From: Escherichia coli | Lineage (GTDB): Bacteria > Pseudomonadota > Gammaproteobacteria > Enterobacterales > Enterobacteriaceae | Length of the DNA stretch: 64,000 bases | Direction: 5' to 3' (one strand) | Assembly (NCBI RefSeq): GCF_044647545.1 | Contig: NZ_CP172818.1 | Shown here: positions 1 to 64,000 of the stretch, in pieces | How positions within the stretch are numbered: the first letter of the stretch is position 1 | How the letters are laid out: each line of letters begins with the position of its first letter | Position numbers and translations under genes: made by a program | Notes under the pieces: generated by a model | The model's input: the letters and a program-made list of their open reading frames with translations, nothing else | Told to the model about the DNA's origin: nothing | Database searches by the model: none

Positions 1-154
1 GGAGGATCATACTATGAATGCATTTTTGCGTTTTCTGGATGCAGATATCCAGAACAACCCGCAAAAAACTCGTCCATTCAACATTCAACAAGGAAAGAAA
101 CTTGTCGCTGGCATGGACGTCAACATTGATGATGAGATTGGCGACGACGAATAA
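1..154 (+). CDS. prlF: PrlF (SohA) antitoxin, 3' portion only (5' end lies outside the window)
   Basis: In-frame translation ends ...MNAFLRFLDADIQNNPQKTRPFNIQQGKKLVAGMDVNIDDEIGDDE, stop TAA at 152-154 overlapping the yhaV ATG by 1 nt; recognised as the PrlF C-terminus. Confidence 0.8.
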   Translation, partial: EDHTMNAFLRFLDADIQNNPQKTRPFNIQQGKKLVAGMDVNIDDEIGDDE

Positions 155-618
155 TGGATTTTCCACAAAGGGTTAATGGTTGGGCGCTATATGCTCATCC
201 CTGTTTTCAGGAAACCTACGACGCTTTAGTTGCCGAAGTCGAGACATTAAAGGGAAAAGATCCTGAAAATTATCAGAGAAAAGCCGCCACAAAGTTATTG
301 GCGGTAGTCCATAAAGTGATTGAGGAGCATATCACGGTCAATCCATCATCACCGGCATTCCGTCATGGCAAGTCGTTAGGCTCTGGGAAAAATAAAGACT
401 GGTCACGGGTAAAATTTGGTGCTGGTCGTTATCGTCTCTTCTTTCGTTACAGCGAAAAAGAGAAAGTCATCATTCTGGGATGGATGAACGATGAAAACAC
501 GCTGCGCACCTACGGTAAAAAAACAGATGCCTATACCGTATTCAGCAAAATGTTAAAAAGAGGACATCCTCCTGCCGACTGGGAAACCCTCACCCGAGAG
601 ACAGAAGAAACCCATTGA
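154..618 (+). CDS. yhaV: YhaV ribosome-dependent mRNA interferase toxin (PrlF-YhaV TA system)
   Basis: 154-aa ORF in track; sequence recognised as YhaV; immediately downstream of and overlapping prlF. Confidence 0.9.
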   Translation: MDFPQRVNGWALYAHPCFQETYDALVAEVETLKGKDPENYQRKAATKLLAVVHKVIEEHITVNPSSPAFRHGKSLGSGKNKDWSRVKFGAGRYRLFFRYSEKEKVIILGWMNDENTLRTYGKKTDAYTVFSKMLKRGHPPADWETLTRETEETH

Positions 619-672
619 TGGTATTCACAATGCCCGCCGAACGCATTCGTGTTGACCAGCGGGCACCCTTTC

Positions 673-1482
673 TCACTCCCCGACCAGAATCACTTCAACC
701 CCAGCCTTTCGCAGTCCTTCCAGACTATCCGCAGGAATGCCTTCATCAACAATGATCATGTCGATACGTTGAGTATCAATGATCTTATGTAAACTGGAAC
801 GGTTGAACTTACTGGAATCGGTGACCACGATGATCCGTTCCGCAACTTCGCACATCCGACGGTTTAAACGGGCTTCATCTTCATTATGCGTGCTGACGCC
901 GCGCTCCAGATCGATCGCATCTACACCAAGAAACAGCATATCGAAGTGGTAATTTTGCAGCGATTGCTCAGCCTGATCACCGTAAAAAGATTGCGACTGA
1001 CGGCGCAAATGCCCCCCGGTCATCAGCAGCTCAACGCCTTCCGCTTCCAGCAACGCATTAGCCACGTTCATACCGTTGGTCATCGCAATTACGTCGGTGT
1101 GCTTGCGCATCAGACGAGCAATCTCAAAAGTGGTGGTCCCGGAGTCGAGGATCACCCGATGACCAGGCTGAATCAACTCAACGGCAGCTTTCGCAACGCT
1201 GCGTTTCATTGCGGTGTTCAGCGCGCTTTTATCTTCCACTGATGGCTCGACTGACGGCGTCGTGCTATCGCAGATCAACGCGCCGCCATAGGCACGCACA
1301 GCGATCCCCTGCTTTTCCAGAAACGCCAGATCGTTGCGGATCGTCACAGTAGATACACCATACAACGCCGATAGATCATTAACTTGCACACTCCCTTGCT
1401 GGCGCAGGCGTTGAATGATCTGCTCTCGTCGCTCACTGGTGCCTGTCACTCGCTTCTCGCCTGAAGCGTCGGTATTACTCAT
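673..1482 (-). CDS. agaR: AgaR, DeoR-family transcriptional repressor of the aga cluster
   Basis: 269-aa ORF; N-terminal HTH plus DeoR sugar-binding domain; divergent from kbaZ. Confidence 0.92.
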
Positions 1483-1487
1483 AGTAA

Positions 1488-1700
1488 GTCCTTTCGTAAA
1501 ACTTTCGTTTCATTTCGTTTTGCCTATTAACGCCTTTCTATTAAGCAAATGCAAGCCCACCTTACCCATTGGCGCAAGCTACTCTCGTTTCAGTGGCTTT
1601 CATTATGTTTCTTTTGTGAATCAGATCAGAAAACTATTATCTTTCGTTTTATTTTTATCTCACCATGGCGCAGTATCAACTGAAACAAAACGAAAGATTA
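1488..1700. promoter_or_regulatory. agaR-kbaZ divergent promoter region with repeated TTTCRTTT/CTTTC motifs (putative AgaR operators)
   Basis: Multiple direct and inverted copies of ctttcgttt, tttcatttcgtttt, gaaacaaaacgaaag in a 250-bp AT-rich intergenic region; AgaR operators are known to be CTTTC-rich. Confidence 0.5.
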
Positions 1701-1730
1701 ATATCGCAGTAATCTGAACTGGAGAGGAAA

Positions 1731-3011
1731 GTGAAACATCTGACAGAAATGGTGAGACAGCACAAAGAGGGCAAAACAAATGGGATTTATGCCGTTTGTT
1801 CCGCACATCCGCTGGTGCTGGAAGCTGCAATCCGCTACGCCAGTGCAAACCAAACGCCGTTACTGATTGAAGCAACCTCCAATCAGGTGGACCAGTTCGG
1901 CGGTTATACCGGAATGACGCCCGCCGATTTTCGCGGCTTTGTTTGTCAGCTCGCCGACTCGTTGAATTTCCCACAGGATGCGTTGATTCTGGGTGGCGAC
2001 CATCTGGGGCCAAACCGCTGGCAAAACCTGCCTGCCGCTCAGGCAATGGCCAATGCCGATGATTTGATTAAAAGCTACGTGGCGGCAGGATTCAAAAAAA
2101 TTCACCTTGATTGCAGCATGTCCTGTCAGGACGATCCGATTCCCTTAACTGATGACATCGTGGCCGAACGCGCCGCTCGTCTGGCGAAAGTGGCGGAAGA
2201 AACCTGCCGTGAACATTTTGGCGCGGCCGATCTGGAGTATGTCATTGGTACCGAAGTACCGGTACCTGGCGGCGCGCATGAAACCTTAAGCGAGCTGGCG
2301 GTCACCACGCCGGATGCCGCCCGCGCCACACTGGAAGCCCATCGCCACGCCTTTGAAAAGCAGGGCCTGAATGCCATCTGGCCACGCATTATTGCCCTGG
2401 TGGTTCAACCCGGCGTCGAATTCGATCACACCAACGTTATTGATTATCAGCCAGCTAAAGCGACCGCATTAAGCCAGATGGTCGAAAACTACGAAACGCT
2501 GATTTTCGAAGCGCACTCTACCGATTACCAAACGCCGCAATCGTTGCGCCAGCTGGTGATTGACCACTTTGCCATTCTGAAAGTTGGCCCGGCGCTGACC
2601 TTCGCCCTGCGTGAAGCTCTGTTCTCTCTGGCGGCGATTGAAGAAGAACTGGTGCCAGCAAAAGCCTGTTCTGGTCTGCGTCAGGTGCTGGAAAACGTGA
2701 TGCTCGACCGCCCGGAATACTGGCAAAGCCACTACCACGGTGACGGCAACGCGCGTCGTCTGGCGCGTGGTTATAGCTACTCGGATCGCGTGCGCTATTA
2801 CTGGCCGGACAGCCAGATTGATGACGCTTTCGCTCATCTGGTTCGTAATCTGGCGGATTCACCAATTCCGCTACCGCTCATCAGCCAGTATTTGCCGCTG
2901 CAATACGTGAAAGTTCGCTCCGGCGAGCTGCAGCCAACACCACGGGAACTCATTATCAACCATATTCAGGACATCCTGGCGCAGTACCACACAGCCTGTG
3001 AAGGCCAATAA
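1731..3011 (+). CDS. kbaZ: KbaZ (AgaZ) tagatose-bisphosphate aldolase non-catalytic subunit
   Basis: 426-aa ORF beginning GTG at 1731; recognised sequence. Confidence 0.9.
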
Positions 3012-3033
3012 GCAAAACAAAGAGGAACACGCT

Positions 3034-3507
3034 ATGCCAAATATTGTTTTAAGCCGGATTGATGAGCGTTTGATTCACGGTCAGGTCGGCGTTCAGTGGG
3101 TCGGATTTGCGGGGGCAAATCTGGTGCTGGTAGCCAACGATGAGGTTGCCGAAGATCCGGTACAACAAAACCTGATGGAAATGGTACTGGCAGAAGGGAT
3201 CGCCGTACGTTTCTGGACGCTGCAAAAAGTCATCGACAACATTCATCGCGCCGCCGATCGACAGAAAATCCTGCTGGTTTGTAAAACACCTGCCGATTTC
3301 CTGACGCTGGTGAAAGGTGGCGTTCCGGTGAATCGCATTAACGTTGGCAATATGCACTACGCCAATGGCAAGCAACAAATCGCCAAAACGGTTTCTGTGG
3401 ATGCGGGTGATATCGCAGCATTTAACGACCTGAAAGCCGCTGGGGTGGAATGCTTCGTTCAGGGCGTCCCGACAGAGCCTGCTGTGGACCTCTTTAAATT
3501 ACTTTGA
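3034..3507 (+). CDS. agaV: AgaV, PTS N-acetylgalactosamine-specific EIIB component
   Basis: ATG at 3034 (MPNIVLSRIDERLIHGQVG...), 157 aa; the track ORF begins 12 codons upstream. Confidence 0.9.
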   Translation: MPNIVLSRIDERLIHGQVGVQWVGFAGANLVLVANDEVAEDPVQQNLMEMVLAEGIAVRFWTLQKVIDNIHRAADRQKILLVCKTPADFLTLVKGGVPVNRINVGNMHYANGKQQIAKTVSVDAGDIAAFNDLKAAGVECFVQGVPTEPAVDLFKLL

Positions 3508-3517
3508 GGGATTCATC

Positions 3518-3919
3518 ATGGAAATCAGTCTGTTGCAGGCATTCGCGTTGGGCATTATCGCCTTTATCGCTGGCCTGGATATGTTTAACGGCCTAACCCA
3601 TATGCACCGCCCGGTGGTCCTCGGCCCGTTGGTCGGGCTGGTACTTGGCGATCTGCATACCGGTATTTTAACCGGCGGTACGCTGGAACTGGTGTGGATG
3701 GGGCTGGCCCCGCTGGCGGGCGCACAGCCGCCTAACGTGATTATCGGTACTATCGTCGGCACGGCGTTTGCCATTACTACTGGCGTGAAACCCGATGTCG
3801 CGGTCGGTGTCGCCGTACCTTTCGCTGTCGCAGTACAGATGGGGATTACCTTCCTGTTCTCGGTGATGTCCGGCGTGATGTCCCGCGGCGACCTGGCAAC
3901 AAACCCGTGCCGCGTTTGA
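3518..3919 (+). pseudogene. agaW: agaW' fragment of PTS EIIC component (N-terminal part only)
   Basis: 133-aa ORF with IIC-like transmembrane N-terminus that terminates prematurely; matches the truncated agaW of K-12, where agaE/agaF are missing. Confidence 0.8.
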
Positions 3920-3938
3920 CGCTGGTGCCGACGGCCTG

Positions 3939-4442
3939 GTGCATTGCTATAACGGGATGACAGGTTTACATCACCGCGAACCGGGAATGGTTGGCGCGGG
4001 ATTAACGGACAAGCGCGCCTGGCTGGAACTGATAGCCGATGGTCATCATGTACATCCGGCGGCGATGTCGCTGTGTTGTTGCTGTGCGAAAGAGAGAATC
4101 GTGCTGATCACCGACGCGATGCAGGCAGCCGGGATGCCGGATGGTCGCTATACGTTATGTGGTGAAGAAGTGCAGATGCACGATGGCGTTGTCCGTACCG
4201 CGTCCGGTGGGCTGGCGGGCAGTACGCTGTCTGTCGATGCGGCAGTGCGCAACATGGTCGAGTTGACGGGCGTAACGCCTGCGGAAGCCATCCATATGGC
4301 ATCGCTGCATCCGGCGCGTATGCTGGGTGTTGATGGTGTTCTGGGATCGCTTAAACCGGGCAAACGCGCCAGCGTCGTTGCGCTGGATAGCGGGCTGCAT
4401 GTGCAACAAATCTGGATTCAGGGTCAATTAGCTTCGTTTTGA
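3939..4442 (+). pseudogene. agaA: agaA' fragment of N-acetylgalactosamine-6-phosphate deacetylase (C-terminal part only)
   Basis: 167-aa ORF corresponding to the C-terminal region of a NagA-like amidohydrolase; no N-terminal metal-binding region. Confidence 0.8.
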
Positions 4443-4518
4443 TGGTTTGCTCCTTTATTGGGCCTTCACTTCCCCCGTAAGGCCTTTCTTTTTCTTTCTT
4501 TTTGATCTGTGCAGCGGT

Positions 4519-4575
4519 GTCGGATGCGACGCTGACGCGTCTTCTTCGACCTACGGTACGCCGCATCCGGCAATC
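4519..4575. repeat. REP-like palindromic element
   Basis: gtcggatgcgacgctgacgcgtcttcttcgacctacggtacgccgcatccggca; reverse complement begins GCCGGATGCGGCGTA, typical of REP. Confidence 0.5.
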
Positions 4576-4599
4576 GGTGAACATAGCGACGTTATCACG

Positions 4600-4755
4600 C
4601 AATCCTTTAATCTTCCCTTGTCTTTTCTTTCAATGATCACAAATTTCGTTTTATTTCTTTTTTCTCCATTGAACTTTCAGTTTCTTTTCTATAGATTTTA
4701 ATCAACGAAAGACATCACCAAGTGAAATGAAACGAAAGGTAAGCGAAAGCGACAA
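4600..4755. promoter_or_regulatory. agaS promoter region with CTTTC/TTTCRTTT repeats (putative AgaR operators)
   Basis: Clustered motifs cttttctttc, tttcgttttatttc, tttcagtttcttttc, gaaatgaaacgaaag directly upstream of agaS. Confidence 0.5.
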
Positions 4756-4792
4756 CGCCCGACGCCAAGTTCATCAGACTAAGGATTGAGTT

Positions 4793-5947
4793 ATGCCAGA
4801 AAATTACACCCCTGCTGCCGCTGCAACCGGTACATGGACTGAAGAAGAGATCCGCCATCAGCCTCGCGCATGGATCCGTTCACTCACCAACATCGACGCG
4901 CTACGTTCCGCGCTCAATAACTTCCTTGAACCGTTACTGCGCAAAGAGAATCTGCGGGTAATCCTGACCGGAGCCGGAACCTCGGCATTTATCGGTGATA
5001 TCATCGCGCCGTGGCTCGCCAGCCATACCGGTAAAAACTTCAGCGCCGTACCGACCACCGATCTGGTCACTAATCCGATGGACTACCTGAATCCAGCTCA
5101 TCCGCTACTGTTGATCTCCTTCGGTCGATCCGGCAACAGCCCGGAAAGCGTCGCCGCCGTGGAACTGGCGAATCAGTTTGTACCGGAATGCTATCACCTG
5201 CCGATCACCTGCAACGAAGCGGGCGCTCTTTACCAAAACGCGATCAACAGCGACAACGCGTTTGCCCTGCTGATGCCCGCAGAAACGCACGATCGCGGCT
5301 TTGCGATGACCAGCAGCATTACCACCATGATGGCCAGCTGCCTCGCGGTTTTCGCACCTGAGACGATCAACAGCCAAACCTTCCGCGATGTGGCAGATCG
5401 TTGCCAGGAAATCCTGACCTCACTGGGCGATTTCAGCGAAGGTGTGTTTGGTTACGCACCGTGGAAACGGATCGTTTATCTCGGCAGCGGTGGCTTACAG
5501 GGCGCAGCACGCGAGTCGGCGCTGAAAGTACTGGAACTGACAGCGGGTAAACTGGCGGCCTTTTATGATTCCCCGACCGGATTCCGTCATGGCCCGAAAT
5601 CGCTGGTCGATAACGAAACGCTGGTGGTGGTGTTTGTCTCCAGCCACCCTTACACCCGTCAGTATGATCTTGATCTGCTGGCAGAACTCCGCCGCGATAA
5701 CCAGGCATTGCGCGTAATCGCCATCGCCGCGGAAAGCAACGACGTTATTACCGCCGGTCCACATATCATCCTGCCGCCGTCCCGTCACTTTATCGACGTT
5801 GAGCAGGCATTTTGCTTCCTGATGTACGCCCAGACGTTTGCACTGATGCAGTCGCTGCACATGGGTAATACGCCGGATACCCCATCAGCCAGTGGCACCG
5901 TTAACCGCGTGGTGCAAGGCGTAATCATTCATCCGTGGCAGGCATAA
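4793..5947 (+). CDS. agaS: AgaS, SIS-domain sugar isomerase/deaminase (putative galactosamine-6-phosphate deaminase)
   Basis: 384-aa ORF; recognised sequence. Confidence 0.92.
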   Translation: MPENYTPAAAATGTWTEEEIRHQPRAWIRSLTNIDALRSALNNFLEPLLRKENLRVILTGAGTSAFIGDIIAPWLASHTGKNFSAVPTTDLVTNPMDYLNPAHPLLLISFGRSGNSPESVAAVELANQFVPECYHLPITCNEAGALYQNAINSDNAFALLMPAETHDRGFAMTSSITTMMASCLAVFAPETINSQTFRDVADRCQEILTSLGDFSEGVFGYAPWKRIVYLGSGGLQGAARESALKVLELTAGKLAAFYDSPTGFRHGPKSLVDNETLVVVFVSSHPYTRQYDLDLLAELRRDNQALRVIAIAAESNDVITAGPHIILPPSRHFIDVEQAFCFLMYAQTFALMQSLHMGNTPDTPSASGTVNRVVQGVIIHPWQA

Positions 5948-6820
<873 letters not shown>

Positions 6821-6986
6821 TCATTAGTTTTTTATGATTTATCCCAATGTACTTCCCGATTAATATCGGGGAGTGCCTTAATGGAAAAGGAGATGACTAA
6901 ACCTTAATAAATACATAAGTACAATATCGCAACAATAATATATTTAAAAAAATTATATTATTCAACTTTATGGTGAGGATTACACA

Positions 6987-7463
6987 ATGAGCAGTCCAAA
7001 TATTCTCTTAACCCGTATTGATAACCGTCTGGTTCACGGTCAGGTTGGCGTGACCTGGACATCCACCATCGGTGCGAATCTGTTGGTAGTCGTGGATGAT
7101 GTTGTCGCTAACGATGATATTCAACAGAAATTAATGGGTATTACCGCAGAAACCTACGGCTTTGGCATTCGTTTCTTTACTATCGAAAAAACCATTAACG
7201 TCATCGGCAAAGCTGCACCGCATCAGAAGATCTTCCTGATTTGCCGTACGCCACAAACGGTACGTAAATTGGTAGAAGGTGGTATTGACCTGAAAGATGT
7301 CAACGTCGGCAATATGCATTTCTCGGAAGGGAAAAAGCAAATCAGCAGTAAAGTTTATGTCGATGACCAGGATCTCACGGACTTACATTTTATTAAACAA
7401 CGTGGCGTGAATGTTTTCATTCAGGACGTCCCTGGCGATCAAAAAGAACAAATCCCTGACTAA
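6987..7463 (+). CDS. agaB: AgaB, PTS galactosamine-specific EIIB component
   Basis: 158-aa ORF; paralogous to AgaV (RIDNRLVHGQVG motif). Confidence 0.92.
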   Translation: MSSPNILLTRIDNRLVHGQVGVTWTSTIGANLLVVVDDVVANDDIQQKLMGITAETYGFGIRFFTIEKTINVIGKAAPHQKIFLICRTPQTVRKLVEGGIDLKDVNVGNMHFSEGKKQISSKVYVDDQDLTDLHFIKQRGVNVFIQDVPGDQKEQIPD

Positions 7464-7501
7464 ATCTAAAATCGCCTTAATATTGGTTTGAGGTAATAAA
7501 A

Positions 7502-8305
7502 ATGCATGAAATAACCCTACTCCAGGGATTATCCCTGGCGGCGTTAGTTTTCTTTCTGGGGATTGATTTTTGGCTGGAAGCCTTATTTTTATTCCGCCCG
7601 ATAATCGTTTGTACCCTTACAGGTGCTATTCTCGGTGATATTCAGACTGGCTTAATTACCGGTGGCCTGACAGAGTTGGCTTTCGCCGGATTAACCCCTG
7701 CAGGTGGTGTTCAGCCGCCCAACCCTATTATGGCGGGTCTGATGACCACTGTCATTGCATGGTCTACGGGCGTTGATGCCAAAACGGCAATTGGTCTTGG
7801 CCTGCCGTTTAGTTTGTTAATGCAGTACGTCATTCTGTTCTTCTATTCCGCTTTCTCATTATTTATGACCAAAGCCGATAAATGCGCAAAAGAGGCGGAT
7901 ACGGCAGCATTTTCCCGACTTAACTGGACAACGATGCTCATCGTCGCTTCAGCGTATGCGGTGATTGCTTTCCTCTGTACTTACCTGGCACAAGGGGCGA
8001 TGCAGGCGCTGGTGAAAGCGATGCCCGCTTGGCTGACCCACGGCTTTGAAGTGGCTGGCGGTATTCTGCCTGCCGTTGGTTTTGGCTTGCTGCTGCGCGT
8101 GATGTTCAAAGCGCAATATATCCCTTACCTGATCGCCGGTTTCCTGTTCGTTTGCTACATCCAGGTCAGCAACCTGTTGCCGGTTGCCGTGCTGGGTGCA
8201 GGCTTTGCGGTGTATGAGTTTTTCAATGCGAAATCCCGGCAGCAAGCGCAACCGCAGTCCGTTGTCAGTAATAATGAAGAAGAGGACTACAGCAATGGGA
8301 TCTGA
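7502..8305 (+). CDS. agaC: AgaC, PTS galactosamine-specific EIIC component
   Basis: 267-aa hydrophobic ORF. Confidence 0.92.
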   Translation: MHEITLLQGLSLAALVFFLGIDFWLEALFLFRPIIVCTLTGAILGDIQTGLITGGLTELAFAGLTPAGGVQPPNPIMAGLMTTVIAWSTGVDAKTAIGLGLPFSLLMQYVILFFYSAFSLFMTKADKCAKEADTAAFSRLNWTTMLIVASAYAVIAFLCTYLAQGAMQALVKAMPAWLTHGFEVAGGILPAVGFGLLLRVMFKAQYIPYLIAGFLFVCYIQVSNLLPVAVLGAGFAVYEFFNAKSRQQAQPQSVVSNNEEEDYSNGI

Positions 8306-9086
8306 AATCAGTAAAAAAGATATCACCCGTCTGGGCTTTCGTTCGTCACTGCTGCAAGCGAGCTTTAACTACGAAAGGATGCAGGCGGGCGGTTTTACCT
8401 GGGCGATGTTGCCGATCCTGAAAAAGATTTATAAGGACGACAAACCGGGCCTAAGCGCGGCGATGAAAGATAACCTCGAATTTATTAATACCCACCCGAA
8501 TCTGGTCGGATTCCTGATGGGGTTATTAATTTCGATGGAAGAAAAAGGAGAAAACCGCGACACCATTAAAGGCCTCAAAGTGGCACTGTTTGGCCCAATC
8601 GCCGGGATTGGCGATGCGATTTTCTGGTTTACCTTATTGCCGATTATGGCGGGAATTTGCTCATCATTTGCCAGCCAGGGAAACTTGCTGGGGCCGATTC
8701 TATTTTTCGCCGTTTACCTGCTTATCTTCTTCCTGCGCGTCGGCTGGACCCACGTCGGTTATTCAGTCGGCGTGAAGGCTATTGATAAAGTGCGAGAGAA
8801 CTCGCAGATGATTGCTCGTTCGGCAACCATCCTCGGGATCACGGTAATCGGCGGGCTGATCGCTTCGTATGTGCATATTAACGTGGTGACATCGTTTGCC
8901 ATCGACAGTACCCACAGCGTCGCACTGCAGCAGGATTTCTTCGATAAAGTCTTCCCGAACATTTTACCGATGGCCTACACCCTGCTGATGTATTACTTCC
9001 TGCGGGTGAAAAAAGCGCATCCGGTGCTGTTAATCGGCGTGACTTTTGTGCTCTCTATTGTTTGTTCCGCATTCGGCATTTTGTAA
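8295..9086 (+). CDS. agaD: AgaD, PTS galactosamine-specific EIID component
   Basis: ATG at 8295 (MGSEISKKDITRLGF...), 263 aa, overlapping the agaC 3' end by 11 nt; the track ORF begins 37 codons upstream. Confidence 0.9.
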   Translation: MGSEISKKDITRLGFRSSLLQASFNYERMQAGGFTWAMLPILKKIYKDDKPGLSAAMKDNLEFINTHPNLVGFLMGLLISMEEKGENRDTIKGLKVALFGPIAGIGDAIFWFTLLPIMAGICSSFASQGNLLGPILFFAVYLLIFFLRVGWTHVGYSVGVKAIDKVRENSQMIARSATILGITVIGGLIASYVHINVVTSFAIDSTHSVALQQDFFDKVFPNILPMAYTLLMYYFLRVKKAHPVLLIGVTFVLSIVCSAFGIL

Positions 9087-9953
9087 ATGGAACGAGGCAC
9101 TGCGTCTGGCGGTGCCTCTTTACTTAAGGAATTTCATCCTGTGCAAACCCTTCAACAAGTTGAAAACTATACGGCGTTAAGTGAACGTGCCAGCGAATAT
9201 TTATTGGCCGTGATCCGTAGTAAACCGGATGCCGTGATTTGCCTGGCGACCGGAGCCACGCCATTACTGACGTATCATTATCTGGTAGAAAAAATCCACC
9301 AGCAGCAGGTTGATGTCAGCCAGCTCACCTTCGTGAAGCTCGACGAATGGGTGGATCTGCCATTAACAATGCCTGGCACCTGCGAAACTTTCCTACAACA
9401 GCATATCGTGCAGCCGCTGGGGCTGCGTGAAGACCAGCTCATCAGCTTTCGCTCTGAAGAGATAAATGAGACAGAGTGCGAACGGGTAACGAACCTGATT
9501 GCGCGCAAAGGCGGTCTGGATTTATGCGTTCTCGGATTGGGGAAAAACGGTCATCTTGGGCTGAACGAACCGGGAGAAAGCCTGCAACCGGCCTGCCATA
9601 TCAGTCAACTTGATGCCAGAACACAGCAACATGAGATGTTAAAAACCGCGGGCCGTCCCGTGACTCGTGGGATCACCTTAGGCCTGAAGGATATTCTCAA
9701 TACCCGCGAAGTTTTGCTACTGGTGACTGGCGAAGGAAAGCAGGATGCGACAGAACGTTTTCTCACGGCTAAAGTCTCTACCGCTATCCCGGCTTCTTGG
9801 GGCAACGCCCACACTCTCCCCCTGCTGCTCCAGTGCATACTTATACAGCGCATTTTTCTTCACGCCGTGAATTTCTGCTGCCAGCGCCGCCGCTTTTTTC
9901 AGTGGCAGTTCTGCCTGCAACAGCGCCAGCGTGCGCAGGGCATCGGCGGGTAA
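9087..9953 (+). CDS. agaI: AgaI-like galactosamine-6-phosphate isomerase/deaminase (NagB family) with altered 3' end: after about codon 238 the ORF is translation of antisense rsmI
   Basis: NagB-family ORF, ATG at 9087. Reference AgaI is recalled as 251 aa; here the frame stays open to 9953 (288 aa) and the tail ...[36 protein letters not shown]... is not NagB-like. Confidence 0.7.
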
Positions 9954-10676
9954 GTCTTCTTCCTGTGCTTTATGGCCTTCGACAATCAGTACCATTTCGC
10001 CTTTGCGACGGTTTTCATCTTCTTTGACCCACGCCAGCAGCTCGCCAACGGGCGCGCCGTGAATGGTTTCCCAGGTTTTGGTCAGCTCACGCGCCAGAAC
10101 GACGTAGCGGGATTCGCCTAATACCGCAACGATATCTTCCAGGCTATCTAACAGACGGTGGGTAGATTCATAAAAAATCAGCGTGCGCGGCTCCGCTTCA
10201 ATGGCTTTTAGCGCATCACGGCGGCCTTTTGATTTGGCAGGTAAAAAGCCTTCATAACAAAAACGATCGGATGGTAAACCCGCGGCGCTTAACGCAGTGA
10301 TAGCAGCACACGGCCCGGGTAGCGGCACCACGCGAATCCCCGCTTCACGGCAGGTACGCACCAGATGGTAGCCAGGATCGTTAATTAGCGGCGTTCCGGC
10401 ATCGGAAACCAGCGCAATGTTTTGCCCCTCTTGCAGCTTCGCCAGCAGCGTTTCGGCTTTTTGTTGTTCGTTATGGTCGTGCAGCGCAAACAACCGAGCA
10501 TTAATCCCAAAATGTTGCAGCAATAAACCGGTGTGACGCGTATCCTCGGCGGCAATCAGATCAACGGCCTGTAATACCTCCAACGCACGCTGGGTGATAT
10601 CCGCCAGATTGCCGATTGGCGTCGGTACAATGTAAAGCTGGCCCTGAGAATTATCCGCCGATTGGTGTTGTTTCAT
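9717..10676 (-). CDS. rsmI: RsmI 16S rRNA 2'-O-ribose C1402 methyltransferase, with a C-terminal read-through tail into antisense agaI
   Basis: 319-aa ORF versus a recalled 286 aa for RsmI; N-terminus [35 protein letters not shown]... recognised; the tail after ...KYALEQQGE is antisense of agaI. Confidence 0.8.
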
Positions 10677-10740
10677 TGTGTCGTCCGTATTGCCGATTTA
10701 ATATTGAGCATTGCGTAAAAAAAATATCACTGGATACATT

Positions 10741-12777
10741 ATGGTACCCTCAACATTTTCTCGTTTGAAAGCCGCGCGTTGTCTGCCTGTTGTTCTGGCA
10801 GCCCTGATTTTCGCCGGTTGTGGCACCCATACTCCCGATCAGTCCACTGCTTATATGCAGGGCACGGCGCAGGCTGATTCTGCCTTTTACCTGCAACAGA
10901 TGCAGCAAAGTTCTGATGATACCAGGATCAACTGGCAATTACTCGCCATTCGTGCACTGGTGAAAGAAGGTAAAACCGGACAGGCGGTGGAGTTGTTTAA
11001 CCAACTACCGCAAGAACTGAACGATTCTCAGCGTCGCGAGAAAACACTGCTGGCGGCAGAGATTAAACTGGCGCAGAAAGATTTTGCTGGCGCGCAAAAC
11101 TTGCTGGCGAAAATCACACCTGCAGATTTAGAACAAAACCAGCAAGCGCGTTACTGGCAGGCAAAAATCGATGCCAGCCAGGGGCGTCCTTCCATTGATT
11201 TACTGCGCGCGTTAATTGCTCAGGAACCGCTGCTCGGCGCGAAAGAAAAGCAGCAGAATATTGACGTCACCTGGCAGGCGCTCTCCTCCATGACTCAGGA
11301 ACAGGCGAATACGCTGGTGATCAATGCCGACGAAAATATTCTGCAAGGCTGGTTGGATCTGCAGCGCATCTGGTTTGATAACCGTAACGATCCCGACATG
11401 ATGAAAGCCGGGATCGCCGACTGGCAGAAACGTTATCCGAACAACCCGGGCGCGAAAATGCTGCCAACGCAGTTGGTTAACGTAAAAGCGTTTAAACCAG
11501 CATCGACCAACAAAATCGCCCTGCTGTTGCCACTGAATGGCCAGGCAGCGGTATTTGGTCGCACTATTCAGCAAGGCTTTGAAGCGGCGAAAAATATCGG
11601 CACTCAGCCAGTGGCGGCCCAGGTAGCTGCCGCACCTGCCGCAGACGTAGCAGAACAACCTCAGCCGCAAACCGTGGATGGCGTTGCCAGCCCGGCACAA
11701 GCCTCGGTTAGCGATCTGACCGGTGAACAACCTGCGGCCCAGCCGGTGCCTGTAAGCGCCCCGGTGGCAACCACCGCAGCGGTAAGCGCACCCGCGAATC
11801 CATCCGCAGAGCTGAAAATCTACGATACATCATCACAACCACTTAGCCAGATCCTCAACCAGGTTCAACAGGATGGTGCGAGTATTGTGGTCGGTCCGTT
11901 GCTGAAAAATAACGTTGAAGAGTTGCTGAAGAGCAACACTCCGCTGAACGTGCTGGCACTGAACCAGCCGGAGAATATCGAAAACCGCGTCAATATTTGT
12001 TACTTCGCGCTTTCACCGGAAGACGAAGCGCGCGATGCAGCGCGTCATATTCGTGACCAGGGTAAACAAGCGCCGCTGGTGCTGATCCCACGCAGTTCAT
12101 TGGGCGATCGCGTAGCCAATGCGTTTGCGCAAGAGTGGCAGAAACTGGGTGGCAGCACCGTTCTGCAACAAAAATTTGGTTCCACCAGCGAATTACGCGC
12201 GGGTGTTAACGGCGGTTCTGGTATTGCTTTAACGGGTAGCCCGATTACTCCCAGAGCGACAACCGACTCCGGCATGACGACCAACAATCCAACGCTGCAA
12301 ACCACGCCAACCGATGACCAGTTCACCAATAATGGCGGTCGTGTCGATGCGGTGTACATTGTGGCAACGCCGGGTGAAATCGCTTTTATCAAACCAATGA
12401 TCGCCATGCGTAACGGTAGCCAGAGCGGTGCAACGCTGTACGCCAGCTCCCGCAGTGCGCAAGGGACCGCGGGCCCGGATTTCCGCCTGGAGATGGAAGG
12501 CTTGCAGTACAGCGAAATCCCGATGCTGGCAGGCGGTAATCTGCCGTTAATGCAGCAGGCGCTCAGCGCGGTGAACAACGATTATTCGCTGGCTCGCATG
12601 TATGCGATGGGCGTCGATGCCTGGTCGTTGGCAAATCATTTCTCACAAATGCGCCAGGTTCAGGGTTTTGAAATCAACGGTAATACCGGAAGTCTGACGG
12701 CTAACCCGGATTGCGTAATTAACAGGAAGTTATCATGGCTACAGTACCAACAAGGTCAGGTAGTCCCCGCCAGTTAA
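10741..12777 (+). CDS. lpoA: LpoA outer-membrane lipoprotein activator of PBP1A
   Basis: ATG at 10741 ([27 protein letters not shown] lipoprotein signal), 678 aa; the track ORF begins 10 codons upstream. Confidence 0.9.
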
Positions 12778-13130
12778 CCACTAAACAGACCGGCGATGCG
12801 TGGGAAGCACAAGCGCGTCGCTGGCTGGAGAGCAAAGGACTGCGGTTTGTCGCCGCTAACGTGAACGAGCGTGGCGGCGAGATCGATCTGATAATGCGTG
12901 AAGGCCGGACCACCGTTTTTGTCGAGGTGCGTTACCGCCGCTCTGCGCTTTATGGCGGCGCGGCAGCCAGTGTGACCCGCAGCAAACAACACAAATTATT
13001 ACAGACTGCCCGCTTGTGGCTCGCGCGTCATAATGGGAGTTTTGATACTGTGGATTGCCGGTTCGATGTGGTAGCCTTCACCGGGAATGAGGTTGAGTGG
13101 ATTAAGGATGCCTTTAATGACCACTCATAA
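12735..13130 (+). CDS. yraN: YraN, UPF0102 family protein (putative endonuclease-like)
   Basis: 131-aa ORF overlapping the lpoA 3' end. Confidence 0.85.
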
Positions 13131-13149
13131 TTAAGGTTTAAGGATTAGC

Positions 13150-13740
13150 GTGCAAGAAAGAATTAAAGCTTGCTTCACTGAAAGCATTCAAACTCAAATT
13201 GCGGCGGCAGAGGCGCTTCCGGATGCCATCTCGCGTGCAGCTATGACGCTGGTTCAGTCTCTGCTCAATGGCAACAAAATCCTCTGTTGTGGTAATGGAA
13301 CTTCCGCTGCCAATGCACAGCATTTTGCTGCCAGCATGATCAACCGTTTCGAAACGGAGCGGCCCAGCTTACCTGCCATTGCACTAAATACTGATAATGT
13401 TGTCTTAACGGCAATTGCCAACGATCGCTTACATGATGAAGTGTATGCAAAACAGGTGCGGGCGCTGGGTCATGCGGGAGATGTATTGTTAGCCATTTCC
13501 ACCCGTGGCAACAGCCGCGATATTGTAAAAGCGGTAGAAGCTGCCGTTACGCGTGATATGACCATTGTGGCATTAACCGGCTATGACGGCGGTGAACTTG
13601 CAGGTTTGTTAGGGCCACAGGATGTGGAGATCCGCATTCCTTCGCATCGTAGTGCTCGCATTCAGGAGATGCATATGCTGACGGTAAATTGCCTGTGCGA
13701 TCTGATCGATAACACGCTTTTCCCTCACCAGGATGTTTAA
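13150..13740 (+). CDS. diaA: DiaA DnaA initiator-associating protein (SIS domain)
   Basis: 196-aa ORF, GTG start. Confidence 0.9.
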
Positions 13741-13749
13741 GGAGAATAC

Positions 13750-14325
13750 ATGAAGGCATTATCGCCAATCGCAGTCCTTATTTCCGCGCTGCTGTTGCAA
13801 GGTTGTGTTGCCGCTGCCGTAGTGGGTACTGCTGCTGTGGGTACCAAAGCCGCAACTGACCCACGCAGTGTCGGCACCCAGGTGGACGATGGTACCCTGG
13901 AAGTGCGCGTGAACAGCGCATTGTCGAAAGACGAACAAATTAAGAAAGAAGCGCGCATTAATGTAACGGCCTATCAGGGCAAAGTGCTGCTAGTTGGGCA
14001 GTCACCAAACGCTGAACTTTCGGCTCGCGCTAAACAAATTGCGATGGGCGTAGACGGTGCCAACGAAGTGTATAACGAGATTCGTCAGGGCCAGCCGATT
14101 GGTCTGGGCGAAGCGTCTAACGATACGTGGATCACCACCAAAGTGCGTTCGCAGCTCTTAACCAGCGATCTGGTGAAATCGTCCAACGTGAAAGTGACCA
14201 CCGAAAACGGTGAAGTGTTCCTGATGGGGCTGGTGACTGAACGTGAAGCGAAAGCGGCGGCAGATATTGCCAGCCGGGTAAGCGGCGTGAAGCGGGTAAC
14301 CACGGCGTTTACGTTTATTAAATAA
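13750..14325 (+). CDS. dolP: DolP (YraP) dual-BON-domain outer-membrane lipoprotein
   Basis: 191-aa ORF with lipoprotein signal LLLQGC. Confidence 0.9.
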   Translation: MKALSPIAVLISALLLQGCVAAAVVGTAAVGTKAATDPRSVGTQVDDGTLEVRVNSALSKDEQIKKEARINVTAYQGKVLLVGQSPNAELSARAKQIAMGVDGANEVYNEIRQGQPIGLGEASNDTWITTKVRSQLLTSDLVKSSNVKVTTENGEVFLMGLVTEREAKAAADIASRVSGVKRVTTAFTFIK

Positions 14326-14440
14326 GCCATTGATCGGTCGTTGAAGTAAATATTCACACCTTAGCCGACCTGTTCCCCTCACCCTAACCCTCCCCAAACC
14401 GAAAGGGGACAGATCAGGCTGTATTCAGGAGCATCCAACA

Positions 14441-15481
14441 TCAGGCCAACAGCGCCAACCCGCCGACAATCACACCAGACACTGCCACCATCGCCCCTGT
14501 CAGCCATAAGGCTTTCGCCGGGAACGCTTTGCGCAGCATAATCAGTGACGGCAAACTCACCGCCGGGAGCGTCATCAACAATGCCAGCGCCGGAGCGGTT
14601 CCCATGCCTGCCAGCATCATCGTTTGTACAATCGGAATTTCTGCTGCCGTGGGAATGACAAACAAGCATCCTGCCACCGCCATCGCCACCACCCACATCA
14701 GGCTGTTATCGACAGCACCATCGGCATGGGGGAATAACCAGACGCGAGCGGCACCCAACACCAGTACTGCAAGGATGTAAACCGGGATCGTACTCCAGAA
14801 AAGCGTCCATAGCGCCCTGCCCCAGCGGCTAAAAAATCCTCCCTGTGCTTCCGGTATGTCAATTTCGACCGGTGCCTGCGTTTGCGGTGTTTCACGCACC
14901 CATTTTTGCACCAGCGTCGCAATCAGCAACACCATCACCAGCCCCGCCACCAGACGAATCGCGGCAAAGCCCCAGCCAAGGACAAATCCCATGAATACCA
15001 GCGTCGCCGGGTTTAACAACGGATTCCCCATCCAGAATGCCAGCGCGCCCCCCATCGATACCTGTTGACGCCGCATTCCCGCCGCGACCGGAGCCGCACA
15101 GCAGGTACACATCATGCCCGGCAGCGAAAACAGCGTTCCCAGCAGCGTGCCGCGAAAGCGCGATTGCCCAAGCGTACGCAATAACCAGTCACGCGGGATC
15201 AGCACCTGAATCAACGACCCGAGCAGTACGCCCAGCACCGCCGCTTTCCATACCGCGAGGAAATAGATCATCGCGTAATCCAACGCCGCCTGCCACGGAT
15301 TAGCATCCGCCTGCGCAAGGATAGATTTACCGATACTGTGGGTTTCGGCAGCAGTAAACGCTTTGCCGTAGTAAGGTTGCCATTTCACATACCAGAGACC
15401 AGCAATGACAACGAGAAAGAAAAGCGCGGGTTTCCACCACTGAATGGGCGTTGCCGCCTGAGATGAAGACTGACCAGTCAT
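14441..15481 (-). CDS. yraQ: YraQ putative permease
   Basis: 346-aa hydrophobic ORF. Confidence 0.88.
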   Translation of the reverse strand: MTGQSSSQAATPIQWWKPALFFLVVIAGLWYVKWQPYYGKAFTAAETHSIGKSILAQADANPWQAALDYAMIYFLAVWKAAVLGVLLGSLIQVLIPRDWLLRTLGQSRFRGTLLGTLFSLPGMMCTCCAAPVAAGMRRQQVSMGGALAFWMGNPLLNPATLVFMGFVLGWGFAAIRLVAGLVMVLLIATLVQKWVRETPQTQAPVEIDIPEAQGGFFSRWGRALWTLFWSTIPVYILAVLVLGAARVWLFPHADGAVDNSLMWVVAMAVAGCLFVIPTAAEIPIVQTMMLAGMGTAPALALLMTLPAVSLPSLIMLRKAFPAKALWLTGAMVAVSGVIVGGLALLA

Positions 15482-15553
15482 AGCATTCCCCAGGAATAAG
15501 ATATGATAATTGAGCGCGTGAATATTACGCTCACTATCATTTCTTGGGAATAA

Positions 15554-16199
<646 letters not shown>

Positions 16200-16226
16200 T
16201 TACAGAATTGTCTGCCTTGCGCTCCC

Positions 16227-16303
<77 letters not shown>

Positions 16304-16304
16304 T

Positions 16305-16814
<510 letters not shown>

Positions 16815-16835
<21 letters not shown>

Positions 16836-17258
16836 GTTACGTAGCCAGATCATTTTTTTACCAAAGCCCAGCGTGTTGTCGGTGAATTTGATTTCATCAA
16901 GCCGGATTTCCCACACCGGTGCCGACAGCATTCTGGCAACCGGAAAGCGACGATTGTACGCCTGGCGCGCAAGGTCGCTTTCCTCACCTTCAAGCCTGCG
17001 GATCTCGCCTTTAAATTGCACGCCGCGAATTAACGCTACCGTTTTCGGCTGACCGTTTACCGTTCCGGCAACTGCCGCCTGCGGCCCACTCATCTGCGCG
17101 TGGCGCGTTTTTTCTTCCGTCAAAATGTAGAAGGCGACTTTCTGTGTATCAAAAAGATAAAAGGCATTAGCGCACCAGAGTTCCCCTTCCTGCTGTACAC
17201 ACCAGGTGACAACATGTTGTTTTTCCAGCCAACGGCTGATGGCGGTGAGTGTTTCCAT
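16815..17258 (-). CDS. yhbP: YhbP, UPF0306 family protein
   Basis: 147-aa ORF; convergent with yhbO, 3' ends overlap by 21 nt. Confidence 0.88.
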
Positions 17259-17308
17259 TGCTGTTCTCTTTTATACTGTGGGCCTGACCTTAACATGCGA
17301 CGCAGACG

Positions 17309-17611
17309 ATGACACCCTGGTTTCTTTACTTGATCCGTACCGCCGACAATAAGCTTTATACCGGGATCACCACAGATGTCGAACGCCGCTATCAGCAGCA
17401 CCAAAGCGGCAAAGGGGCGAAAGCACTGCGCGGGAAAGGAGAACTAACGCTGGCGTTTTCCGCGCCAGTAGGCGATCGTTCGCTGGCACTACGGGCGGAA
17501 TATCGCGTTAAGCAACTGACCAAACGGCAAAAAGAGCGTCTGGTAGCGGAAGGCACAGGGTTTGCAGAACTGTTGAGCAGCCTGCAAACCCCAAAGATTA
17601 AAAGCGATTGA
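17309..17611 (+). CDS. yhbQ: YhbQ, GIY-YIG domain protein
   Basis: 100-aa ORF. Confidence 0.88.
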
Positions 17612-18101
17612 AGTGCTCGTGATACTCAACCAGACCAGTTACACCGTTCAGCGCGTCATCCGCTAAACGATGTACCTGGAAGGCACTTTCAGTGCCCGGC
17701 CAGCGGCAACGCAGATCGTGATGTGCCGCCAGTTCAAAGCCGAAACGGCTGTACAGCGCCGGATCGCCCAGCGTCACCACTGCGGCATAGCCGAACTCAT
17801 TAAGCGAATCGAGTCCTTCATAGACCAGTTGGCGTGCCAGCCCCTGTCCACGGTATTTTTCATCTACCGCCAGCGGTGCCATGCCGACCCATTGCAGGTC
17901 TTCGCCCTGCACATCAACCGGACTAAATGCCACATAGCCAATGACCTGACCTTCGTCATCTGTCGCCACCAGCCCCAGCGTCAGAAAGCCATCTTCACGC
18001 AGATCGTGAACCAGCTTCGCTTCCGCATCACTTTCGAATGAACGACGCAGCAGGGCATCAATACCCGGCGCATCAATGGGAATTTCTACTCGAATTAGCA
18101 T
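17598..18101 (-). CDS. yhbS: YhbS, GNAT-family N-acetyltransferase
   Basis: 167-aa ORF. Confidence 0.88.
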
Positions 18102-18619
18102 GGTTCACCTACCGATGTCTGTTTGGTTTCAGGCGCGGTTTTCATTCCCGCCTCAACAAAATCCGCCAGTTGCAGCAGCATCATGCGTAAGGCTTTCGGC
18201 ATTTGCTCCAGTTCAATGGCGTCCATCAGGTTTTTCACATACAGCCCCAGCTCCGTATCGCCTTCAATTACCAGCCGACGCTGGAAGAAGAGCGTATCCG
18301 GATCTTGTTTACGCGCCGCAATCATCAGCAGATCGCTGGCGTCGGCACTAAAACTCACATCAGCTTGCGCGTTCTGGCTAACGACCAGTTTGCCATTCAC
18401 CACCGAGGTAAACCATTGCAGGTCAATATCACGCACATGAATACTTAACCAGCGGCCTTCAAGAAACTCCAGCTCGCCATCATCCAACGCCTGGCGGAAT
18501 TGCCAGCTTAAGACCTGCTCAAGAACCTGGCGTTTTAGCGCAAATGGCGTCAGTTTTACCGGTACACTCAACAGAGATGGCCCCAAATGCACAATACGGG
18601 AACGCAGTTTATCCAACAC
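18095..18619 (-). CDS. ubiT: UbiT (YhbT), SCP2-domain protein of O2-independent ubiquinone biosynthesis
   Basis: 174 aa from GTG at 18619; the track ORF begins 8 codons upstream. Confidence 0.85.
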   Translation of the reverse strand: MLDKLRSRIVHLGPSLLSVPVKLTPFALKRQVLEQVLSWQFRQALDDGELEFLEGRWLSIHVRDIDLQWFTSVVNGKLVVSQNAQADVSFSADASDLLMIAARKQDPDTLFFQRRLVIEGDTELGLYVKNLMDAIELEQMPKALRMMLLQLADFVEAGMKTAPETKQTSVGEPC

Positions 18620-18827
18620 GAGTTTTACTCCCTGTTTCAACAATCATCCTATTTTGCCATATCAGAAAAATAACATAGCGGTATAAATCAACAATTCCAT
18701 ATGAAATTGCTGCTACCACCAATACAACTTTAACTGCCTTAAATCAAAAATTGTCGCAGCAAGGTTAACTAAAATCCCAGTTCGTTAACATTTTTGCGCT
18801 TTGATAGCGCAACCTTCAGGAAAAATT

Positions 18828-19823
18828 ATGGAGCTGCTCTGCCCTGCCGGAAATCTCCCGGCGCTTAAGGCGGCCATCGAAAACGGCGCAGATGCTGTTT
18901 ATATCGGGCTAAAAGATGATACCAATGCCCGTCACTTCGCCGGCCTTAACTTTACCGAGAAAAAATTGCAGGAAGCGGTGAGTTTTGTCCATCAACATCG
19001 CCGCAAACTTCACATCGCGATTAACACTTTTGCGCATCCGGACGGTTACGCCCGCTGGCAGCGCGCCGTGGATATGGCGGCGCAGCTGGGTGCCGACGCG
19101 CTGATCCTCGCCGACCTCGCCATGCTGGAGTACGCCGCCGAGCGTTACCCGCATATTGAGCGTCATGTGTCAGTGCAGGCTTCGGCGACCAATGAAGAGG
19201 CGATTAACTTTTATCATCGCCATTTTGACGTTGCCCGCGTGGTGCTGCCGCGCGTGTTGTCGATTCATCAGGTGAAACAACTGGCACGGGTCACACCTAT
19301 CCCGCTGGAAGTGTTTGCTTTCGGCAGCCTGTGCATTATGTCGGAAGGCCGTTGCTATCTGTCGTCGTATCTGACGGGTGAGTCGCCCAACACTGTGGGT
19401 GCGTGTTCTCCGGCCCGTTTCGTGCGCTGGCAACAAACGCCGCAGGGGCTGGAATCCCGCCTGAACGAAGTGCTGATCGACCGTTATCAGGACGGCGAAA
19501 ACGCAGGTTATCCGACGCTGTGTAAAGGGCGTTATCTGGTGGACGGCGAGCGCTATCACGCGCTGGAAGAACCCACCAGTCTCAATACCCTGGAACTGCT
19601 GCCGGAGTTAATGGCAGCGAATATTGCTTCGGTGAAAATTGAAGGCCGCCAGCGTAGCCCGGCGTATGTCAGCCAGGTGGCGAAAGTCTGGCGTCAGGCT
19701 ATCGACCGTTGTAAGGCCGATCCGCAAAACTTCGTACCGCAAAGCGCGTGGATGGAGACGCTCGGGTCGATGTCCGAAGGCACGCAGACCACCCTTGGCG
19801 CGTATCACCGTAAATGGCAGTGA
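18828..19823 (+). CDS. ubiU: UbiU (YhbU), U32 peptidase-family protein of anaerobic ubiquinone biosynthesis
   Basis: ATG at 18828 (MELLCPAGNLPALKAAIENGADAVYIGL), 331 aa. Confidence 0.9.
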   Translation: MELLCPAGNLPALKAAIENGADAVYIGLKDDTNARHFAGLNFTEKKLQEAVSFVHQHRRKLHIAINTFAHPDGYARWQRAVDMAAQLGADALILADLAMLEYAAERYPHIERHVSVQASATNEEAINFYHRHFDVARVVLPRVLSIHQVKQLARVTPIPLEVFAFGSLCIMSEGRCYLSSYLTGESPNTVGACSPARFVRWQQTPQGLESRLNEVLIDRYQDGENAGYPTLCKGRYLVDGERYHALEEPTSLNTLELLPELMAANIASVKIEGRQRSPAYVSQVAKVWRQAIDRCKADPQNFVPQSAWMETLGSMSEGTQTTLGAYHRKWQ

Positions 19824-19831
19824 GAAGAGCA

Positions 19832-20710
19832 ATGAAATATTCCTTAGGGCCAGTGCTGTGGTACTGGCCAAAAGAGACGCTGGAAGAATTTTATCAGCAG
19901 GCCGCCGCCAGCAGCGCCGACGTGATTTATCTTGGTGAAGCGGTCTGTAGCAAACGCCGGGCAACCAAAGTTGGCGACTGGCTGGAGATGGCAAAATCGC
20001 TCGCCGGAAGTGGCAAGCAGATTGTGCTCTCCACGCTGGCACTGGTGCAGGCATCCTCCGAACTGGGCGAACTGAAACGCTATGTTGAGAACGGTGAGTT
20101 TCTGATTGAAGCCAGCGATCTCGGCGTGGTGAATATGTGCGCTGAACGCAAACTGCCGTTCGTCGCCGGGCACGCGCTGAACTGCTACAACGCGGTGACG
20201 CTGAAAATATTGCTCAAACAGGGCATGATGCGCTGGTGTATGCCGGTGGAGCTTTCCCGCGACTGGTTGGTGAATCTGCTTAATCAGTGCGATGAGCTGG
20301 GCATTCGCAACCAGTTTGAAGTGGAAGTCCTGAGCTACGGTCATCTGCCGCTGGCCTACTCCGCCCGCTGCTTTACCGCGCGTTCGGAAGACCGCCCAAA
20401 AGATGAGTGTGAAACCTGCTGCATTAAGTATCCGAACGGGCGCAACGTGCTGTCGCAGGAAAACCAACAAGTGTTTGTACTCAATGGCATTCAGACCATG
20501 AGCGGCTACGTTTACAACCTCGGTAACGAGCTGGCATCCATGCAGGGGCTGGTCGATGTGGTCCGCCTGTCACCGCAGGGTACTGACACTTTCGCAATGC
20601 TCGACGCCTTCCGCGCTAATGAAAATGGCGCTGCGCCACTACCGCTGACGGCAAACAGCGACTGTAACGGCTACTGGCGGCGGCTGGCAGGACTGGAGCT
20701 GCAAGCCTAA
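19832..20710 (+). CDS. ubiV: UbiV (YhbV), U32 peptidase-family protein of anaerobic ubiquinone biosynthesis
   Basis: ATG at 19832 (MKYSLGPVLWYW), 292 aa, overlapping the ubiU 3' end. Confidence 0.9.
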   Translation: MKYSLGPVLWYWPKETLEEFYQQAAASSADVIYLGEAVCSKRRATKVGDWLEMAKSLAGSGKQIVLSTLALVQASSELGELKRYVENGEFLIEASDLGVVNMCAERKLPFVAGHALNCYNAVTLKILLKQGMMRWCMPVELSRDWLVNLLNQCDELGIRNQFEVEVLSYGHLPLAYSARCFTARSEDRPKDECETCCIKYPNGRNVLSQENQQVFVLNGIQTMSGYVYNLGNELASMQGLVDVVRLSPQGTDTFAMLDAFRANENGAAPLPLTANSDCNGYWRRLAGLELQA

Positions 20711-20790
20711 GCAAATAGCTCACTTTGTTAACAACTTTAACTACTCTTTAATGCAGTATTAAAGATTAATCGGTAACAAAGTGAGCTGTT

Positions 20791-21798
20791 ATGACTGATA
20801 AAACCATTCCGTTTTCGCTACTCGATCTGGCCCCTATTCCCGAAGGTTCTTCAGCGCGAGAAGCGTTCTCCCACTCTCTCGACCTCGCCCGTCTGGCTGA
20901 AAAGCGCGGCTATCATCGCTACTGGCTGGCTGAACACCACAATATGACCGGTATTGCCAGTGCTGCAACATCAGTTTTGATTGGCTATCTGGCGGCGAAT
21001 ACCACTACGCTGCATCTGGGGTCTGGCGGTGTGATGTTGCCTAATCACTCACCATTGGTGATCGCCGAACAGTTCGGCACGCTTAATACGTTCTATCCGG
21101 GGCGAATCGATTTGGGGCTGGGTCGCGCGCCGGGTAGTGACCAGCGAACCATGATGGCTCTACGTCGTCATATGAGCGGCGATATTGATAATTTTCCCCG
21201 CGATGTCGCGGAGCTGGTGGACTGGTTTGACGCCCGCGATCCCAATCCGCATGTGCGCCCGGTACCAGGCTATGGCGAGAAAATCCCCGTGTGGTTGTTA
21301 GGCTCCAGCCTTTACAGCGCGCAACTGGCGGCGCAGCTTGGTCTGCCGTTTGCGTTTGCCTCACACTTCGCGCCGGATATGTTGTTCCAGGCGCTGCATC
21401 TTTATCGCAGCAACTTCAAACCGTCGGCACGGTTGGAGAAACCGTATGCGATGGTGTGCATCAATATTATCGCCGCCGACAGCAACCGCGACGCTGAATT
21501 TCTGTTTACCTCGATGCAGCAAGCCTTTGTGAAGCTGCGCCGTGGCGAAACCGGGCAACTGCCGCCGCCGATTCAAAATATGGATCAGTTCTGGTCACCG
21601 TCCGAGCAGTATGGCGTGCAGCAGGCGCTGAGTATGTCGCTGGTGGGTGATAAAGCGAAAGTGCGTCATGGTTTGCAGTCGATCCTGCGCGAAACCGACG
21701 CCGATGAGATTATGGTTAACGGGCAGATTTTCGACCACCAGGCGCGCCTGCATTCGTTTGAGCTGGTGATGGATGTGAAGGAAGAATTATTGGGGTAG
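20791..21798 (+). CDS. yhbW: YhbW, luciferase-like monooxygenase family protein
   Basis: 335-aa ORF. Confidence 0.88.
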
Positions 21799-21811
21799 TG
21801 TGTTTTAACGT

Positions 21812-21912
21812 AGGAAGCCTTATCCGAGATGGTAACGCTGTCCTACACAATGCCTGATAAGCGAAGCGCATCAGGCATTGTGTAGGCAGCAGAAATGTCG
21901 GATAAGGCACCG
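21812..21912. repeat. REP element cluster
   Basis: cctacacaatgcctgataagcgaagcgcatcaggcattgtgtagg palindrome plus flanking gccttatccg and cggataaggc units. Confidence 0.7.
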
Positions 21913-21916
21913 CTGA

Positions 21917-23161
21917 TTACTGATACACCGGCAGCAAATTAAAGCTCGATAAGATATGGACCAGTGCGTTGCCAACGCCAAATACCAGAATCAGCATAAT
22001 CATCGGCTTGCCGCCCCAGACGCGGAATTTCGGGCTACCAAAGCGTTTACGCGATGCGCGGGCCAACAGCGCCGGAACAATTGCCGCCCAGATGGTAGCC
22101 GCTAAGCCAGCATAACCAATGGCGTACAGGAATCCGTTAGGAAACAGCAGGCCACCCACAACAGGCGGGGCAAAGGTCAGCAACGCTGTTTTCAAACGGC
22201 CCATAGCCGAGTCGTCGAAACCAAACAGATCTGCCAGATAGTCAAACAAACCCAGCGTTACGCCAAGGAACGAACTCGCTACCGCAAAGTTTGAGAATAC
22301 GACCAGCAGAAGATCCAGGCTACGGCTGTTCAGCACGCCGCTTAACGCCTGTACCAGCACATCAATATTACCGCCCTTCTCGGCGATGCCGATAAACTCC
22401 GGACGAGGGATGTTGCCCATCGTCGCCAGCAACCAGATGGTATACAGCGCCAGCGCCATCAGCGTACCGTACACCAGGCATTTCACGATGGTTTTCGGAT
22501 CTTTGCCGTAATACTTCATCAGGCTCGGCACGTTACCGTGATAACCAAACGATGCCAGACAGAATGGCAGTGTCATCAGCAGATACGGCGCATAAGACGC
22601 ATTGCTTTCGGCGACGTTGAACAATGTCGCAGGCTGTACATGCCCCAGTAGGCTACCGAAGGTGAGGAAGAAGGTAATGACTTTCGCACCCAGCACAATC
22701 GCCGTCATCCGGCTGACCGCTTTGGTGCTCAACCACACCACAAACGCCACCAGCAGTGCAAAACCAAAACCCGCTGCCCGTGCCGGGACGTTCAATGACA
22801 TCTCTGCGAAGGTATGATGCAGAATCGAACCGCTGGCAGAAATATAGGCATAGGTCAGGATATAGAGCACAAAGGCAATGGAAATGCCGTTGACCACGTT
22901 CCAGCCTTTGCCCAGCAAATCTTTGGTGATGGTGTCAAAGCTAGAACCGATTCGGTAATTCAGGTTAGCTTCCAGAATCATCAAGCCGGAATGCAGCATA
23001 CAGAACCAGGTAAAGATCAGCGCCGCCATTGACCAGAAGAACCACGCCCCGGACATGACCACAGGCAGAGAAAACATCCCTGCGCCAATAATGGTGCCGC
23101 CGATAATCACCACGCCGCCAAGCAGCGACGGTGACGTTTGGGTGGTGGTTAGTGTTGCCAT
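21917..23161 (-). CDS. mtr: Mtr, high-affinity tryptophan permease
   Basis: 414-aa hydrophobic ORF. Confidence 0.92.
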
Positions 23162-23206
23162 GAGGGCTTCTCTCCAGTGAAAAATAGTGCGACTGCGTTG
23201 TTATGC

Positions 23207-23290
23207 ATTGCACTGTACCAGTACATGAGTACAAAAGACAGAAAAAAAGCCCCGATTGTTAAAATCGGGGCTGTATATATTATTTTACAG
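23207..23290 (-). promoter_or_regulatory. mtr promoter/operator region (TrpR-type operator and TyrR-box-like palindrome)
   Basis: Minus strand reads tgtactcatgtactggtacagtg (GTACT repeats typical of TrpR operators); palindrome ctgtatatattattttacag resembles TGTAAA-N6-TTTACA. Confidence 0.45.
23242..23271 (-). terminator. Rho-independent terminator downstream of deaD
   Basis: Minus strand agccccgattttaacaatcggggc hairpin followed by a T7 run. Confidence 0.6.
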
Positions 23291-23314
23291 ACTGTATTCG
23301 CTGTTCAGCGATGA

Positions 23315-25204
23315 TTACGCATCGCCACCGAAACGACGACGACCGGTAGAGTCATCACGACGCGGTGCGCGGCCTTCACGACGTTCGCCGCTAAAACGAC
23401 GACCATCACCACGGCCACCTTCACGGCGTTCACCGCTGAAGTTACGACCGCCTTCACGACGTTCGCCACCGAAACCACGACCACCGCCACGACGCTCACC
23501 GCCAGTATGCGGCTGTGCATCGCCCAGTAACTGCATATTCATCGGCTTGTTGAGAATGCGAGTACGCGTAAAGTGTTGCAGCACTTCACCCGGCATACCT
23601 TTCGGCAGTTCGATGGTGGAGTGAGAAGCAAACAGCTTGATGTTACCGATGTAACGGCTGCTGATGTCGCCTTCGTTAGCAATCGCACCAACGATATGAC
23701 GAACTTCAACACCATCATCGCGGCCCACTTCAATGCGGTACAGCTGCATATCGCCAACATCACGACGTTCACGACGCGGACGATCTTCACGGTCACCACG
23801 CGGGCCACGGTCGTTACGATCGCGCGGACCACGGTCATCACGGTCACGGAATTCACGTTTCGGACGCATCGGCGCATCTGGCGGAACAATCAGAGTACGT
23901 TCACCCTGTGCCATTTTCAGCAGTGCGGCGGCCAGAGTTTCGAGATCCAGCTCTTCACCTTCTGCCGTCGGCTGAATTTTGCTCAGCAGTGCACGGTATT
24001 GATCCAGATCGCTGCTTTCCAGCTGCTGCTGTACTTTAGCGGCGAATTTTTCCAGACGACGTTTGCCCAGCAGTTCTGCGTTCGGCAGTTCAACTTCCGG
24101 AATGGTCAGCTTCATGGTGCGTTCAATGTTACGCAGCAGACGACGCTCACGGTTCTCAACGAACAGCAGCGCACGGCCAGCACGGCCCGCACGACCAGTA
24201 CGACCGATACGGTGAACGTAAGACTCAGAATCCATCGGGATATCGTAGTTAACTACCAGGCTGATACGCTCAACGTCCAGGCCACGGGCCGCAACGTCGG
24301 TCGCAATCAGGATGTCCAGACGACCATCTTTCAGTCGTTCCAGTGTCTGCTCACGCAGCGCCTGGTTCATGTCACCGTTCAGCGCGGCGCTGTTGTAGCC
24401 GTTACGCTCAAGGGCTTCTGCCACTTCCAGAGTCGCGTTTTTGGTACGAACGAAGATAATCGCCGCATCAAAATCTTCCGCTTCCAGGAAACGTACCAGT
24501 GCTTCGTTTTTACGCATACCCCAGACAGTCCAGTAGCTCTGGCTGATGTCAGGACGGGTAGTCACGCTGGACTGAATGCGCACTTCCTGCGGCTCTTTCA
24601 TAAAGCGGCGGGTAATGCGACGAATCGCTTCCGGCATGGTTGCAGAGAACAGAGCGGTCTGATGACCTTCCGGGATCTGCGCCATAATAGTTTCAACGTC
24701 TTCGATGAAGCCCATGCGCAGCATTTCGTCAGCTTCATCCAGAACCAGACCGCTCAGTTTAGAGAGGTCCAGAGTGCCACGTTTCAGGTGGTCCAGCAGA
24801 CGGCCCGGAGTACCGACAACGATCTGCGGCCCCTGACGCAGGGCGCGTAATTGCACGTCATAACGCTGGCCGCCGTACAGGGCAACCACATTTACGCCGC
24901 GCATGTGTTTAGAGAAATCCGTCATTGCCTCAGCAACCTGTACCGCCAGTTCGCGGGTCGGTGCCAACACCAGAATCTGTGGTGCTTTCAGCTCAGGATC
25001 AAGATTCTGCAGCAGAGGTAAAGAGAATGCTGCAGTTTTTCCGCTCCCCGTCTGGGCCATACCCAGGACGTCGCGGCCATTCAGCAGATGTGGAATACAC
25101 TCTGCCTGAATTGGAGATGGTTTTTCGTAACCCAGATCGTTAAGGGCTTCAAGGATAGGAGCCTTCAGGCCCAGATCTGCAAAAGTGGTTTCGAATTCAG
25201 CCAT
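23315..25204 (-). CDS. deaD: DeaD (CsdA) cold-shock DEAD-box RNA helicase
   Basis: ATG at 25204 ([33 protein letters not shown]), 629 aa, DEAD box present; the track ORF begins 22 codons upstream. Confidence 0.92.
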
Positions 25205-25277
25205 GTAGTACGTGTGCCTCAAAATTAATGGCGGCCAGTCTACATAACTCATCATGAAATTGATCAGCAATTTTCAT
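25197..25277 (-). CDS. yrbN: YrbN, 26-aa small protein encoded in the deaD leader
   Basis: ATG at 25277, translation [26 protein letters not shown], stop overlapping the deaD start codon; matches the recalled 26-aa size of yrbN. Confidence 0.65.
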
Positions 25278-25383
25278 TGAAAAGTGTGAACCGGCTCAAA
25301 GTAGGTGTATTAACGAACAACAACGCCCTCACCCGTTAAGGTGATGGCAATCAAAAAAGATTACGGGCTGATGTGTACGTCAG

Positions 25384-26268
25384 CTATTGCTGGTCCGATT
25401 CTGCCAGGTCATCTTGGTCCTGGCCCAGGAGCGATAATTCCAACAATGCGTATCGGTGCTCAACAAAGTTATGAACGTTGTTGGCAACCGCCAGTTTGAA
25501 CAGTGCCGTGGCGCTGTCCAAATCCCCCAGACTTAGGTAGTACTTACCTAAATAGAAGTTGGTTTCACTGAGATGCTCAGCGAGCGAGGTGTTATCCGTT
25601 GCGTCCGCCTTGAGCCTTTCCATTAACGTTTGTTCGCTAATGTTGCCCAGGTAGAACTCGACAATGTTCCATCCCCACTGTTCCTTATCCGATTTTTCGA
25701 AGTGCTGTTTCAACACTTCTTTAGCCTGCTTCTCATCGAGCTTCTGCTCGGCGAGATAAAGCCACAGACTACGGAAAGGATCATTAGGATCGTCTTGATA
25801 AAACGCCAGCAGATCATCTTGCGCTAACTTGTCACGACCGCCGTAATATAATGCGATCCCGCGATTCAAGTGCGCGTAGTTGTAAGTTGGATCAAGCTCA
25901 AGTACAGAATCAAACGCTTCATAGGCAGCATCAAAATTGCCTGCCTGCGTTAAATATATGCCTAAGTAATTGAATACTTCAGGCATATCCGGTCGGATTG
26001 CCAGCGCTTGCGAAAAATCGTTACGCGCTAATGCCCTCAGACCGAGACTATCATACAACACTCCGCGCTCATATAAAAGCTGTGCGCGTTCGTCATCGGT
26101 TAAAGCCCGACTGGCAAGGATTTGTTCCATACGTGCCAGAATCACTTCCTGCTGTAAAGTCGGTTGCAATGGTACCGCGAGGACTTCACTTTTACGCCAG
26201 GAAGTATTACTGCATCCTGCAAGCGTAAGTGCTGTCGCAACGAAACACCAGCGCAAAAAAGGCTTCAT
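25384..26268 (-). CDS. nlpI: NlpI, TPR-repeat outer-membrane lipoprotein
   Basis: 294-aa ORF with lipoprotein signal LTLAGC. Confidence 0.92.
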
Positions 26269-26339
26269 TTCCCACTCCCGAAGACCACGGTTGAATGAAC
26301 GTCCTGTTCCCGGTTGCTAACAAGGCGTCCTGCCCGGTT

Positions 26340-26370
26340 AAAAGCCCCCCGCCGCAGCGGAGGGCAAATG
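26340..26370 (-). terminator. GC-rich hairpin downstream of pnp (pnp terminator / nlpI promoter region)
   Basis: ccccccgccgcagcggaggg region with a T-run on the minus strand. Confidence 0.35.
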
Positions 26371-26376
26371 GCAACC

Positions 26377-28512
26377 TTACTCGCCCTGTTCAGCAGCCGG
26401 AGCTTCCGGTGCTGCAGCAGGTTGAGACTGCTCAGTCGCTTCTTTAATGCTCAGACGGATACGGCCCTGGCGATCAACTTCCAGAACTTTCACCGGTACT
26501 TCCTGACCCATCTGCAGGTAATCGGTCACTTTCTCAACGCGTTTGTCAGCGATCTGAGAGATGTGTACCAGACCTTCTTTACCGCCGCCGATGGCAACAA
26601 ATGCGCCAAAGTCAACGATACGGGTCACTTTACCATTGTAGACGCGGCCCACTTCGATTTCTGCAGTGATCTCTTCGATACGACGAATAGCATGTTTCGC
26701 TTTCTCGCCGTCGGTCGCTGCGATTTTCACAGTACCGTCATCTTCGATTTCGATGGTGGTGCCAGTTTCTTCGGTCAGAGCACGGATAACAGAACCGCCT
26801 TTACCGATAACGTCTTTGATCTTGTCCGGGTTGATCTTGATGGTATGGATACGCGGAGCGAACTCAGAGATATCGCCGCGCGGCGCGTTGATCGCCTGTT
26901 CCATTACGCCCAGGATATGCAGACGCGCACCTTTAGCCTGGTTCAGTGCAACCTGCATGATCTCTTTGGTGATACCTTCAATTTTGATATCCATCTGCAA
27001 TGCAGAGATACCGTCGCGGGAACCCGCAACTTTGAAGTCCATATCGCCCAGGTGATCTTCGTCGCCCAAAATGTCAGACAGTACAACGTAGTTGTCGCCT
27101 TCTTTCACCAGACCCATTGCGATACCCGCAACAGCAGCTTTGATCGGCACACCTGCGTCCATCAGCGCCAGAGACGCGCCGCACACGGAAGCCATAGAAG
27201 AAGAACCGTTGGATTCGGTGATTTCAGACACCACACGTACGGTGTACGGGAATTTGTCCATATCCGGCATGACTGCCAGCACGCCGCGCTTCGCCAGACG
27301 ACCGTGACCAATTTCACGACGCTTCGGAGAACCGACCATGCCGGTTTCGCCTACGGAGTACGGAGGGAAGTTGTAGTGGAACAGGAAGGTGTCAGTACGT
27401 TCGCCCATCAGTTCATCAAGAACTTGCGCGTCACGTGCAGTACCCAGCGTTGCGGTAACCAGCGCCTGAGTTTCACCACGGGTGAAAAGCGCAGAACCGT
27501 GAGTACGCGGCAGCACGCCAGTACGCACATCCAGACCACGAATCATATCTTTTTCACGACCGTCGATACGCGGTTCGCCTGCCAGTACGCGGCTACGAAC
27601 AACGTTTTTCTCGATAGCGTGCAGAATTTCACCCAGTTCGTTTTCGTCCAGGGTTTCATCTTCAGCAAGCAGCGTCGCGATGGTTTCAGATTTGATGACA
27701 TCAACCTGCGCATAACGCTCTTGTTTGTCGGTGATGCGGTAAGCATCGCTCAGACGAGCTTCAGCCAGTGCAGCAACGCGCGCGTTCAGCGCTTCGTTTA
27801 CCGGCTCCGGCTGCCAGTCCCAACGCGGTTTACCGGCTTCTTTCACCAGTTCATTGATGTTCTGAATAACAACCTGCTGTTGTTCATGACCGAACACTAC
27901 TGCGCCCAGCATCTGGTCTTCGCTCAGCAGTTCAGCTTCAGATTCAACCATCAGTACAGCTGCTTCAGTACCCGCAACAACCAGATCCAGTTTGCTCTCT
28001 TTCAGCTCGTCCTGAGTCGGGTTCAGTACGTACTGGTCATTGATGTAACCTACGCGGGCAGCACCAATCGGACCATTGAACGGAATACCAGACAGAGACA
28101 GTGCTGCGGAAGCACCAATCATCGCGACGATATCCGGGTTAACTTGCGGGTTAACAGAAACCACGGTGGCGATAACCTGAACTTCGTTGACGAAGCCTTC
28201 CGGGAACAGCGGGCGAATCGGGCGGTCAATCAGACGCGCGATCAGGGTTTCGCCTTCGCTTGGGCGGCCTTCACGACGGAAGAAGCTACCCGGGATACGA
28301 CCAGCAGCGTAGGTACGCTCCTGATAGTTAACGGTCAGTGGGAAGAAGTCCTGACCTGGTTTGGCTTTTTTCTGGCCAACAACGGTAACGAATACCGCGG
28401 TGTCATCCATGCTAACCATAACAGCGGCAGTAGCCTGACGAGCCATCATGCCGGTTTCCAGAGTCACGGTGTGTTGGCCGTACTGGAATTTACGAACGAT
28501 CGGATTAAGCAA
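26377..28512 (-). CDS. pnp: Polynucleotide phosphorylase (PNPase)
   Basis: 711 aa from the UUG start (ttgcttaatccg = M-L-N-P); the track ORF begins 29 codons upstream. Confidence 0.92.
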
Positions 28513-28559
28513 TGTAATATCCTTTCTCTTTCTTAGACAGTACCTTACGGCACTGGTGT

Positions 28560-28745
28560 TAATACCCGATCTTCTGCGCATCCTCGCGACTAATGACAAC
28601 CCTAACCCAGCCCAATGTGGGTAAAGCCTCTCATTAGCCGCGCGAACCTCTGCAACGGAAGATCATTCATAGCAACAATACATTAGTTTCCAGTGAATTG
28701 CTGCCGTCAGCTTGAAAAAAGGGGCCACTCAGGCCCCCTTTTCTG
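28560..28745 (+). ncRNA. psrO: PsrO (SraG) small RNA, approximate boundaries
   Basis: Recalled position of SraG in the rpsO-pnp intergenic region, opposite strand to both genes; no independent sequence signature verified. Confidence 0.35.
28713..28745 (-). terminator. rpsO Rho-independent terminator
   Basis: gaaaaaaggggccactcaggccccctttt hairpin 14 nt downstream of the rpsO stop. Confidence 0.7.
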
Positions 28746-28758
28746 AAACTCGCAAGAA

Positions 28759-29124
<366 letters not shown>

Positions 29125-29176
29125 TTAAGCGGCAGTATTCTACTCGTAGCGACCTGTTATCGCAAGACGGTTAACA

Positions 29177-30121
29177 TTACGCCGGGTATTCAACCACCAG
29201 GCGACGAGGCGCGACGCGGCCTTCATCGTCAATTTCGCCCATACCGATAAACTTGCCGTTCTCACCCTCTGTAACGCGAACCAGTCCTTCCAGCGGCGCA
29301 CCGGATGTACGAACCGGGTTACCATTTTTGAAGTAAACAGAAGACGTTAACGGAAGATTCACCACCGGGTAGTCCGAAGCTGGACTGTCCATTGGCATCA
29401 GTAATGGATCAAGTAACTCCGCAGCCGGAATATCCTGCTGTTCGGCTTGCTCAACCAGTTCACGCAGATGTTCCAGGGTCACCATCCGTTCAACCGGATA
29501 TTTACTTACCGCCAGACGACGCAAGTAAATAACATGCGCGCCACAACCGAGTTTTTCGCCGAGATCGTCAATGATAGTGCGGATATAAGTGCCTTTTGAG
29601 CAGTGAATTTCCAGCTCCAGCTCATTGCCTTCATGGCGAATAAACAGCAATTCATAAACGGTAATCGGGCGCGCTTCACGTGGAACTTCAATGCCCTGAC
29701 GCGCGTATTCGTACAGTTTTTTGCCCTGATATTTCAGTGCTGAATACATCGAAGGGATCTGTTCGATATCGCCACGGAAGGTATCCAGCGCCGCCGCCAG
29801 TTGCTCTGCACTAAAGGTTACCGGACGTTCTTCAACGATTTGTCCGTCGGCATCAGAAGTATCGGTACGCTGCCCAAGACGCGCAATGACCCGATAGCGT
29901 TTGTCGGAGTCCAGCAGATACTGGGAAAACTTCGTCGCTTCCCCGAGGCAAATTGGCAACATGCCGGTCGCCAGCGGGTCCAGCGCACCGGTATGCCCGG
30001 CACGGTTGGCGTTATAAATCCGTTTCACTTTTTGCAGCGCATCGTTGCTGGACATCCCCTGCGGTTTATCCAGCAACAAAACGCCGTTAATGTCGCGACC
30101 GCGACGACGAGGACGACTCAT
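29177..30121 (-). CDS. truB: TruB tRNA pseudouridine-55 synthase
   Basis: 314-aa ORF. Confidence 0.93.
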
Positions 30122-30522
30122 TAGTCCTCCTTGCTGTCGTCCGGGTTAACACGACGTTCTTCGTCATGTTTGACCACGCTGGTCACCAGGTTTGACATGC
30201 GCATCCCTTCAACCAGAGAGTTGTCGTAGAAGAAGGTCAGTTCCGGCACGATACGCAGGCGCATCGCTTTCCCCAGCAGGCTGCGGATGAAACCAGAAGC
30301 TTCCTGCAACGCTTTGATGCCCGCTTTAACCGCGTCTTCATCTTTGTCGTTGAGGAACGTCACATATACTTTGGCATACGCCAGGTCGCGAGACATTTCG
30401 ACACCGGAAACGGTGGTCATCATGCCCAGACGAGGATCTTTAATTTCACGCTGCAGGATGAGAGCGATCTCTTTTTGCATTTCCTGCGCTACGCGCTGCG
30501 GGCGACCAAATTCTTTCGCCAT
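30121..30522 (-). CDS. rbfA: RbfA ribosome-binding factor A
   Basis: ATG at 30522 ([20 protein letters not shown]), 133 aa; stop overlaps the truB start by 1 nt. Confidence 0.93.
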
Positions 30523-30597
30523 AATAAATTCTCCTGACAAAAAAGGGGCTGTTAGCCCCTTTTTAAAATTAATTTCAGGTGGAAGGGCTGTTCACGT

Positions 30598-30672
30598 TGG
30601 CCTGATAAGACGCGCCAGCGTCGCATCAGGCAATCCATGCCGGATGCGGCGTAAACGCCTTATCCCGCATGG
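30598..30672. repeat. REP elements in the infB-rbfA spacer
   Basis: gcctgataagacgcgccagcgtcgcatcaggc and gccggatgcggcgtaaacgccttatcccgcatgg. Confidence 0.7.
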
Positions 30673-30685
30673 AACCCTAAAAACC

Positions 30686-33358
30686 TTAAGCGATGGTACG
30701 TTGGATTTCGATGATTTCGAATACTTCGATCACATCGCCAGTGCGGACATCGTTGTAGTTCTTAACGCCGATACCACATTCCATACCGTTACGGACTTCG
30801 TTAACGTCATCTTTGAAGCGGCGCAGGGACTCCAGCTCGCCTTCGTAGATAACCACGTTGTCGCGCAGAACGCGGATCGGGTTGTGACGTTTAACCACAC
30901 CTTCGGTAACCATACAACCTGCGATGGCACCAAATTTCGGTGATTTGAATACGTCACGAACTTCCGCCAGACCGATAATCTGTTGTTTCAGTTCCGGAGA
31001 CAGCATACCGCTCATTGCCGCTTTCACTTCGTCGATCAGGTTATAGATGACGGAGTAGTAACGCAGATCCAGGCTTTCCGCTTCAATTACTTTACGTGCA
31101 GAGGCATCAGCACGTACGTTGAAGCCAACCAGGATGGCGTTGGACGCCGCAGCCAGGGTAGCGTCGGTTTCGGTGATACCACCTACGCCAGAACCGATGA
31201 TCTTCACTTTAACTTCGTCAGTAGACAGTTTCAGCAAGGAGTCGGAGATAGCTTCCACAGAACCCTGTACGTCTGCCTTCAGGACGATATTCACTTCGTG
31301 AACTTCGCCTTCGGTCATGTTGGCGAACATGTTCTCGAGTTTAGATTTCTGCTGACGCGCCAGTTTAACTTCGCGGAATTTACCCTGACGATAGAGTGCA
31401 ACTTCACGCGCTTTCTTCTCGTCACGTACAACGGTAACTTCATCACCCGCAGCCGGAACGCCGGACAGGCCGAGGATTTCCACCGGAATGGACGGACCCG
31501 CTTCCAGCACTTCCTGACCCAGTTCGTTACGCATCGCACGAACACGACCGTATTCGAAGCCACACAGAACGATATCGCCCTTGTGCAGAGTACCTTCACG
31601 TACCAGAACGGTAGCAACCGGACCACGACCTTTATCGAGGAAGGATTCGATAACCGCACCGCTCGCCATGCCTTTACGTACCGCTTTCAGTTCCAGAACT
31701 TCCGCCTGCAGCAGGATAGCGTCCAGCAGCTCATCGATACCAGTACCCGCTTTCGCAGACACATGTACGAACTGGCTTTCACCGCCCCACTCTTCCGGCA
31801 GGATGCCGTACTGGGAGAGTTCGTTCTTAACGCGATCCGGATCGGCTTCTGGTTTATCGATCTTGTTCACTGCAACGACCACCGGAACCTGCGCCGCTTT
31901 CGCGTGCTGGATTGCTTCGATGGTCTGCGGCATTACGCCGTCGTCGGCAGCAACAACCAGGACTACGATGTCCGTTGCCTGCGCACCACGAGCACGCATT
32001 GAAGTAAACGCGGCGTGCCCCGGGGTGTCCAGGAAGGTGATCATGCCGTTTTCAGTTTCAACGTGGTATGCACCAATGTGCTGGGTAATGCCGCCCGCTT
32101 CGCCAGAGGCCACTTTCGTTGAACGAATGTAGTCCAGCAGAGAGGTTTTACCGTGGTCAACGTGACCCATGATGGTCACAACCGGCGCGCGCGGTTCAGC
32201 CGCTGCACCCGTGTCACGGTCGCTCATTACCGCTTCTTCCAGCTCGTTTTCACGACGCAGAATAACTTTGTGGCCCATCTCTTCAGCAACCAGCTGTGCG
32301 GTTTCCTGATCGATAACCTGGTTGATGGTTGCCATTGCGCCCAGTTTCATCATCGCTTTGATGACCTGAGAGCCTTTAACCGCCATCTTGTTCGCCAGTT
32401 CGCCAACGGTGATGGTTTCACCGATCACAACGTCACGGTTAACGGCCTGAGCAGGCTTCTGGAAGCCTTGCTGCAGCGAAGAACCTTTACGTTTTCCGCC
32501 TTTACCGCCACGTACTGCTGCGCGTGCTTCTTCACGATCAGCTTTTGATTCAGCGTGTTTGTTGCCTTTCTTCGGACGCGCAGCTTTCGCGTTACGACCA
32601 CGGCCACGGCCGCCTTCGACTTCACGATCGCTTTCGTCTTCTGCCTGGCGAGCATGTTGAGAAGTAGTGACGTGATAATCGCTGGAATCTTCAGTCGGTT
32701 CCGCGTTATCAGTCCATTTGTTTTCTTCCGCCATACGACGTGCTTCTTCAGCAACGCGACGTGCTTCTTCTTCGAGTTTACGACGCGCTTCTTCTTCGGC
32801 TTTACGCTTGAGCTCTGCAGCTTCCTGCTCACGGCGGGCTTTTTCAGCCTGGGCGTTTTTAGTCATATCGTCTTGTTGATTGCTCACTTTGTCTTTTTCC
32901 GCAGCTTCACGTTTCGCTTGTTCAGCAGCTTCGCGCTTAGCTTGTTCTGCGGCCTCACGTTCAGCTTTTTGTTGCGCCTCACATTTGGCCGATTCTTCTG
33001 CCTCACGACGGGCTTGCTCTTCCGCTTCACGCTGCGCTTGCTCTTCCGCAGCAAGGCGTTCAGCCTCTTGCGGATCGCGTTTCACAAAGGTGCGTTTCTT
33101 GCGGACTTCGATTTGTACCGATTTGCTTTTTCCACCGGTACCAGGAATGTTAAGGGTGCTGCGTGTTTTACGTTGCAGCGTCAATTTGTCCGGGCCTGAA
33201 TTTTTCTGATTCAGGTGGTCAATCAAAGTCTGTTTCTCTTGTGCAGACACAGAGTCGTCAGCAGACTTCCGGATACCTGCATCAGCAAATTGCTGTACCA
33301 GGCGTTCCACGGAGGTCTGTCGCTCTGCGGCCAGCGTTTTAATCGTTACATCTGTCAT
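30686..33358 (-). CDS. infB: Translation initiation factor IF-2
   Basis: 890-aa ORF with GTPase motifs. Confidence 0.95.
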
Positions 33359-33382
33359 GCTGTTCCTTCCTGCTACAGTTTA

Positions 33383-34870
<1,488 letters not shown>

Positions 34871-34897
34871 CGCGGGCTTTTCACCTCATCCAGACTA

Positions 34898-35350
34898 TTA
34901 AAAGTGGGGAACCAGGTTCGCCTTCTGGATATTACTCAGCGCGAACACTTCATCTTTACCTTCGACGGTAACTGTGATCATTTCACCGTCTACCGCTTTG
35001 ATAACGCCCTGCCATTTACGACGGTTTTGTACCGCCATGCGGAGAACCAGAGTCACCTCTTCTCCGACGAAACGGGCGTAGTGTTCAGCCGTGAACAGTG
35101 GGCGATCGAGACCCGGTGAGGAGACTTCCAGGTTATAAGCAACGGTGATGGGATCTTCAACATCCAGCACAGCACTTACCTGGTGGCTCACATCAGCACA
35201 ATCATCAACATTGATGCCATCTTCACTATCAATATAGATGCGCAGTGTGGATGTGCGACCGCGAATAAATTCGATGCCAACCAGTTCAAAACCCAGGGCC
35301 TCAACTGGCGCAGTAATCATCTCTGTTAATTTTTGCTCTAATGTGGACAA
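34898..35350 (-). CDS. rimP: RimP ribosome maturation factor
   Basis: 150 aa from the TTG start ([28 protein letters not shown]); the track ORF begins 4 codons upstream. Confidence 0.85.
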
Positions 35351-35410
35351 GCCCACCCCCAAGACATAAAAAAAGGGCCTAAAGCCCAGTTATTCTGTAG
35401 TCAGATAACA

Positions 35411-35434
35411 AAAAACCCCGATAAATCGGGGCTT
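35411..35434 (-). terminator. Hairpin with T-run between metY and rimP (attenuator/terminator)
   Basis: Minus strand agccccgatttatcggggtttttt. Confidence 0.55.
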
Positions 35435-35556
35435 TATATAACTGAACCCTATAACCGCAACTGCGGTCTGGAGCACTTTCCAGAAGGATTTTTTCAAATC
35501 CCACTACGAAGGCCGAAGTCTTCACAGTATATTTGAAAAAGGACTCTAAGGGAAAG

Positions 35557-35633
<77 letters not shown>

Positions 35634-35965
35634 CCTGAAACGTGGCAAATTCTACTCGTTTTGGGTAAAAAATGCAAATACTGCTGGGATTTGGTGTACC
35701 GAGACGGGACGTAAAATCTGCAGGCATTATAGTGATCCATGCCACATTTTGTCAACGTTTATTGCTAATCACGTGAATGAATATCCAGTTCACTTTCATT
35801 TGTTGAATACTTTTGCCTTCTCCTGCTCTCCCTTAAGCGCATTATTTTACAAAAAACACACTAAACTCTTCCTGTCTCCGATAAAAGATGATTAAATGAA
35901 AACTCATTTATTTTGCATAAAAATTCAGTGAGAGCGGAAATCTAGGCTCATCATCAGTTAATTAA

Positions 35966-37324
<1,359 letters not shown>

Positions 37325-37331
37325 TTCGACA

Positions 37332-38957
37332 TCAACCCTGCCCTTCAGGGGTGGGGTTACCTTGCTTATCCTCAGTAAACTCCTTTCTTAGCATCACAAA
37401 ATCGAAAACATCATGGTTTGCATCTACAACCCGTGAGTCTCCTTTATAGTGTGCAATCACTTCCTCAAGCGTTTGCGGCTGTTCCGGCTTTGTTACCCCC
37501 ATCCACGCATTAATAAGGTAATTATTGTACGCAGTGGAAAAGATATCGTTTTCCGTTGTGCGATCCACGCCATCCCCAAGAACGGGGCTATACCAGATAA
37601 ACATCGGGACATGATATGCCTGCTGGCTGGCCTCCCTGCCTCCATGAAAATAGACGTTCTTCTTCGTAGGGTCGCGTTCCAGGCCGTGGTCGGCAAAATA
37701 CATGACCGAGGCGCGGCGATCTTTTAATAATTCAAAAACCTGACCTAGCAAACTATCTGTGTAATGAATGGAGTTGTCATAGCAGGCATCCTGATCGTCC
37801 TGCGGTTGAAACACGGCGCTGGATTGCGGATAGGCGCTACAAGCCGGTTCATGGCTTCCATTTAAATGAAGAACAATCAGTTTCTTTTGCTGCGTCTTTT
37901 GCTGTAACGCTTGCGATAAATGCGGCAACAACAATTCATCAAATCCTCTGACATAGACTGTTTCCATGGCGCGCATGGCGATACTGGTAACTGCTGTACC
38001 ATTCTGCCGAAAAGCGGATTGCGAGCTTAGCCAGAAAGTCTGAAATCCTGCTTGATTAGCCATATTAATAATGTTGTCCGGGTAATTATGAATGTCATGA
38101 CTCAAAACAGAATCAGCAGTTAAAGAAAGGGGAACCGACAGCGCAGTGTAAGGTGCACCGCTTATTGCTTGATTAAACAGTTTGATCTGTTTTCTTTGTG
38201 CTTCGACTTGCGGTGTCGTAGAGCGTGTGTATCCATACAAAGACATATTGTCGACACGTACAGACTCCCCCACAATCAACACGTAGGTATCAATACCTGT
38301 ATCCCTGACTGATAATTGAAAATACGGCACCGTGTTTGCAATTGAGAGTAATCTTTGATGCTCTTTCGCTGCTAAAGCAAAATAATTGAGATTGAAAAAC
38401 GGTGTATAGGTAGCAAATCGCGACGCTAGTATATATGGACTGAACGCTTTTTTATTTTTTGCATCTTTATAAGCAAATTGACAAGCGGAAAATAAACTGC
38501 CCGAAATGACAATCAGCAATAATATTCCTGTCACTTTTTTTGTCGGCAAGGAAACATCATATTTTATTATTACTGCCAAAAAAAGAAGGGATAAAAAAGC
38601 AAAAGCACATAGATAAGGGATATACATCCCCAGCATTTTCACAACTTCATCCGGATCACTCTGCAGCACACTAATCGCAAATCCATCATTGAAAGTTGTA
38701 CCAAAGGTACACCATGAATAGAGGCTAATACTCATGTCTGCCGCAGTCAGTAACACAAATGGTGCGGCAACAAGCAGGCGAAGCGGAAGGGATGATATAC
38801 GTTTAACAACCAGGATGGTCAGAACGAAAAACAGCAATCGCTGAACCATATGCGCTCCGGAAGAGGCGACTAAGTTCGTAATACCAAAAACAATAACACA
38901 AAGATACAACAACCAATGAGATTTAAAACTTCTAACAAATTTGTTGAATACTGTCAT
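37332..38957 (-). CDS. yhbX: YhbX, putative phosphoethanolamine transferase-like inner-membrane protein
   Basis: ATG at 38957, about 541 aa, sulfatase-like domain; the track ORF begins 11 codons upstream. Confidence 0.85.
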   Translation of the reverse strand: MTVFNKFVRSFKSHWLLYLCVIVFGITNLVASSGAHMVQRLLFFVLTILVVKRISSLPLRLLVAAPFVLLTAADMSISLYSWCTFGTTFNDGFAISVLQSDPDEVVKMLGMYIPYLCAFAFLSLLFLAVIIKYDVSLPTKKVTGILLLIVISGSLFSACQFAYKDAKNKKAFSPYILASRFATYTPFFNLNYFALAAKEHQRLLSIANTVPYFQLSVRDTGIDTYVLIVGESVRVDNMSLYGYTRSTTPQVEAQRKQIKLFNQAISGAPYTALSVPLSLTADSVLSHDIHNYPDNIINMANQAGFQTFWLSSQSAFRQNGTAVTSIAMRAMETVYVRGFDELLLPHLSQALQQKTQQKKLIVLHLNGSHEPACSAYPQSSAVFQPQDDQDACYDNSIHYTDSLLGQVFELLKDRRASVMYFADHGLERDPTKKNVYFHGGREASQQAYHVPMFIWYSPVLGDGVDRTTENDIFSTAYNNYLINAWMGVTKPEQPQTLEEVIAHYKGDSRVVDANHDVFDFVMLRKEFTEDKQGNPTPEGQG

Positions 38958-39376
38958 CCAGAAATCCAAGTTCACAACCAATATAAACAATTATCAACAA
39001 TGTTCAATTTTATATCAGACATGTTTTTCAACTCTGATCCATATCAGACCGAAACACTGTTAGTTTTTTCTTTTTAAATGATGCGGCCATTGTTCTCAGT
39101 AATTAAATAACATTATCAATGCGTCTCTAAACATTACGCAGAACGTAGCCATCAGTAGTTATACTGACAGGAGCAGGATGGTTTATCGAGAAGTAAACAT
39201 ATCCGTATTCGTACCGGAACTGGAGTTGACACAATAAAGTGCCAATTATGTCAGCAGAAGGGAAAAGTTTATAACTAAGGCGTACCGGCACCATCGTTTC
39301 AAGGTACCAGCTACGAGTAAAGCAACTGGACGAGATACAGATACCTGACAACCATTCCTCAGACCAGGACCAAAAC

Positions 39377-39405
39377 GAAAAGAGACGCTTTTCAGCGTCT
39401 CTTTT
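39377..39405 (-). terminator. Rho-independent terminator downstream of leuU
   Basis: aaaagagacgcttttcagcgtctctttt perfect hairpin with flanking T-run. Confidence 0.7.
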
Positions 39406-39413
39406 CTGGAATT

Positions 39414-39500
39414 TGGTACCGAGGACGGGACTTGAACCCGTAAGCCCTATTGGGCACTACCACCTCAAGGTAGCGTGTCTACCAATTCCACCACCTCGGC
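39414..39500 (-). tRNA. leuU: tRNA-Leu (anticodon GAG)
   Basis: Minus-strand 87-nt sequence gccgaggtggtggaattggtagacacgctaccttgaggtggtagtgcccaatagggcttacgggttcaagtcccgtcctcggtacca. Confidence 0.95.
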
Positions 39501-39514
39501 ACGGATACTACTTT

Positions 39515-39847
39515 TTAGTTCGGGATATCGCTGGTCGGCTTAGCCGGAGCAGCTGGCTGAGTTTGTTCGGTTTTCGCCGGCGCACTCAGGTTTTCCCATT
39601 CGCTACCTTTATTGGTTTTATTGCTATTGATGTTACCCAGCACCAGACTGATGATGAAGAATAACGTTGCCAGCAGCGCCGTCATGCGGGTCATGAAGTT
39701 ACCAGAACCACTTGAACCAAACAGCGTAGCGGAAGCGCCTGCTCCGAAGGAGGCTCCCATATCAGCGCCTTTACCTTGCTGCAGCATGATCAGACCAACA
39801 AGGCCAATTGCCACAATAAGGAAAACTACTAAAAGAGCTTCGTACAT
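39515..39847 (-). CDS. secG: SecG preprotein translocase subunit
   Basis: ATG at 39847 (MYEALLVVFLIVAIGLVGLIMLQQGKG), 110 aa; the track ORF begins 16 codons upstream. Confidence 0.93.
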   Translation of the reverse strand: MYEALLVVFLIVAIGLVGLIMLQQGKGADMGASFGAGASATLFGSSGSGNFMTRMTALLATLFFIISLVLGNINSNKTNKGSEWENLSAPAKTEQTQPAAPAKPTSDIPN

Positions 39848-40029
39848 AATCAACCTGTTCCTTGCGGAGTTGCCGCGTACCAATGCTTCAACCAATAAAG
39901 CGGGAGTTTTTAATCTTTCCCACTGAAGCGGGTGTGAATACTAACCAAAGCGAATGACCTTCGCAAGGGCAATTTTATCGCATTGTATCAACTGCGGAAA
40001 AAAACAGCAAAACCGATGTATTCGCCGAG

Positions 40030-40056
40030 AAAAAAGGCGACAATCGCCGCCTTTTT
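40030..40056 (-). terminator. Rho-independent terminator downstream of glmM
   Basis: aaaaaaggcgacaatcgccgccttttt hairpin. Confidence 0.6.
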
Positions 40057-40074
40057 AGCCAGTTATCTAACGCT

Positions 40075-41412
40075 TTAAACGGCTTTTACTGCATCGGCGA
40101 TGCGGTGTGCAAATTCAGTCACCTGCGCTTCGTCTTCGCCTTCCACCATCACGCGAATTAACGGTTCGGTGCCGGATTTACGCAACAGCACACGTCCACG
40201 GCTACCCAGCGCCGCTTCAACTTCTGCAGTCACAGCTTTGACTGATTCATGCTCCAGCGGATCGCCGCTACCTGCGGTGTAACGCACGTTTACCAGGATT
40301 TGCGGGAACATTTTCATGCCGCTGCAAAGGTCGTGCAGGCTCATATGGTTACGCGCCATCGCCGCCAGCACCTGCAAACCAGCAACGATGCCGTCACCGG
40401 TAGTGGTTTTATCCAGCAGGATCACATGACCGGAGTTCTCTGCACCGATACGCCAGCCTTTCTCCTGCATTTTTTCCAGTACGTAGCGGTCACCCACTTT
40501 CGCGCGCGCAAATGGAATACCTAACTGTTTCAGCGCCAGTTCAAGCCCCATGTTGCTCATCAATGTACCCACAGCACCTCCACGCAGCTGGCCCTGACGA
40601 AGACCCTCACGCGCGATGATATACATGATCTGATCGCCATCGACTTTATTGCCTTCATGGTCAACCATAATCACGCGATCGCCGTCGCCGTCGAAGGCAA
40701 TACCGAGATCCGCTTTTTCAGCCAGCACACGAGCCTGGAGCGCGCGAACGTCGGTAGCCCCCACTTCGGCATTGATGTTTACACCGTTTGGCTCACAACC
40801 GATAGCGATAACGTTCGCCCCCAGTTCACGCAGCACGTTCGGCGCGATGTGGTAAGTCGCACCGTTTGCACAATCCACCACAATCTTCAGTTCACTGAGG
40901 CTAAGTTCGTTCGGGAACGTGGCTTTGCAAAACTCGATATAGCGACCCGCAGCATCAACGATACGGCTGGCTTTACCCAGTTCTGCCGAATCAACACAGC
41001 TGATCTCTTTTTCCATTTCCGCTTCGATGGCCTCTTCTACTGCATCCGGTAGTTTGGTGCCGTCGATAGAGAAAAATTTAATGCCATTATCGTAGAACGG
41101 GTTATGCGATGCAGATATCACAATTCCGGCCTCTGCGCGGAAGGTACGCGTCAGATAAGCCACGGCCGGTGTTGGCATCGGACCAGTGAAGAGTGCGGAA
41201 AGGCCCGCAGCCGCCAGACCCGCTTCCAGTGCTGACTCCAGCATATAGCCAGAAATACGCGTGTCTTTACCAATAATGATCTTACGGGAGCCGTGGCGCG
41301 CCAGCACTTTACCCGCGGCCCAACCCAGCTTAAGCACAAAATCAGGTGTGATCGGCGCATCCCCTACACGACCACGAATCCCATCGGTACCGAAATATTT
41401 ACGATTACTCAT
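40075..41412 (-). CDS. glmM: Phosphoglucosamine mutase
   Basis: 445-aa ORF. Confidence 0.95.
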
Positions 41413-42253
41413 AGCGTTTGTTTTCCTTTGCAGACAGAGTGGCTTCCACCACCCGCATCGCTTCTACGGTTTCTTTGACGTCATGAACACGAATGATGTG
41501 CGCGCCTTGCATTGCGGCAATGACCGCACAGGCCAGACTACCGCTCAGGCGCTCGGACGGCCCCACGTTCAGCAGCTGCCCAATCATCGATTTTCGTGAC
41601 ATACCCACCAACAGCGGCAGGTTGAAATGGTGAAATTCAGCCAGGCGCGCCAGTAATGAATAGTTATGGGAGAGATTTTTACCGAAACCGAATCCGGGGT
41701 CGAGCAACAATTTCTCTTTTGCGATACCCGCCTGCTCGCAACGTGCTATTTGCTCAATAAAGTAGCGATTCACTTCTGCAAAGACATCGTCATACTTCGG
41801 CGCTTCCTGCATGGTTTTTGGATTTCCCTGCATATGCATCAGACAAACCGGTAAACCGGTTTCTGCAGCCGCCTCCAGAGCGCCAGGTTCGGAAAGGGAG
41901 CGGATATCGTTAATAATGTGAGCGCCAACTTTCGCTGACTCACGGATGACTTCTGGTTTGGATGTATCTACCGAGATCCAGACTTCGAAGCGTTGAGCAA
42001 TTGCCTCAACCACAGGAATAACACGTTGCAACTCTTCTTCAACGCTAACTTCCGCCGCTCCTGGGCGCGTGGACTCGCCACCAACGTCAATGATCGTCGC
42101 GCCAGCGTTGATCATCAGATTCGCATGTTTCACCGCATCTATCAGCGAGTTATGCGTGCCGCCATCCGAAAAGGAATCAGGCGTGACGTTGAGGATCCCC
42201 ATTACGTGAGGATGGCTAAGGTCCAGTGAAGTGCCCTGGGCAAAGAGTTTCAT
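41405..42253 (-). CDS. folP: Dihydropteroate synthase
   Basis: ATG at 42253 ([32 protein letters not shown]), 282 aa; overlaps the glmM start by 8 nt. Confidence 0.93.
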
Positions 42254-42342
42254 GGTGTTATCCCTGGTATGAATTGATAAGAAAAAACCCCGGAGCACGC
42301 CCCGGGGTTTTCGGTACAAATACAGTCATCTGATGCGGGAAC

Positions 42343-44277
42343 TTACTTGTCGCCTAACTGCTCTGACATGGTGTTACCCGGGTTCGGCGTACGCGGTTCA
42401 TCAACCGGACGTGGAGCCTTTGGACTACCATTGTCGCCAGAATTGTTAGAAGCGCCTGGTTCTTCCCAGCCCGCTGGCGGACGTACATCGCGACGTGCCA
42501 TCAGGTCATCAATCTGCGGTGCGTCGATAGTCTCATATTTCATGAGAGCATCTTTCATCGCATGCAGAATATCCATATTGTCGGTCAGAAGCTGACGCGC
42601 ACGATTATAGTTACGCTCAATCAGTGCTTTCACTTCCTGGTCGATGATACGTGCAGTTTCATCGGACATATGTTTCGCTTTCGCTACGCTACGGCCGAGG
42701 AACACTTCACCTTCTTCTTCCGCGTACAGCAGTGGACCCAATTTCTCAGAGAAGCCCCACTGAGTCACCATGTTACGTGCCAGGTTGGTCGCAACTTTAA
42801 TATCGTTGGACGCACCGGTAGAAACATGTTCCGGCCCGTAGATGATCTCTTCTGCCAGACGACCACCGTACAGCGTAGAAATCTGGCTTTCCAGTTTCTG
42901 ACGGCTGGCGCTGATTGCGTCGCCCTCAGGCAAGAAGAAAGTCACACCCAGCGCACGACCGCGTGGGATAATCGTCACTTTGTGCACCGGATCGTGTTCC
43001 GGCACCAGGCGACCGATAATCGCGTGACCCGCTTCGTGGTAAGCCGTCGATTCTTTCTGCGCTTCCGTCATCACCATGGAGCGACGTTCCGCACCCATCA
43101 TGATTTTGTCTTTCGCTTTCTCGAACTCAACCATCGACACAACGCGTTTGTTGCCACGAGCAGCGAACAGTGCCGCTTCGTTTACCAGGTTCGCCAGGTC
43201 AGCACCGGAGAAACCAGGAGTACCACGGGCAATGATTGCCGCGTCGATATCGGGTGCCAAAGGTACGCGACGCATGTGAACTTTCAGGATCTGCTCACGA
43301 CCACGAACATCTGGCAAGCCAACCACAACCTGACGGTCGAAACGGCCTGGACGCAGCAGGGCCGGGTCAAGAACGTCCGGACGGTTAGTCGCGGCGATAA
43401 CGATGATACCTTCGTTACCTTCGAAGCCATCCATCTCAACCAGCATCTGGTTCAAAGTCTGTTCACGTTCATCGTGACCACCGCCCAGACCTGCGCCACG
43501 CTGGCGGCCTACGGCGTCGATTTCATCGATAAAGATGATGCACGGTGCCGCTTTCTTCGCCTGTTCGAACATATCACGAACACGGGATGCACCCACACCG
43601 ACGAACATTTCTACGAAGTCAGAACCGGAGATAGTAAAGAACGGAACTTTTGCTTCGCCTGCAATCGCTTTCGCCAGCAGCGTTTTACCGGTACCCGGAG
43701 GACCGACCATCAGGACGCCTTTCGGGATCTTACCGCCGAGTTTCTGGAAGCGGCTCGGCTCGCGCAGATACTCAACCAGTTCAGCAACTTCTTCTTTTGC
43801 TTCGTCGCAGCCCGCAACGTCAGCAAAGGTCGTTTTGATCTGATCTTCCGTCAGCATGCGCGCTTTGCTCTTACCAAACGACATGGCACCTTTGCCACCG
43901 CCGCCCTGCATTTGACGCATGAAGAAGATCCAGACACCAATCAGCAACAGCATCGGGAACCAGGAGATGAAGATAGAAGCCAGCAGACTTGGTTCTTCAG
44001 GCGGTTCACCGACAACCTTGACGTTCTTGGTCAACAGGTTATCCAGTAATTTCGGATCCTGAACCGGAATGTAAGTGGTATAACGGTTACTATCTTTCTT
44101 GGTAACGTTGATTTCACGTCCGTTGATACGCGCTTCACGAACCTGGTCGTTATTGACCTCTTGTAGGAAGGTAGAGTAATCCACCTTACGGCCATTAGAC
44201 TCGCTGGGCCCAAAGCTCTGGAATACTGACATCAGCACAACGGCAATGACCAGCCAGAGTATTAGGTTTTTCGCCAT
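42343..44277 (-). CDS. ftsH: FtsH ATP-dependent zinc metalloprotease
   Basis: ATG at 44277 ([16 protein letters not shown]), 644 aa. Confidence 0.95.
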
Positions 44278-44376
44278 GTCACTCAAGGGATTAACCTCTT
44301 ATTACAACTGTGTTAAAAACAGCGTCAGGATACTCTATATCCAGCATCTTTCAAACTTTCGTCTGAAATCTCCCGG

Positions 44377-45006
44377 TTAGGGTTTACGCCCGGTCGCTAC
44401 AATATACACTTCCCGCGAACGTGCACGAGAAGAGTCCGGCTTACGAACTTTGACCTTCGTAAACAGGGAGCGAATTTCCCTTAGATACTCATCGAAACCT
44501 TCGCCCTGGAACACCTTCACAACAAAACTGCCACCTGGAGCTAATACATCACGACACATTTCTAGCGCCAGTTCCACCAGATACATGGCACGGGGGATAT
44601 CCACCGCCGGTGTTCCGCTCATGTTTGGTGCCATATCGGACATGACAACCTGGACTTTGCTGTCGCCAACGCGCTCCAGCAGTGCTTTCATCACCAGTTC
44701 ATCACGAAAATCGCCCTGAAGAAAGTCCACACCAACGATAGGATCCATAGGTAAAAGATCGCAAGCGATGATGCGGCCTTTGCCGCCAATTTGGGTGACC
44801 ACATATTGTGACCAACCACCCGGAGCAGCACCAAGGTCGACAACCGTCATTCCCGGTTTAAAGAGTTTGTCACTTTGCTGTATTTCATCAAGTTTAAACC
44901 AGGCACGGGAACGTAACCCCTTTTTCTGTGCCTGTTGAACATATTTATCGCTAAAGTGTTCCTGAAGCCAGCGGCTGGAGCTGGCAGAACGCTTCTTACC
45001 TGTCAT
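44377..45006 (-). CDS. rlmE: RlmE (RrmJ/FtsJ) 23S rRNA U2552 2'-O-methyltransferase
   Basis: 209-aa ORF. Confidence 0.95.
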
Positions 45007-45072
45007 TTAACTTTCCCATTGGGATAACTCATCGTAACCAATTGCGTAAATTTTTACGCGCCTATTTGGTGA

Positions 45073-45108
45073 TATATGGGAGATGGCGGTAGAATGACCC
45101 GTTTTCAA
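45073..45108 (-). promoter_or_regulatory. Putative sigma32 heat-shock promoter of rlmE-ftsH
   Basis: Minus strand ttgaaaacgggtcattctaccgccatctcccatata resembles CTTGAAA-N(13-17)-CCCCATNT. Confidence 0.45.
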
Positions 45109-45131
45109 TCCCAACGTAAGCAAAAAATACG

Positions 45132-45425
45132 ATGAATCTGAGTACTAAACAAAAACAGCACCTGAAAGGTCTGGCACATCCGCTCAAGCCAGTTGTTCTG
45201 CTTGGCAGTAATGGTTTGACCGAAGGGGTGCTGGCCGAGATTGAACAAGCGTTAGAGCACCATGAACTCATCAAGGTGAAAATCGCCACCGAAGATCGCG
45301 AAACTAAAACCTTGATCGTGGAAGCTATCGTGCGCGAAACCGGCGCCTGTAATGTACAGGTCATCGGTAAAACGCTGGTGCTTTATCGCCCAACTAAAGA
45401 ACGTAAAATCTCGCTGCCACGCTAA
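45132..45425 (+). CDS. yhbY: YhbY, CRS1/YhbY-domain RNA-binding protein
   Basis: 97-aa ORF. Confidence 0.92.
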   Translation: MNLSTKQKQHLKGLAHPLKPVVLLGSNGLTEGVLAEIEQALEHHELIKVKIATEDRETKTLIVEAIVRETGACNVQVIGKTLVLYRPTKERKISLPR

Positions 45426-45503
45426 GATTATCCTAAAGTTACACACATTTGCTGTGTAAAACGAGGGGTTTTCCGCAGGCAGGAGAGCAAAATGCCACGC
45501 TCT

Positions 45504-45527
45504 GTTCGTTGATAAAAGGCCGCATAG
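45504..45527. terminator. Bidirectional terminator hairpin between convergent yhbY and greA
   Basis: aaaaggccgcatagcggcctttttcc. Confidence 0.6.
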
Positions 45528-45580
45528 CGGCCTTTTTCCTTTCTTTACAATACATCAACATCTTGAGTATTGGGTAATTC

Positions 45581-46057
<477 letters not shown>

Positions 46058-46305
46058 TTGTTATACCTCTTGAATATTCCTGATGGGGCAAGTCTTCACC
46101 CACCCCGGCTGTTCGGCCTGCCCGGCATAACTCCTCACCGGGACCAGAAGCAAAAAAAATACCGACCCGGGTACAGGTCCCAGGTCAGCTACAATTCACA
46201 TTTTGATAGTCATTTTACCCTGAAGTTCCCGAAGGGTCATCGTTTACTTTATAGGGCGTTGCGCCGTAGTATGACGGCTCGATTCCAGGTTGTTAGCGCG
46301 AGATT

Positions 46306-47739
46306 ATGCGATTTTCCAGATTTATCATCGGATTGACCAGCTGTATAGCGTTCAGTGTTCAGGCCGCAAATGTTGATGAGTACATTACTCAACTCCCCGC
46401 TGGTGCCAACCTTGCCCTGATGGTGCAAAAAGTCGGCGCGTCGGCCCCCGCTATTGATTACCACAGTCAGCAGATGGCGCTGCCCGCCAGTACGCAGAAA
46501 GTGATTACTGCGCTGGCGGCGTTGATTCAACTCGGCCCCGATTTTCGTTTTACCACGACGCTTGAAACCAAAGGTAATGTGGAAAACGGTGTACTTAAGG
46601 GTGACTTAGTAGCGCGATTTGGTGCCGATCCGACGTTAAAACGTCAGGATATTCGCAATATGGTCGCGACTTTGAAAAAATCTGGCGTCAACCAAATCGA
46701 TGGCAATGTGTTGATAGATACCTCCATTTTCGCCAGCCACGATAAAGCCCCCGGCTGGCCATGGAATGACATGACACAATGCTTTAGCGCTCCGCCTGCC
46801 GCCGCCATAGTTGACCGCAACTGTTTCTCCGTCTCGCTCTATAGTGCCCCAAAACCTGGTGATATGGCTTTTATACGCGTGGCATCTTATTACCCCGTTA
46901 CGATGTTCAGCCAGGTACGCACCCTCCCCCGTGGTTCTGCCGAAGCGCAATACTGCGAGCTGGATGTGGTGCCAGGCGACCTGAACCGCTTTACGCTGAC
47001 CGGATGCCTGCCACAACGTTCTGAGCCGCTCCCGTTGGCTTTTGCCGTGCAGGATGGTGCCAGCTATGCTGGGGCAATTCTGAAAGATGAGTTAAAACAG
47101 GCAGGTATCACCTGGAGCGGAACACTGCTACGCCAGACTCAGGTTAACGAACCTGGAACGGTAGTTGCCAGTAAACAGTCGGCCCCGCTGCACGATCTGC
47201 TTAAGATTATGCTGAAAAAGTCGGACAACATGATTGCCGATACGGTTTTCCGCATGATCGGCCATGCGCGCTTCAATGTGCCTGGAACATGGCGGGCCGG
47301 GTCGGACGCCGTGCGTCAGATCCTGCGCCAGCAAGCCGGTGTCGATATTGGTAACACCATTATTGCCGATGGTTCAGGGCTTTCGCGGCATAACCTGATT
47401 GCCCCCGCCACCATGATGCAGGTGCTGCAATACATTGCCCAACACGACAATGAACTTAACTTTATCTCTATGCTGCCGCTGGCGGGCTATGACGGCTCTT
47501 TGCAGTACCGTGCAGGTCTGCATCAGGCGGGCGTGGATGGCAAAGTCTCAGCGAAAACCGGCTCGTTGCAGGGGGTATATAACCTGGCGGGATTCATTAC
47601 CACGGCGAGCGGGCAACGAATGGCGTTTGTGCAATATCTTTCTGGCTATGCAGTAGAACCGGCGGATCAGCGTAATCGCCGTATTCCGTTAGTGCGTTTT
47701 GAAAGCCGTTTGTATAAAGATATTTATCAGAACAATTAG
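46306..47739 (+). CDS. dacB: DacB D-alanyl-D-alanine carboxypeptidase/endopeptidase (PBP4)
   Basis: 477-aa ORF with signal peptide. Confidence 0.93.
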   Translation: MRFSRFIIGLTSCIAFSVQAANVDEYITQLPAGANLALMVQKVGASAPAIDYHSQQMALPASTQKVITALAALIQLGPDFRFTTTLETKGNVENGVLKGDLVARFGADPTLKRQDIRNMVATLKKSGVNQIDGNVLIDTSIFASHDKAPGWPWNDMTQCFSAPPAAAIVDRNCFSVSLYSAPKPGDMAFIRVASYYPVTMFSQVRTLPRGSAEAQYCELDVVPGDLNRFTLTGCLPQRSEPLPLAFAVQDGASYAGAILKDELKQAGITWSGTLLRQTQVNEPGTVVASKQSAPLHDLLKIMLKKSDNMIADTVFRMIGHARFNVPGTWRAGSDAVRQILRQQAGVDIGNTIIADGSGLSRHNLIAPATMMQVLQYIAQHDNELNFISMLPLAGYDGSLQYRAGLHQAGVDGKVSAKTGSLQGVYNLAGFITTASGQRMAFVQYLSGYAVEPADQRNRRIPLVRFESRLYKDIYQNN

Positions 47740-47749
47740 TCAAAAAGAA

Positions 47750-47770
47750 ACCCCGGCACATGGCCGGGGT
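47750..47770. terminator. Bidirectional terminator hairpin between convergent dacB and obgE
   Basis: aaaccccggcacatggccggggtg. Confidence 0.55.
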
Positions 47771-47772
47771 GA

Positions 47773-48960
<1,188 letters not shown>

Positions 48961-49926
48961 TCATTCGCCTGCGCGGGGTTGCGATACCACCGTTGTATGC
49001 TTACGTAATCCGCCCCAAATACGATGACCAATGGCGGAATACATCGCGCCCGCAACCACGACAAACGCACCGAGATAACCTAAAAGGTTTAACATCGGTC
49101 TGGCGAAGAAATCGGGCCAGGCCAGTGACAAAAGATCTGAAAAAAACAGCGTAAACAGTGGGGTGAGCGTGATGATCGCGCTCACCTGCGCTGCCTGCCA
49201 GCGAGCCATCGCTTCCGCCAGGGCGCCATATCCTACCAAGGTATTCAGTCCGCAAAAAATTAAACATGCGAGCTGCCAGTGGCTAAGCTGCGCTATCACT
49301 CCAGGCTTTGCCAGAGGGAAGAGCGCAATTGTACATAAAGTGTACAGTAAAAACAGGATCTGCGGTGAGGCCAGCCGACGCAATAAAACCTTTTGCGCCA
49401 CGCCATAACTCACCCACACCGTCGCCGCACCGACCCCAAAGATTACTCCCCAGGTGTAATCGGTGAGCTTTGTAAATATCTCGACCAGACTGGTGTTAAA
49501 AAACATCACCAGGCCGCTCAGGAGCATCAATGCCCCTACAACCTGAGTGCTGCGCATTTTCTCTTTCAGGATAAATACGCTGGCAACCATCATGCCAACT
49601 GGCGAGAGTTGCCCAATCACCTGCGAAGCGGTCGGACTCAGGTATTGCAAGGATGAGCTGAACAGGATGAAGTTCCCAAACAGCCCGGCGGTCGCCACTG
49701 CCAACAAAATCAACCAGCGTGGCTTACGAAACACGCGTAATGGCGGCAACCTCTTCTTCACCGCAAGAATGGCACCAAGGCCAATACTCGCCATCAAGAA
49801 ACGGTAAAACACGATTGTCGGAGGTTCCATCACCTCCAGCACCTGCTTCATTGCGATTGGCAACGCCCCCCAGCAAATTGCTGTGGTGAGCGCCAAAAGA
49901 ATGCCAATGCCTGCCTGCTGCTTCAT
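48961..49926 (-). CDS. yhbE: YhbE, EamA/DMT-family inner-membrane transporter
   Basis: 321-aa hydrophobic ORF. Confidence 0.9.
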   Translation of the reverse strand: MKQQAGIGILLALTTAICWGALPIAMKQVLEVMEPPTIVFYRFLMASIGLGAILAVKKRLPPLRVFRKPRWLILLAVATAGLFGNFILFSSSLQYLSPTASQVIGQLSPVGMMVASVFILKEKMRSTQVVGALMLLSGLVMFFNTSLVEIFTKLTDYTWGVIFGVGAATVWVSYGVAQKVLLRRLASPQILFLLYTLCTIALFPLAKPGVIAQLSHWQLACLIFCGLNTLVGYGALAEAMARWQAAQVSAIITLTPLFTLFFSDLLSLAWPDFFARPMLNLLGYLGAFVVVAGAMYSAIGHRIWGGLRKHTTVVSQPRAGE

Positions 49927-49997
49927 ACCGTATTCCCTGCAAAGCGCATTTGCGGATTAACGTCGCACCATGCGCATTTTTACCGGTTATCGAATGT

Positions 49998-50027
49998 AAA
50001 AAGCCCCGCAACGTGTTGCGGGGCTTT
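49998..50027 (-). terminator. Rho-independent terminator downstream of rpmA
   Basis: Minus strand gaaagccccgcaacacgttgcggggcttttt. Confidence 0.6.
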
Positions 50028-50052
50028 CATCCGTTACCGGGACGCGAAAAAC

Positions 50053-50678
<626 letters not shown>

Positions 50679-50900
50679 TCAGAGTGCGCTATAAATATTC
50701 ACAATAGGGCGCGAATATTACGCAAAACGCACGCCTTTGACAAGTGCTACAGTCAATACACGAAGAAAAAAAACACAACTTGTACGGTAACGTTTATCTG
50801 TGCCATTTTTTCAGTACAATCACCCTATATTCCTAACCATAAACCCTAAGTTGCCTTTGTTCACAGTAAGGTAATCGGGGCGAAAAGCCCGGCTTTTGCG

Positions 50901-51872
50901 ATGAATTTAGAAAAAATCAATGAGTTAACCGCGCAAGATATGGCGGGTGTTAATGCGGCAATCCTTGAGCAGCTTAATTCCGACGTCCAACTGATCAATC
51001 AGTTAGGCTATTACATCGTCAGCGGCGGCGGTAAACGTATTCGTCCGATGATTGCTGTACTGGCTGCACGAGCTGTTGGCTATGAGGGAAATGCGCATGT
51101 CACCATTGCTGCCCTGATCGAGTTTATCCACACGGCGACTCTGCTGCACGACGACGTTGTGGATGAATCAGATATGCGCAGGGGTAAAGCTACCGCCAAC
51201 GCCGCATTTGGCAATGCCGCCAGCGTGCTGGTAGGCGATTTTATTTATACCCGCGCGTTCCAGATGATGACCAGCCTCGGCTCGCTCAAAGTGCTGGAAG
51301 TCATGTCAGAAGCCGTAAACGTCATCGCAGAAGGTGAAGTTCTGCAACTGATGAACGTTAACGATCCGGACATCACTGAAGAAAACTACATGCGCGTTAT
51401 CTATAGCAAAACCGCGCGTCTGTTTGAGGCTGCCGCGCAGTGTTCCGGGATTCTGGCTGGCTGTACGCCGGAGGAGGAGAAAGGCCTGCAGGATTATGGG
51501 CGCTATCTCGGCACTGCTTTCCAGTTGATCGACGATTTACTCGATTACAATGCCGATGGCGAACAGTTAGGTAAAAACGTCGGCGACGATCTGAACGAAG
51601 GTAAACCGACGCTGCCGCTGCTGCATGCAATGCATCATGGCACACCAGAACAGGCACAGATGATTCGTACCGCCATCGAACAGGGTAACGGTCGCCATCT
51701 TCTGGAACCGGTTCTGGAAGCAATGAACGCTTGTGGATCTCTTGAATGGACGCGTCAGCGTGCCGAGGAAGAAGCAGACAAAGCCATCGCAGCGTTACAG
51801 GTGCTCCCGGACACCCCTTGGCGAGAAGCACTCATCGGCCTCGCGCACATCGCTGTTCAACGCGATCGTTAA
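50901..51872 (+). CDS. ispB: Octaprenyl diphosphate synthase
   Basis: 323-aa ORF with DDxxD motifs. Confidence 0.93.
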   Translation: MNLEKINELTAQDMAGVNAAILEQLNSDVQLINQLGYYIVSGGGKRIRPMIAVLAARAVGYEGNAHVTIAALIEFIHTATLLHDDVVDESDMRRGKATANAAFGNAASVLVGDFIYTRAFQMMTSLGSLKVLEVMSEAVNVIAEGEVLQLMNVNDPDITEENYMRVIYSKTARLFEAAAQCSGILAGCTPEEEKGLQDYGRYLGTAFQLIDDLLDYNADGEQLGKNVGDDLNEGKPTLPLLHAMHHGTPEQAQMIRTAIEQGNGRHLLEPVLEAMNACGSLEWTRQRAEEEADKAIAALQVLPDTPWREALIGLAHIAVQRDR

Positions 51873-52100
51873 TCCCCTCCCCCTCATCCCGCGCAGCGCG
51901 CGGGATGATTCCAGTAAATTCCATAAAAACACTTATTCAGCTCTATAAAACCTGAAAAATAGGGCTGTACATCTTTATATATTCTGAATATTCACACTCT
52001 TTACAGGAACTTTTTAGAGCAATAGGCCATCAGGAGTATAGTGATGCTCGACAGAAGAAGTGTTCTGAATGAAAGCGACTAACTTAAGGAGTGAGGAAAG

Positions 52101-52379
52101 ATGGAAAGTAATTTCATTGACTGGCATCCCGCTGACATCATTGCGGGTTTGCGCAAGAAGGGAACGTCAATGGCGGCGGAATCTCGCAGAAATGGTTTGA
52201 GTTCCTCAACGCTGGCGAACGCATTATCGCGCCCCTGGCCGAAAGGAGAGATGATTATTGCGAAAGCCCTGGGAACTGACCCCTGGATTATCTGGCCATC
52301 TCGCTACCATGATCCGCAGACCCATGAGTTTATCGACAGAACGCAGTTGATGCGTAGCTACACTAAACCGAAAAAATGA
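52101..52379 (+). CDS. sfsB: SfsB (Nlp) sugar fermentation stimulation protein B, Ner-like DNA-binding protein
   Basis: 92-aa ORF. Confidence 0.9.
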   Translation: MESNFIDWHPADIIAGLRKKGTSMAAESRRNGLSSSTLANALSRPWPKGEMIIAKALGTDPWIIWPSRYHDPQTHEFIDRTQLMRSYTKPKK

Positions 52380-52393
52380 GTGGTCTGGCGGTA

Positions 52394-52410
52394 GCCCCGC
52401 GAACGGGGCT
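52394..52410. terminator. Bidirectional terminator hairpin between convergent sfsB and murA
   Basis: gccccgcgaacggggc. Confidence 0.5.
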
Positions 52411-52426
52411 GCCAGCTCTCAGACAA

Positions 52427-53686
<1,260 letters not shown>

Positions 53687-53740
53687 TTAGTTTGTTCTCA
53701 GTTAACAATTCATATCCGCTACCGGCGAATCGCCCATAGC

Positions 53741-53995
53741 TCAAAAGCCGTTCAGTTTGCGATCGCGCGCCCACTCCGCAGGGGTATACGCTTTGATCGA
53801 CACAGCATGAATGCGGTTATCCGCAATATATTCCATCAGCGGGCCATAGACCGTCTGCTGTTTTTTAACCCGACTCATGCCGTCAAACAACTCACCCACG
53901 GCAATAACCTGAAAGTGGCTGCCATCGCCGGAAACGTGGACTTCCTGGAGGGAGAGAGCGTTCATCAACACGCTCTGAATTTCATTATTTTCCAT
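53741..53995 (-). CDS. ibaG: IbaG (YrbA), BolA-family acid-stress protein
   Basis: ATG at 53995 ([28 protein letters not shown]), 84 aa. Confidence 0.9.
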
Positions 53996-54154
53996 GGGAT
54001 CTTCAATCATCAGTTAATAAATCAGCGAAACATCTTAGAGCAAAGTTGCGCTGGCATAAATAAGCAAAAAGCCTCGCTGATAAATCAGACAAGGCTCGAC
54101 TTGCAGGCAGGTTTGCCGGACAGGCGGTTAACGCCATATCCGGCCTGAAAAAAT

Positions 54155-54447
54155 TTAACGAGGCAGAACATCAGCAGGCAAATTATACAATTTCGCCAGG
54201 GTATACACTTTGTCGTTTACCCCCTGAAGCGTCACATTGTTGCCCTGCTTTTTCGCCAGATCGATAAGATGGAGCAGCAGTGCCAGTCCACCCGTATCCA
54301 CGCGAGACACACGGCTAAGATCGATGCTGGTAATCCCCTTCACCGCTTCCTCACGTATTTCCCAAAGCGGTAGCAGAACGTCCTGATCCAGCTCTCCGGA
54401 TAACGCCAGCGTGTCACCCGTCTGCATCCAGCTCAGTGACTCGCTCA

Positions 54448-54448
<1 letters not shown>
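54155..54448 (-). CDS. mlaB: MlaB, STAS-domain component of the Mla phospholipid ABC transporter
   Basis: ATG at 54448 (MSESLSWMQTGDTLALSGELDQDVL), 97 aa; start overlaps the mlaC stop by 1 nt. Confidence 0.9.
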
Positions 54449-55101
<653 letters not shown>

Positions 55102-55653
55102 TTATTTCGTTGTACCCACAGGTTCAGTGGTTTCATTATTACCTGGCGCAGCAGCTGGCGCATCGCCACTATTCTTATTGTCATCGCCTTTACTACCGTA
55201 AAGGAACTGACCAATGAGATCTTCCAGCACCATCGCAGACTTGGTGTCCTGAATTGTATCGCCATCCTTCAGGATAGCAGTCCCCAGTTCCGGGTCTTCA
55301 AAACCGACGTTTAATGCCAGATATTGTTCCCCCAGCAGGCCGGAAGTACGAATGCTCAGCGAACTGGTATCAGGAATGTGGTTATAACGTTGTTCAATTT
55401 CCAGCGTTACGCGCGGCAGATAGGTTTTCGGGTCCAGCGTAATATCCGCCACCCGGCCCACAACAACGCCACCAATGCTGACCGGAGAGCGCGCTTTCAG
55501 GCCGCCAATGTTATCGAACGTCGCATAAAGCGTATAGGTCGGTTCAGTACGTATGGACGTCACGTTCGCCGCCTTCAGGCAAACAAACAGCGCCGCCAGT
55601 AGTGCTGCTAATAAAAAGATACCCACCCAAATTTCATTTTTTTTCGTTTGCAT
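55102..55653 (-). CDS. mlaD: MlaD, MCE-domain substrate-binding protein
   Basis: ATG at 55653 (MQTKKNEIWVGIFLL), 183 aa. Confidence 0.93.
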   Translation of the reverse strand: MQTKKNEIWVGIFLLAALLAALFVCLKAANVTSIRTEPTYTLYATFDNIGGLKARSPVSIGGVVVGRVADITLDPKTYLPRVTLEIEQRYNHIPDTSSLSIRTSGLLGEQYLALNVGFEDPELGTAILKDGDTIQDTKSAMVLEDLIGQFLYGSKGDDNKNSGDAPAAAPGNNETTEPVGTTK

Positions 55654-55657
55654 GAAC

Positions 55658-57257
<1,600 letters not shown>

Positions 57258-57466
57258 AATTCACCCTTCGTCTTGCGTTGATTTTCTAAGCATGGCGCTC
57301 AATTTAACCTTGAACCCAACATATTTACAGAATATTACCCGCCGTGGTTAGCGAAAGCTGGCATTTGTTTTACTTTTTAGCCGCATAAAGTCAAAATTAA
57401 GAATCCGTTACGGCTTTCTGAAAATCTTCAGCGGACCGGCGAGTATACCTGAAGAAAGGACGTTAG

Positions 57467-58444
57467 ATGCTTTTAGCTACGGCACTGTTAATTGTTGGTT
57501 TACTTTTGGTCGTTTACAGTGCCGACCGCCTGGTTTTTGCCGCGTCTATTCTTTGCCGAACCTTTGGCATCCCGCCGCTAATCATCGGCATGACGGTGGT
57601 CAGTATTGGTACATCGTTACCAGAAATCATCGTCTCGCTTGCCGCGTCTTTGCACGAACAACGCGATTTAGCCGTTGGTACAGCCCTCGGCTCAAACATT
57701 ATCAATATATTGCTGATCCTCGGTCTTGCTGCGCTGGTTCGTCCTTTTACCGTCCATTCTGATGTTCTACGCCGTGAATTACCCTTAATGTTGTTGGTCA
57801 GCGTGGTGGCCGGTTCCGTACTCTATGACGGACAACTTAGTCGCAGCGATGGTATCTTTCTCCTCTTTCTGGCTGTGCTATGGCTGCTGTTCATTGTTAA
57901 ACTTGCACGTCAGGCTGAACGTCAGGGGACTGACAGCCTGACCAGAGAGCAGCTTGCAGAGTTGCCGCGTGACGGTGGATTGCCCGTCGCGTTTTTATGG
58001 CTCGGCATTGCGCTTATCATCATGCCAGTGGCCACGCGGATGGTGGTTGATAACGCCACGGTGCTGGCGAATTACTTTGCCATCAGCGAGTTGACGATGG
58101 GTCTGACGGCAATTGCTATCGGAACCAGCCTGCCGGAACTGGCAACCGCAATAGCGGGGGTTCGCAAAGGTGAAAACGACATTGCTGTCGGAAATATCAT
58201 TGGCGCAAACATTTTTAATATTGTCATCGTGTTGGGTTTACCCGCGCTGATAACGCCAGGAAAGATTGATCCACTGGCGTACAGTCGTGACTACAGCGTG
58301 ATGTTGCTGGTGAGCATTATTTTTGCGTTGCTGTGCTGGCGGCGCTCCCCGCAATCGGGCCGTGGTGTAGGGGTATTATTAACTGGCGGATTTATCGTAT
58401 GGCTGGCGATGTTGTACTGGTTATCGCCAATACTCGTTGAATAA
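57467..58444 (+). CDS. yrbG: YrbG, Na+/Ca2+ exchanger-family inner-membrane protein
   Basis: 325-aa hydrophobic ORF. Confidence 0.9.
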   Translation: MLLATALLIVGLLLVVYSADRLVFAASILCRTFGIPPLIIGMTVVSIGTSLPEIIVSLAASLHEQRDLAVGTALGSNIINILLILGLAALVRPFTVHSDVLRRELPLMLLVSVVAGSVLYDGQLSRSDGIFLLFLAVLWLLFIVKLARQAERQGTDSLTREQLAELPRDGGLPVAFLWLGIALIIMPVATRMVVDNATVLANYFAISELTMGLTAIAIGTSLPELATAIAGVRKGENDIAVGNIIGANIFNIVIVLGLPALITPGKIDPLAYSRDYSVMLLVSIIFALLCWRRSPQSGRGVGVLLTGGFIVWLAMLYWLSPILVE

Positions 58445-58457
58445 CTGGAAACGCATT

Positions 58458-59444
58458 ATGTCGCACGTAGAGTTACAACCGGGTTTTGACTTTCAGCAAG
58501 CAGGTAAAGAAGTCCTGGCGATTGAACGTGAATGCCTGGCGGAGCTTGATCAATACATCAATCAGAATTTCACGCTTGCCTGTGAAAAGATGTTCTGGTG
58601 TAAAGGGAAAGTTGTCGTCATGGGGATGGGGAAATCGGGGCACATCGGGCGCAAAATGGCGGCAACGTTTGCCAGCACTGGTACACCTTCATTTTTCGTC
58701 CATCCTGGTGAAGCCGCGCATGGTGATTTAGGCATGGTCACCCCACAGGATGTGGTGATTGCTATCTCTAACTCAGGTGAATCCAGCGAAATCACGGCCT
58801 TAATTCCAGTGCTTAAGCGTCTTCACGTACCGTTAATCTGCATCACCGGTCGCCCGGAGAGCAGCATGGCGCGCGCCGCAGATGTGCATCTGTGTGTTAA
58901 AGTAGCGAAAGAAGCCTGTCCGTTAGGGCTGGCACCGACCAGCAGCACCACCGCCACGCTGGTTATGGGCGATGCCCTCGCTGTCGCGCTGTTAAAAGCA
59001 CGCGGCTTTACTGCTGAAGATTTTGCGCTCTCACACCCAGGCGGCGCACTGGGTCGTAAACTTCTGCTGCGCGTAAACGATATTATGCATACGGGCGATG
59101 AGATCCCGCATGTTAAGAAAACGGCCAGTCTGCGTGACGCATTGCTGGAAGTTACCCGCAAAAATCTTGGTATGACTGTCATTTGCGATGACAATATGAT
59201 GATTGAAGGCATCTTTACCGACGGTGATTTACGCCGTGTCTTCGATATGGGCGTGGATGTTCGTCAGTTAAGTATTGCCGATGTGATGACGCCGGGGGGA
59301 ATACGTGTGCGCCCTGGCATTCTGGCCGTTGAGGCACTGAACTTAATGCAGTCCCGCCATATCACCTCCGTGATGGTTGCCGATGGCGACCATTTACTCG
59401 GTGTGTTACATATGCATGATTTACTGCGTGCAGGCGTAGTGTAA
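58458..59444 (+). CDS. kdsD: KdsD D-arabinose-5-phosphate isomerase
   Basis: ATG at 58458 (MSHVELQPGFDFQQAGKEVLAIEREC), 328 aa, SIS plus CBS domains. Confidence 0.93.
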   Translation: MSHVELQPGFDFQQAGKEVLAIERECLAELDQYINQNFTLACEKMFWCKGKVVVMGMGKSGHIGRKMAATFASTGTPSFFVHPGEAAHGDLGMVTPQDVVIAISNSGESSEITALIPVLKRLHVPLICITGRPESSMARAADVHLCVKVAKEACPLGLAPTSSTTATLVMGDALAVALLKARGFTAEDFALSHPGGALGRKLLLRVNDIMHTGDEIPHVKKTASLRDALLEVTRKNLGMTVICDDNMMIEGIFTDGDLRRVFDMGVDVRQLSIADVMTPGGIRVRPGILAVEALNLMQSRHITSVMVADGDHLLGVLHMHDLLRAGVV

Positions 59445-59464
59445 AGATTCAAGGATAAACAACA

Positions 59465-60031
59465 ATGAGCAAAGCAGGTGCGTCGCTTGCGACCTGTTAC
59501 GGCCCTGTCAGCGCCGACGTTATGGCAAAAGCAGAGAACATTCGTCTGCTGATCCTCGATGTCGATGGCGTACTGTCAGATGGCCTGATTTATATGGGCA
59601 ATAATGGCGAAGAGCTGAAAGCGTTCAATGTTCGTGACGGTTATGGCATTCGTTGTGCGCTCACCTCTGATATTGAAGTCGCTATCATTACCGGGCGAAA
59701 GGCTAAACTGGTAGAAGATCGTTGTGCCACATTGGGGATCACTCACTTGTATCAGGGGCAGTCAAACAAACTGATCGCCTTTAGCGATCTGCTGGAAAAA
59801 CTGGCGATTGCCCCGGAAAATGTGGCTTATGTCGGCGATGATCTCATCGACTGGCCGGTAATGGAAAAAGTGGGGTTAAGCGTCGCCGTGGCCGATGCGC
59901 ATCCATTGTTGATCCCGCGCGCCGATTACGTGACGCGCATTGCTGGCGGTCGTGGCGCAGTGCGAGAAGTTTGCGACTTATTACTCCTGGCGCAGGGCAA
60001 ACTGGATGAAGCCAAAGGGCAATCGATATGA
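59465..60031 (+). CDS. kdsC: KdsC 3-deoxy-D-manno-octulosonate-8-phosphate phosphatase
   Basis: 188-aa ORF. Confidence 0.93.
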   Translation: MSKAGASLATCYGPVSADVMAKAENIRLLILDVDGVLSDGLIYMGNNGEELKAFNVRDGYGIRCALTSDIEVAIITGRKAKLVEDRCATLGITHLYQGQSNKLIAFSDLLEKLAIAPENVAYVGDDLIDWPVMEKVGLSVAVADAHPLLIPRADYVTRIAGGRGAVREVCDLLLLAQGKLDEAKGQSI

Positions 60032-60603
60032 GTAAAGCCAGACGTTGGGTTATCATTGTGCTATCACTGGCGGTTCTGGTGATGATCGGCATTAATATGG
60101 CCGAAAAAGACGATACCGCCCAGGTGGTCGTCAACAACAATGATCCCACCTATAAAAGCGAGCATACGGACACGCTCGTCTATAACCCAGAAGGGGCACT
60201 AAGCTATCGATTGATTGCTCAACATGTTGAATATTATTCCGATCAGGCCGTTTCGTGGTTTACGCAGCCGGTACTTACCACGTTTGATAAGGATAAAATC
60301 CCGACATGGTCAGTAAAAGCAGATAAAGCCAAGCTGACCAATGACCGGATGCTCTATTTATATGGACACGTTGAAGTCAACGCACTTGTGCCGGACTCTC
60401 AACTTCGCAGAATCACGACGGATAACGCGCAGATCAATCTGGTGACGCAGGATGTTACCTCTGAAGACCTCGTCACGTTATACGGAACAACATTTAACTC
60501 CAGCGGTCTGAAAATGCGCGGCAACTTACGCAGCAAGAACGCCGAGCTGATTGAAAAGGTTAGAACATCCTATGAAATTCAAAACAAACAAACTCAGCCT
60601 TAA
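60028..60603 (+). CDS. lptC: LptC lipopolysaccharide export protein
   Basis: 191-aa ORF overlapping the kdsC stop by 4 nt. Confidence 0.93.
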   Translation: MSKARRWVIIVLSLAVLVMIGINMAEKDDTAQVVVNNNDPTYKSEHTDTLVYNPEGALSYRLIAQHVEYYSDQAVSWFTQPVLTTFDKDKIPTWSVKADKAKLTNDRMLYLYGHVEVNALVPDSQLRRITTDNAQINLVTQDVTSEDLVTLYGTTFNSSGLKMRGNLRSKNAELIEKVRTSYEIQNKQTQP

Positions 60604-61129
60604 TCTTGTGCTTGCCAGCTCACTTCTGGCCGCCAGCATTCCGGCATTTGCTGTAACCGGAGACACTGATCAGCCGATCCACATTGAATCGGACCAGCAA
60701 TCTCTTGATATGCAAGGCAACGTGGTTACCTTTACCGGTAATGTCATCGTCACCCAGGGCACCATCAAAATTAATGCCGACAAAGTGGTCGTTACCCGTC
60801 CGGGCGGCGAACAAGGTAAAGAAGTGATTGACGGCTACGGTAAACCGGCAACGTTCTACCAGATGCAGGACAATGGTAAACCCGTTGAAGGTCACGCTTC
60901 CCAGATGCACTACGAACTGGCAAAAGATTTTGTCGTTCTGACGGGTAATGCTTATCTGCAGCAGGTCGATAGCAACATTAAGGGCGATAAGATCACTTAC
61001 CTGGTGAAAGAGCAGAAAATGCAGGCTTTCAGCGACAAAGGTAAGCGCGTAACCACCGTTCTGGTGCCGTCGCAGCTGCAAGACAAAAACAACAAAGGCC
61101 AGACCCCGGCACAGAAGAAGGGTAATTAA
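60572..61129 (+). CDS. lptA: LptA periplasmic lipopolysaccharide transport protein
   Basis: ATG at 60572 (MKFKTNKLSLNLVLASSLLAASIPAFA), 185 aa. Confidence 0.93.
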   Translation: MKFKTNKLSLNLVLASSLLAASIPAFAVTGDTDQPIHIESDQQSLDMQGNVVTFTGNVIVTQGTIKINADKVVVTRPGGEQGKEVIDGYGKPATFYQMQDNGKPVEGHASQMHYELAKDFVVLTGNAYLQQVDSNIKGDKITYLVKEQKMQAFSDKGKRVTTVLVPSQLQDKNNKGQTPAQKKGN

Positions 61130-61135
61130 TTCGTT

Positions 61136-61861
61136 ATGGCAACATTAACTGCAAAGAACCTTGCAAAAGCCTATAAAGGCCGTCGCGTGGTAGAAGACGT
61201 CAGCCTGACCGTCAACTCCGGGGAAATTGTCGGTCTGCTGGGGCCAAACGGTGCCGGTAAGACCACCACTTTCTACATGGTTGTAGGCATTGTGCCGCGC
61301 GATGCGGGCAACATCATTATTGATGATGACGATATCAGTCTGCTGCCTCTGCATGCACGCGCGCGCCGCGGTATCGGCTATCTGCCACAGGAAGCCTCCA
61401 TTTTCCGTCGCCTCAGCGTTTACGATAACCTGATGGCGGTACTGCAAATTCGTGACGACTTGTCTGCTGAACAACGTGAAGACCGCGCGAACGAGCTGAT
61501 GGAAGAGTTTCACATTGAGCACCTGCGTGACAGCATGGGGCAGTCACTCTCCGGGGGTGAACGTCGCCGTGTAGAAATTGCCCGCGCACTGGCTGCGAAT
61601 CCGAAATTTATTCTGCTCGACGAACCGTTTGCCGGGGTTGACCCGATCTCGGTTATCGACATTAAACGCATCATTGAACACCTGCGCGACAGCGGCCTGG
61701 GCGTACTGATCACTGACCACAACGTGCGTGAAACACTGGCGGTTTGTGAACGCGCTTATATCGTCAGTCAGGGGCATTTGATCGCCCACGGCACGCCTAC
61801 AGAAATCTTACAAGACGAACACGTTAAGCGTGTATACCTTGGGGAAGACTTCAGACTCTGA
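61136..61861 (+). CDS. lptB: LptB lipopolysaccharide export ABC transporter ATPase
   Basis: 241-aa ORF with Walker [10 protein letters not shown]. Confidence 0.95.
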
Positions 61862-61908
61862 TAGGGTAGAAGTTTGCGACGTTTTAGCAGGAGAGTACGA
61901 TTCTGAAC

Positions 61909-63342
61909 ATGAAGCAAGGTTTGCAACTCAGGCTTAGCCAACAACTGGCGATGACGCCACAGCTCCAACAGGCAATTCGTCTGTTGCAGTTGTCGACGCT
62001 GGAACTTCAGCAGGAGCTACAGCAGGCGCTGGAGAGTAATCCGCTGCTTGAGCAAATCGACACTCATGAAGAAATCGACACCCGCGAAACGCAAGACAGT
62101 GAAACACTGGACACCGCCGACGCGCTCGAACAAAAAGAGATGCCGGAAGAGCTGCCGCTCGATGCCAGTTGGGACACCATTTACACCGCTGGTACACCAT
62201 CCGGCACCAGCGGTGACTACATTGACGACGAGCTGCCGGTCTATCAGGGCGAAACGACGCAGACCTTGCAGGATTACCTGATGTGGCAGGTCGAGTTGAC
62301 ACCGTTTTCCGACACTGACCGCGCTATTGCTACCTCTATCGTCGATGCCGTTGATGACACTGGTTATCTGACTGTCCCGCTGGAAGATATTCTCGAAAGT
62401 ATGGGCGATGAAGAGATTGACATCGACGAAGTTGAAGCCGTCCTTAAGCGGATCCAACGGTTTGATCCGGTCGGTGTGGCGGCAAAAGATCTGCGTGACT
62501 GCCTGCTGATCCAACTCTCCCAATTCGATAAAACCACGCCGTGGCTGGAAGAGGCCAGACTGATTATTAGCGATCATCTCGATCTGTTAGCCAATCACGA
62601 CTTCCGCACTTTAATGCGCGTCACGCGTCTGAAAGAAGATGTGCTGAAAGAAGCCGTCAATCTGATCCAGTCGCTCGATCCGCGCCCCGGGCAGTCGATC
62701 CAGACTGGCGAACCTGAGTATGTCATTCCAGATGTGCTGGTGCGTAAGCATAACGGTCACTGGACGGTAGAACTCAACAGTGACAGCATTCCGCGTCTGC
62801 AAATCAACCAGCACTACGCCTCGATGTGCAATAACGCGCGCAACGATGGTGACAGCCAGTTTATCCGCAGCAATCTGCAGGATGCCAAATGGTTGATCAA
62901 GAGTCTGGAAAGCCGTAACGATACGCTACTGCGCGTGAGTCGCTGTATCGTTGAACAGCAGCAAGCCTTCTTTGAGCAAGGTGAAGAATATATGAAACCG
63001 ATGGTACTGGCCGATATCGCCCAGGCTGTCGAAATGCATGAATCGACGATATCTCGCGTGACCACGCAAAAATACCTGCATAGTCCACGAGGCATTTTTG
63101 AACTGAAGTATTTCTTTTCCAGTCACGTCAATACCGAGGGCGGCGGCGAAGCTTCCTCCACGGCGATTCGTGCGCTGGTGAAGAAATTAATCGCGGCGGA
63201 AAACCCAGCGAAACCGTTGAGCGACAGCAAGTTAACCTCTTTGCTGTCGGAACAAGGTATCATGGTGGCACGCCGCACTGTTGCGAAGTACCGAGAGTCT
63301 TTATCCATTCCGCCGTCAAACCAGCGTAAACAGCTCGTTTGA
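61909..63342 (+). CDS. rpoN: RNA polymerase sigma-54 factor
   Basis: 477-aa ORF with the RpoN box near the C-terminus. Confidence 0.95.
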
Positions 63343-63364
63343 CCCAACCGATAAGGAAGACACT

Positions 63365-63652
63365 ATGCAGCTCAACATTACCGGAAATAACGTCGAGATC
63401 ACCGAGGCACTGCGCGAATTTGTTACAGCCAAATTTGCCAAACTTGAGCAATATTTTGACCGAATCAACCAGGTCTATGTTGTTCTGAAAGTGGAGAAAG
63501 TCACCCACACCTCAGATGCAACACTGCATGTAAACGGTGGTGAAATTCATGCCAGCGCGGAAGGTCAGGACATGTACGCTGCCATTGATGGCTTAATTGA
63601 TAAGCTGGCACGCCAGTTGACCAAACATAAAGATAAACTGAAACAACACTAA
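63365..63652 (+). CDS. hpf: Hpf ribosome hibernation promoting factor
   Basis: ATG at 63365 (MQLNITGNNVEITEALREFVTAKF), 95 aa; the track ORF begins 28 codons upstream. Confidence 0.93.
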   Translation: MQLNITGNNVEITEALREFVTAKFAKLEQYFDRINQVYVVLKVEKVTHTSDATLHVNGGEIHASAEGQDMYAAIDGLIDKLARQLTKHKDKLKQH

Positions 63653-63769
63653 TTGTCCGGGCAATTAGCATGTGCATGGCGGCCTGTTGTGCGGCACAAC
63701 GGGCCATTTGTACGGTTAATGCTCCGAGCCTGTTCCACTGTTTGAGTGGGCAGGTTCTTAGGTGAAATT

Positions 63770-64000
63770 ATGACAAATAATGATACAACTCTACAGCTTA
63801 GCAGTGTTCTTAACAGGGAATGTACGCGAAGCCGCGTCCACTGTCAGAGCAAAAAACGCGCCCTGGAAATCATCAGCGAGCTGGCGGCGAAACAACTTAG
63901 CCTGCCGCCTCAGGTGGTTTTTGAAGCTATCCTGACGCGGGAAAAAATGGGCAGTACCGGTATCGGCAATGGTATTGCCATTCCGCATGGCAAACTGGAA
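63770..64000 (+). CDS. ptsN: PtsN nitrogen-related PTS EIIA(Ntr), 5' portion (3' end outside the window)
   Basis: ATG at 63770, translation MTNNDTTLQLSSVLNRECTRSRVHCQSKKRALEIISELAAKQLSLPPQVVFEAIL... runs to the window edge. Confidence 0.9.
   Translation, partial: MTNNDTTLQLSSVLNRECTRSRVHCQSKKRALEIISELAAKQLSLPPQVVFEAILTREKMGSTGIGNGIAIPHGKLE

Follow-up and report, generated by a model that had tools for sequence, protein, structure and literature searches.

The closest described relative of the locus considered here is the PrlF (SohA)-YhaV module of Escherichia coli K-12 (b3129-b3130; UniProt P15373 and P64594), a well-studied and already known pair that is the type member of its family. In this module, PrlF neutralises YhaV (PMC7781912, PMC8546651), and the two proteins assemble into a PrlF2-YhaV4 complex that binds cooperatively to a palindrome in the promoter and represses the operon (PMC7781912). 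Both genes are read into one mRNA; the antitoxin:toxin mRNA ratio is 1.11, and the antitoxin is predicted to be translated at a higher rate (PMC5535158). The toxin is placed in the RelE/ParE superfamily (PMC11980606, PMC8546651) and is described as requiring its conserved arginines (PMC5408214), and the N-terminal domain of the antitoxin is of the AbrB/MazE swapped-hairpin DNA-binding type (PMC7781912, PMC5408214).

Features of the PrlF-YhaV module are shared with two better-known groups of systems. The toxin superfamily (RelE/ParE, with the BECR fold) and the organisation as an autoregulated two-gene operon are those of RelBE and HigBA (PMC8546651, PMC11980606), but the antitoxins differ, as PrlF is AbrB/MazE-like and neither RelB- nor HigA-like. 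RelE is also smaller, at about 95 amino acids relative to the 154 amino acids of YhaV. Moreover, YhaV constitutes its own Pfam family, PF11663, and the PrlF2-YhaV4 stoichiometry is unusual (PMC7781912). In the case of MazEF, the likeness lies in the antitoxin-first gene order and in the AbrB/MazE swapped-hairpin N-domain that the literature assigns to the antitoxin, for which there is also a weak PF04014 match below the cut-off, whereas MazF is a ribosome-independent, ACA-specific RNase with the CcdB/MazF fold (PMC8546651).

The window analysed here is a stretch of 64,000 nucleotides of E. coli DNA (contig NZ_CP172818.1), the first 618 positions of which are, with near certainty, the distal two-thirds of the E. 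coli chromosomal prlF-yhaV operon, a canonical type II toxin-antitoxin module. The pair is present in its wild-type form, and shares with K-12 the same YhaV protein, the same overlap between the genes, the same neighbours and the same two-copy TTCAACA tract, the differences being four synonymous substitutions in yhaV and the surrounding genome. The layout is that of a type II system, with two small, adjacent and co-directional genes that overlap, the antitoxin gene being first. Judged on every feature that can be tested from sequence, the pair belongs to PF11663, to PF15937 and to the type II class. The initial annotation had recognised a PrlF-YhaV type II pair at the window edge, and homology searches bear this out for both the 154-amino acid ORF and the partial ORF upstream of it, as detailed below. 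Chance ORFs are ruled out as an account of positions 1-618 by the HMM scores and the identity to K-12. Two further small ORFs, at 18-176 on the plus strand and 173-292 on the minus strand, are without support, and represent out-of-frame or antisense overlaps of prlF and yhaV.

The toxin gene yhaV is complete (positions 154-618, plus strand) and encodes a protein of 154 amino acids that can be assigned, from its Pfam match and its identity to the K-12 protein, as a RelE-superfamily mRNA endoribonuclease toxin. Residues 12-150 align with positions 1-137 of the 138 positions in the PF11663 (Toxin_YhaV) profile (E = 7.8e-54; 181.9 bits, cut-off 35). The protein is identical to that of K-12 b3130 at all 154 of 154 residues, and the genes differ only by 4 synonymous substitutions, at nucleotides 297, 300, 348 and 447 of yhaV. 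It follows from such identity that the YhaV of the window retains every functional residue of the characterised K-12 protein, the conserved arginines among them. In matching chromosomes, the RefSeq product name is 'type II toxin-antitoxin system ribonuclease toxin YhaV', and in K-12 it is 'ribosome-dependent mRNA interferase toxin'. No NCBIfam model matches YhaV, which reflects a gap in the library and is no evidence against the identification. Sequence searches likewise found no PDB chain matching YhaV or PrlF, the sole hit to YhaV, the ThreeFoil entry 3pg0 (E = 0.0023), being a spurious repeat match; the assignment of a RelE fold thus rests on profile comparisons. PDB entry 2KHE is labelled as YhaV in PMC7781912, a label without support from the PDB sequence search.

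The antitoxin gene prlF (sohA) is represented by its 3' part (positions 1-154, plus strand), which starts at the final base of codon 61 and runs through codons 62-111 to the stop codon TAA, with position 1 of the window corresponding to nucleotide 183 of the 336 in prlF by alignment with K-12 b3129. From position 2 onward the frame has no stop codon before the TAA at 152-154, and it is translated as EDHTMNAFLRFLDADIQNNPQKTRPFNIQQGKKLVAGMDVNIDDEIGDDE, corresponding to the C-terminal half of the antitoxin, which does not bind DNA and includes the acidic tail DDEIGDDE. Across all 154 nucleotides, no base differs from the 3' end of K-12 b3129. The fragment of 50 amino acids matches positions 48-99 of the 99-position PF15937 (PrlF_antitoxin) profile (E = 2.4e-17; 63.3 bits, cut-off 32). 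It also scores 70 bits against positions 61-113 of the 114 positions in the NCBIfam model NF007429 (PrlF); the shortfall from the whole-protein cut-off of 125 is due only to the 61 residues of PrlF that fall outside the window. The first 61 codons of prlF, encoding the AbrB/MazE-like N-domain, as well as the promoter and the palindromic operator, are all upstream of the window. The full-length PrlF encoded at the locus in a matching genome has a PF15937 match with E = 6.2e-42, and full-length K-12 PrlF scores 142.2 bits. In the full-length gene of matching genomes, residues 16-39 of PrlF show a weak match to PF04014 (MazE_antitoxin), with E about 1e-3 and a score of 19.5 bits that is below the cut-off of 24.7.

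The junction between the two genes reads TAATG (positions 152-156, plus strand), where the prlF stop codon at 152-154 overlaps by one base with the yhaV ATG at 154-156. The initial annotation had placed the overlap at exactly these coordinates, and the same 1-nt overlap is annotated by RefSeq in a matching genome and in K-12. The 25 nt preceding the yhaV ATG (ATGATGAGATTGGCGACGACGAATA) contain no GGAG, GAGG or AGGA core, while prlF is preceded by AAGGA, about 10 nt upstream of its ATG. Because of the 1-nt overlap and the lack of a Shine-Dalgarno core before yhaV, it is likely that translation of yhaV is coupled to that of prlF by termination and re-initiation. Synthesis of YhaV would then probably depend on ribosomes that terminate translation of prlF, and such coupling would hold the output of toxin at or below that of antitoxin. 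The prlF1 frameshift allele has been reported to derepress the operon and to exert a polar effect on yhaV (PMC12107188), a polarity that fits with coupling.

Candidate transcriptional control elements lie on either side of the genes. Upstream of the window, in the locus of a matching genome (L001), a sigma-70-like promoter (TTTGCA-17-TATAAT, 10/12) lies at L001 positions 2754-2782, and a perfect palindrome, TAATGCA-TT-TGCATTA, lies at L001 positions 2747-2762, overlapping the -35 hexamer of this best promoter-like site. The palindrome appears to fit the published operator, for which binding by PrlF-YhaV (PMC7781912) and derepression of the operon (PMC12107188) have been described. An internal promoter-like site at 126-155 of the window (TTGATG-18-AATAAT, 9/12) was rejected; its -10 hexamer covers the TAATG junction and a transcript would start inside yhaV, and the promoter scan found 4 sites where 1.8 +/- 1.2 were expected, which also counts against crediting the site. 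Downstream, yhaV and agaR converge across a gap of 54 nt, which contains a G+C-rich hairpin (positions 631-665) with a 7-bp outer stem, UGCCCGC/GCGGGCA. The fold of 610-690 has a free energy of -18.2 kcal/mol (z = -1.13), and 31 of 200 shuffled sequences are as stable. There is no proper T-run after the hairpin and a scan for consensus terminators made no call, such that the hairpin is a weak candidate for a terminator shared by yhaV and agaR.

The genomic setting of the pair is that of the core chromosome. Several complete E. coli chromosomes match positions 1-1500 of the window at 100% identity, and in these RefSeq names the genes prlF, yhaV and agaR. The gene order is garD, then prlF-yhaV convergent with agaR, then kbaZ and the aga cluster, and is the same in K-12 and in FDAARGOS_497, with which the window is colinear from prlF to ptsN. 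Of 5,426 complete E. coli genomes, 5,155 (about 95%) contain the prlF/yhaV junction, the locus lying between garD and agaR, and the DNA is part of the core genome and not of a mobile island. The surrounding genome is nevertheless not that of K-12, as identity across the aga region is 97.3% and the yraHIJK genes are absent. The re-identification of a textbook chromosomal toxin-antitoxin pair matters little in itself, and its use is as an annotation anchor that marks the window as the segment of the E. coli chromosome running from prlF to ptsN. The pair had also been described as the only module of its type recognisable in the window. This statement holds as far as RefSeq annotation and an Rfam scan can show, since in the 64 kb of FDAARGOS_497 that are colinear with the window RefSeq names no further toxin or antitoxin gene, and the Rfam scan of all 64 kb found no type I antitoxin RNA. 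The RNAs that were found by the Rfam scan are SraG, the S15, rimP and greA leaders, naRNA4 and two tRNAs.

In addition to the overlap, prlF contains a tandem heptamer, TTCAACA, in two copies (positions 77-90, plus strand; nucleotides 259-272 of prlF, codons F87 to Q91), which is the wild-type state. A third copy creates the classic prlF1 allele, and the change from two to three copies at nucleotide 272 of prlF is a recurrent outcome of laboratory evolution. For instance, it has arisen under beta-lactams and many other chemicals (PMC7686311), under gallium (PMC6928379) and under the stress of segmental amplification (PMC12107188), and a 7-bp insertion at the same place in prlF has arisen under avibactam (PMC12323667). 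A prlF mutation that arose under amoxicillin has also been described as lowering ompF and conferring multi-drug resistance (PMC11838884). In the laboratory-evolution papers, the effects of prlF1-type alleles are derepression of the operon, hyperactivation of Lon, lower ompF and heteroresistance. The duplication thus represents a recurrent laboratory route to tolerance of beta-lactams, avibactam and gallium, and to relief of proteotoxic stress.

Both reading frames in the window are intact as far as they are seen and the heptamer is in its wild-type two-copy state, and the module is therefore predicted to be functional and repressed. In the published account of the operon, a single mRNA is made from the promoter upstream of the window and PrlF is translated first, and YhaV freed from its antitoxin cleaves mRNA undergoing translation on the ribosome, leading to a reversible arrest of growth. 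Decayed versions of the locus do exist in other genomes, including prlF genes frameshifted by 3, 4, 6, 7, 9, 12 or 19 copies of the heptamer, a yhaV gene interrupted by an IS66 element (strain PSS-15), and a YhaV R92L substitution (strain FORC_042). That the module in the window is a similar remnant, either two pseudogenes or an orphan toxin whose antitoxin has been disabled, is extremely improbable, since neither frame is interrupted, the YhaV protein is the same as that of K-12, for which toxicity and rescue have been shown, the heptamer is in two copies, and the part of prlF in the window is identical to K-12. Furthermore, the closest genomes carry no disabling mutation, either in the promoter or in the first 182 nt of prlF, FDAARGOS_497 differing only by Q39L. 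With regard to the activity of the toxin, the initial annotation described YhaV as a ribosome-dependent RNase, a description that agrees with the current view (Choi 2017; PMC8546651; the RefSeq name of the K-12 product) but not with the first study in 2007, which reported that YhaV cleaves mRNA and rRNA in vitro independently of the ribosome (as cited in PMC5408214). Both positions are recorded in PMC8546651, where the entry for ribosome dependence of YhaV reads 'Yes (44), No (43)'. It is nonetheless improbable that the main activity of YhaV in the cell is that of a general, ribosome-independent RNase with rRNA among its targets, and not that of a translation-dependent mRNase of the A site. 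Transcriptome-wide maps of YhaV cleavage resemble those of RelE and HigB in that the cuts are biased at the sub-codon level, fall preferentially in the 5' part of ORFs and tend to be followed by a G (PMC8546651), and YhaV is described as binding the 50S subunit within 70S ribosomes and as cutting mRNA in a frame-dependent manner (Choi 2017, as cited in PMC7781912 and PMC11980606). The family is similarly listed, as PF_YhaV, among ribosome-dependent toxins of the RelE/ParE superfamily with antitoxin-toxin gene order (PMC11980606).

A different question is whether the locus matters to the cell through growth arrest by YhaV, or through PrlF as a regulator of Lon-linked proteostasis and of ompF and sodB expression. 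The latter possibility is suggested by the repeated selection in the laboratory of prlF1-type duplications, with their consequences of Lon hyperactivation, lower ompF and beta-lactam heteroresistance, and by the selection of yhaV loss-of-function mutants in nutrient-limited chemostats (PMC5960147). In addition, stress was found to raise transcription of toxin-antitoxin operons with no detectable activity of the toxins (preprint 10.1101/2020.03.02.972737). In the same preprint, no signature of YhaV cleavage was seen under chloramphenicol, and it is thus doubtful that the chromosomal toxin is released under natural stress. On the other hand, the connection of PrlF with Lon lacks a mechanistic explanation (PMC12107188), and some of the phenotypes have been ascribed to action of YhaV on the ompF and sodB mRNAs (PMC7686311, PMC11838884). 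A role of the locus through PrlF, and not through YhaV, is a tentative proposal that is somewhat unlikely, and one that would add to the toxin-antitoxin mechanism without replacing it. The preferred reading remains that of a functional, repressed toxin-antitoxin module with a translation-dependent mRNase as its toxin.

The heptamer polymorphism is a lead apart from the main identification, as the window itself carries the ordinary two-copy allele. Two copies are found in about 5,132 of the 5,155 complete genomes that carry the locus, and three copies in 11; alleles with 4, 5, 6, 7, 9, 11, 12, 14 and 19 copies are each found in one genome, and three partial-match records had no copy number assigned. 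Ten of the expanded alleles were retrieved and the copy number read directly from the sequence. The genomes with 19, 14 and 12 copies are those of AREA_497, SCU-106 and MB06234, respectively. Since the repeat unit is 7 nt, the alleles fall into three frame classes. Those with 5, 11 or 14 copies are in frame and add FNIQHST units to PrlF. In alleles with 3, 6, 9 or 12 copies, PrlF acquires a prlF1-type tail ending in RKETCRWHGRQH, and the stop codon is moved to 25 nt before the yhaV ATG with loss of the stop/start overlap. Alleles with 4, 7 or 19 copies are of the read-through type, with the stop codon 22 nt past the yhaV ATG. Extended to any copy number, the predicted states would be in frame for n = 2, 5, 8, 11, 14 and so on, shortened for n = 3, 6, 9, 12 and so on, and read-through for n = 4, 7, 10 and so on, up to 19.

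Expanded alleles are also evident in an exact-sequence look-up of the predicted PrlF products in a collection of 15 billion proteins, counted by contigs, in which the wild-type product is on at least 1,000 contigs. The product of the 3-copy allele was found on 884 contigs, followed by those of the 4-copy (236 contigs), 5-copy (278), 6-copy (24), 7-copy (62), 8-copy (183), 9-copy (17), 11-copy (78), 12-copy (8) and 14-copy (35) alleles, and a cluster member of 146 amino acids, with a copy number of 17 that is inferred from its length only, was found on 4 contigs. Frameshifted alleles are under-counted in these figures because they are made pseudogenes by PGAP. No one-copy allele was present among the top matches listed for complete genomes, the three partial-match records aside, and the 116-amino acid product predicted for such an allele is absent from the protein collection. 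Full-text literature searches, with subscription-journal papers outside their scope, found descriptions of the change from two to three copies and none of natural expansions, which may therefore be a new observation.

Simple-sequence-repeat contingency loci, such as the tetra- to heptanucleotide tracts in phase-variable genes of Haemophilus and Neisseria, provide a possible parallel for the heptamer, though not for the module as a whole. The likeness consists of an intragenic tandem repeat with a unit that is not a multiple of three, a copy number that varies among isolates, and access to three reading frames. However, the prlF tract differs in commonly having two copies only, as is the case in about 99.6% of complete genomes, and in being situated near the 3' end, such that a change in copy number alters the C-terminus and does not switch off the gene. 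In laboratory selections, the only step observed is the forward one from two copies to three.

The expanded alleles are concentrated in one rare haplotype of yhaV, defined here by an exact segment of 71 nt at the 3' end of the gene and found in 58 genomes among the matches listed, of 5,079. The product of this haplotype, WP_000347279.1, is a YhaV with the substitutions A11V/T145S/L146F/R148Q/T153N. Of the 9 alleles that exceed three copies, 7 occur in this haplotype, as do 4 of the 11 with exactly three, amounting to 11 of 58 genomes relative to 9 of ~5,097 elsewhere (Fisher p = 2e-17, a value that is overstated, as the genomes are not independent samples). The expanded genomes comprise at least three sub-haplotypes, as determined from the accessions of the agaR and kbaZ proteins, and come from different hosts and different continents, and it is therefore likely that several independent expansion events have occurred. 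Apart from the repeat, the PrlF protein in strains of this haplotype is identical to that of K-12, and no difference in cis that would explain the enrichment was found near the repeat or in the promoter, the 215 nt upstream being identical to those of the SCU-106/CP55 haplotype, in which there is no enrichment.

Two explanations for the enrichment can be considered. The YhaV variant may be attenuated, in which case mutations at the prlF hot-spot would be tolerated and would accumulate, or the tract may represent a contingency switch that is under selection. The occurrence of alleles with 3 to 19 copies in field and clinical genomes, and their enrichment in one yhaV haplotype, suggests that the switch seen in the laboratory also operates in nature. 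It can be speculated that the TTCAACA tract is a naturally hypervariable, slippage-driven switch between three states of the PrlF C-terminus, one that would tune autorepression, translation of YhaV and Lon/ompF-linked tolerance, and that would be most active in lineages with the A11V/T145S/L146F/R148Q/T153N YhaV, although in this full form the proposal is more probably wrong than right. If confirmed, it would link a toxin-antitoxin locus to antibiotic tolerance that is heritable but unstable. Two of the strains in which prlF is frameshifted are also altered within yhaV itself, as the three-copy allele of PSS-15 is accompanied by the IS66 element inside the gene, and the six-copy allele of FORC_042 by the R92L substitution.

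The TTCAACA heptamer stands as two tandem copies on the plus strand of the window at 77-90, corresponding to nucleotides 259-272 of prlF, and the copy number of this tract varies across public E. coli genomes (related loci, L006-L015). Eleven complete E. coli genomes carry the three-copy allele, and other expanded alleles in complete genomes of the species have 4, 5, 6, 7, 9, 11, 12, 14 or 19 copies. The PrlF C-termini that result from the expanded alleles are in-frame, truncated or read-through, and contigs encoding the exact PrlF products of expanded alleles number in the tens to hundreds in a collection of 15 billion proteins. A one-copy allele was found neither in that collection nor, among the matches listed, in complete genomes. 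In the searchable full-text literature, natural expansions of the heptamer are undescribed, the sole event there being the laboratory duplication from two copies to three.

The expanded alleles are not evenly distributed with respect to the toxin gene. Using the 3' end of yhaV, equivalent to window positions 548-618, as a marker in other genomes (H105-H162), a rare haplotype can be recognized whose product is YhaV A11V/T145S/L146F/R148Q/T153N (WP_000347279.1). Expanded heptamer alleles occur in 11 of the 58 listed genomes with this haplotype, as opposed to 9 of ~5,097 others, an enrichment of about 100-fold in counts that are uncorrected for phylogeny. Within the rare haplotype, the expanded alleles are spread over at least three flanking sub-haplotypes.

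In two strains with a frameshifted prlF, the toxin gene is also changed. In PSS-15 (three copies; L025 4625-7798), yhaV is interrupted by an IS66 element, and in FORC_042 (six copies; L012/L024) the toxin is YhaV R92L. These changes are compatible with secondary inactivation of the toxin, the number of cases being only two.

The prlF portion of the window opens with the sequence GGAGGATCATACTATG (positions 1-16). This stretch includes a perfect GGAGG Shine-Dalgarno core, positioned 8 nucleotides 5' of the in-frame Met66 codon of prlF. Judged from the sequence, initiation at Met66 could in principle yield a 46-amino acid C-terminal PrlF fragment (ORF 14-154) that would lack the DNA-binding domain, but the presence of GGAGG at this position is probably a coincidence.

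No solved structure for YhaV or PrlF is detectable by sequence search of a 2026 copy of the PDB, and assignment of YhaV to the RelE fold is therefore still based on profile comparison. A figure legend in a 2020 review (PMC7781912) nonetheless refers to PDB 2KHE as 'YhaV monomer', a label that the sequence search does not bear out.

Elsewhere in the window, the aga cluster is missing ~2.3 kb at about 3884-3893 relative to the closest genomes (99.9% identical), a stretch running from the 3' part of agaW through agaE and agaF into the 5' part of agaA/nagA. The junction is placed at a short GCGACC microhomology, and the window and K-12 are colinear across it, with the surrounding DNA sharing only 97.3% identity with K-12. 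By sequence, the junction looks like the agaW'/'agaA pseudogene deletion of K-12, in spite of this flanking divergence. The window also differs from other genomes at 7152-7160 and 9797-9818. The agaB gene is intact, whereas the copy in FDAARGOS_497, the closest colinear genome, carries IS1; these two genomes also differ by a ~110-bp indel at the junction of the agaI 3' end and rsmI. Between agaI and rsmI, K-12 has the fimbrial genes yraHIJK, which the window lacks.

At the Rfam gathering threshold, seven RNA elements were called in the window: the SraG sRNA (28571-28742) on the plus strand and, on the minus strand, the S15 leader (28972-29086), naRNA4 (30599-30669), the rimP leader (35368-35468), two tRNAs (35560-35633 and 39417-39500), and the greA leader (46154-46275), all of which are expected for the pnp-rpsO-nusA-infB-greA region of E. 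coli.

Follow-up and report, generated by a model that had tools for sequence, protein, structure and literature searches.

AgaR, the repressor of the N-acetylgalactosamine/galactosamine (aga) regulon of Escherichia coli, is an autoregulator that binds upstream of agaR, kbaZ (also called agaZ) and agaS (PMC4694137; PMC3668189), and the sequences that it binds at these three promoters have been described as tandem repeats (PMC3668189; PMC4694137; PMC5018945). The passages on AgaR in these papers credit the direct evidence of binding and protection to Ray & Larson 2004 (PMC3668189; PMC4694137; PMC5018945). Deletion of agaR renders agaA and agaS constitutive, and indirect evidence points to GalNAc-6-P as the likely inducer (PMC3668189); the physiological ligand of AgaR is called unclear in another report (PMC4694137). 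More recently, an AgaR site given as CTTTCGTTTCATTT(T)CGTTT was listed in Table S3 of a study on synthetic promoters, in which placement of an AgaR site at +1 or -61 led to repression that depended on the dose of AgaR (PMC8667592).

Several known repressors invite comparison with AgaR. GlpR, the regulator of the glp regulon, belongs to the same repressor family, which combines an HTH_DeoR with a DeoRC domain. It acts through multiple tandem sites that are arranged with a periodicity of about 10 bp around promoters and it responds to a sugar/polyol phosphate inducer, features that are likewise found in AgaR. The two differ in recognition sequence: the half-sites of GlpR combine into palindrome-like units of 20 bp, and an AgaR site consists of pentamers in direct repeat. 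The only solved relative that could be identified by sequence is the sensor domain of DeoR (7l6l; E = 1.8e-12), the repressor of the deo operon, which has several separated operators, as does AgaR. Repression by DeoR from multiple operators involves DNA looping. The DeoR operators are 16-bp palindromes that lie hundreds of bp apart, whereas for AgaR looping is at most suggested by fixed spacings. Finally, the streptococcal regulators AgaR, AgaR1 and AgaR2 share with the E. coli protein their name and their pathway, in that they repress genes for GalNAc utilization, but they are not homologous to it: they belong to the unrelated GntR family, carry a UTRA domain and recognize even palindromes of 14-24 bp (PMC4694137; PMC5018945).

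The DNA analysed here is a 64-kb stretch from E. coli, hereafter the window, in which positions 1483-1730 are the exact 248-bp spacer between the divergent genes agaR and kbaZ of an aga cluster of the E. coli type. The gene on the left, agaR (673-1482, minus strand), was identified by the NCBIfam AgaR equivalog model and by PRK09802, in agreement with the RefSeq annotation; matches to the equivalog ranged from 4e-140 to 4e-174, with 465 bits against a cut-off of 260, and Pfam places HTH_DeoR at residues 18-74 and DeoRC at residues 89-247 of the product. The operator array described below is thus directly adjoined by the gene of its cognate repressor, with both domains of the family. On the right, kbaZ (1731-3011, plus strand), the first gene of the aga operon, matches the NCBIfam KbaZ equivalog at 1e-270 and is preceded by the Shine-Dalgarno sequence GGAGAGG (1721-1727, plus strand), which is conserved across orthologous spacers. 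The same arrangement of agaR and kbaZ is annotated in RefSeq genomes of E. coli, and among 5426 complete genomes of the species 5318 contain the region. Relative to K-12 MG1655 the window is collinear (window position + 3,277,183), with a divergence of about 3%. Within the spacer there are five differences from MG1655 (1564, 1572, 1596, 1635 and 1668), and since all of them fall outside the motif cores, data obtained in K-12 can be transferred directly to this sequence; in E. coli FDAARGOS_497 the spacer is 100% identical to that of the window. When compared with the K-12 AgaR operators (Ray & Larson 2004, Mol Microbiol 51:813; Leyn et al. 2012, J Biol Chem 287:28047), the region has the same genes, the same 248-bp spacer and the same motif copies, and is the same object, with no difference of substance in spite of the divergence of the lineage. 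We conclude with high confidence that the motif array in this spacer represents the AgaR operators of the divergent agaR and kbaZ promoters. This operator set is already known; it is real but ordinary, a divergent control region of the textbook type, where a DeoR-family repressor that responds to a sugar phosphate regulates its own gene together with its catabolic operon, and beyond correct annotation its importance is small.

Exact copies of TTTCRTTT occur in the spacer at 1503, 1508, 1513 and 1642 on the plus strand and at 1688 on the minus strand, which amounts to 5 of the 14 copies within the 64 kb; three of these five overlap, all inside a single operator. For this octamer the spacer is the densest 248-bp stretch anywhere in the window. 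As a null model we used 5000 dinucleotide-preserving shuffles of the 248 bp, in which the mean count was 0.12 and the maximum 3, so that the observed number of five was reached in none of them. The original prediction of a dense TTTCRTTT array in the agaR-kbaZ control region, whose coordinates coincide with the exact spacer, therefore stands, and the outcome that was to count against it, a motif frequency no higher than in shuffled sequence, did not occur. Similar enrichment was obtained with shorter and longer versions of the motif: CTTTCRTTT was observed three times (shuffle mean 0.03), and CTTTC six times, at 1491, 1502, 1534, 1597 and 1641 (plus) and 1692 (minus), against a shuffle mean of 1.05, a count attained in 2 of the 5000 shuffles. 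The prediction had further spoken of at least six direct or inverted copies. Both orientations are indeed present, four exact TTTCRTTT on the plus strand and one on the minus strand, and a repeat search recovered the same direct and inverted families independently. The number of six is correct when degenerate copies are counted, but not at up to one mismatch to CTTTCGTTT, for which five copies were found in the spacer, those at 1502 and 1641 (plus) and 1688 (minus) being exact.

A longer version of the motif, the 14-mer TTTCRTTTYRTTTY, is present without mismatch at 1503, 1508 and 1642 (plus) and 1682 (minus), and again upstream of agaS at 4644 (plus) and 4724 (minus). Allowing up to one mismatch, eight matches were found in the 64 kb as compared with 0.74 expected, seven of which lie in these two aga control regions.

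Inspection of the copies revealed that they are arranged as four composite operators made of pentamers in 5-bp phase, CTTTC-RTTWY-RTTTY. Operator A (1499-1522, plus strand; AAA-CTTTC-GTTTC-ATTTC-GTTTT-G) comprises four phased pentamers and obtained the top score, 31.5, with the position weight matrix (PWM) described below; an identical core is found in 56 of 77 orthologous spacers, and one with no more than a single mismatch in 74 of them. It is the strongest AgaR site and lies over the putative start site of agaR. Positions 1502-1521 within it correspond to the site of Table S3, from which they differ in lacking a single T of the published text (PMC8667592). An auxiliary CTTTC half-site, B (1534-1538, plus strand), falls within the spacer of the putative agaR promoter; its distance to the first CTTTC of operator A is 32 bp, and it is conserved as CCTTTC at 95% or more. 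Operator C (1594-1617, plus strand; CTTTC-ATTAT-GTTTC-TTTTG; PWM score 27.4) abuts a CRP-like site and is also conserved at 95% or more. Operator D (1638-1659, plus strand; TAT-CTTTC-GTTTT-ATTTT-TATC; PWM score 30.1) contains the exact 14-mer and is conserved, and operator E (1676-1699, minus strand; AAT-CTTTC-GTTTT-GTTTC-AGTT; PWM score 29.7), with an exact 14-mer at 1682-1695, is inverted relative to D. The two last-mentioned operators account for an inverted pair of 16 nt (1639-1654 and 1683-1698) with 94% complementarity.

Rather than a 9-mer, AgaR thus recognizes a composite unit of 15-19 bp in which pentamers are set in phase; in the AgaR consensus, one helical turn separates the two TTTC elements that are strongest. 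The sites have been termed 'palindromes' (PMC4694137), as opposed to the direct pentamer repeats that are seen in the sequence of the window; in our view direct repeats of phased pentamers, CTTTC-RTTWY-RTTTY, describe the operator better than a 9-mer or a palindrome would. Two of the motif-like copies are probably not operators. The copy CCTTTCGTA at 1490-1498 (plus strand), with its CTTTC at 1491, most likely represents, in reverse complement, the Shine-Dalgarno sequence of agaR, AAGGA, located 8 nt before the ATG; across genera only TCCTT is kept in this copy and its CGTA part varies. The copy at 1582-1590 sits in a non-conserved part of the spacer and is found in Escherichia only.

One genome per species was scanned, and agaR was found at 80 loci, which extend from Escherichia, Citrobacter, Klebsiella, Enterobacter and Salmonella as far as Yersinia, Serratia, Ewingella and Mixta; at every one of them kbaZ is the divergent neighbor of agaR. 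A phylogenetic footprint was then derived from 76 complete orthologous spacers and that of the window, 77 sequences from more than 20 genera. All four operators keep their sequence and spacing in the 76 orthologous spacers, whose hosts range from Escherichia as far as Yersinia and Serratia, and the CRP-like site (1615-1630) and promoter-like hexamers are kept as well. Conservation is sharply blocky: among the 77 spacers it amounts to 80-95% or more in A, B, C with the CRP-like site, D, GCAGTAT and E. From left to right the blocks read CTTTCGTTTCATTTCGTTT (operator A), CTATTAAC-GCCTTTC, AATGCAAGC, operator C together with TGTGAAaCAGATC, TATCTTTCGTTTTATTTTTA (operator D), GCAGTAT, GAAACAAAACGAAAGA (operator E) and the kbaZ Shine-Dalgarno sequence; the segments 1557-1596 and 1698-1720 are not conserved. 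The geometry is fixed as well. Between the points used to anchor A and B in the search (1502 and 1524) there are 22 bp in 75 of the 77 spacers, D follows C at 42 bp in all 77 and E follows D at 43 bp in 70, A and C are separated by 95-98 bp in 72, and the whole spacer measures 248-251 bp in 69. In the orthologous spacers the 8-mer is 127 times, and the 14-mer about 1000 times, denser than in the other 478 kb of these loci.

When sites A, C, D and E of all species were pooled, the consensus aatCTTTC-RTTWY-RTTTY-ttT was obtained, in which conservation is 97% or more for the CTTTC core and likewise for TTT in the third pentamer. A PWM built solely from non-Escherichia agaR-kbaZ spacers assigned scores of 27-31.5 to the four operators of the window, as compared with a best score of 18.7 in shuffled windows. 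The architecture is fixed across Enterobacterales and supplies a clean matrix for AgaR site searches in other genomes; the conservation of operator spacing across genera may go slightly beyond published work. The prediction that multiple AgaR operators serve agaR and kbaZ is supported by the coincidence of the motif with conserved islands of the footprint and by its recurrence at agaS, and it agrees with the published binding of AgaR and repression through operator A (PMC4694137, PMC3668189, PMC8667592).

Within the 64-kb window, all PWM matches above the maximum of the shuffles are confined to 1499-1699 and 4640-4741. The latter interval holds a second operator cluster upstream of agaS (4793), at 4640-4663 (plus strand; PWM score 23.5) and 4718-4741 (minus strand; 29.3). 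A weaker site upstream of agaS (4481-4504) scored 18.5, slightly below the shuffle maximum of 18.7. The PWM matches themselves span 4640-4661, 4720-4741 and 4481-4502, respectively. The 2004 study of Ray and Larson reportedly gave a 24-bp AgaR consensus, WRMMTTTCRTTTYRTTTYNYTTKK, derived from the same K-12 sites. This sequence matches 1499-1522 and 4718-4741 without mismatch; the mismatches number 0, 2 and 3 at 1499, 1594 and 1676 (minus), respectively, and 1, 0 and 3 upstream of agaS (chance expectation 0.05), and at up to three mismatches six of the seven matches are within the two aga control regions. A search with the AgaR consensus, which had been proposed as a check, thus did find the sites, but given the origin of this consensus in these very K-12 sites the match is a consistency check and not independent evidence. 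One further sequence resembling the consensus with three mismatches, CAAATTTCATTTTTTTTCGTTTGC at 55628-55651, is located on the antisense strand of the first mlaD codons, near the end of mlaE; as it lies inside the mlaD coding sequence and its PWM score is below the best of the shuffled windows, we regard it as a chance match.

Candidate promoter elements were assigned within the conserved blocks. For agaR, a putative -10 element (GTTAAT / TAATAG; 1523-1530, minus strand) coincides with CTATTAAC, which is nearly invariant in the 77 spacers, and a TG is found upstream of TAATAG in many genera; a putative -35 element (TTGCAT; 1548-1553, minus strand) falls in the conserved AATGCAAGC. Transcription of agaR would then start near 1516-1519, inside operator A. 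For kbaZ, the putative -10 element CAGTAT (1672-1677, plus strand) is part of the conserved GCAGTAT, with A2, A5 and T6 nearly invariant, which would set the start near 1684 and the center of the CRP-like site at about -61.5. The alternative -10 element TATTTT (1650-1655), with CRP at -41.5, is disfavored: its second position is A, G or C among genera and behaves like the R position of an AgaR pentamer. The CRP-like site itself (1615-1630; TGTGA-ATCAGA-TCAGA, TGTGAATCAGATCAGA) has one mismatch to TGTGA-N6-TCACA and is conserved across genera as TGTGAAACAGATCGGA; by count alone it is not significant, with 2 matches in the window against 1.9 expected. The agaZ promoter is said by Ray and Larson (2004) to be CRP-dependent, and in their abstract the AgaR sites reportedly lie 'upstream of the start sites', a wording that fits our kbaZ model and sits uneasily with operator A at +1 of agaR. 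A consensus promoter scan gave no sigma-70 match, on the plus strand or in the direction of agaR, at the putative promoter positions; it speaks neither for nor against the assignments, which rest on conservation. The exact -10, -35 and start-site positions, the class of the CRP site and any cooperative or looped binding are putative.

Other signals in the spacer were set aside. Promoter-like matches on the minus strand at 1679-1651 and 1663-1636 are probably due to chance, as TTGATA is not retained outside Escherichia and about one such match is found in shuffles. A terminator-like hairpin at 1576-1599 was rejected, since it is situated in a block that is not conserved and between two divergent promoters, where no gene lies upstream whose transcription it could end. 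A scan of window positions 1-5000 returned no Rfam match to a structured RNA. In genomic SELEX data, a peak of RNA polymerase holoenzyme is reported in the agaR/kbaZ spacer for two minor sigma factors, one in the section on the heat-shock sigma factor and the other in that on the extra-cytoplasmic sigma factor (PMC5493296).

These features suggest the following model. AgaR, a repressor of the DeoR/GlpR family with an N-terminal HTH and a C-terminal sugar-phosphate sensor, reads composite sites of 5-bp-phased pentamers, of which four, along with one half-site, would bracket both promoters. A and B would lie over the start site and the spacer of the putative agaR promoter and mediate autoregulation; C would be placed just upstream of the CRP-like site, D over the -35 region of the putative kbaZ promoter and E over the kbaZ start site. 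Occupied operators would exclude or trap RNA polymerase, and given the predicted overlap of promoters and operators AgaR would occlude both promoters until released by a GalNAc-derived sugar phosphate. Such release would occur upon growth on GalNAc or GalN, with GalNAc-6-phosphate as the probable inducer, after which cAMP-CRP would help to activate kbaZ. A more elaborate arrangement can be envisaged, in which the whole 248-bp spacer works as one repression complex of fixed geometry, with AgaR oligomers on the agaR-proximal A and B touching those on the kbaZ-proximal C, D and E by looping or wrapping so that the promoters switch together. We consider this unlikely. A hint of looping comes from the fact that the length of the spacer and the distance from A to C are kept although about 40 bp between them (1557-1596) share no sequence; the hint is weak because other non-conserved segments also keep their length, and a low general rate of indels or constraints on the 5' UTRs could equally explain the conserved length of the spacer.

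Could the repeats have an origin other than AgaR binding? An array of T-rich repeats might be a by-product of AT-rich promoter DNA, reflecting curvature, UP-element-like sequences or binding of the H-NS/Fis type rather than specific operators, and the G+C content of only 37% and the phased T tracts that the pentamers create with a period of about 10 bp would be in keeping with this notion. We nevertheless hold it to be very improbable, since the shuffles, which preserve dinucleotides, never attained the observed count, and the invariance of the T's is matched by that of the non-T positions (both C's and the R at the junctions). Moreover, the 14-mer recurs at the agaS promoter but is practically absent elsewhere, both in the 64 kb and in the 478 kb of DNA flanking the orthologous spacers, and an isolated 20-bp site suffices to confer AgaR-dependent repression (PMC8667592). 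The last result also bears on the identity of the binding protein. E. coli has numerous paralogues of the DeoR family, and kbaZ and kbaY have the close paralogues gatZ and gatY (the GatZ model matches KbaZ at 3.8e-169), such that the main binder might be another regulator, for example the paralogous GatR of the galactitol/tagatose pathway, with a minor role for AgaR. This would be hard to reconcile with the motif travelling with agaR, immediately upstream of it, in all 76 orthologous loci, with the constitutive expression of agaA and agaS upon agaR deletion (PMC3668189) and with the repression through the site that is obtained by AgaR titration (PMC8667592); no evidence for another binder was found, and we give this possibility almost no credence.

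Nor do the repeats seem to reflect codon or peptide repeats of a small protein. Two mechanically called open reading frames overlap the region, one of 100 aa (1415-1717, plus strand) and one of 128 aa (1660-2046, minus strand) that begins with TTG and runs antisense to kbaZ. Both are open in the window, and the former remains open in each of the three further Escherichia loci as well; neither has a family match or a RefSeq annotation. The frame at 1415-1717 is intact in 4 of 81 loci, all of them Escherichia, being broken outside this genus, and the spacer alignment shows indels and the fully non-conserved 40-bp block inside it. The frame at 1660-2046 is intact in 15 of 81 loci, with stops interrupting most orthologues. 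Conservation follows the operator and promoter blocks and not a reading frame. That part of the region is coding therefore appears extremely unlikely; the two frames, which the original prediction had already judged to be probably non-coding, are not genes, and both calls can safely be discarded.

Some further observations were made on the aga cluster and its surroundings. Immediately downstream of agaR lies the prlF-yhaV type II toxin-antitoxin pair (1-618), with the 3' end of prlF at 1-154 and yhaV at 154-618, as assigned by collinearity with MG1655 and FDAARGOS_497; the NCBIfam scan returned no match for YhaV. On the other side, the cluster carries the 2.3-kb deletion of the K-12 type (3518-4442), though the window is about 3% diverged from K-12. 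It leaves agaW truncated to 133 aa (3518-3919) and agaA reduced to its last 167 codons (3939-4442), remnants whose coordinates coincide with those of the MG1655 pseudogenes b3134 and b3135, and the strain is presumably Aga- Gam- despite its intact AgaR operators. Among 5426 complete E. coli genomes, only 370 carry the junction of this deletion as one contiguous sequence; the best such match reaches 98.0%, and the separate halves match other strains at 99% or more. Either the same deletion arose on, or was transferred to, a non-K-12 background, or the source (e.g. a Shigella-type genome) is outside the compared collection. The spacer between the agaA remnant and agaS is unusually divergent, with 43 mismatches per 250 bp to MG1655 at 4500-4750 in an ungapped comparison versus about 5 per 250 bp elsewhere, probably because of a palindromic element that is REP-like and variable (gcggatgcgacgc...gccgcatccggc, ~4515-4575) or of an indel; the AgaR sites at 4640-4741 are intact despite these divergent surroundings. 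In FDAARGOS_497 the aga cluster is complete, with agaWEF and agaA present, but agaB is split by IS1 (L001 16993-18246), which is another independent route to partial inactivation of the pathway.

Follow-up and report, generated by a model that had tools for sequence, protein, structure and literature searches.

A K-12-type deletion in the aga cluster on an ST648-type Escherichia coli background, probably derived from a K-12 template during genome assembly

Gene content of the aga locus

The window, that is, the whole stretch of 64 kb analyzed here, contains near its beginning an aga/kba cluster with the gene order agaR / kbaZ-agaV-agaW'-'agaA / agaS-kbaY-agaBCDI, which is the same as that of K-12. 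The features of this region are as follows (coordinates, strand, description and basis).

673-1482, minus strand: agaR, DeoR-family repressor of the aga regulon, intact (NCBIfam AgaR, 465 bits; cutoff 260)
1731-3011, plus strand: kbaZ (agaZ), 426 aa, intact (KbaZ equivalog model, 897.8 bits; cutoff 707)
3034-3507, plus strand: agaV, EIIB of the GalNAc PTS, 157 aa, intact (PRK11425, 319.9 bits; cutoff 180)
3518-3919, plus strand: agaW', pseudogene with a 133-aa ORF (ORF list, NCBIfam AgaW, Pfam EII-Sor and comparison with AgaW)
3884-3893, no strand: deletion junction, a single copy of a 10-bp repeat (overlap of the left and right BLAST arms)
3894-4442, plus strand: 'agaA remnant, agaA codons 196-377 (ORF list, nagA model and comparison with AgaA)
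4793-5947, plus strand: agaS, second operon, ORF intact
5960-6820, plus strand: kbaY, second operon, ORF intact
6987-7463, plus strand: agaB, second operon, ORF intact
7502-8305, plus strand: agaC, second operon, ORF intact
8295-9086, plus strand: agaD, second operon, ORF intact (coordinates transferred from the K-12 annotation)
9087-9819, plus strand: agaI, 3' end lost (ORF list and alignments; garbled junction at 9797-9819)

The agaR annotation is also present at the homologous loci of other genomes. kbaZ is the first gene of the kbaZ-agaVWEFA operon, and the agaV product covers positions 1-157 of the 157 positions of the PRK11425 model. Upstream of agaR, at 14-618, lie prlF (3' end only) and yhaV (complete), a type II toxin-antitoxin pair that has the same location in K-12 and ST648.

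The sequence-only reading had proposed that agaV is followed by a 133-aa fragment of AgaW and a 167-aa C-terminal fragment of AgaA, and the two ORFs were indeed found at 3518-3919 and 3939-4442. The first of them is composite: positions 3518-3893 correspond to agaW nt 1-376 (125 AgaW codons), and positions 3894-3919 are agaA sequence read out of frame, which adds eight codons (LATNPCRV) before a stop. Residues 1-123 of AgaW' are identical to residues 1-123 of the 259-aa AgaW of MS6198, and the fragment matches positions 1-122 of 233 in Pfam EII-Sor and positions 1-116 of 249 in NCBIfam AgaW, where its score of 192.9 bits falls under the 300-bit cutoff because only the N-terminal half remains. 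The 'agaA remnant is promoterless and has lost the N-terminal 195 codons; window position 3894 is agaA nt 586, the start of codon 196, and the agaA reading frame is open from there through to 4442. The ORF within it begins with a GTG at 3939 (agaA codon 211), equals residues 211-377 of the 377-aa AgaA except for this GTG start, and matches positions 218-379 of 380 in the nagA model with a score below the cutoff.

The absence of agaE (EIID) and agaF (EIIA) from between the two fragments, also part of that reading, holds as well: no ORF for either gene is present there in the ORF list of the window, and the 2305 bp that contain both genes have no counterpart between positions 3893 and 3894. The sequence thus lacks the C-terminal half of EIIC, all of EIID and the shared EIIA, as well as the first 195 codons of the deacetylase, whereas kbaZ, agaV and agaS-kbaY-agaBCD stay intact.

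Breakpoints of the deletion

The window was compared with the intact clusters of O157:H7 and MS6198 by BLAST. Relative to both, exactly 2305 bp are missing, namely agaW nt 377-780, the whole of agaE and agaF, and agaA nt 1-585. The left arm of the alignment stops at window position 3893 and the right arm begins at 3884, so that alignment to the O157:H7 cluster, which had been suggested as a way of mapping the endpoints, places them at a 10-bp repeat at 3884-3893, about 10-50 bp away from the junction at about 3900-3940 that the sequence alone had suggested. This lesion pattern is not a product of chance because each flank matches adjacent parts of a known operon at 97.9-100% identity over hundreds to thousands of bases.

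At the junction is an imperfect direct repeat of 10 bp whose copies occupy agaW nt 367-376 and agaA nt 576-585. In MS6198, these copies (CGATGCGACC in agaW and CGCGGCGACC in agaA) lie 2305 bp apart and match at 8 of 10 positions in ST648; the copies of O157:H7 read CGCTGCGACC and CGCGGCGACC. The window keeps one hybrid copy, CGCGGCGACC, and K-12 keeps CGCTGCGACC, the two retained copies differing at one base (G in the window vs T in K-12 at 3887). The lost segment is therefore bounded by short direct repeats in the intact allele and a single copy is retained at the junction, as in a deletion mediated by microhomology. An intact ST648 reference for this region is NZ_CP033850.1, positions 793,788-797,017, and the window reads GTCCCGCGGCGACCTGGCAAC across its junction. 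The left arm (3893 bp) differs from MS6198 at only two positions, 3886 (C) and 3887 (G), both of which carry the agaA-side base, and no mismatch is found in the right arm (3884-7160, 3277 bp).

We also considered whether the repeat might be a hotspot, an idea that was rejected: 55 families of direct repeats were detected in the 4.1-kb region, and the 20 best or largest of them do not include the breakpoint repeat, which is therefore no obvious mutational hotspot.

Comparison with the K-12 lesion

The K-12 lesion is described in PMC3668189 and PMC2808357 as a 2.3-kb deletion that removed agaE and agaF and truncated agaW and agaA, and both papers ascribe this agaW'EF'A deletion to Brinkkotter et al. 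(2000). According to PMC3668189, K-12 strains with the deletion are Aga- Gam-, as the sequence-only reading had stated for GalNAc; EIIA (agaF) is common to both transporters, which accounts for the double phenotype in the accounts of PMC3668189 and PMC9628945. In K-12, the lesion thus abolishes uptake of, and growth on, both GalNAc and GalN.

The proposal that the window carries a K-12-type deletion scar stands as far as architecture is concerned. Positions 3400-4498 align with MG1655 in one ungapped alignment of 1099 bp that runs through the junction, which means that the deletion has the same register and, together with the published 2.3-kb deletion, matches the K-12 anatomy: agaW is cut near codon 125 and joined directly to the 3' 40-50% of agaA, agaE and agaF are absent, and the breakpoints are those of MG1655. 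The same segment of 2305 bp is missing from K-12 and from the window, it is bounded by the same two 10-bp repeats, and what is left encodes in both a 133-aa AgaW' ending in an out-of-frame tail and an AgaA' fragment from the C-terminus. However, the proposal fails for the genome itself, which is not K-12 (see below), and the scar probably does not belong to this strain but derives from a template. Identity to K-12 around the lesion is only 97.8% (24 mismatches in 1099 bp); K-12 carries different bases at 3883 (1 bp left of the repeat) and at 3908 (15 bp right of it), the AgaW' tail of the window reads ...RGDLATNPCRV, unlike that of K-12, and the yraHIJK segment which follows agaI in K-12 is absent.

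The anatomy of the K-12 lesion fits illegitimate recombination between the two 10-bp repeats, and because K-12 retains the agaW-side T, its crossover may be placed within GCGACC. A deletion hotspot or a site-specific mechanism is a speculation attributed to Brinkkotter et al.

Genomic background of the window

A three-way alignment of the window, MG1655 and FDAARGOS_497 (ST648) over the 64 kb contains 1148 variable sites. The window agrees with ST648 and not with K-12 at 1139 of them, and with K-12 and not with ST648 at only five, every one of which lies inside 9797-9819; two further sites are private to the window, and at another two (9810 and 9815) all three sequences differ. Small indels of 1-17 bp in the window follow ST648, and the 1-bp insertions of ST648 are present. 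ST648-type genomes (MS6198, FDAARGOS_497, Ecol_881 and others, in which agaVWEFA is complete) match the first 12 kb of the window at 100.0% identity in four pieces that span 15.2 kb, and their identity to the 25 kb that follow is 99.9%. Positions 1-3893 show two mismatches to ST648, both inside the repeat, positions 3884-7160 show none, and the other 54 kb show seven. The lesion is therefore not of the K-12 haplotype by descent, with 97.8% identity locally and 1139 ST648-type vs 5 K-12-type sites over 64 kb, and for the same reasons the possibility that the window is K-12 sequence was rejected. An origin in Shigella or another species need not be invoked, given the 99.96-100% identity to ST648 E. 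coli.

An intact aga/kba cluster is known in the Aga+ strains E. coli C and O157:H7 and in the ST648 strains MS6198 and FDAARGOS_497. Like the intact ST648 clusters, the window has flanks that are 99.95-100% identical to them and, apart from the 3' end of agaI, its other aga genes are full length. Unlike them, it lacks agaW nt 377-780, agaE, agaF, agaA nt 1-585 and an IS1 in agaB.

Structural differences along the window

The differences between the window and ST648, its nearest natural relatives, are confined to five sites at which K-12 and ST648 themselves differ in structure, plus one SNP at 32983. These sites are as follows.

3884-3893 (aga): K-12 lacks the 2305 bp; ST648 has them; the window lacks them
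7152-7160 (agaB): K-12 has no IS1; ST648 has a 777-bp IS1; the window has no IS1
9797-9819 (agaI/rsmI): K-12 has 5.5 kb with yraHIJK; ST648 has 108 bp; the window has about 20 garbled bp
14393-14442 (dolP-yraQ spacer): K-12 has a 109-bp block; ST648 has a non-homologous 116-bp block; the window has a 110-bp block
47769: K-12 has a 151-bp REP block; ST648 has TTTTGC; the window has neither and joins the shared flanks exactly

Segments that only ST648 possesses (2305 bp and 777 bp) and segments that only K-12 possesses (5.5 kb and 151 bp) are thus equally absent. The IS1 in agaB of MS6198 and FDAARGOS_497 is 777 bp long with a 9-bp target duplication; JBEHAAB-19-0176 has two IS1 copies in agaB and other top matches are split likewise, and agaB of the window is uninterrupted. 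Its missing IS1 could represent the ancestral state or an insertion dropped by templating.

At the agaI/rsmI junction, about 20 bp stand in place of the final ~58 bp of agaI and of the intergenic spacer. Neither of the two convergent genes keeps its normal stop codon here, so that the ORF of agaI extends to 288 aa and that of rsmI to 319 aa. The dolP-yraQ spacer of ST648 carries a palindromic repeat element, CCCTCTCCCCAAAGGGGAGAGGG. Within 14393-14442, the window shows eight substitutions and six missing bases relative to ST648, and its block, which is roughly as long as that of K-12, contains short K-12-like strings. An attempt to read this block as a position-wise mixture of K-12 and ST648 (in ungapped K-12 coordinates) did not give a clean result, only the length and a few strings being in agreement. 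The site at 47769 lies between dacB and cgtA (obgE), where TTTTGC of ST648 follows a terminator hairpin.

Three of the boundary sequences are garbled or unique. Among 5,426 complete E. coli genomes, no one-piece match was found for 47700-47840 or for 9730-9890, and no full match for 14330-14490, for which the best reached 93.4%. On the other hand, the window tracks ST648 exactly across two stretches that cannot be aligned with K-12, one of about 37 bp (4554-4591) and one of 67 bp (14326-14392).

Distribution of the deletion in other genomes

The junction is present in 370 of the 5,426 complete genomes. Carriers among the matches listed are laboratory derivatives of K-12, plus a few records that are undersized or of MG1655 size. 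On the haplotype of the window, the deletion was found in none of the 5,426 (best full-length match, 98.3%), and no near-identical ST648 genome among the matches listed carries it. A metagenome scan returned four contigs with the junction, which are 99.3-99.97% identical to K-12 and all have the K-12 haplotype and junction bases; the junction was not detected in a scan of GTDB species representatives.

The exact 133-aa AgaW' protein is on record only in CP147423.1 (GCA_037201865.1), a genome of 4.55 Mb with aga at 3.23 Mb, near the K-12 coordinate. Over 9.9 kb, this record and the window share 98.8% identity (1.2% divergence), so that it represents a different haplotype, but it has the same aga junction, and its agaI/rsmI junction retains only the parts alignable with K-12. 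In this record, kbaZ is split in two. The RefSeq genome BS-04 (NZ_CP172819.1, 4.52 Mb) has the K-12-register deletion on a third haplotype: over 7.8 kb, its identity to natural strains in which the cluster is intact (for example YA-1 and E24377A relatives) is 100.0%, and it contains a garbled K-12-like yhbX where YA-1 has another gene. Whether this yhbX region is pure K-12 reference is ambiguous, as it is K-12-like at 95% with garbled stretches. K-12-register aga deletions on non-K-12 haplotypes were also observed in BS-01, HS-01, PD007 and BHUCD02. The non-K-12 'complete' carriers are in some cases 4.49-4.55 Mb long and in others exactly of MG1655 size.

CP147423.1, BS-04, BS-01 and HS-01 resemble the window in combining non-K-12 SNPs and a K-12-register deletion with identity to natural strains whose clusters are intact, and records of this type, like the window, are garbled or cut to the shared part at structural differences from K-12. 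The BS- and HS-type records and CP147423.1 have sizes of 4.49-4.55 Mb and K-12-like coordinates. These four records, together with PD007 and BHUCD02, look K-12-templated. No exact protein is on record for the 319-aa extended RsmI or the 167-aa AgaA'.

Origin of the lesion

Considering that the lesion has the register of K-12 and yet its ST648 flanks are identical to those of genomes with intact clusters, and that metagenome contigs have the junction only on the K-12 haplotype, both of which we count in favor of a template origin, we think that the lesion probably came from a K-12 template during genome assembly and not from a mutation of the sequenced strain (probability of roughly 0.7). The nucleotide sequence of the window is of ST648 type (MS6198/FDAARGOS_497-like), but its large-scale structure is that of K-12 MG1655. 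Reads or contigs of the isolate would have been placed on, or used in polishing, such a template, in which case SNPs and indels of 1-17 bp would be carried over from the isolate data, template segments without coverage would be excised, and insertions missing from the template would never be built, with garbled sequence at the boundaries. If an intact ST648 contig were aligned to K-12 and its 2305-bp insertion dropped, two gap placements would score equally, and the left-most one would presumably yield exactly what is seen in the window, CCCG followed by CGGCGACC. A natural strain only 1 SNP per 54 kb from FDAARGOS_497 is not expected to differ from it precisely and solely at K-12/ST648 structural sites, nor is one expected to end everywhere with the intersection of both structures. 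Since the window follows ST648 through 4554-4591 and 14326-14392, a naive pile-up consensus is excluded, and local reassembly or polishing has to be assumed. From the pattern within the 64 kb, we infer templating as the cause and hence that the real strain would have an intact agaVWEFA. Other points may also be raised against templating. The CG at 3886-3887 is of the agaA side, and exactly the same sequence would arise if a genuine crossover had taken place in the CG at 3884-3885; in addition, the sites of difference are rich in repeats, intergenic and subject to natural variation, and the strain could simply have the ancestral state without IS1.

The second explanation, which we regard as unlikely but by no means negligible, is a real and independent deletion in an ST648-type strain, in which illegitimate recombination (slipped-strand or microhomology-mediated) between the same 10-bp imperfect repeats as in K-12 would have removed the same 2305 bp, with a crossover in the CG at 3884-3885 vs GCGACC in K-12, and the strain would have become Aga- Gam- by convergence with K-12. 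One hybrid repeat copy between perfect ST648 flanks is exactly what would remain after a recent microhomology deletion, the diagnostic G at 3887 (T in K-12) indicates that the junction is not K-12 DNA, and CP147423.1 and BS-04 show the same-register deletion on two further haplotypes. However, both of these carriers, which would have to be independent, are undersized and have K-12-like coordinates. Many nearby repeats are stronger than the breakpoint repeat, and nothing about it points to a hotspot at which three recent independent deletions would be plausible. An independent deletion also leaves unexplained why the other differences of the window coincide with K-12/ST648 structural differences, including the loss at 47769 of exactly the 6 bp that K-12 lacks and the loss of the rsmI and agaI stop codons. 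Likewise, the boundary sequences are unique among 5,426 genomes, none of these complete genomes or of the near-identical ST648 genomes among the matches listed has the deletion on this haplotype, and the metagenome contigs show the K-12 allele only. That the deletion is real and independent of K-12, which would mean that the same 2305 bp were lost at least twice, in unrelated lineages, at a weak 10-bp repeat and with differing crossovers, appears slightly more doubtful still; if CP147423.1 and the BS-0x records were genuine too, the same deletion would have happened three to four times.

Recombination between E. coli lineages is common and the register of the deletion is the same as in K-12, so a single-origin allele (from K-12 or an ancestor) imported by homologous recombination, or a laboratory K-12 x ST648 hybrid chromosome, was considered as well, but it is very improbable: the ST648 alleles at 3883 and 3908 and the non-K-12 base at 3887 would limit an imported tract to less than ~25 bp, the absence of yraHIJK and of the 151-bp REP block means that the chromosome is not a K-12 recipient, and the five K-12-like sites among the 1148 informative ones fall without exception in a single garbled junction. 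The flanking SNPs essentially refute a transfer of the K-12 allele through recombination.

The biological gain from this locus is small, as neither the lesion nor its phenotype is new (both known since 2000). Its practical value is that of a warning about K-12-shaped assemblies, in that the apparent loss of GalNAc utilization in an ST648-type strain is probably a template artefact. The same class of artefact appears in public 'complete' genomes, for example CP147423.1 and the RefSeq records BS-04, BS-01 and HS-01. An 'aga deletion outside K-12' and 'rsmI and agaI lacking stop codons' are examples of the mistaken conclusions on gene presence, pseudogenes and metabolic phenotype to which such records would lead. 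If, on the contrary, the deletion were real and independent, it would be evidence for a recurrent deletion at a true hotspot or by a site-specific mechanism, and for convergent loss of GalNAc/GalN uptake and thereby of a mucin-sugar pathway.

Additional observations

In the MS6198 cluster, a 17-nt inverted repeat (4853-4869 / 7273-7289, 88% complementary) brackets both breakpoints: one arm lies 15 nt upstream of the agaW repeat, the other 75 nt downstream of the agaA repeat. Pairing of these arms in single-stranded DNA could in principle juxtapose the two direct repeats, but the bracketing is probably due to chance because 40 comparable inverted pairs occur in 4 kb. For a 151-aa version of AgaA', protein matches are mostly frameshifted agaA genes inside intact clusters. 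Finally, the SNP at 32983 (A in the window, G in both K-12 and ST648) is the sole isolated private SNP in 54 kb; it falls in infB according to coordinates transferred from K-12 and is probably a genuine variant of the isolate.

Follow-up and report, generated by a model that had tools for sequence, protein, structure and literature searches.

Probable AgaR-repressed agaS promoter, putative terminator and REP insertion in the agaA'-agaS spacer of Escherichia coli

The aga cluster and the agaA'-agaS spacer

The window, by which we mean the whole 64-kb stretch of E. coli DNA that was analysed, carries an aga gene cluster with the following members around the region studied here.

673-1482, (-): agaR, ORF; Pfam HTH_DeoR 1.9e-21 and DeoRC 3.3e-55
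1731-3011: kbaZ
agaV, between kbaZ and agaW'
3518-3919: agaW'
3939-4442, (+): agaA', ORF; truncated GalNAc-6-P deacetylase gene, C-terminal 167 aa
4793-5947, (+): agaS, ORF; SIS domain 2.8e-41 (Pfam)
5960-6820: kbaY

From agaR to agaB the cluster aligns without gaps to MG1655, at ~96.5-98.7% identity outside a single variable block that is described below. The agaR gene is collinear with b3131 of MG1655 and encodes a DeoR-family repressor, which is presumed to recognise the TTTC boxes in the spacer. The agaA' product matches only positions 194-342 of the 345 in the Pfam Amidohydro_1 profile, corresponding to the C-terminal third of an amidohydrolase. Both its length and its junction are those of the MG1655 pseudogene b3135, which carries the K-12-type agaW'/agaA' deletion. 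While the deletion (window 3518-4442) is as in MG1655, the cluster is nevertheless ~2-3% diverged from K-12 and has another REP-block haplotype, and a query from 3300 to 5000, which spans the deletion junction, is covered to at least 80% in only 374 of 5426 genomes (best match, 97.9%). The presence of a K-12-type deletion on a diverged background points to a deletion that is either recurrent or old, or else to recombination. In E. coli FDAARGOS_497 (L001:7688-8941), the spacer is 100% identical to that of the window and the agaVWEFA segment is complete; the agaB gene of that strain is interrupted by an IS1 insertion. At the level of the transcript, PMC6172242 describes weak binding of the sRNA Tpke70 to agaS mRNA in vitro.

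The spacer between agaA' and agaS occupies 4443-4792 (350 bp). For comparison, we compiled 80 agaS loci from Enterobacterales, one genome per species, including Escherichia, Citrobacter, Enterobacter, Klebsiella, Raoultella, Kluyvera, Salmonella, Yersinia, Buttiauxella, Serratia and others. agaA lies directly upstream of agaS in most of these loci, with a spacer of ~240-305 bp, or 343-350 bp in Escherichia.

Hairpin, T-tract and REP elements at the agaA' end

The upstream part of the spacer contains these features:

4460-4485, (+): terminator-like hairpin, GGGCCTT-C-AC / GT-AAGGCCU, 18 nt after the agaA stop
4485-4503, (+): T-tract of the putative terminator, directly after the hairpin; hairpin and T-tract make up the first 60 bp of the spacer
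4519-4554, (+): REP1, a complete REP unit; 12/13 of the consensus in the left half and 14/17 in the right half (half-site fuzzy matching), terminal CTAC
4559-4571, (-): REP2 remnant, the initial 13 nt of another REP in inverted orientation and an exact match to the REP left half, GCCGGATGCGGCG
4553-4614, (+): hypervariable block whose sequences in different E. coli haplotypes are unrelated

An earlier reading of this DNA, made from the sequence only, had described CTTTC-rich tracts downstream of the REP palindrome. The tracts are there, but TTTC-type repeats also occur upstream of the REP (4483-4506), and the first tract (4485-4503) sits behind a hairpin that the sequence-only reading had missed. 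In this strain the hairpin is weak, with a mismatch in its stem (-10.9 kcal/mol, z -0.59, by RNA folding); its homologues from Enterobacter, Citrobacter, Yersinia and Kosakonia reach -13 to -17 kcal/mol. Across 44 sequences, compensatory double changes are found at all nine of the nine stem pairs. Stem cells are paired in 95.9% of cases, as compared with at most 58.7% in slid controls, and none of 500 shuffles reaches the observed values. A terminator scan missed the hairpin at 4460-4485, its only terminator-like match falling inside REP1; the consensus scanner is too strict for a mismatched hairpin, as it also is for a weak promoter. The hairpin and T-tract are most likely the intrinsic terminator of the kbaZ-agaVW'A' operon. 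They resemble intrinsic terminators in having a GC-rich hairpin and then a T-rich tract after a stop codon, with a stem that covaries across genera. Unlike in intrinsic terminators generally, the T-tract is here broken by conserved C residues that keep the register of the AgaR boxes, and the stem is mismatched and weak. Because of the C residues in the T-tract, the efficiency of termination is uncertain.

Further downstream, a single REP-like palindrome had been proposed at 4519-4575. The assignment to REP holds in kind, but the palindrome is not one element: it consists of a complete REP followed by half of another. Its inverted-repeat arms (4518-4531 and 4559-4572, 14 nt, 86% complementary) are, judging from the half-site matches to REP1 and the REP2 remnant, the 5' arms of two REPs pairing with each other. 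As in the REP and BIME elements of E. coli, we find a ~36-nt imperfect palindrome with a CTAC end in an extragenic, multi-copy setting. Differing from a standard REP, REP1 has two changes in its right arm that weaken its own stem (TTCTTC, as opposed to TTATCC in K-12). The K-12 allele of REP1 is a near-perfect REP, and its T:A change, as read from the sequence, is compensatory. The K-12 spacer also places REP1 tail-to-tail with an inverted second REP in a BIME-like arrangement, whereas only the 13-nt left half of that second REP is present in the window.

The repetitive nature of this stretch is evident from its copy number. The REP core 11-mer occurs four times in the 64-kb window, against 0.13 expected, and blastn places the 69-nt REP stretch in 5425 of 5426 E. 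coli genomes, at a median of 8 sites in each. A 95%-identical copy of REP1 is found at an unannotated site in a genome that is otherwise without a match to the spacer. One of the four core copies belongs to a canonical BIME at window 30596-30670, between infB and rbfA, where two inverted REPs are separated by AATCCAT. The feature table of NC_000913.3 lists no repeat features at the spacer, nor at the infB-rbfA REP cluster, so that their absence from the table is uninformative.

The REP elements are part of a larger unit, a ~110-bp insertion that is, by sequence comparison, confined to Escherichia and multi-allelic. REP core words upstream of agaS are found in the window and in four Escherichia loci, and in none of 76 other loci. 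The hairpin, the T-tract and a TCYTTTCYTTnnCGATCACA box are common to the spacers of Escherichia and Enterobacter, and the distance from the T-tract to the GATCACA box is ~121 nt in Escherichia versus ~10-13 nt in Enterobacter. These three shared features were used to set the insertion point by hand, MAFFT having placed the gap at the 5' end. Within E. coli, positions 4553-4614 show 43.5% ungapped identity to MG1655, compared with 95-98% in the flanks. K-12, O157 and CFT073 have a full inverted REP2 in the block; in the window, WEC, 7CC and 05_3471 it holds the half REP and other sequence. Each of the two haplotype blocks is common and single-copy per genome, one occurring in at least 1171 genomes and the other in at least 1387, these counts being lower bounds because the word-size limit leaves the rest uncounted. 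When the reverse complement of one block was compared by eye with the other, they did not match, and an inversion was rejected. Comparison with other E. coli agaS promoters, which had been suggested as a check on the sequence-only reading, shows that the promoter part of the spacer (4615-4792) is nearly invariant within the species. Because the REP block is found only in Escherichia and varies in its alleles while the promoter part does not, it appears to be a recent, variable passenger lying outside the conserved regulatory design.

Could the REP palindrome instead be the functional centre of the spacer, as the terminator or mRNA stabiliser of agaA or as a regulator of agaS, for instance through IHF or gyrase binding as at BIMEs? 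It does sit between two operons, and its predicted hairpin is strong: 4512-4580 folds at -31 kcal/mol (z -2.3), and the K-12 allele at -40.6 kcal/mol (z -3.5). An Rfam scan of 3900-5300 returned only the REP-derived naRNA4, at a weak 19.8 bits against a gathering score of 59.5, and we did not count this sub-threshold score as evidence. Nevertheless, the REP is missing from all 76 non-Escherichia loci, which keep the terminator and the promoter. It is also multi-allelic within E. coli, with a decayed REP1 right arm in this strain, and the conserved terminator hairpin, a distinct structure, precedes it. We therefore consider a central role for the palindrome improbable.

TTTC boxes around the agaS promoter

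The features of the downstream part are given below, with positions relative to the predicted start.

4621-4641, (+): TCTTTTCTTTCAATGATCACA box, containing the conserved GATCACA at 4635-4641
4643-4657, (+): O_up, predicted AgaR box ATTTCGTTTTATTTC, centre ~-54; 2 mismatches to the functionally used 15-mer
4669-4674, (+): putative -35 hexamer TTGAAC, 17 bp before TAGATT; TTGA invariant or near-invariant in 20 genera
4674-4689, (+): O_core, CTTTCAGTTTCTTTTC, filling the -35/-10 spacer; direct-repeat families D1 and D2
4692-4697, (+): putative -10 hexamer TAGATT, conserved across genera
4704-4711, (-): half-box CTTTCGTT, direct-repeat family D3; Escherichia lineage only
4724-4738, (-): O_down, predicted AgaR box CTTTCGTTTCATTTC, centre ~+27
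4742-4749, (-): half-box CTTTCGCT, direct-repeat family D3; Escherichia lineage only
4781-4795, (+): Shine-Dalgarno AAGGA and agaS ATG; CTAAGGA...ATG conserved across genera

The pyrimidine-rich CTTTC/TTTC repeats had been noted to run in both orientations, and this is borne out by direct and inverted TTTC repeats at 4603-4749. They also exceed chance by far and concentrate in the aga spacers. The 64-kb window has six copies of TTTCRTTTYRTTTY, all within the two aga spacers, and nine matches to CTTTCGTTTCATTTC with three or fewer mismatches (2.2 expected), seven of them in aga spacers. The tri-TTTC pattern TTTCNTTTYNTTTC occurs six times, as compared with 0.06 expected under a Markov model, and five of the six fall in the same kind of location, the two aga spacers. 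The lone match elsewhere, TTTCATTTTTTTTCGTTT at window 55632-55649, has no obvious aga link.

O_down is identical to a box at 1502-1516 in the agaR-kbaZ spacer. It also has the same sequence as the opening 15 nt of the AgaR site from P_kbaZ (PMC8667592 Table S3), which conferred AgaR-dependent repression when placed in a synthetic promoter by Guharajan et al. (PMC8667592). The agaR-kbaZ spacer as a whole carries the same motif family, with boxes at 1502, 1641 and 1682. That spacer also contains a good CRP-type site, TGTGAATCAGATCAGA at window 1613-1628, adjoining the AgaR box at 1641-1655. The kbaZ promoter is reported to need cAMP-CRP (Ray & Larson 2004).

The boxes are also conserved in other genera. 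Over the 80 loci, the 450 bp before agaS hold 195 matches to TTTCNTTTYNTTTC and the remainder of the loci only four, which amounts to 5.4 versus 0.009 per kb. The matches fall into three classes, each with a fixed strand and position around the conserved TTGAAC-17-TAGATT hexamers. A distal plus-strand box is present in 56 of the 80 loci; the O_up class, on the plus strand ~150 bp before the ATG, has a strict match in 56 of 80; and the O_down class, on the minus strand ~70 bp before the ATG, has one in 79 of 80. The sequence-only reading would have been refuted by a lack of these repeats in other aga clusters, but they are clearly conserved in the 80 Enterobacterales loci. In an alignment of 20 genera, the conserved segments are GATCACA (4635-4641), TTTCGTTTTATTTC (4644-4657), TTGAAC (4669-4674), CTTTCAGTTTCTTTTC (4674-4689), TAGATT (4692-4697), GAAATGAAACGAAAG (4724-4738) and the Shine-Dalgarno with the ATG. 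O_up is near-invariant across the 20 genera, O_core retains a block CTTTCrnTTTCTTT, and in O_down GAAA..AAACGAAAG is invariant. The half-boxes at 4704-4711 and 4742-4749 show no conservation outside Escherichia in this alignment.

Two further conserved elements were seen in the loci of other genera. A palindrome, GATGTGGAATTCACA, is located in the agaS leader ~25-45 nt before the ATG (L014-L053; e.g. L018:2455-2480) and is common to Citrobacter, Enterobacter, Klebsiella, Raoultella, Kluyvera and Kosakonia, with other sequence in its place in Escherichia; possibly another regulator acts there. A conserved AT-rich block, AAATCnTTATAnATCAATnAGATA, is found between the terminator and the GATCACA box, ~170-200 nt before the agaS ATG (L014-L035, L061-L064), in genera with ~300-bp spacers, and is absent from Escherichia and Enterobacter.

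The positions conserved around the boxes coincide exactly with the two hexamers: T4692, A4693, A4695, T4696 and T4697 each show conservation of 90% or more among genera, and 4690-4691 vary. We infer that TTGAAC-17 bp-TAGATT is a weak sigma-70 core with a predicted start at ~4704-4705. It scores 8/12 in the consensus scanner, which reports no promoter in the spacer at its 9-of-12 threshold. A literature search of published start-site tables yielded nothing usable for the agaS start. With this predicted numbering, boxes at ~-54, across the -35/-10 spacer and at ~+27 would have the geometry expected for repression by occlusion. GATCACA, found in ~15 of the 20 aligned genera, is possibly a CRP half-site, with its centre at ~-71 if transcription starts at 4704. 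When 4626-4641 is compared with TGTGA-N6-TCACA, 7 of 10 positions agree; a perfect right half, GATCACA, is joined to a left half that matches poorly and lacks conservation.

Published work on the aga genes agrees with a promoter at this site. According to PMC3668189, AgaR binds the agaR, kbaZ and agaS promoters. The same paper reports ~20-fold induction of a Ps-lacZ fusion by GalNAc, where Ps is the agaS promoter, and agrees with PMC4694137 that agaS is constitutive in a delta-agaR strain; both papers cite Ray & Larson 2004. The AgaR-controlled agaS promoter first proposed from the sequence is thus supported by the 15-nt match to P_kbaZ, the shared motif family, the conservation in 80 loci and the published AgaR-Ps binding.

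Other explanations for this part of the spacer fare worse than a central REP. One would make the agaS 5' leader (~4704-4792) a cis-acting regulatory RNA, for example a riboswitch or attenuator, in place of a DNA operator region. The predicted leader is ~88 nt long and does have a conserved block. It matches no Rfam family, however, and the only leader parts conserved across genera are the AgaR box and the Shine-Dalgarno, the former having exactly the sequence of a DNA operator that is functional when moved to a heterologous promoter. This makes an RNA element very unlikely. Even less credible is the view that the CTTTC/TTTC tracts are low-complexity, pyrimidine-rich spacer DNA without sequence-specific function. 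The region is T-rich, and the first tract doubles as the T-tract of the putative terminator, but exact 14- and 15-mers are common to the agaR-kbaZ spacer and a functional AgaR site, box position and orientation are kept in 79 of 80 loci, in genera that range from Escherichia to Yersinia and Serratia, and the motif is ~600-fold enriched upstream of agaS. Finally, the ORF at 4447-4701 (+), with its 84 open codons and TTG start, has next to no chance of encoding a small hydrophobic protein and is spurious, as had been suspected: it is intact in some strains only, with 38 aa left in K-12 and O157 and just 4 aa in CFT073 and A42, it has no Pfam match and no preceding Shine-Dalgarno, and its frame extends over hairpin, REP, hypervariable block and promoter.

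A possible distal operator and the overall arrangement

With the AgaR-repressed promoter as the preferred reading of the downstream part, the T-tract behind the hairpin deserves a second look. It is almost invariant, being TTTCTTTTCCTTTC in most genera and TTTCTTTTTCTTTC here (4485-4498). Positions 4485-4498 fit the TTTCNTTTYNTTTC pattern, and 4484-4498 differ from the functionally used 15-mer by three mismatches. Because the tract keeps the same tri-TTTC register as the AgaR boxes, it may double as a distal operator, for which 4485-4498, at ~-213, is a candidate. The C positions of the tract are conserved across genera while the stem covaries freely, which argues for a constraint at the level of DNA. 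We tentatively suggest, while thinking it somewhat less likely than not, that TTTCTTTTYCTTTC (4485-4498) could serve both as the U-tract in RNA and as a distal AgaR operator in DNA, cooperating with the promoter boxes, e.g. by looping. Displaced by the REP insertion in Escherichia, the candidate distal box now stands 159 bp ahead of the first promoter box, as opposed to ~47-102 bp, and regulation has not obviously suffered. This dual use of the T-tract might be new, and is the only, if mildly, new idea to come from the analysis.

Taken together, we consider it highly probable (roughly 0.9) that the spacer is a composite of three ordinary elements: a terminator, a REP insertion and an AgaR-repressed agaS promoter, Ps. 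In the proposed arrangement, the hairpin and T-tract at 4460-4503 would end the kbaZ-agaVW'A' transcript. The REP insertion, consisting in this strain of one complete and one half REP, would be dispensable for regulation. Transcription of agaS would begin near 4704 from Ps, a weak sigma-70 core of TTGAAC-17-TAGATT. The AgaR boxes, with TTTC units every 5 bp, would surround Ps at ~-54, in the -35/-10 spacer and, inverted, at ~+27, possibly with a distal one in the T-tract. AgaR (673-1482) would bind these boxes as an oligomer and block the binding or escape of RNA polymerase, and catabolism of GalNAc or GalN would lift the repression.

An AgaR-repressed agaS promoter is already known and fits the published aga/gam regulon. 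The closest known system is Ps of E. coli K-12 (Ray & Larson 2004, Mol Microbiol 51:813, by way of PMC3668189 and PMC4694137), which is the same locus, with a divergent agaR placed alike. Only six differences from MG1655 occur in the promoter-proximal 178 bp, and the box family is the one found at P_kbaZ and P_agaR. The strain analysed here differs from K-12 in the REP-block allele upstream of the promoter. A more distant parallel is the tag cluster of E. coli Nissle, where TagR, a DeoR-family repressor, has several CTTTC operators over the start site, beside a CRP site (PMC12226905); the authors of that study note the resemblance of tag to aga. As regulator, inducer and operator sequence all differ between TagR and AgaR, we treat this as an analogy only, as we do for other DeoR-family sugar repressors such as GlpR and DeoR.

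The region is a textbook internal promoter of the aga/gam regulon with an adjoining REP, and it has little import beyond correct annotation. What the analysis provides is a single-base map of the spacer, with a terminator, a REP insertion, a candidate CRP half-site, three or four AgaR boxes and the -35 and -10 hexamers, in which some placements are predicted. For the modelling of agaS regulation the REP block can be left out, and the tri-TTTC pattern TTTCNTTTYNTTTC offers a practical search motif for AgaR sites. The arrangement of the spacer is conserved across Enterobacterales.

Follow-up and report, generated by a model that had tools for sequence, protein, structure and literature searches.

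The gap between kbaY and agaB in the aga/gam cluster of Escherichia coli is an ordinary operon-internal spacer, which carries one well-supported conserved RNA stem-loop (hairpin 1) and one conserved AT-rich block (the palindrome-2 block), the role of the latter being uncertain. The aga/gam genes are a textbook AgaR-controlled system that contributes to gut colonization by E. coli, and their description ends at three promoters. The explanation that best accounts for the spacer, which we put forward with confidence and doubt in equal measure, is that hairpin 1 would serve as a barrier to mRNA decay, agaB would be read from a ribosome-binding site of its own, and the palindrome-2 block would be antisense promoter-like DNA.

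The kbaY-agaB junction and its conservation

The DNA analyzed here (the window) is a stretch of 64,000 nucleotides that includes the aga/gam cluster (N-acetylgalactosamine/galactosamine) of E. coli, and the cluster shows 97.4% identity to that of MG1655 (MG1655 coordinate = window position + 3277183). The genes around the spacer are arranged as follows.

4793-5947: agaS
5960-6820, + strand: kbaY, tagatose-1,6-bisphosphate aldolase, the upstream cistron (ORF list; RefSeq annotation of identical or near-identical E. coli DNA)
6821-6986, + strand: kbaY-agaB intercistronic spacer, untranslated, 166 nt (between the kbaY end and the agaB start)
6987-7463, + strand: agaB, galactosamine PTS IIB, the downstream cistron (ORF list; RefSeq annotation)
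from 7502: agaC

The first-pass annotation had described a very AT-rich, 166-bp kbaY-agaB spacer, and both the limits (6821-6986) and the composition were confirmed: the spacer contains 64 A, 23 C, 23 G and 56 T, which corresponds to 27.7% GC (27% by a 150-nt sliding window). GC content is about 0.55 in kbaY and drops to about 0.42 in agaB; the nearest non-enterobacterial relatives of AgaB are found in Firmicutes. Compared with MG1655, the spacer has three SNPs (6895, 6917 and 6919), all within 6877-6929, and no indels, and it was found in about 5,250 of 5,426 complete E. coli genomes. Hairpin 1 and palindrome 2 are each present in a single copy per E. coli genome (median one place) and once in the 64-kb window; a REP/BIME-like or other mobile repeat was rejected on this ground.

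Several other candidates within the spacer did not hold up. A small ORF with its ATG at 6881 (MEKEMTKP and stop) varies in frame and start within Escherichia (MG1655 and others) and is absent in Citrobacter, and a minus-strand ORF of 12 codons lacks conservation, as read from the sequence. The purine motif AAGGAG in the spacer middle (6887-6892) is partly conserved. Searching 6500-7300 with the Rfam 15 covariance models returned only three chance-level matches (E 2.3-8, far under the gathering scores). Our literature search found no paper describing hairpin 1 or palindrome 2, and the spacer has no entries among the published start sites and 3' ends of Adams 2021 and Kim 2012.

Orthologues were collected by a protein-seeded scan with one genome per species, which gave 27 agaB loci in Enterobacteriaceae, 24 of them with kbaY directly upstream. 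Spacer homology is limited to Escherichia (E. coli lineages, E. whittamii and E. albertii) and Citrobacter, and Pseudocitrobacter keeps a hairpin related to theirs; the kbaY-agaB spacers of other genera are unrelated and 38-200 bp long. A pattern scan of metagenomes yielded mostly chance matches, with the kbaY-agaB arrangement in seven loci, five of which were added as variants; one of these, L095, is clearly more divergent. The alignments comprised 11 sequences and then, with the five metagenome variants, 16 sequences (Escherichia and Citrobacter). As a neutral yardstick we used the four-fold degenerate sites of kbaY and agaB, at which E. coli and Citrobacter show 0.41-0.50 identity. The segments and features of the spacer, with their identity to Citrobacter, are listed below.

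6821-6848: pre-hairpin segment; identity 0.32-0.42
6849-6876, + strand: hairpin 1, an RNA stem-loop with a 12-bp stem (6849-6860 / 6865-6876) including two G.U pairs and a UAAU loop (6861-6864); identity 0.50-0.68
6877-6929, + strand: middle of the spacer, poorly conserved and AU-rich, a candidate endonucleolytic cleavage region; identity 0.37-0.45
6930-6966: palindrome-2 block; identity 0.70-0.78
6934-6962, no strand: palindrome 2, aataatata (6934-6942), 11 nt, tatattatt (6954-6962), by sequence inspection
6937-6965, - strand: sigma-70-like antisense promoter match, -35 TTGAAT (6965-6960), 17 nt, -10 TATATT (6942-6937), with a predicted start at about 6930 towards kbaY (consensus scan, PWM)
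6967-6986, + strand: agaB ribosome-binding region, TTTATGGTGAGGATT at 6967-6981, with the SD core GAGGA at 6975-6979, 7 nt before the ATG; identity 0.75-0.80

The identity of the middle segment equals that of the four-fold sites, and the middle therefore drifts neutrally. In the profile as a whole, the constraint falls on sequence for the palindrome-2 block and the ribosome-binding region, and on structure for hairpin 1. In this comparison of orthologous spacers, which the first-pass annotation had proposed as a check, the structure of hairpin 1 and the sequence of palindrome 2 are kept; the symmetry of the palindrome and the caac repeats beside it are not.

Hairpin 1

Hairpin 1 begins 29 nt past the kbaY stop codon and has a perfect core, cccgat (6855-6860) / taat / atcggg (6865-6870), within the arms gtacttcccgat (6849-6860) and atcggggagtgc (6865-6876), which include the two G.U pairs. 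A hairpin had been pointed out here before; it is real, but the string given for it was one g short, the correct one being tcccgattaatatcgggga at 6854-6872, with four g. When the spacer was shuffled with its dinucleotides preserved, a 12-bp stem (G.U allowed, loop 3-8) appeared in 17 of 2000 shuffles (0.85%), so that hairpin 1, taken alone, is beyond chance. The fold reaches -19.2 kcal/mol (z -5.8) on the + strand and -10.8 kcal/mol on the - strand.

The alignments allowed us to follow the stem across species. Pairing is retained in 92.4% of cells with 11 sequences and 89.5% with 16, against 27-48% in slid controls, and both sides have changed in compensatory fashion in 6 of the 12 pairs (11 sequences) or 5 of the 12 (16 sequences); none of 500 shuffles reached the observed pairing or covariation score. 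A strand bias is also present, with 21 G.U cells on the + strand versus 5 on the - strand and 92% versus 80% of cells paired, and RNAalifold predicted hairpin 1 as the sole helix in the spacer. The arms in Citrobacter, AGCGCTATCTGAT / ATCAGGTAGCGCT, differ in sequence and form an equivalent helix, while Pseudocitrobacter has a related stem, AGCGTTATCTGG / CTGGATAACGCT, with one further compensatory pair and AUUUUU next to it. We are thus highly confident that hairpin 1 is a structure selected in the sense-strand RNA.

Outside this group, stable hairpins lie just past kbaY in Trabulsiella, Pluralibacter and Phytobacter ursingii and are unrelated in sequence; no hairpin was found in the genera with 38-49-nt spacers, and no significant structure in Kosakonia or Phytobacter massiliensis. 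A stem-loop after kbaY is accordingly recurrent across genera yet dispensable, and its absence from several genera means that it is a tuning device at most.

As for its function, the spacer would be an untranslated part of one agaS-kbaY-agaBCDI mRNA, transcribed from Ps, the promoter in front of agaS that AgaR controls. Hairpin 1 would fold in this sense RNA and block 3'-to-5' exonucleases after a cleavage that we infer in the AU-rich stretch downstream, with weak termination at most, and the agaS-kbaY segment, on which the catabolism of both GalNAc and GalN depends, would in this way persist longer or be more abundant than the agaBCDI segment (the GalN-specific transporter). The idea of an RNA processing structure separating agaS-kbaY from agaBCDI, raised in the first-pass annotation, gains support for hairpin 1 from the compensatory changes, the strand bias and the RNAalifold prediction. 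Because a U-tract is lacking, a decay barrier is the most likely role of hairpin 1, and judging from its anatomy and by analogy, we give an even chance that it works mainly in this way. Two published results fit the decay-barrier reading: deletion of agaS is polar on agaBCD and spares kbaY (PMC3668189), and in EDL933 induced in bovine rectal content the log2FC falls from 4.57 for agaY to 3.01 for agaB and 2.11 for agaC (PMC6199705). Differing basal levels could account for the falling log2FC in EDL933 instead of attenuation.

Alternatively, hairpin 1 might be a leaky intrinsic terminator or attenuator at which some polymerases stop after kbaY, so that transcription of agaBCDI is lowered and RNA decay plays no part. 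The stem has the GC-rich character of an intrinsic terminator (12 bp with 6 G-C pairs, GC-rich at its top, and a loop of 4), its stability and its place shortly after the stop codon would suit one, the Pseudocitrobacter counterpart runs into its AUUUUU, the C. amalonaticus version stands between AAAA and UUUCU, and the induction ratios do fall from kbaY to agaB. However, there is no U-tract 3' of hairpin 1, where Escherichia continues with CUUAAUGG and most Citrobacter with CGUGAU or CAUUG, and it goes unreported in a terminator scan that requires 5 T in 8; the stem is conserved, but the tail is not conserved in Citrobacter. We regard termination as rather unlikely to be the main role.

The palindrome-2 block and the start of agaB

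The second element proposed from the first look at this DNA, a 9-bp inverted repeat aataatata-N11-tatattatt, exists exactly as described, at 6934-6962. A perfect 9-bp inverted repeat (loop 3-20) arose in 87 of 2000 dinucleotide-preserving shuffles (4.4%), and palindrome 2, taken alone, is hence only marginally beyond chance in AT-rich DNA. The caac direct repeats said to flank it are present (6930-6933 and 6963-6966) but are not conserved in Citrobacter, for which reason we rejected them as an element and treat them as chance.

Symmetry is not what is maintained here. Palindrome 2 pairs in 86-90% of cells only because its columns are conserved: no pair carries changes in both partners, and shuffles give the same counts. 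Its left arm is nearly invariant and its right arm drifts, and the divergent variant L095 has lost the palindrome and retained AATATA-N17-ATGCAA (on the minus strand TTGCAT-17-TATATT). That L095 keeps two hexamers at 17 nt and loses the palindrome indicates that the symmetry is not the conserved feature; the upkeep of symmetry expected of a palindromic operator is not seen at palindrome 2. An RNA hairpin was rejected as well, given a fold of -3.7 kcal/mol, absent covariation and a negative RNAalifold result. Since the block is conserved, palindrome 2 probably has some function.

The constrained positions of this putatively functional DNA block coincide with minus-strand -35 and -10 hexamers whose spacing is constant at 17 nt. 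TTGAAT-17-TATATT is the sole promoter-like match of the consensus scan in 4400-7600, and its PWM score of 12.4 bits ranks it in the top 3 of the 64-kb window with both strands counted (128 kb scanned). It recurs at identical columns in all 11 aligned sequences with 9-12.4 bits; the hexamers are 98% (AATATA) and 95% (ATTCAA) conserved and the intervening gap 77%, with a gap length of 17 in 16 of 16 sequences. Invariance extends to several positions of the gap itself, which goes beyond what a pure promoter model requires. In C. amalonaticus S646, ATTCAA and the SD are separated by a natural insert of about 150 bp, with the palindrome-2 block and agaB intact, which argues against the block acting through its distance to the agaB start.

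Published H-NS data bear on the same region. Peaks were called at window positions 6674-6764 and 7135-7680, which flank the spacer and exclude the spacer itself, and an H-NS-repressed minus-strand start was mapped at MG1655 3283908, which is window position 6725 (PMC8894471). A perfect TATAAT on the minus strand (6737-6732) lies exactly 7 nt upstream of this start. Such surroundings fit an antisense promoter. For palindrome 2 we prefer to think of an active antisense sigma-70 promoter, a tentative assignment that we consider possible and somewhat doubtful. Speaking against it are the invariant gap positions, the 8.8% of shuffled spacers that reach 12.4 bits and the lack of an RpoD peak here in genomic SELEX (gSELEX; PMC3946193). 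In a stronger form, TTGAAT-N17-TATATT would be a selected antisense promoter whose transcript or polymerase traffic, heading back across hairpin 1 and reaching the end of kbaY, tunes the Ps-driven supply of agaBCDI; this we judge quite unlikely. If true, the promoter would act by transcriptional interference or RNA duplex formation, and the galactosamine transporter would gain a layer of control that is separate from AgaR and coupled to H-NS.

Palindrome 2 could instead be a site for a protein other than AgaR (IHF, Fis, H-NS or a dimeric regulator) that modulates agaB read-through or H-NS silencing. Purifying selection on the block, the pairing kept in 86-90% of cells and the invariant positions within the 17-nt gap would all suit a protein site. 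So might the A-tract followed by ATTCAA-N4-TT, which resembles the IHF pattern WATCAANNNNTTR. The H-NS peaks flank the spacer, but their intervals leave it out (PMC8894471), and the drift of the right arm beside a nearly invariant left arm, together with the hexamers kept in L095 where the palindrome is gone, is not expected of such a site. No regulator or motif could be matched, and literature searches found no binding data; we hold a protein site to be not very probable. An informal by-eye comparison with the CRP, sigma-54, LysR T-N11-A, Fur, ArgR and NagC/Mlc motifs gave no convincing match.

Next to the block, the ribosome-binding sequence TTTATGGTGAGGATT has one variable column (T/C) among its 15, the other 14 being identical throughout the 16 sequences, and a small, invariant helix, GGAUU/AGUCC, is predicted by RNAalifold to bridge the SD and agaB codons 3-4. 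As agaB lies 166 nt from kbaY, coupling of its translation to that of kbaY cannot occur and agaB relies on its own ribosome-binding site; initiation would thus take place at this nearly invariant site. The need for a separate initiation region raises the possibility that 6930-6986 acts in RNA only, as an unstructured AU-rich leader that recruits S1 for uncoupled agaB translation and/or offers an entry point for RNase E. The block indeed consists almost wholly of A/U, lies beside the nearly invariant SD region and has a very weak fold. However, compositional constraint alone predicts about 50% identity, where the hexamers show 95-98%; the S646 strain tolerates its insertion between block and SD with agaB intact; and the block is absent where spacers are 38-66 nt long. 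A purely RNA-level role is improbable in our view.

Transcription into agaBCDI and comparison with known systems

The first-pass annotation had also suggested an internal promoter or operator for agaBCDI in this spacer, which found no support. For the operator, we searched the window with WRMMTTTCRTTTYRTTTYNYTTKK, the AgaR consensus as reported by Ray and Larson 2004. Allowing 0-3 mismatches (0.05 matches expected), seven matches were obtained, six lying upstream of either agaR/kbaZ or agaS and one at 55628, and none with up to 3 mismatches in 6821-6986. The matches upstream of agaS are given here.

4640-4663, + strand: AgaR operator-consensus match, Ps region (pattern search)
4718-4741, - strand: AgaR operator-consensus match, Ps region (pattern search)
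4481-4504: further AgaR operator-consensus match upstream of agaS (pattern search)

For a promoter, the consensus scan returned nothing on the + strand of the spacer, and the best sense sigma-70 match by PWM scored 7.1 bits, below the mean of 8.9 for shuffled spacers, 81% of which reach at least 7.4. Weak sense matches at 7.1-7.4 bits, TTCAGC-16-TATGAT (start at about 6845) and TTTATC-17-TAATAT (start at about 6873, the -10 lying in the loop of hairpin 1), are partly conserved, and no conserved strong sense promoter precedes agaB across 23 kbaY-linked orthologous loci.

An internal sense promoter or operator, by which agaBCDI would be expressed or regulated apart from agaS-kbaY with a regulator on one of the palindromes, finds an argument in the hns mutant. 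In delta-hns, agaB RNA rises 16-fold, kbaY 7-fold and agaC 4-fold, with agaS unchanged (PMC8894471), and Ps-independent transcription therefore exists here once H-NS is removed. In the same study, the cloned fragment ran from window position 6637 to the agaB stop and the "expected agaB mRNA" was 684 nt (PMC8894471), implying that its authors took transcription to begin upstream of agaB. The partly conserved sense matches and the purifying selection on palindrome 2 may be added on this side. Against it stand the low sense scores, the missing AgaR match and the polarity of the agaS deletion, from which it follows that agaBCD depends on the agaS promoter Ps. In addition, Gam+ growth required agaS to agaD on one plasmid, only three promoters, PR, PZ and PS, have been described for the cluster, with Ps driving agaS-kbaY-agaBCDI (PMC3668189), and no peak between kbaY and agaB appears in the RpoD-holoenzyme gSELEX list (PMC3946193). 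An internal sense promoter or operator is thus very unlikely. The idea that both palindromes are functionless chance products of AT-rich, horizontally acquired junction DNA can draw on the shuffle frequencies of the inverted repeat and the promoter match, the GC drop, the Firmicutes relatives of AgaB and the unrelated spacers of other genera, but it is already disfavoured by the conservation data and highly improbable, since hairpin 1 is maintained by compensatory changes and the palindrome-2 block stands far above the neutral identity at which the spacer middle lies.

If our preferred layout of decay barrier, separate ribosome-binding site and antisense promoter-like block is right, a conserved intercistronic stem-loop would explain both why deletion of agaS is polar on agaBCD and not on kbaY and why induction fades along the operon, and hairpin 1 would offer a simple handle on how the shared AgaS/KbaY enzymes are set apart from the GalN-specific transporter. 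A conserved antisense promoter-like block would likewise make a small test case for selection on "spurious" promoters in H-NS-bound DNA. These findings leave unchanged the broader view of how operons are regulated internally.

Among known systems, the AgaR (DeoR-family) operators at Pr, Pz and Ps (Ray and Larson 2004, cited in PMC3668189) belong to the same cluster and also lie in AT-rich intergenic DNA, but they are TTTC-containing direct repeats, and the six matches at known promoter regions have no counterpart in the kbaY-agaB spacer. Intrinsic terminators and attenuators share with hairpin 1 a GC-rich stem in an untranslated gap after a stop codon, and the Pseudocitrobacter counterpart even has the U-run; the stem in Escherichia and most Citrobacter differs from them in having no U-tract and in the negative terminator scan. 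The H-NS-silenced cryptic sigma-70 promoters, intragenic and antisense, of AT-rich horizontally acquired DNA, which have been shown for agaB itself (Forrest et al. 2022, PMC8894471), resemble the palindrome-2 block in that an AT-rich spacer between H-NS peaks holds good minus-strand -35 and -10 elements with a documented H-NS-repressed minus-strand start nearby, at window position 6725. Such promoters are usually unconserved, whereas the hexamers and spacing of palindrome 2, a predicted promoter, are kept over two genera.

Intercistronic stem-loops that shield the upstream portion of a polycistronic mRNA against 3' exonucleases are known from the REP hairpins between malE and malF in E. coli, from the puf operon of Rhodobacter capsulatus and from the processing of papB-papA. 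Hairpin 1 departs from these in being single-copy and locus-specific rather than a REP/BIME element, in having a role predicted from sequence, and in being missing from several genera of identical gene order. It is like them in being a stable sense stem-loop soon after a stop codon, with no U-tract and with an AU-rich single-stranded stretch next to it, and in its setting, as agaS-kbaY would plausibly be needed in larger amounts than a membrane transporter and induction falls over the junction.

Origin of the agaBCD module

The closest relatives of AgaB (6987-7463; loci L030-L082, homologous loci from other genomes) outside the Enterobacteriaceae are Firmicutes proteins of Clostridium, Thermoanaerobacterium and Erysipelotrichaceae, which share 64-73% identity with it, and the Yersinia relative reaches only 66%. 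On the two sides of the kbaY-agaB spacer (6821-6986), kbaY has a GC content of about 0.55 and agaB one of about 0.42. Together, the Firmicutes relationship and the GC fall suggest that agaBCD was acquired horizontally, with the spacer as the junction.

In Citrobacter amalonaticus S646 (L015), a GC-richer insertion of about 150 bp (about 2345-2490 of the locus) lies between the conserved ATTCAA hexamer and the agaB Shine-Dalgarno sequence, lengthening the spacer to 335 bp. The inserted DNA resembles a mobile element or small repeat. In E. coli FDAARGOS_497, an IS1 element interrupts agaB (7288-8541 of the locus, L001), and the spacer is 100% identical to that of the window.

Candidate promoter, initiation and operator signals

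Five sequence features were located in and around the spacer or elsewhere in the window:

6732-6737, minus strand: perfect TATAAT within the 3' end of kbaY
6861-6866, sense strand: TAATAT, the -10 element of promoter match TTTATC-17-TAATAT (7.1 bits)
6887-6892: Shine-Dalgarno-like AAGGAG, 11 nt 3' of hairpin 1, the spacer stem-loop at 6849-6876
6977-6997: 5-bp helix GGAUU/AGUCC, predicted by RNAalifold, joining codons 3-4 of agaB to the end of its Shine-Dalgarno sequence
55628-55651, plus strand: one more match to the AgaR operator consensus, with 3 mismatches, CAAATTTCATTTTTTTTCGTTTGC

The minus-strand TATAAT lies exactly 7 nt upstream of TSS_3283908 (window 6725), an H-NS-repressed start site (PMC8894471) listed there with no strand sign. 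With the strand inferred from sequence, the hexamer and the start site constitute a putative antisense promoter within kbaY.

On the sense strand, TAATAT serves at once as the loop of hairpin 1 and as the -10 element, and the position of the match is kept in 7 of 11 sequences; as a promoter, it is too weak to call. AAGGAG is partly kept in Citrobacter (GGAGGAG, AAGGAGG), and neither a start codon nor a reading frame is conserved downstream of it. The predicted helix is invariant in 15 of 16 sequences and is uninformative because it shows no covariation. The AgaR match lies where minus-strand ORFs 55102-55668 and 55658-56440 meet, well away from the aga cluster, and may be due to chance.

The agaW-agaA deletion

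Region 3518-4442 carries a truncated agaW' (133 aa) and a truncated agaA' (167 aa), which is the arrangement left by the K-12-type 2.3-kb deletion of agaW-agaE-agaF-agaA. Yet over the aga cluster the window is only 97.4% identical to MG1655, and the deletion is therefore not confined to K-12 itself.

What the first reader, a model, noticed from the sequence alone, without database searches (positions are those of the whole stretch)
9717..9953. agaI and rsmI ORFs run 237 nt into each other; the yraHIJK fimbrial operon expected between them in K-12 is missing
Seen in sequence: the agaI ORF (9087-9953) and the convergent rsmI ORF (9717-10676) overlap antisense for 237 nt with no intergenic DNA. 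AgaI stays NagB-like up to the conserved Trp at codon 238 (ends at 9800), then reads [50 protein letters not shown], which is simply the antisense of the RsmI C-terminus. RsmI after ...KYALEQQGE (about residue 287) continues for 32 residues that are the antisense of agaI. From memory of the K-12 map, agaI (b3141) is followed by yraH, yraI, yraJ and yraK (b3142-b3145, a chaperone-usher fimbrial operon) and only then rsmI (b3146), with AgaI about 251 aa and RsmI about 286 aa. This is the signature of a roughly 5 kb scarless deletion with its junction near 9798-9836; no FRT, lox or IS scar is present. It would inactivate or alter AgaI, extend RsmI and remove a cryptic fimbrial operon. Natural strain variation and a reduced-genome or engineered K-12 derivative are both possible.
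Basis: partly seen in the sequence, partly recalled or inferred. Interest (0 to 1): 0.75.

Follow-up and report, generated by a model that had tools for sequence, protein, structure and literature searches.

The report
Reference-guided assembly scar, agaI–rsmI junction
The two genes that seem to run 237 bases into each other are real in the deposited sequence, but they are almost certainly a stitching error made when a non-K-12 E. coli genome was rebuilt on a K-12 template, so this is not a biological deletion or a new gene arrangement.

Summary
The ORF geometry is as described: 9087-9953 (+) and 9717-10676 (-) overlap by 237 nt, and yraHIJK is absent. The interpretation does not hold. The window is not K-12. 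It is 99.96-100% identical to ST648-type (phylogroup F) E. coli. In those strains, in about a third of all complete E. coli genomes and in E. albertii, agaI (255 aa) and rsmI (287 aa) are natural neighbours separated by a conserved 49-bp hairpin spacer. The window has a private lesion: 108 bp replaced by 15 unmatched bases, plus two extra C. No other genome searched has it.

K-12 and the ST648 relative differ by exactly four large or non-homologous blocks in these 64 kb. The window departs from ST648 at exactly those four blocks and otherwise by one SNP. It follows ST648 at 1,149 SNPs and 10 small indels. Relative to K-12 it only loses blocks and gains none. A K-12-specific base remains at the junction edge, and it helps shift rsmI's stop out of frame. 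A second deposit (CP147423.1), from a different strain, shows the same pattern.

Best explanation (about 0.88): an artefact of K-12-guided genome reconstruction. Interest is low.

The parts
9087..9796 (+). Genuine agaI sequence, codons 1-237 of a native 255. The ORF continues to 9953 only because the native end and stop are missing.
   Evidence: 100% identical to agaI of FDAARGOS_497 (L003 11005-13649 aligns to window 7152-9796 with no difference). NagB-family match to B. subtilis NagB 2bkv.
9797..9811 (.). 15-nt filler (TTGGGGCAACGCCCA) that replaces 108 nt of the native locus: the last 18 AgaI codons and stop, the 49-bp spacer and the first base of the rsmI stop triplet. Only GCAACGCC resembles the native hairpin's right arm.
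   Evidence: No match across the junction in 5,426 complete E. coli genomes, GTDB species representatives or JGI metagenomes. No other copy in the window. No local template on either strand.
9812..9819 (-). Stitch point at the rsmI 3' end. The strain-type CACTCTC abuts the K-12-type CCCCTGCTG, giving a run of 5 C where the native allele has 3 and K-12 has 4. The two extra bases (9818-9819) shift the frame, and the native stop triplet TCA (TGA on the coding strand) reads ACA at 9811-9813.
   Evidence: +CC; the k-mer CCCCTGCTGCTCCAG at window 9819 is absent from ST648 but present in K-12 at position 16482, the edge of the yra block. The same k-mer occurs at L015:14321 in CP147423.1. One search gives the three-way view.
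9820..10676 (-). Genuine rsmI coding sequence (residues 1 to about 285).
   Evidence: Identical to ST648 rsmI. Residues 1-286 are identical to E. coli RsmI in PDB 9pzg_V.
9717..9815 (-). 32-codon read-through tail of the rsmI ORF plus its stop ([32 protein letters not shown]), antisense to agaI.
   Evidence: The 319-aa product is on record once, from one NCBI contig of 4,499,902 bp, with no accession and no Logan or ENA copy.
9798..9953 (+). 51-codon read-through tail of the agaI ORF plus its stop, antisense to rsmI.
   Evidence: The 288-aa product is not in the 15-billion-protein collection.
3884..3893 (+). Same artefact class: junction of a 2,295-bp gap (agaW 3' end, agaE, agaF, agaA 5' end) at the exact nucleotide position of the K-12 deletion, but with ST648-type bases on both sides.
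   Evidence: Among complete genomes this junction is found only in K-12-type genomes, at 96.7% identity or less.
14393..14443 (.). Same artefact class: scrambled part of the dolP-yraQ spacer, inside the block where K-12 (REP-type, 120 nt) and ST648 (boxC-like hairpin, 128 nt) are non-homologous.
   Evidence: The allele is unique; the best match in 5,426 genomes is 89.6%.
47769..47770 (.). Same artefact class: K-12's 149-151-bp REP block between dacB and obgE is excised cleanly, but the strain's own 6 nt (TTTTGC) are not put in its place.

Best explanation
The window comes from a deposited 'genome' (an NCBI contig of 4,499,902 bp) that was reconstructed from reads of an ST648-like, phylogroup F E. 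coli, using a K-12-lineage genome as template. The method could have been iterative mapping with consensus calling, or polishing with local reassembly.

Such a procedure converts SNPs and small indels to the sample's state. It cannot add long sample-specific DNA, and it resolves non-homologous blocks poorly.

At agaI/rsmI the template carries the 5.5-kb yraHIJK island, while the real strain has a 99-nt non-homologous block: the agaI tail, the 49-bp hairpin spacer and the rsmI stop. The island was removed, but the true block was not rebuilt. A short garbled stretch was stitched to the K-12 anchor CCCCTGCTG instead.

The stitch drops agaI's last 18 codons and stop. It also adds two bases at the end of rsmI, so both ORFs read through into each other's antisense strand until a chance stop, which produces the 237-nt overlap.

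Shown here: the coincidence of every deviation with a K-12/ST648 structural difference, the leftover K-12 base, and the replicate assembly. Inferred: the software route, and that the living strain has intact agaI, spacer, rsmI and the full aga cluster.
For: (1) Over 64 kb the window matches ST648-type FDAARGOS_497 at 99.96-100%. It differs only at the aga gap, the agaI/rsmI junction, the dolP/yraQ spacer, the dacB/obgE spacer and one SNP, plus the reference's own IS1.

(2) Apart from that reference-only IS1, K-12 and ST648 differ in this region by exactly four large or non-homologous blocks, at those same four places. They also differ by 1,149 SNPs and 10 small indels, and at all of these the window follows ST648. 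Four independent private events would coincide with those blocks by chance at about 1e-9.

(3) Against K-12 the window forms three colinear segments. It lacks only two K-12 blocks (5,498 bp and 151 bp) and gains nothing large.

(4) The aga gap sits at K-12's exact junction nucleotide, with ST648 bases right up to it. No non-K-12-type genome among 5,426 has this junction.

(5) At dacB/obgE the window equals K-12 minus its REP block, without the strain's TTTTGC.

(6) A K-12-specific k-mer (CCCCTGCTGCTCCAG, K-12 position 16482, the island edge) sits at 9819 and accounts for the extra C that frameshift rsmI.

(7) Independent replicate: CP147423.1 (4,553,923 bp) is 99.9% identical to the natural 5.02-Mb strain HS4. 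It has the same 2,295-bp aga gap, a different collapse inside the same non-homologous block, the same K-12 k-mer at the edge (rsmI 303 aa), and two private 'SNPs' that are K-12 alleles.

(8) Both contigs (4.50 and 4.55 Mb) are shorter than the K-12 record compared here (4.63 Mb) and far shorter than their natural relatives (4.9-5.4 Mb). Neither is in the RefSeq complete-genome set. Their junction proteins are NCBI-only, without accessions and without a Logan read-assembly copy.

(9) The native spacer is conserved across E. coli phylogroups and in E. albertii. The window's junction was found nowhere else.
Against: I could not see the reads, the assembly-method field of the record or the rest of the contig, so the pipeline is inferred.

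The dolP/yraQ spacer contains about 68 nt of correct non-K-12 sequence. The method must therefore be able to rebuild some novel sequence, which plain consensus calling cannot do and which requires local reassembly or iterative walking.

I cannot derive the 15-nt filler base by base from K-12 plus ST648.

Spacers between convergent genes that carry hairpins or REP elements are naturally hypervariable. That weakens the chance calculation somewhat, but it does not explain the K-12-exact states.
Confidence: 0.88

Rival explanations
1. A real, private microdeletion in a living ST648-like strain. An in vivo event (slippage at the TTC...TTC microhomology, or error-prone end joining with filler) removed 108 bp at the convergent agaI/rsmI junction. 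This made agaI a pseudogene in an already decayed aga regulon and extended RsmI by 32 residues.
For: The rest of the window is clean, with no scattered indel noise. TTC microhomology flanks the missing segment. agaI is dispensable and recurrently broken in nature; it is split in O157:H7 (PMC3668189). The aga regulon in the window is also disabled, which would relax selection on agaI.
Against: It needs at least five extra changes within 40 nt beyond a simple deletion. It does not explain why all four private structural deviations fall on K-12/ST648 structural differences, why a K-12-specific base sits at the edge, why the aga gap is K-12-exact, or why an unrelated strain's deposit shows the same pattern. 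No template-switch signature was found. The junction is absent from every other collection searched.
Confidence: 0.07
2. One reading: an in vivo, roughly 5-kb deletion of yraHIJK, natural or engineered, in a K-12-like or yra-positive ancestor of this strain.
For: Relative to K-12 a 5,498-bp block is missing at this junction. The C-run at the rsmI end is closer to the yra-positive allele. The ~4.5-Mb contig suggests a reduced genome.
Against: The flanks are ST648-type, not K-12 (97.4-97.9% against 99.96-100%). The closest relatives and the outgroup E. albertii lack yraHIJK and have an intact conserved spacer, so by parsimony no yra operon was there to delete. The right side keeps the yra-less-specific CACTCTC. 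There is no recombinase scar, but the junction is not scarless either.
Confidence: 0.02
3. A real chimeric organism: a K-12 recipient whose chromosome was almost entirely overwritten by phylogroup F donor DNA through recombination, keeping K-12 structure but donor alleles.
For: K-12 structure combined with ST648 alleles throughout.
Against: Homologous recombination would carry the donor's or the recipient's structural state intact. It would not place donor SNPs within 2-10 nt of a K-12 deletion junction, and it would not scramble non-homologous spacers. Two such chimeras from different donors with the same failures are implausible.
Confidence: 0.02

Closest known systems
Natural yra-less agaI-rsmI locus (E. 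coli IAI39, CE10, ST648 strains, Nissle 1917; E. albertii NBRC 107761)
   Same: Same gene order with no yraHIJK. agaI codons 1-237 and rsmI codons 1 to about 285 are identical to the ST648 alleles.
   Different: The natural locus has agaI of 255 aa, a 49-bp spacer with an 11-bp-stem hairpin (-23 kcal/mol for the 71-nt stretch around it) and rsmI of 287 aa. The window has 15 unmatched bases instead of 108 bp, plus two extra C, so both stops are lost.
E. coli K-12 MG1655 agaI-yraHIJK-rsmI locus
   Same: The window shares K-12's structure wherever K-12 lacks DNA (the aga 2.3-kb gap at the identical nucleotide). It also keeps a K-12 base at the island's right edge.
   Different: K-12 carries the 5.5-kb chaperone-usher operon, with AgaI of 251 aa and RsmI of 286 aa. 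The window's nucleotide alleles are ST648-type, about 2% from K-12.
Reference bias and stitching errors in reference-guided or template-polished genome reconstructions (a general, well-known class; stated from my own knowledge)
   Same: The sample's SNPs and small indels are recovered. Sample-specific insertions are missing. Template-specific blocks are removed or garbled at their edges. The total length is no greater than the template's. The failures repeat at the same template coordinates in different samples.
   Different: The exact tool is unknown. About 68 nt of non-template spacer were rebuilt correctly at dolP/yraQ, so some local assembly was involved.
Sibling deposit CP147423.1 (GCA_037201865.1)
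   Same: Same aga gap and the same AgaW' fusion protein. The same spacer is collapsed, the same K-12 k-mer sits at the edge and the rsmI stop is lost.
   Different: A different underlying strain, about 1.2% diverged and closest to HS4-type genomes. The collapse is less severe (75 nt replaced by 2, +1 C, RsmI 303 aa) and there is an extra frameshift in kbaZ.

Membership tests
Reference-guided (K-12 template) reconstruction artefact | The sequence follows the sample, not the template, at SNPs and small indels | tested here: met
   The window agrees with ST648 at the 1,149 mismatches and 10 small gaps that separate ST648 from K-12. Only one private SNP remains.
Reference-guided (K-12 template) reconstruction artefact | All sample DNA that is absent from the template is missing, with junctions at the template's own coordinates | tested here: met
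   The only such block in the window region, the 2,295-bp agaW-agaA segment, is missing at K-12's exact junction. TTTTGC at dacB/obgE is also missing.
Reference-guided (K-12 template) reconstruction artefact | Deviations from the true relatives are confined to blocks where template and sample are non-homologous | tested here: met
   Four of four structural deviations fall on the four K-12/ST648 blocks. The chance estimate is about 1e-9.
Reference-guided (K-12 template) reconstruction artefact | Leftover template-specific bases at the block edges | tested here: met
   CCCCTGCTGCTCCAG at 9819 equals K-12 position 16482 and is absent from ST648. The same k-mer occurs in CP147423.1, which also has two K-12 alleles among its private SNPs.
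Reference-guided (K-12 template) reconstruction artefact | The same failures recur at the same template coordinates in an independent sample | tested here: met
   CP147423.1 compared with its natural relative HS4.
Reference-guided (K-12 template) reconstruction artefact | Read-level evidence (clipped reads or coverage breaks at the junction) and the declared assembly method | not testable with these tools
   No reads or record metadata were available. Literature searches for the accession and the contig length found nothing.
Engineered or reduced-genome K-12 derivative with a scarless deletion | K-12 nucleotide identity in the flanks | tested here: not met
   97.4-97.9% identity to K-12, against 99.96-100% to ST648.
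Engineered or reduced-genome K-12 derivative with a scarless deletion | A clean junction, or a recombinase scar (FRT or loxP) | tested here: not met
   The junction has a 15-nt unmatched filler and a +2 insertion. There is no FRT or loxP site in the window.
Functional convergent overlapping gene pair | The overlap is conserved in relatives | tested here: not met
   The junction was not found in any of the 5,426 complete E. coli genomes, the GTDB representatives or the JGI metagenomes. Relatives have a 49-bp spacer. The read-through lengths are as expected by chance.
NagB/AgaI sugar-phosphate deaminase/isomerase fold (ORF 9087-9953) | A complete fold, including the C-terminal segment (AgaI 238-251, aligned to B. 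subtilis NagB 222-235) | tested here: not met
   The native AgaI aligns to 2bkv through residue 251 (…FLWLHNHFTCVIDE against …ALHLHSDVTVLIDR). In the window ORF true homology ends at residue 237.
RsmI 16S rRNA C1402 2'-O-methyltransferase (ORF 9717-10676) | Full-length identity, including the C-terminal three-helix domain (CTD-alpha3, residues 274-286) | tested here: met
   Residues 1-286 are identical to PDB 9pzg_V. The 32-residue tail follows directly after alpha3, which contacts 16S helix 23b and is required for activity (PMC12407886).

The most novel reading that the evidence does not exclude
The deposited sequences are biologically correct. Two unrelated natural E. coli lineages with unusually small (~4.5 Mb) genomes have then convergently lost the same segments that K-12 lacks. 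The losses include the 2.3-kb aga segment at the identical nucleotide, and independent collapses of the conserved agaI-rsmI hairpin spacer. That would imply site-specific deletion hot spots, and it would give stop-loss RsmI variants with tails fused to the helix that binds rRNA helix 23b.
Probability: 0.05. Interest if true: 0.45.

Novelty: not a real feature. Interest (0 to 1): 0.07.

Why it matters
As biology, it matters little. The organism most likely has an ordinary agaI-spacer-rsmI locus, like its ST648 relatives.

Its value is as a warning. At least two GenBank 'complete' E. coli chromosomes (this window's 4.50-Mb source and CP147423.1) appear to be K-12-templated reconstructions. They create false pseudogenes, false stop-loss extensions, false 'K-12-like' deletions and false genome reduction.

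A genome scan will keep flagging such places. In this window they are 3884-3893, 9797-9819, 14393-14443 and 47769.

A simple screen follows from this: check whether a genome's private structural variants coincide with the indel map between a common reference and the genome's nearest natural relative.

A by-product is that the yra-less agaI-rsmI adjacency and its hairpin spacer are shared with E. albertii. By parsimony, yraHIJK is an insertion in K-12-type lineages rather than a loss elsewhere.

Tried and rejected
- Donor for the 15-nt filler: there is no other copy in the window with up to 3 mismatches, and no match in GTDB representatives or JGI metagenomes. Neither the yra-less nor the yra-positive spacer explains it (scores 69 and 66).
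- Template-switch or quasi-palindrome origin: no novel 8-mer or longer at the focal junction is found within 1.5 kb on either strand. The two hits at the dolP/yraQ site are within chance.
- Recombination import of a divergent natural allele: the spacer is conserved in B2, F and other lineages and in E. albertii, and none resembles the filler. Any import would have to be 25 nt or shorter.
- Random sequencing noise (homopolymer or long-read errors): rejected, because there are no scattered indels over 54 kb.
- 'Terminator' label for the native spacer: a simple intrinsic-terminator scan calls nothing in either allele, so I call it a hairpin only.
- Identifying the source record: an exact lookup of the 319-aa RsmI returned no contig. 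Paper searches for the contig length and for CP147423 or GCA_037201865 found nothing relevant.
- Wurpel et al. 2013 (PMC3559732) gave no usable text on Yra distribution, so I used my own census.
- Rfam found no RNA family at the junction.
- Early working idea, now superseded: a mutational process that targets hairpins between convergent genes. The K-12 comparison explains the clustering instead.

Full report
**1. The observation**

The window contains an ORF at 9087-9953 (+, 288 aa) and a convergent ORF at 9717-10676 (-, 319 aa). They overlap by 237 nt. The first is agaI-like and the second is rsmI. No yraHIJK genes lie between them. No FRT or loxP site is present.

The length of the overlap needs no explanation beyond the loss of two stop codons. 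The two ORFs share one codon register. In that register only CTA, TTA and TCA codons on the other strand create stops, so the mean open run is 23-24 codons. The observed read-throughs are 51 and 32 codons.

**2. What the locus looks like in real genomes**

A search of 5,426 complete E. coli genomes shows agaI and rsmI adjacent in 1,835 of them. In the rest they are split by the yra operon.

The window's closest relatives are ST648-type phylogroup F strains (FDAARGOS_497, MS6198, ECONIH1), along with IAI39 and CE10, at 99.9-100% identity. In these genomes agaI is 255 aa and rsmI is 287 aa. A 49-bp spacer carrying a GC-rich hairpin (GGCGTTGTAGC...GCTGCAACGCC) separates them.

That spacer is nearly invariant in B2, F and other lineages. 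It is also present, with the same gene lengths, in the E. albertii type strain and in a cryptic-clade Escherichia.

Absence of yraHIJK is thus normal for this lineage. By parsimony it is the older state, and K-12's operon is an insertion whose edges lie in agaI's last codons and at rsmI's last codon.

**3. What is abnormal**

Relative to ST648, 108 nt (L003 13650-13757) are replaced by 15 unmatched nt (window 9797-9811), and two extra C follow at 9818-9819.

This has several effects:
- AgaI loses residues 238-255 and its stop. Residues 238-251 align to the end of the NagB fold in B. subtilis NagB 2bkv.
- The spacer is lost.
- The rsmI stop no longer terminates the ORF: its triplet TCA reads ACA at 9811-9813, and the two extra C shift the frame.
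- RsmI residues 1-286 remain identical to the solved E. coli protein.

No complete E. coli genome, GTDB species representative or JGI metagenome contig has this junction.

A simple deletion at the flanking TTC microhomology would still need at least four further changes within 40 nt. No donor or local template for the filler exists.

**4. The rest of the window gives the key**

Over 64 kb the window differs from FDAARGOS_497 at only a few places:
- a 2,295-bp gap in the aga cluster;
- the junction above;
- a scrambled patch in the dolP-yraQ spacer (14393-14443);
- a missing TTTTGC between dacB and obgE (47769/47770);
- one SNP (32983);
- the reference's own IS1.

I first read the clustering at spacers between convergent genes as possible biology. 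Two facts pointed elsewhere.

First, the aga gap lies at the very nucleotide of the classical K-12 deletion, yet has ST648 bases on both sides. Among complete genomes that junction occurs only in K-12-type genomes, at 96.7% identity or less.

Second, an exact-protein lookup showed that the gap-spanning AgaW' fusion exists on only two contigs in a 15-billion-protein collection. One is 4,553,923 bp (CP147423.1). The other must be the window's source, because the window itself encodes this fusion; that source is the 4,499,902-bp contig on which the 319-aa RsmI is recorded. Both are NCBI-only, without protein accessions and without copies from read-level reassemblies. Both are shorter than the K-12 record compared here (4.63 Mb) and much shorter than their natural relatives, which are 4.9-5.4 Mb.

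**5. The test**

I aligned K-12, ST648 and the window across the whole region. K-12 and ST648 differ by exactly four large or non-homologous blocks, apart from the IS1 that only the ST648 reference carries:
- the aga 2.3-kb segment;
- the yra island against a 99-nt block;
- a REP-type against a boxC-like dolP-yraQ spacer;
- a 149-151-bp REP insert in K-12 at dacB/obgE.

The window departs from ST648 at exactly these four blocks. It follows ST648 at all 1,149 SNPs and all 10 small indels that separate the two genomes. The chance that four independent private events all land there is about 1e-9.

Against K-12 the window is three colinear segments. They lack two K-12 blocks (5,498 bp and 151 bp) and gain nothing large.

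At dacB/obgE the window is simply K-12 minus its REP block, without the strain's own six bases.

At the focal junction, the k-mer CCCCTGCTGCTCCAG at 9819 is absent from ST648 but present in K-12 at position 16482, which is the edge of the yra block. The strain's ...CACTCTC has been joined to K-12's CCCCTGCTG. This gives five C where the true allele has three, and that frameshift extends rsmI.

**6. A replicate**

CP147423.1 is about 1.2% diverged from the window. It is 99.9% identical to natural 5.0-5.2-Mb strains such as HS4.

Against HS4 it shows the same pattern:
- the same 2,295-bp aga gap;
- a different collapse (75 nt replaced by 2) inside the same K-12-non-homologous block;
- the same K-12 k-mer at the edge, giving four C and an RsmI of 303 aa;
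- two private 'SNPs' that are K-12 alleles.

Two different strains failing at the same K-12 coordinates is what a template-driven procedure predicts. Independent evolution does not predict it.

**7. Conclusion**

The best explanation (confidence about 0.88) is that the deposited sequence is a K-12-templated reconstruction of an ST648-like strain, and that the agaI/rsmI overlap is a stitching scar.

Shown: the coincidence of the sites, the leftover template base, the loss-only structure relative to K-12, and the replicate. Inferred: the software route, which must include some local reassembly because about 68 nt of non-K-12 spacer at dolP/yraQ are correct, and the true state of the strain.

**8. 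If the junction were real after all**

- agaI is dispensable for N-acetylgalactosamine and galactosamine use, and it is already split in O157:H7. The K-12-type aga gap alone gives an Aga- Gam- phenotype (PMC3668189).
- The RsmI tail would be attached directly to CTD-alpha3 (residues 274-286). That helix binds 16S helix 23b, and its removal abolishes C1402 methylation (PMC12407886). An effect on RsmI would therefore be conceivable, but it is untested.

**9. Verdict**

It is not a real biological feature, and interest is low. The practical lesson is to screen such deposits before reading their pseudogenes and 'deletions' as biology.

Noticed in passing
window 3884-3893: A 2,295-bp gap removes the agaW 3' end, agaE, agaF and the agaA 5' end at the exact nucleotide of the K-12 aga deletion, yet with ST648-type bases on both sides. 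This creates a 133-aa AgaW' fusion ORF (3518-3919), which is found on only two contigs in the protein collection.
   Followed up: yes
window 14393-14443: The dolP-yraQ spacer is scrambled, with seven small changes in about 55 nt. They weaken a CCCTCTCCCC/GGGGAGAGGG hairpin (-28 to -14 kcal/mol for the folded stretches) and turn yraQ's TAA stop into TGA. The allele is unique among 5,426 genomes and lies inside the block where K-12 has an unrelated REP-type spacer.
   Followed up: yes
window 47769-47770: Between dacB and obgE the window lacks both K-12's 149-151-bp REP block and the ST648 allele's TTTTGC. This removes the T-tract after the dacB hairpin.
   Followed up: yes
window 32983: A single isolated private SNP in infB (A, where both ST648 and K-12 have G). 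It is the only difference from ST648 in 54 kb that lies outside the K-12 structural blocks, and it is a G-to-A transition.
   Followed up: partly
L015 (CP147423.1, GCA_037201865.1), e.g. 1102, 3786, 6531, 6647, 6707, 6864, 7288, 10532, 15219: This sibling deposit has a frameshift that splits kbaZ (6707) and a 1-nt loss in an A-run (15219). Away from the two junctions, all its private substitutions are G:C-to-A:T transitions, and two of them are K-12 alleles. The transition bias could reflect damaged DNA, mutagenesis or low-coverage calls. I did not resolve which.
   Followed up: partly
L001 2356-2404; L005-L007; L011 4308-4356; L012: The native 49-bp agaI-rsmI spacer hairpin is conserved from E. 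coli B2 and F lineages to E. albertii. Its stem positions change only between wobble and Watson-Crick pairs (T-G to C-G, A-T to G-T), which hints at a structural constraint. By parsimony yraHIJK is an insertion in K-12-type lineages, with edges inside agaI's last codons and at rsmI's last codon.
   Followed up: partly
L003 10237-11004 (FDAARGOS_497): The closest complete relative has an IS1 inserted in agaB. The window and K-12 have the empty site, so this difference belongs to the reference and not to the window.
   Followed up: yes
window 28571-28742, 28972-29086, 30599-30669, 35368-35468, 46154-46275: The expected RNA elements are all present and full length: SraG, the S15 leader, naRNA4, the rimP leader, the greA leader and two tRNAs. 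Nothing unusual was seen.
   Followed up: no

Follow-up and report, generated by a model that had tools for sequence, protein, structure and literature searches.

Overlaps between the 3' ends of convergent genes are a known feature of prokaryotic genomes. For E. coli 58 have been reported (Lillo and Krakauer 2007, PMC2174442); among convergent overlaps of at least 5 nt the phase (123:132) is the commonest, at 49%, and mutation of a stop codon is the favoured origin (PMC2174442). Convergent neighbours with overlapping transcripts have also been collected as excludons, and both yhbQ-yhbS and yhbO-yhbP stand among the 165 convergent excludons of MG1655 derived from RNA-seq with ExcludonFinder (PMC12288877, Table 1). 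Two further systems bear on the locus described here, namely the protective stem-loops, lacking U-tracts, known from E. coli transcripts whose termination depends on Rho (Dar and Sorek 2018, PMC6061677) and the coupled start/stop overlaps of same-strand operon genes.

We have analysed the yhbQ/yhbS pair in a 64,000-nt stretch of E. coli DNA (the window; contig NZ_CP172818.1). The pair shares with the reported convergent overlaps its real opposite-strand genes, its short length and its phase, which is the commonest one, and its pattern fits an origin by loss or absence of a stop followed by run-on. Nothing essential sets it apart from that class, and it is notable for an unusually constant register and for an adjoining second overlapping pair. 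The likeness to convergent excludons lies in convergent neighbours with overlapping transcripts, the pair itself being in the list; excludons are defined by mutually exclusive expression, whereas yhbQ/yhbS is likened to them here by overlap alone. A hairpin next to the overlap resembles the Dar and Sorek stem-loops in being stable, just 3' of a coding sequence and free of a U-rich stretch, and differs from them in that its stem is set within the codons of the convergent gene and that the C/G ratio downstream of it is only mildly above 1. Coupled start/stop overlaps have their counterpart in the ATGCTAA junction of ubiT and yhbS, which belong to one transcription unit, although this likeness concerns the other end of yhbS and not its overlap with yhbQ. 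The yhbQ/yhbS overlap is already known from public annotation and the published excludon list, and as such it matters little, being correctly read, publicly annotated and of a common type. What is added here is small and local: an explanation of its fixed register by a codon lock, and the hairpin embedded beside it. We consider the pair to be a genuine, evolutionarily fixed and ordinary tail-to-tail overlap of two real genes whose register is set by codon constraint in YhbS, a reading to which we give a probability of roughly 0.85.

The 3' ends of yhbQ and yhbS have 14 nt in common

The features of the locus are collected in Table 1. The earlier note had described yhbQ and yhbS as convergent genes with 14 nt in common, and on this the list of open reading frames, the sequence and RefSeq agree. 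The plus strand of the overlap reads TTAAAAGCGATTGA and encodes the YhbQ terminus ..(I)KSD-stop; the minus strand reads TCAATCGCTTTTAA and encodes the YhbS terminus ..(F)NRF-stop. In the raw sequence yhbQ ends AAG ATT AAA AGC GAT TGA and yhbS ends CAC TTC AAT CGC TTT TAA. The locus has two opposite-strand reading frames, each with its stop inside the partner, which are real genes and are conserved.

Table 1. Coordinates of the genes, overlaps and hairpin within the window
Feature	Position	Strand	Description	Source
yhbQ CDS	17309..17611	+	100 aa, GIY-YIG nuclease family, stop TGA 17609-17611	ORF list, RefSeq, Pfam
yhbS (= hqbA) CDS	17598..18101	-	167 aa, GNAT acetyltransferase, stop TAA 17600-17598	ORF list, RefSeq, Pfam, PDB
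yhbQ/yhbS convergent CDS overlap	17598..17611	both	14 nt, phase (123:132)	sequence
yhbS Phe-Asn codons TTC AAT	17607..17612	-	TCA at bases 2-4 is complementary to the yhbQ stop TGA on the other strand	sequence
hairpin	17558..17591	stated for - (yhbS sense)	10-bp inverted repeat GGGTTTGCAG / CTGCAAACCC, inner 3-bp extension	
ubiT stop/yhbS start overlap	18095-18101	-	ATGCTAA, 7 nt	RefSeq, sequence
ubiT CDS	18095..18619	-	first gene of the ubiT-yhbS transcription unit	RefSeq; NCBIfam UbiT equivalog, E=3e-45
yhbO/yhbP convergent overlap	16815..16835	yhbO 16317-16835 +, yhbP 16815-17258 -	21 nt	RefSeq

Both proteins are anchored by domain matches. YhbQ residues 4-76 match Pfam GIY-YIG (E=8.5e-16) and YhbS residues 19-123 match Pfam GNAT; the stop codons are unambiguous because these matches fix the two reading frames, from which the stops follow mechanically. 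An annotation artefact, in which a stop or frame had been mis-assigned and the genes did not truly overlap, would draw on the YhbQ tail, which past residue 76 is not covered by the Pfam match and is variable, with indels between genera. Several observations nevertheless leave this idea with an almost negligible probability. The alignment of YhbQ with its Bacillus homologue BH0048 (1zg2) extends to residue 92, and the indels in the yhbQ tail are in-frame in 77/82 loci, so that the same stop is reached. For YhbS, the construct in PDB entry 4rs2 comprises E. coli residues 2-167, is identical in sequence and holds the C-terminus through the last residue, F167. RefSeq gives the same coordinates in several strains, including NZ_CP033850.1, an E. 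coli record that is 100% identical over 16200-18700. Mis-assigned stop codons, the weak point foreseen in the earlier note, are therefore excluded, since the domain matches fix the frames and the stops recur across genera.

Pfam GIY-YIG is the only match of YhbQ, no NCBIfam model matching it at E up to 0.001. RefSeq nonetheless carries the product name 'DNA damage response exodeoxyribonuclease YhbQ', despite the lack of an NCBIfam match. Under its new name HqbA, YhbS has been described as a GNAT protein that binds Hfq and increases in level under anaerobic conditions (PMC10710024).

Constancy of the overlap

We compared the locus with the 80 closest of 232 relatives, taking one genome per species, which together with the window and locus L001 gave 82 loci. 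These span about 30 genera, all within the Enterobacteriaceae, among them Escherichia, Citrobacter, Salmonella, Enterobacter, Klebsiella, Kluyvera, Kosakonia, Leclercia, Atlantibacter, Trabulsiella and Franconibacter, and the homologous proteins listed are all at least 79% identical. Both genes are present in 82/82 loci, and in every one of them they converge and overlap, a non-overlapping locus being seen in none. The overlap is exactly 14 nt long in 77 of the 82; among the other five its length is 4 nt (three Citrobacter loci), 22 nt (one Buttiauxella MAG) and 25 nt (Franconibacter). The yhbQ/yhbS overlap is real and conserved, and it is not rare.

Within E. coli, several strains match a 2.5-kb query at 100% identity, and 5424/5426 complete genomes contain it; yhbQ and yhbS likewise both occur in 5424/5426. 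K-12 J53 and O157:H7 share the 14-nt geometry. Between this strain and K-12 there are 0/14 differences in the overlap, 6/61 in the part of the tail that belongs to yhbQ only, 5/228 in the yhbQ domain and 12/490 in yhbS outside the overlap, the last leaving the YhbS amino acids unchanged.

The E. coli polymorphism at this locus has a hot spot in the yhbQ tail (17537-17597), which differs from K-12 by 9.8% against about 2% in the flanking coding sequence, and in yhbS at 17634-17646. In the latter segment five differences lie exactly 3 nt apart and leave the YhbS protein unchanged. Identity to this strain over 17530-17660 is only 90-95% in about 78% of the 5424 genomes. The YhbS accession is identical in four strains, and the YhbQ accession is different in each of the three that annotate yhbQ. 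One strain, E. coli MSB1_9I (NZ_LR890508.1, L085, at about locus position 545-600), carries an IS1 element in yhbQ, 5 nt from the hairpin described below; yhbQ is destroyed, and the hairpin and yhbS are intact. The gene is therefore dispensable in at least one strain.

A codon lock on the register

Three bases of yhbS give, as their reverse complement, the yhbQ stop: positions 2-3 of a Phe codon (TTY) and the first base of the codon that follows (AAY, Asn). A TTY codon before an A-initial codon in yhbS always gives TGA or TAA on the opposite strand, and Phe followed by an A-initial codon occupies the stop-making site in all 81 loci examined, as F-N in 79 and as F-S (AGC) in 2. On the yhbS strand the sequence of the overlap across the loci is T[C/T]AATCG[N]TT[N]T[A/G]A. 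The YhbS C-terminus, Y[HS][DE]HFNRF, is conserved; the final YhbQ residues vary, as [ILV][KR][SNTHD][DG]. In the (123:132) phase the third positions of yhbS codons stand, by their coordinates, opposite the second positions of yhbQ codons, so that synonymous changes in yhbS alter YhbQ residues.

These observations lead to a simple explanation. The YhbQ frame, having no stop before the end of yhbS, runs into yhbS as far as the first stop in phase; purifying selection on YhbS holds that stop where it is and so fixes the overlap at 14 nt; and the last four residues of YhbQ follow passively, changing with the synonymous changes in yhbS. On this explanation the register is fixed because the yhbQ stop lies within the conserved Phe-Asn codons of the yhbS HFNRF motif. 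The loci in which the frame has shifted behave in the same spirit, each frameshifted yhbQ tail ending at the next stop of its new phase. A 1-nt insertion in the three Citrobacter loci produces the shared 4-nt stop TTAA, and frameshifted tails in two distant genera, Buttiauxella and Franconibacter, give the overlaps of 22-25 nt. This is as expected from a passive run-on model.

Passivity would apply to the end of the protein. Further upstream in the YhbQ tail an F-[EA]-x-L-L-x-x-L motif is conserved, and part of the tail is therefore also under selection at the protein level. Taken as a whole, yhbQ/yhbS is a clean worked example of how a convergent overlap can be kept frozen at one length by the Phe-Asn codons of the partner gene.

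The arrangement also has a practical side, in that edits or tags placed at the 3' end of yhbQ or yhbS alter the other gene, the hairpin or both. Keio-type deletions likely raise the same concern. The published primers for yhbS-SPA tagging lie precisely at this place (PMC10470549).

Antisense transcripts

As the two genes leave no intergenic space, each of the mRNAs must, we infer, end within the opposing gene, and the yhbQ and yhbS mRNAs consequently overlap in antisense. A transcript overlap of yhbQ and yhbS has been published from RNA-seq (PMC12288877). On the yhbS side, ubiT and yhbS were found by RT-PCR to form a single, Fnr-dependent transcription unit; induction of YhbS-SPA is lost in an fnr mutant, and ubiquinone synthesis does not need YhbS (PMC10470549).

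Such an arrangement invites the idea that the overlap itself has been selected as a convergent excludon, in which Fnr-induced anaerobic transcription of ubiT-yhbS would repress yhbQ and vice versa, with collision of RNA polymerases or cleavage of double-stranded RNA making expression mutually exclusive. The pair is indeed part of the MG1655 excludome, in at least 50% of 58 transcriptomes (PMC12288877), its convergence and overlap are conserved throughout the 82 loci, and both the Fnr-dependence of the ubiT-yhbS unit and the anaerobic rise of HqbA (PMC10470549, PMC10710024) would suit such a switch. However, any overlap of coding sequences counts as a transcript overlap by definition, and the excludon listing therefore does not show regulation. 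Anticorrelated expression or a phenotype is not reported for yhbQ/yhbS in the literature examined, and the codon constraint explains the exact register without regulation. The neighbouring yhbO/yhbP overlap, moreover, varies freely, from 21 to 15 nt and to a 3-nt gap, and in MSB1_9I yhbQ is interrupted with yhbS intact. We regard selection of the overlap as an excludon as quite unlikely, and keep to a register set by the YhbS codons.

A stem-loop in the yhbQ tail

The hairpin begins 6 nt 3' of the yhbS stop and lies inside yhbQ codons 84-95, its arms (17558-17567 and 17582-17591) forming a perfect 10-bp repeat. Its minimum free energy is -22.5 kcal/mol in the yhbS sense (z=-4.9) and -19.8 kcal/mol in the yhbQ sense (z=-4.2), which places it in the top 0.09% of 40-nt windows within the 64 kb. 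Eleven clusters in the 64 kb are at least as stable; judged from their positions, four of these correspond to intergenic terminators or REP elements, and another six fall within other coding sequences. The asymmetry between strands that arises from G-U pairing points to the yhbS sense in Escherichia alone, with a mixed picture in the other lineages.

The stable, GC-containing stem stands next to both 3' ends, and 23/116 genes in E. coli convergent overlaps have been reported with predicted intrinsic terminators (PMC2174442), so that a Rho-independent terminator, possibly bidirectional and common to both genes, has to be weighed. The hairpin has the GC-rich stem-loop of an intrinsic terminator but lacks the run of U residues 3' of the stem, and this holds on either strand: the yhbS-sense flank reads UGUGCCUU, with UGUGCCUUCC following the stem, and the yhbQ-sense flank reads CCAAAGAU, with CCAAAGAUUAAAAG following the stem. 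A consensus terminator scan called no site in the overlap or in the hairpin at 17558-17591. On the yhbQ mRNA, furthermore, the structure would lie 17 nt upstream of the stop codon, in translated sequence. A terminator at this place is thus very unlikely. Elsewhere in yhbQ a minus-strand terminator-like site at 17468-17450 was considered and set aside, being weakened in K-12 by an A49V change at 17454. A REP element was likewise rejected, as the 131-nt region occurs at a single place per genome (median 1) in 5424 genomes and gave no Rfam match; an Rfam scan of 15500-19500 at E up to 1 found no match at the overlap or the hairpin.

Among relatives whose tails are of equal length the register of the stem is kept with different sequences, GGGTTTG/CAAACCC in Escherichia becoming GGGCTTG/CAAGCCC in Citrobacter. 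In the latter a change of YhbQ F to L (TTT to CTT) is matched by a change of T to A (ACC to GCC), a compensatory pair in which both changes are non-synonymous. Atlantibacter has the stem GGCGCTGG/CCAGCGCC in the same register, and Buttiauxella and Franconibacter have stems of about 16 bp, of unrelated sequence, at the same place. The structure is weak or absent in Enterobacter, where a 12-nt deletion removed one arm, and in Klebsiella, Kluyvera, Kosakonia, Pseudocitrobacter and others, and is therefore not universally required.

Covariation was counted for 12 named stem pairs on an alignment of the tails, with 500 shuffles and with controls in which the pairs were slid along. Paired cells made up 70.6% of the total against 64.8% in the shuffles, a value that 0/500 of them reached and that the slid controls, at most 55%, did not approach. 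Cells changed on both sides numbered 28 against 13 in shuffles (0/500), and the covariation score was 0.183 against 0.106 (0/500), with shuffles that ignore phylogeny; both of these values also exceeded those of the slid controls. Stricter measures did not rise above the shuffles, the number of pairs changed on both sides being reached in 100/500 and that of further pair types in 221/500. Independent compensatory events are few, about five by count, and the structure is absent in several genera.

A separate measure came from recoding the 15 codons of the tail that belong to yhbQ only, with 500 synonymous recodings per locus at local codon usage. In the yhbS sense, recodings reached the native stability in a fraction of 0-0.002 for Escherichia, 0.002-0.012 for Citrobacter, 0 to 0.03 for Atlantibacter and L052, and 0.006-0.02 for Leclercia and L047; for Buttiauxella and Franconibacter the fraction was 0. 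Enterobacter showed no consistent signal, and Kosakonia, Pseudescherichia and Superficieibacter showed none. The hairpin is thus much more stable than its synonymous recodings in about half of the lineages.

These results bear on whether the hairpin could be functionless, a by-product of the self-complementary codons for the YhbQ C-terminal helix F-E/A-x-L-L-x-x-L-Q-T (TTTGAR.../...YTNCAAA). The FExLLxxL motif is conserved even in loci without a hairpin, the hairpin has been lost in several genera, and other genes of the window contain hairpins of equal stability, all of which such an origin would accommodate. It fits less well with the recodings, of which only 0-3% match the native stability in the yhbS sense in most of the hairpin-bearing lineages tested, and with Atlantibacter, where the peptide differs (IALADLFPDLPAP) and yet the stem keeps its register; the compensatory changes in Citrobacter, being non-synonymous, also speak against it. 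An accident of the helix codons is possible but, in our view, on the unlikely side. The comparative data suggest instead a hairpin that is selected in many lineages and dispensable in others.

As to what is selected, our tentative proposal, which we put a little short of even odds, is that the hairpin is a protective or 3'-end-defining stem-loop of the ubiT-yhbS transcript. It would act on the ubiT-yhbS mRNA, after the yhbS stop, following factor-dependent termination. In its anatomy the hairpin resembles the Rho-associated class introduced above, being a stable stem-loop without a U-tract just downstream of a coding sequence. The C/G ratio downstream of it is 1.05-1.35, only mildly above 1, which is a weak and not a diagnostic signal of Rho loading. 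No entry for yhbQ, yhbS, yhbT or ubiT was found in the supplementary data of Adams 2021 (eLife) or Yan 2018 (Nat Commun), where mapped 3' ends were looked for. We regard the hairpin as a candidate 3' stem-loop of the ubiT-hqbA mRNA, encoded within the codons of the convergent gene.

A more ambitious reading joins the two features, so that the hairpin and the fixed 3'-3' overlap would together form a conserved bidirectional control point linking the expression of ubiT-hqbA and yhbQ. Anaerobic, Fnr-driven transcription of ubiT-hqbA would enter yhbQ in antisense and silence the YhbQ nuclease, and the stem-loop, preserved through the codons used in yhbQ, would determine how stable the mRNA of the Hfq modulator HqbA is. 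We see only a slim chance of this. If true, it would link a DNA-damage nuclease to the respiratory state and to Hfq activity.

Neighbouring overlaps

The earlier note had also pointed to a second convergent overlap adjoining the first, that of yhbO and yhbP, and to an overlap of the yhbS start with the ubiT stop on the same strand; both stand, the former with the 21 nt given by RefSeq and the latter, of 7 nt, in the sequence as well as in RefSeq. YhbP matches an NCBIfam equivalog. Across the loci the yhbO/yhbP overlap is 21 nt in 36, 15 nt in 13, replaced by a 3-nt gap in 3 and otherwise in 3, with 27/82 not assessable, and it is far less constant than that of yhbQ/yhbS. The 7-nt overlap of ubiT and yhbS is kept in 80/82 loci, and its ATGCTAA sequence is compatible with translational coupling within the ubiT-yhbS unit.

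Two of the 9 convergent pairs within the window overlap, a count made with coordinates that are valid from about 9.8 kb on, where the window is collinear with the reference record. By a rough estimate, a few instances per genome of two adjacent overlapping convergent pairs would be expected by chance.

Two terminator-like sites lie near the yhbO/yhbP overlap. On the plus strand, 17095-17108 reads GCGCG-TGG-CGCGT followed by TTTTTTCTT; it is inside yhbP, 260 nt beyond the yhbO stop, and is a candidate for a yhbO terminator carried by the convergent gene. The second, on the minus strand at 16777-16761, is inside yhbO just beyond the yhbP stop. In the divergent spacer between ubiT and ubiU, the sole match of the Rfam scan, to CRISPR-DR22 at 18651-18687, falls below threshold (21.9 bits, where the gathering score is 50; E=0.32) and is probably due to chance.

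Farther along the window argG and yhbX converge at about 37320-37335 with a spacer of only 7 nt, and this pair is also in the published excludon list. At the other end, positions 1-9800, which hold the aga gene cluster, are not collinear with NZ_CP033850.1, the record that is 100% identical over 16200-18700. That record carries an IS1 element that splits a PTS IIB gene, and its BLAST blocks are displaced or rearranged.
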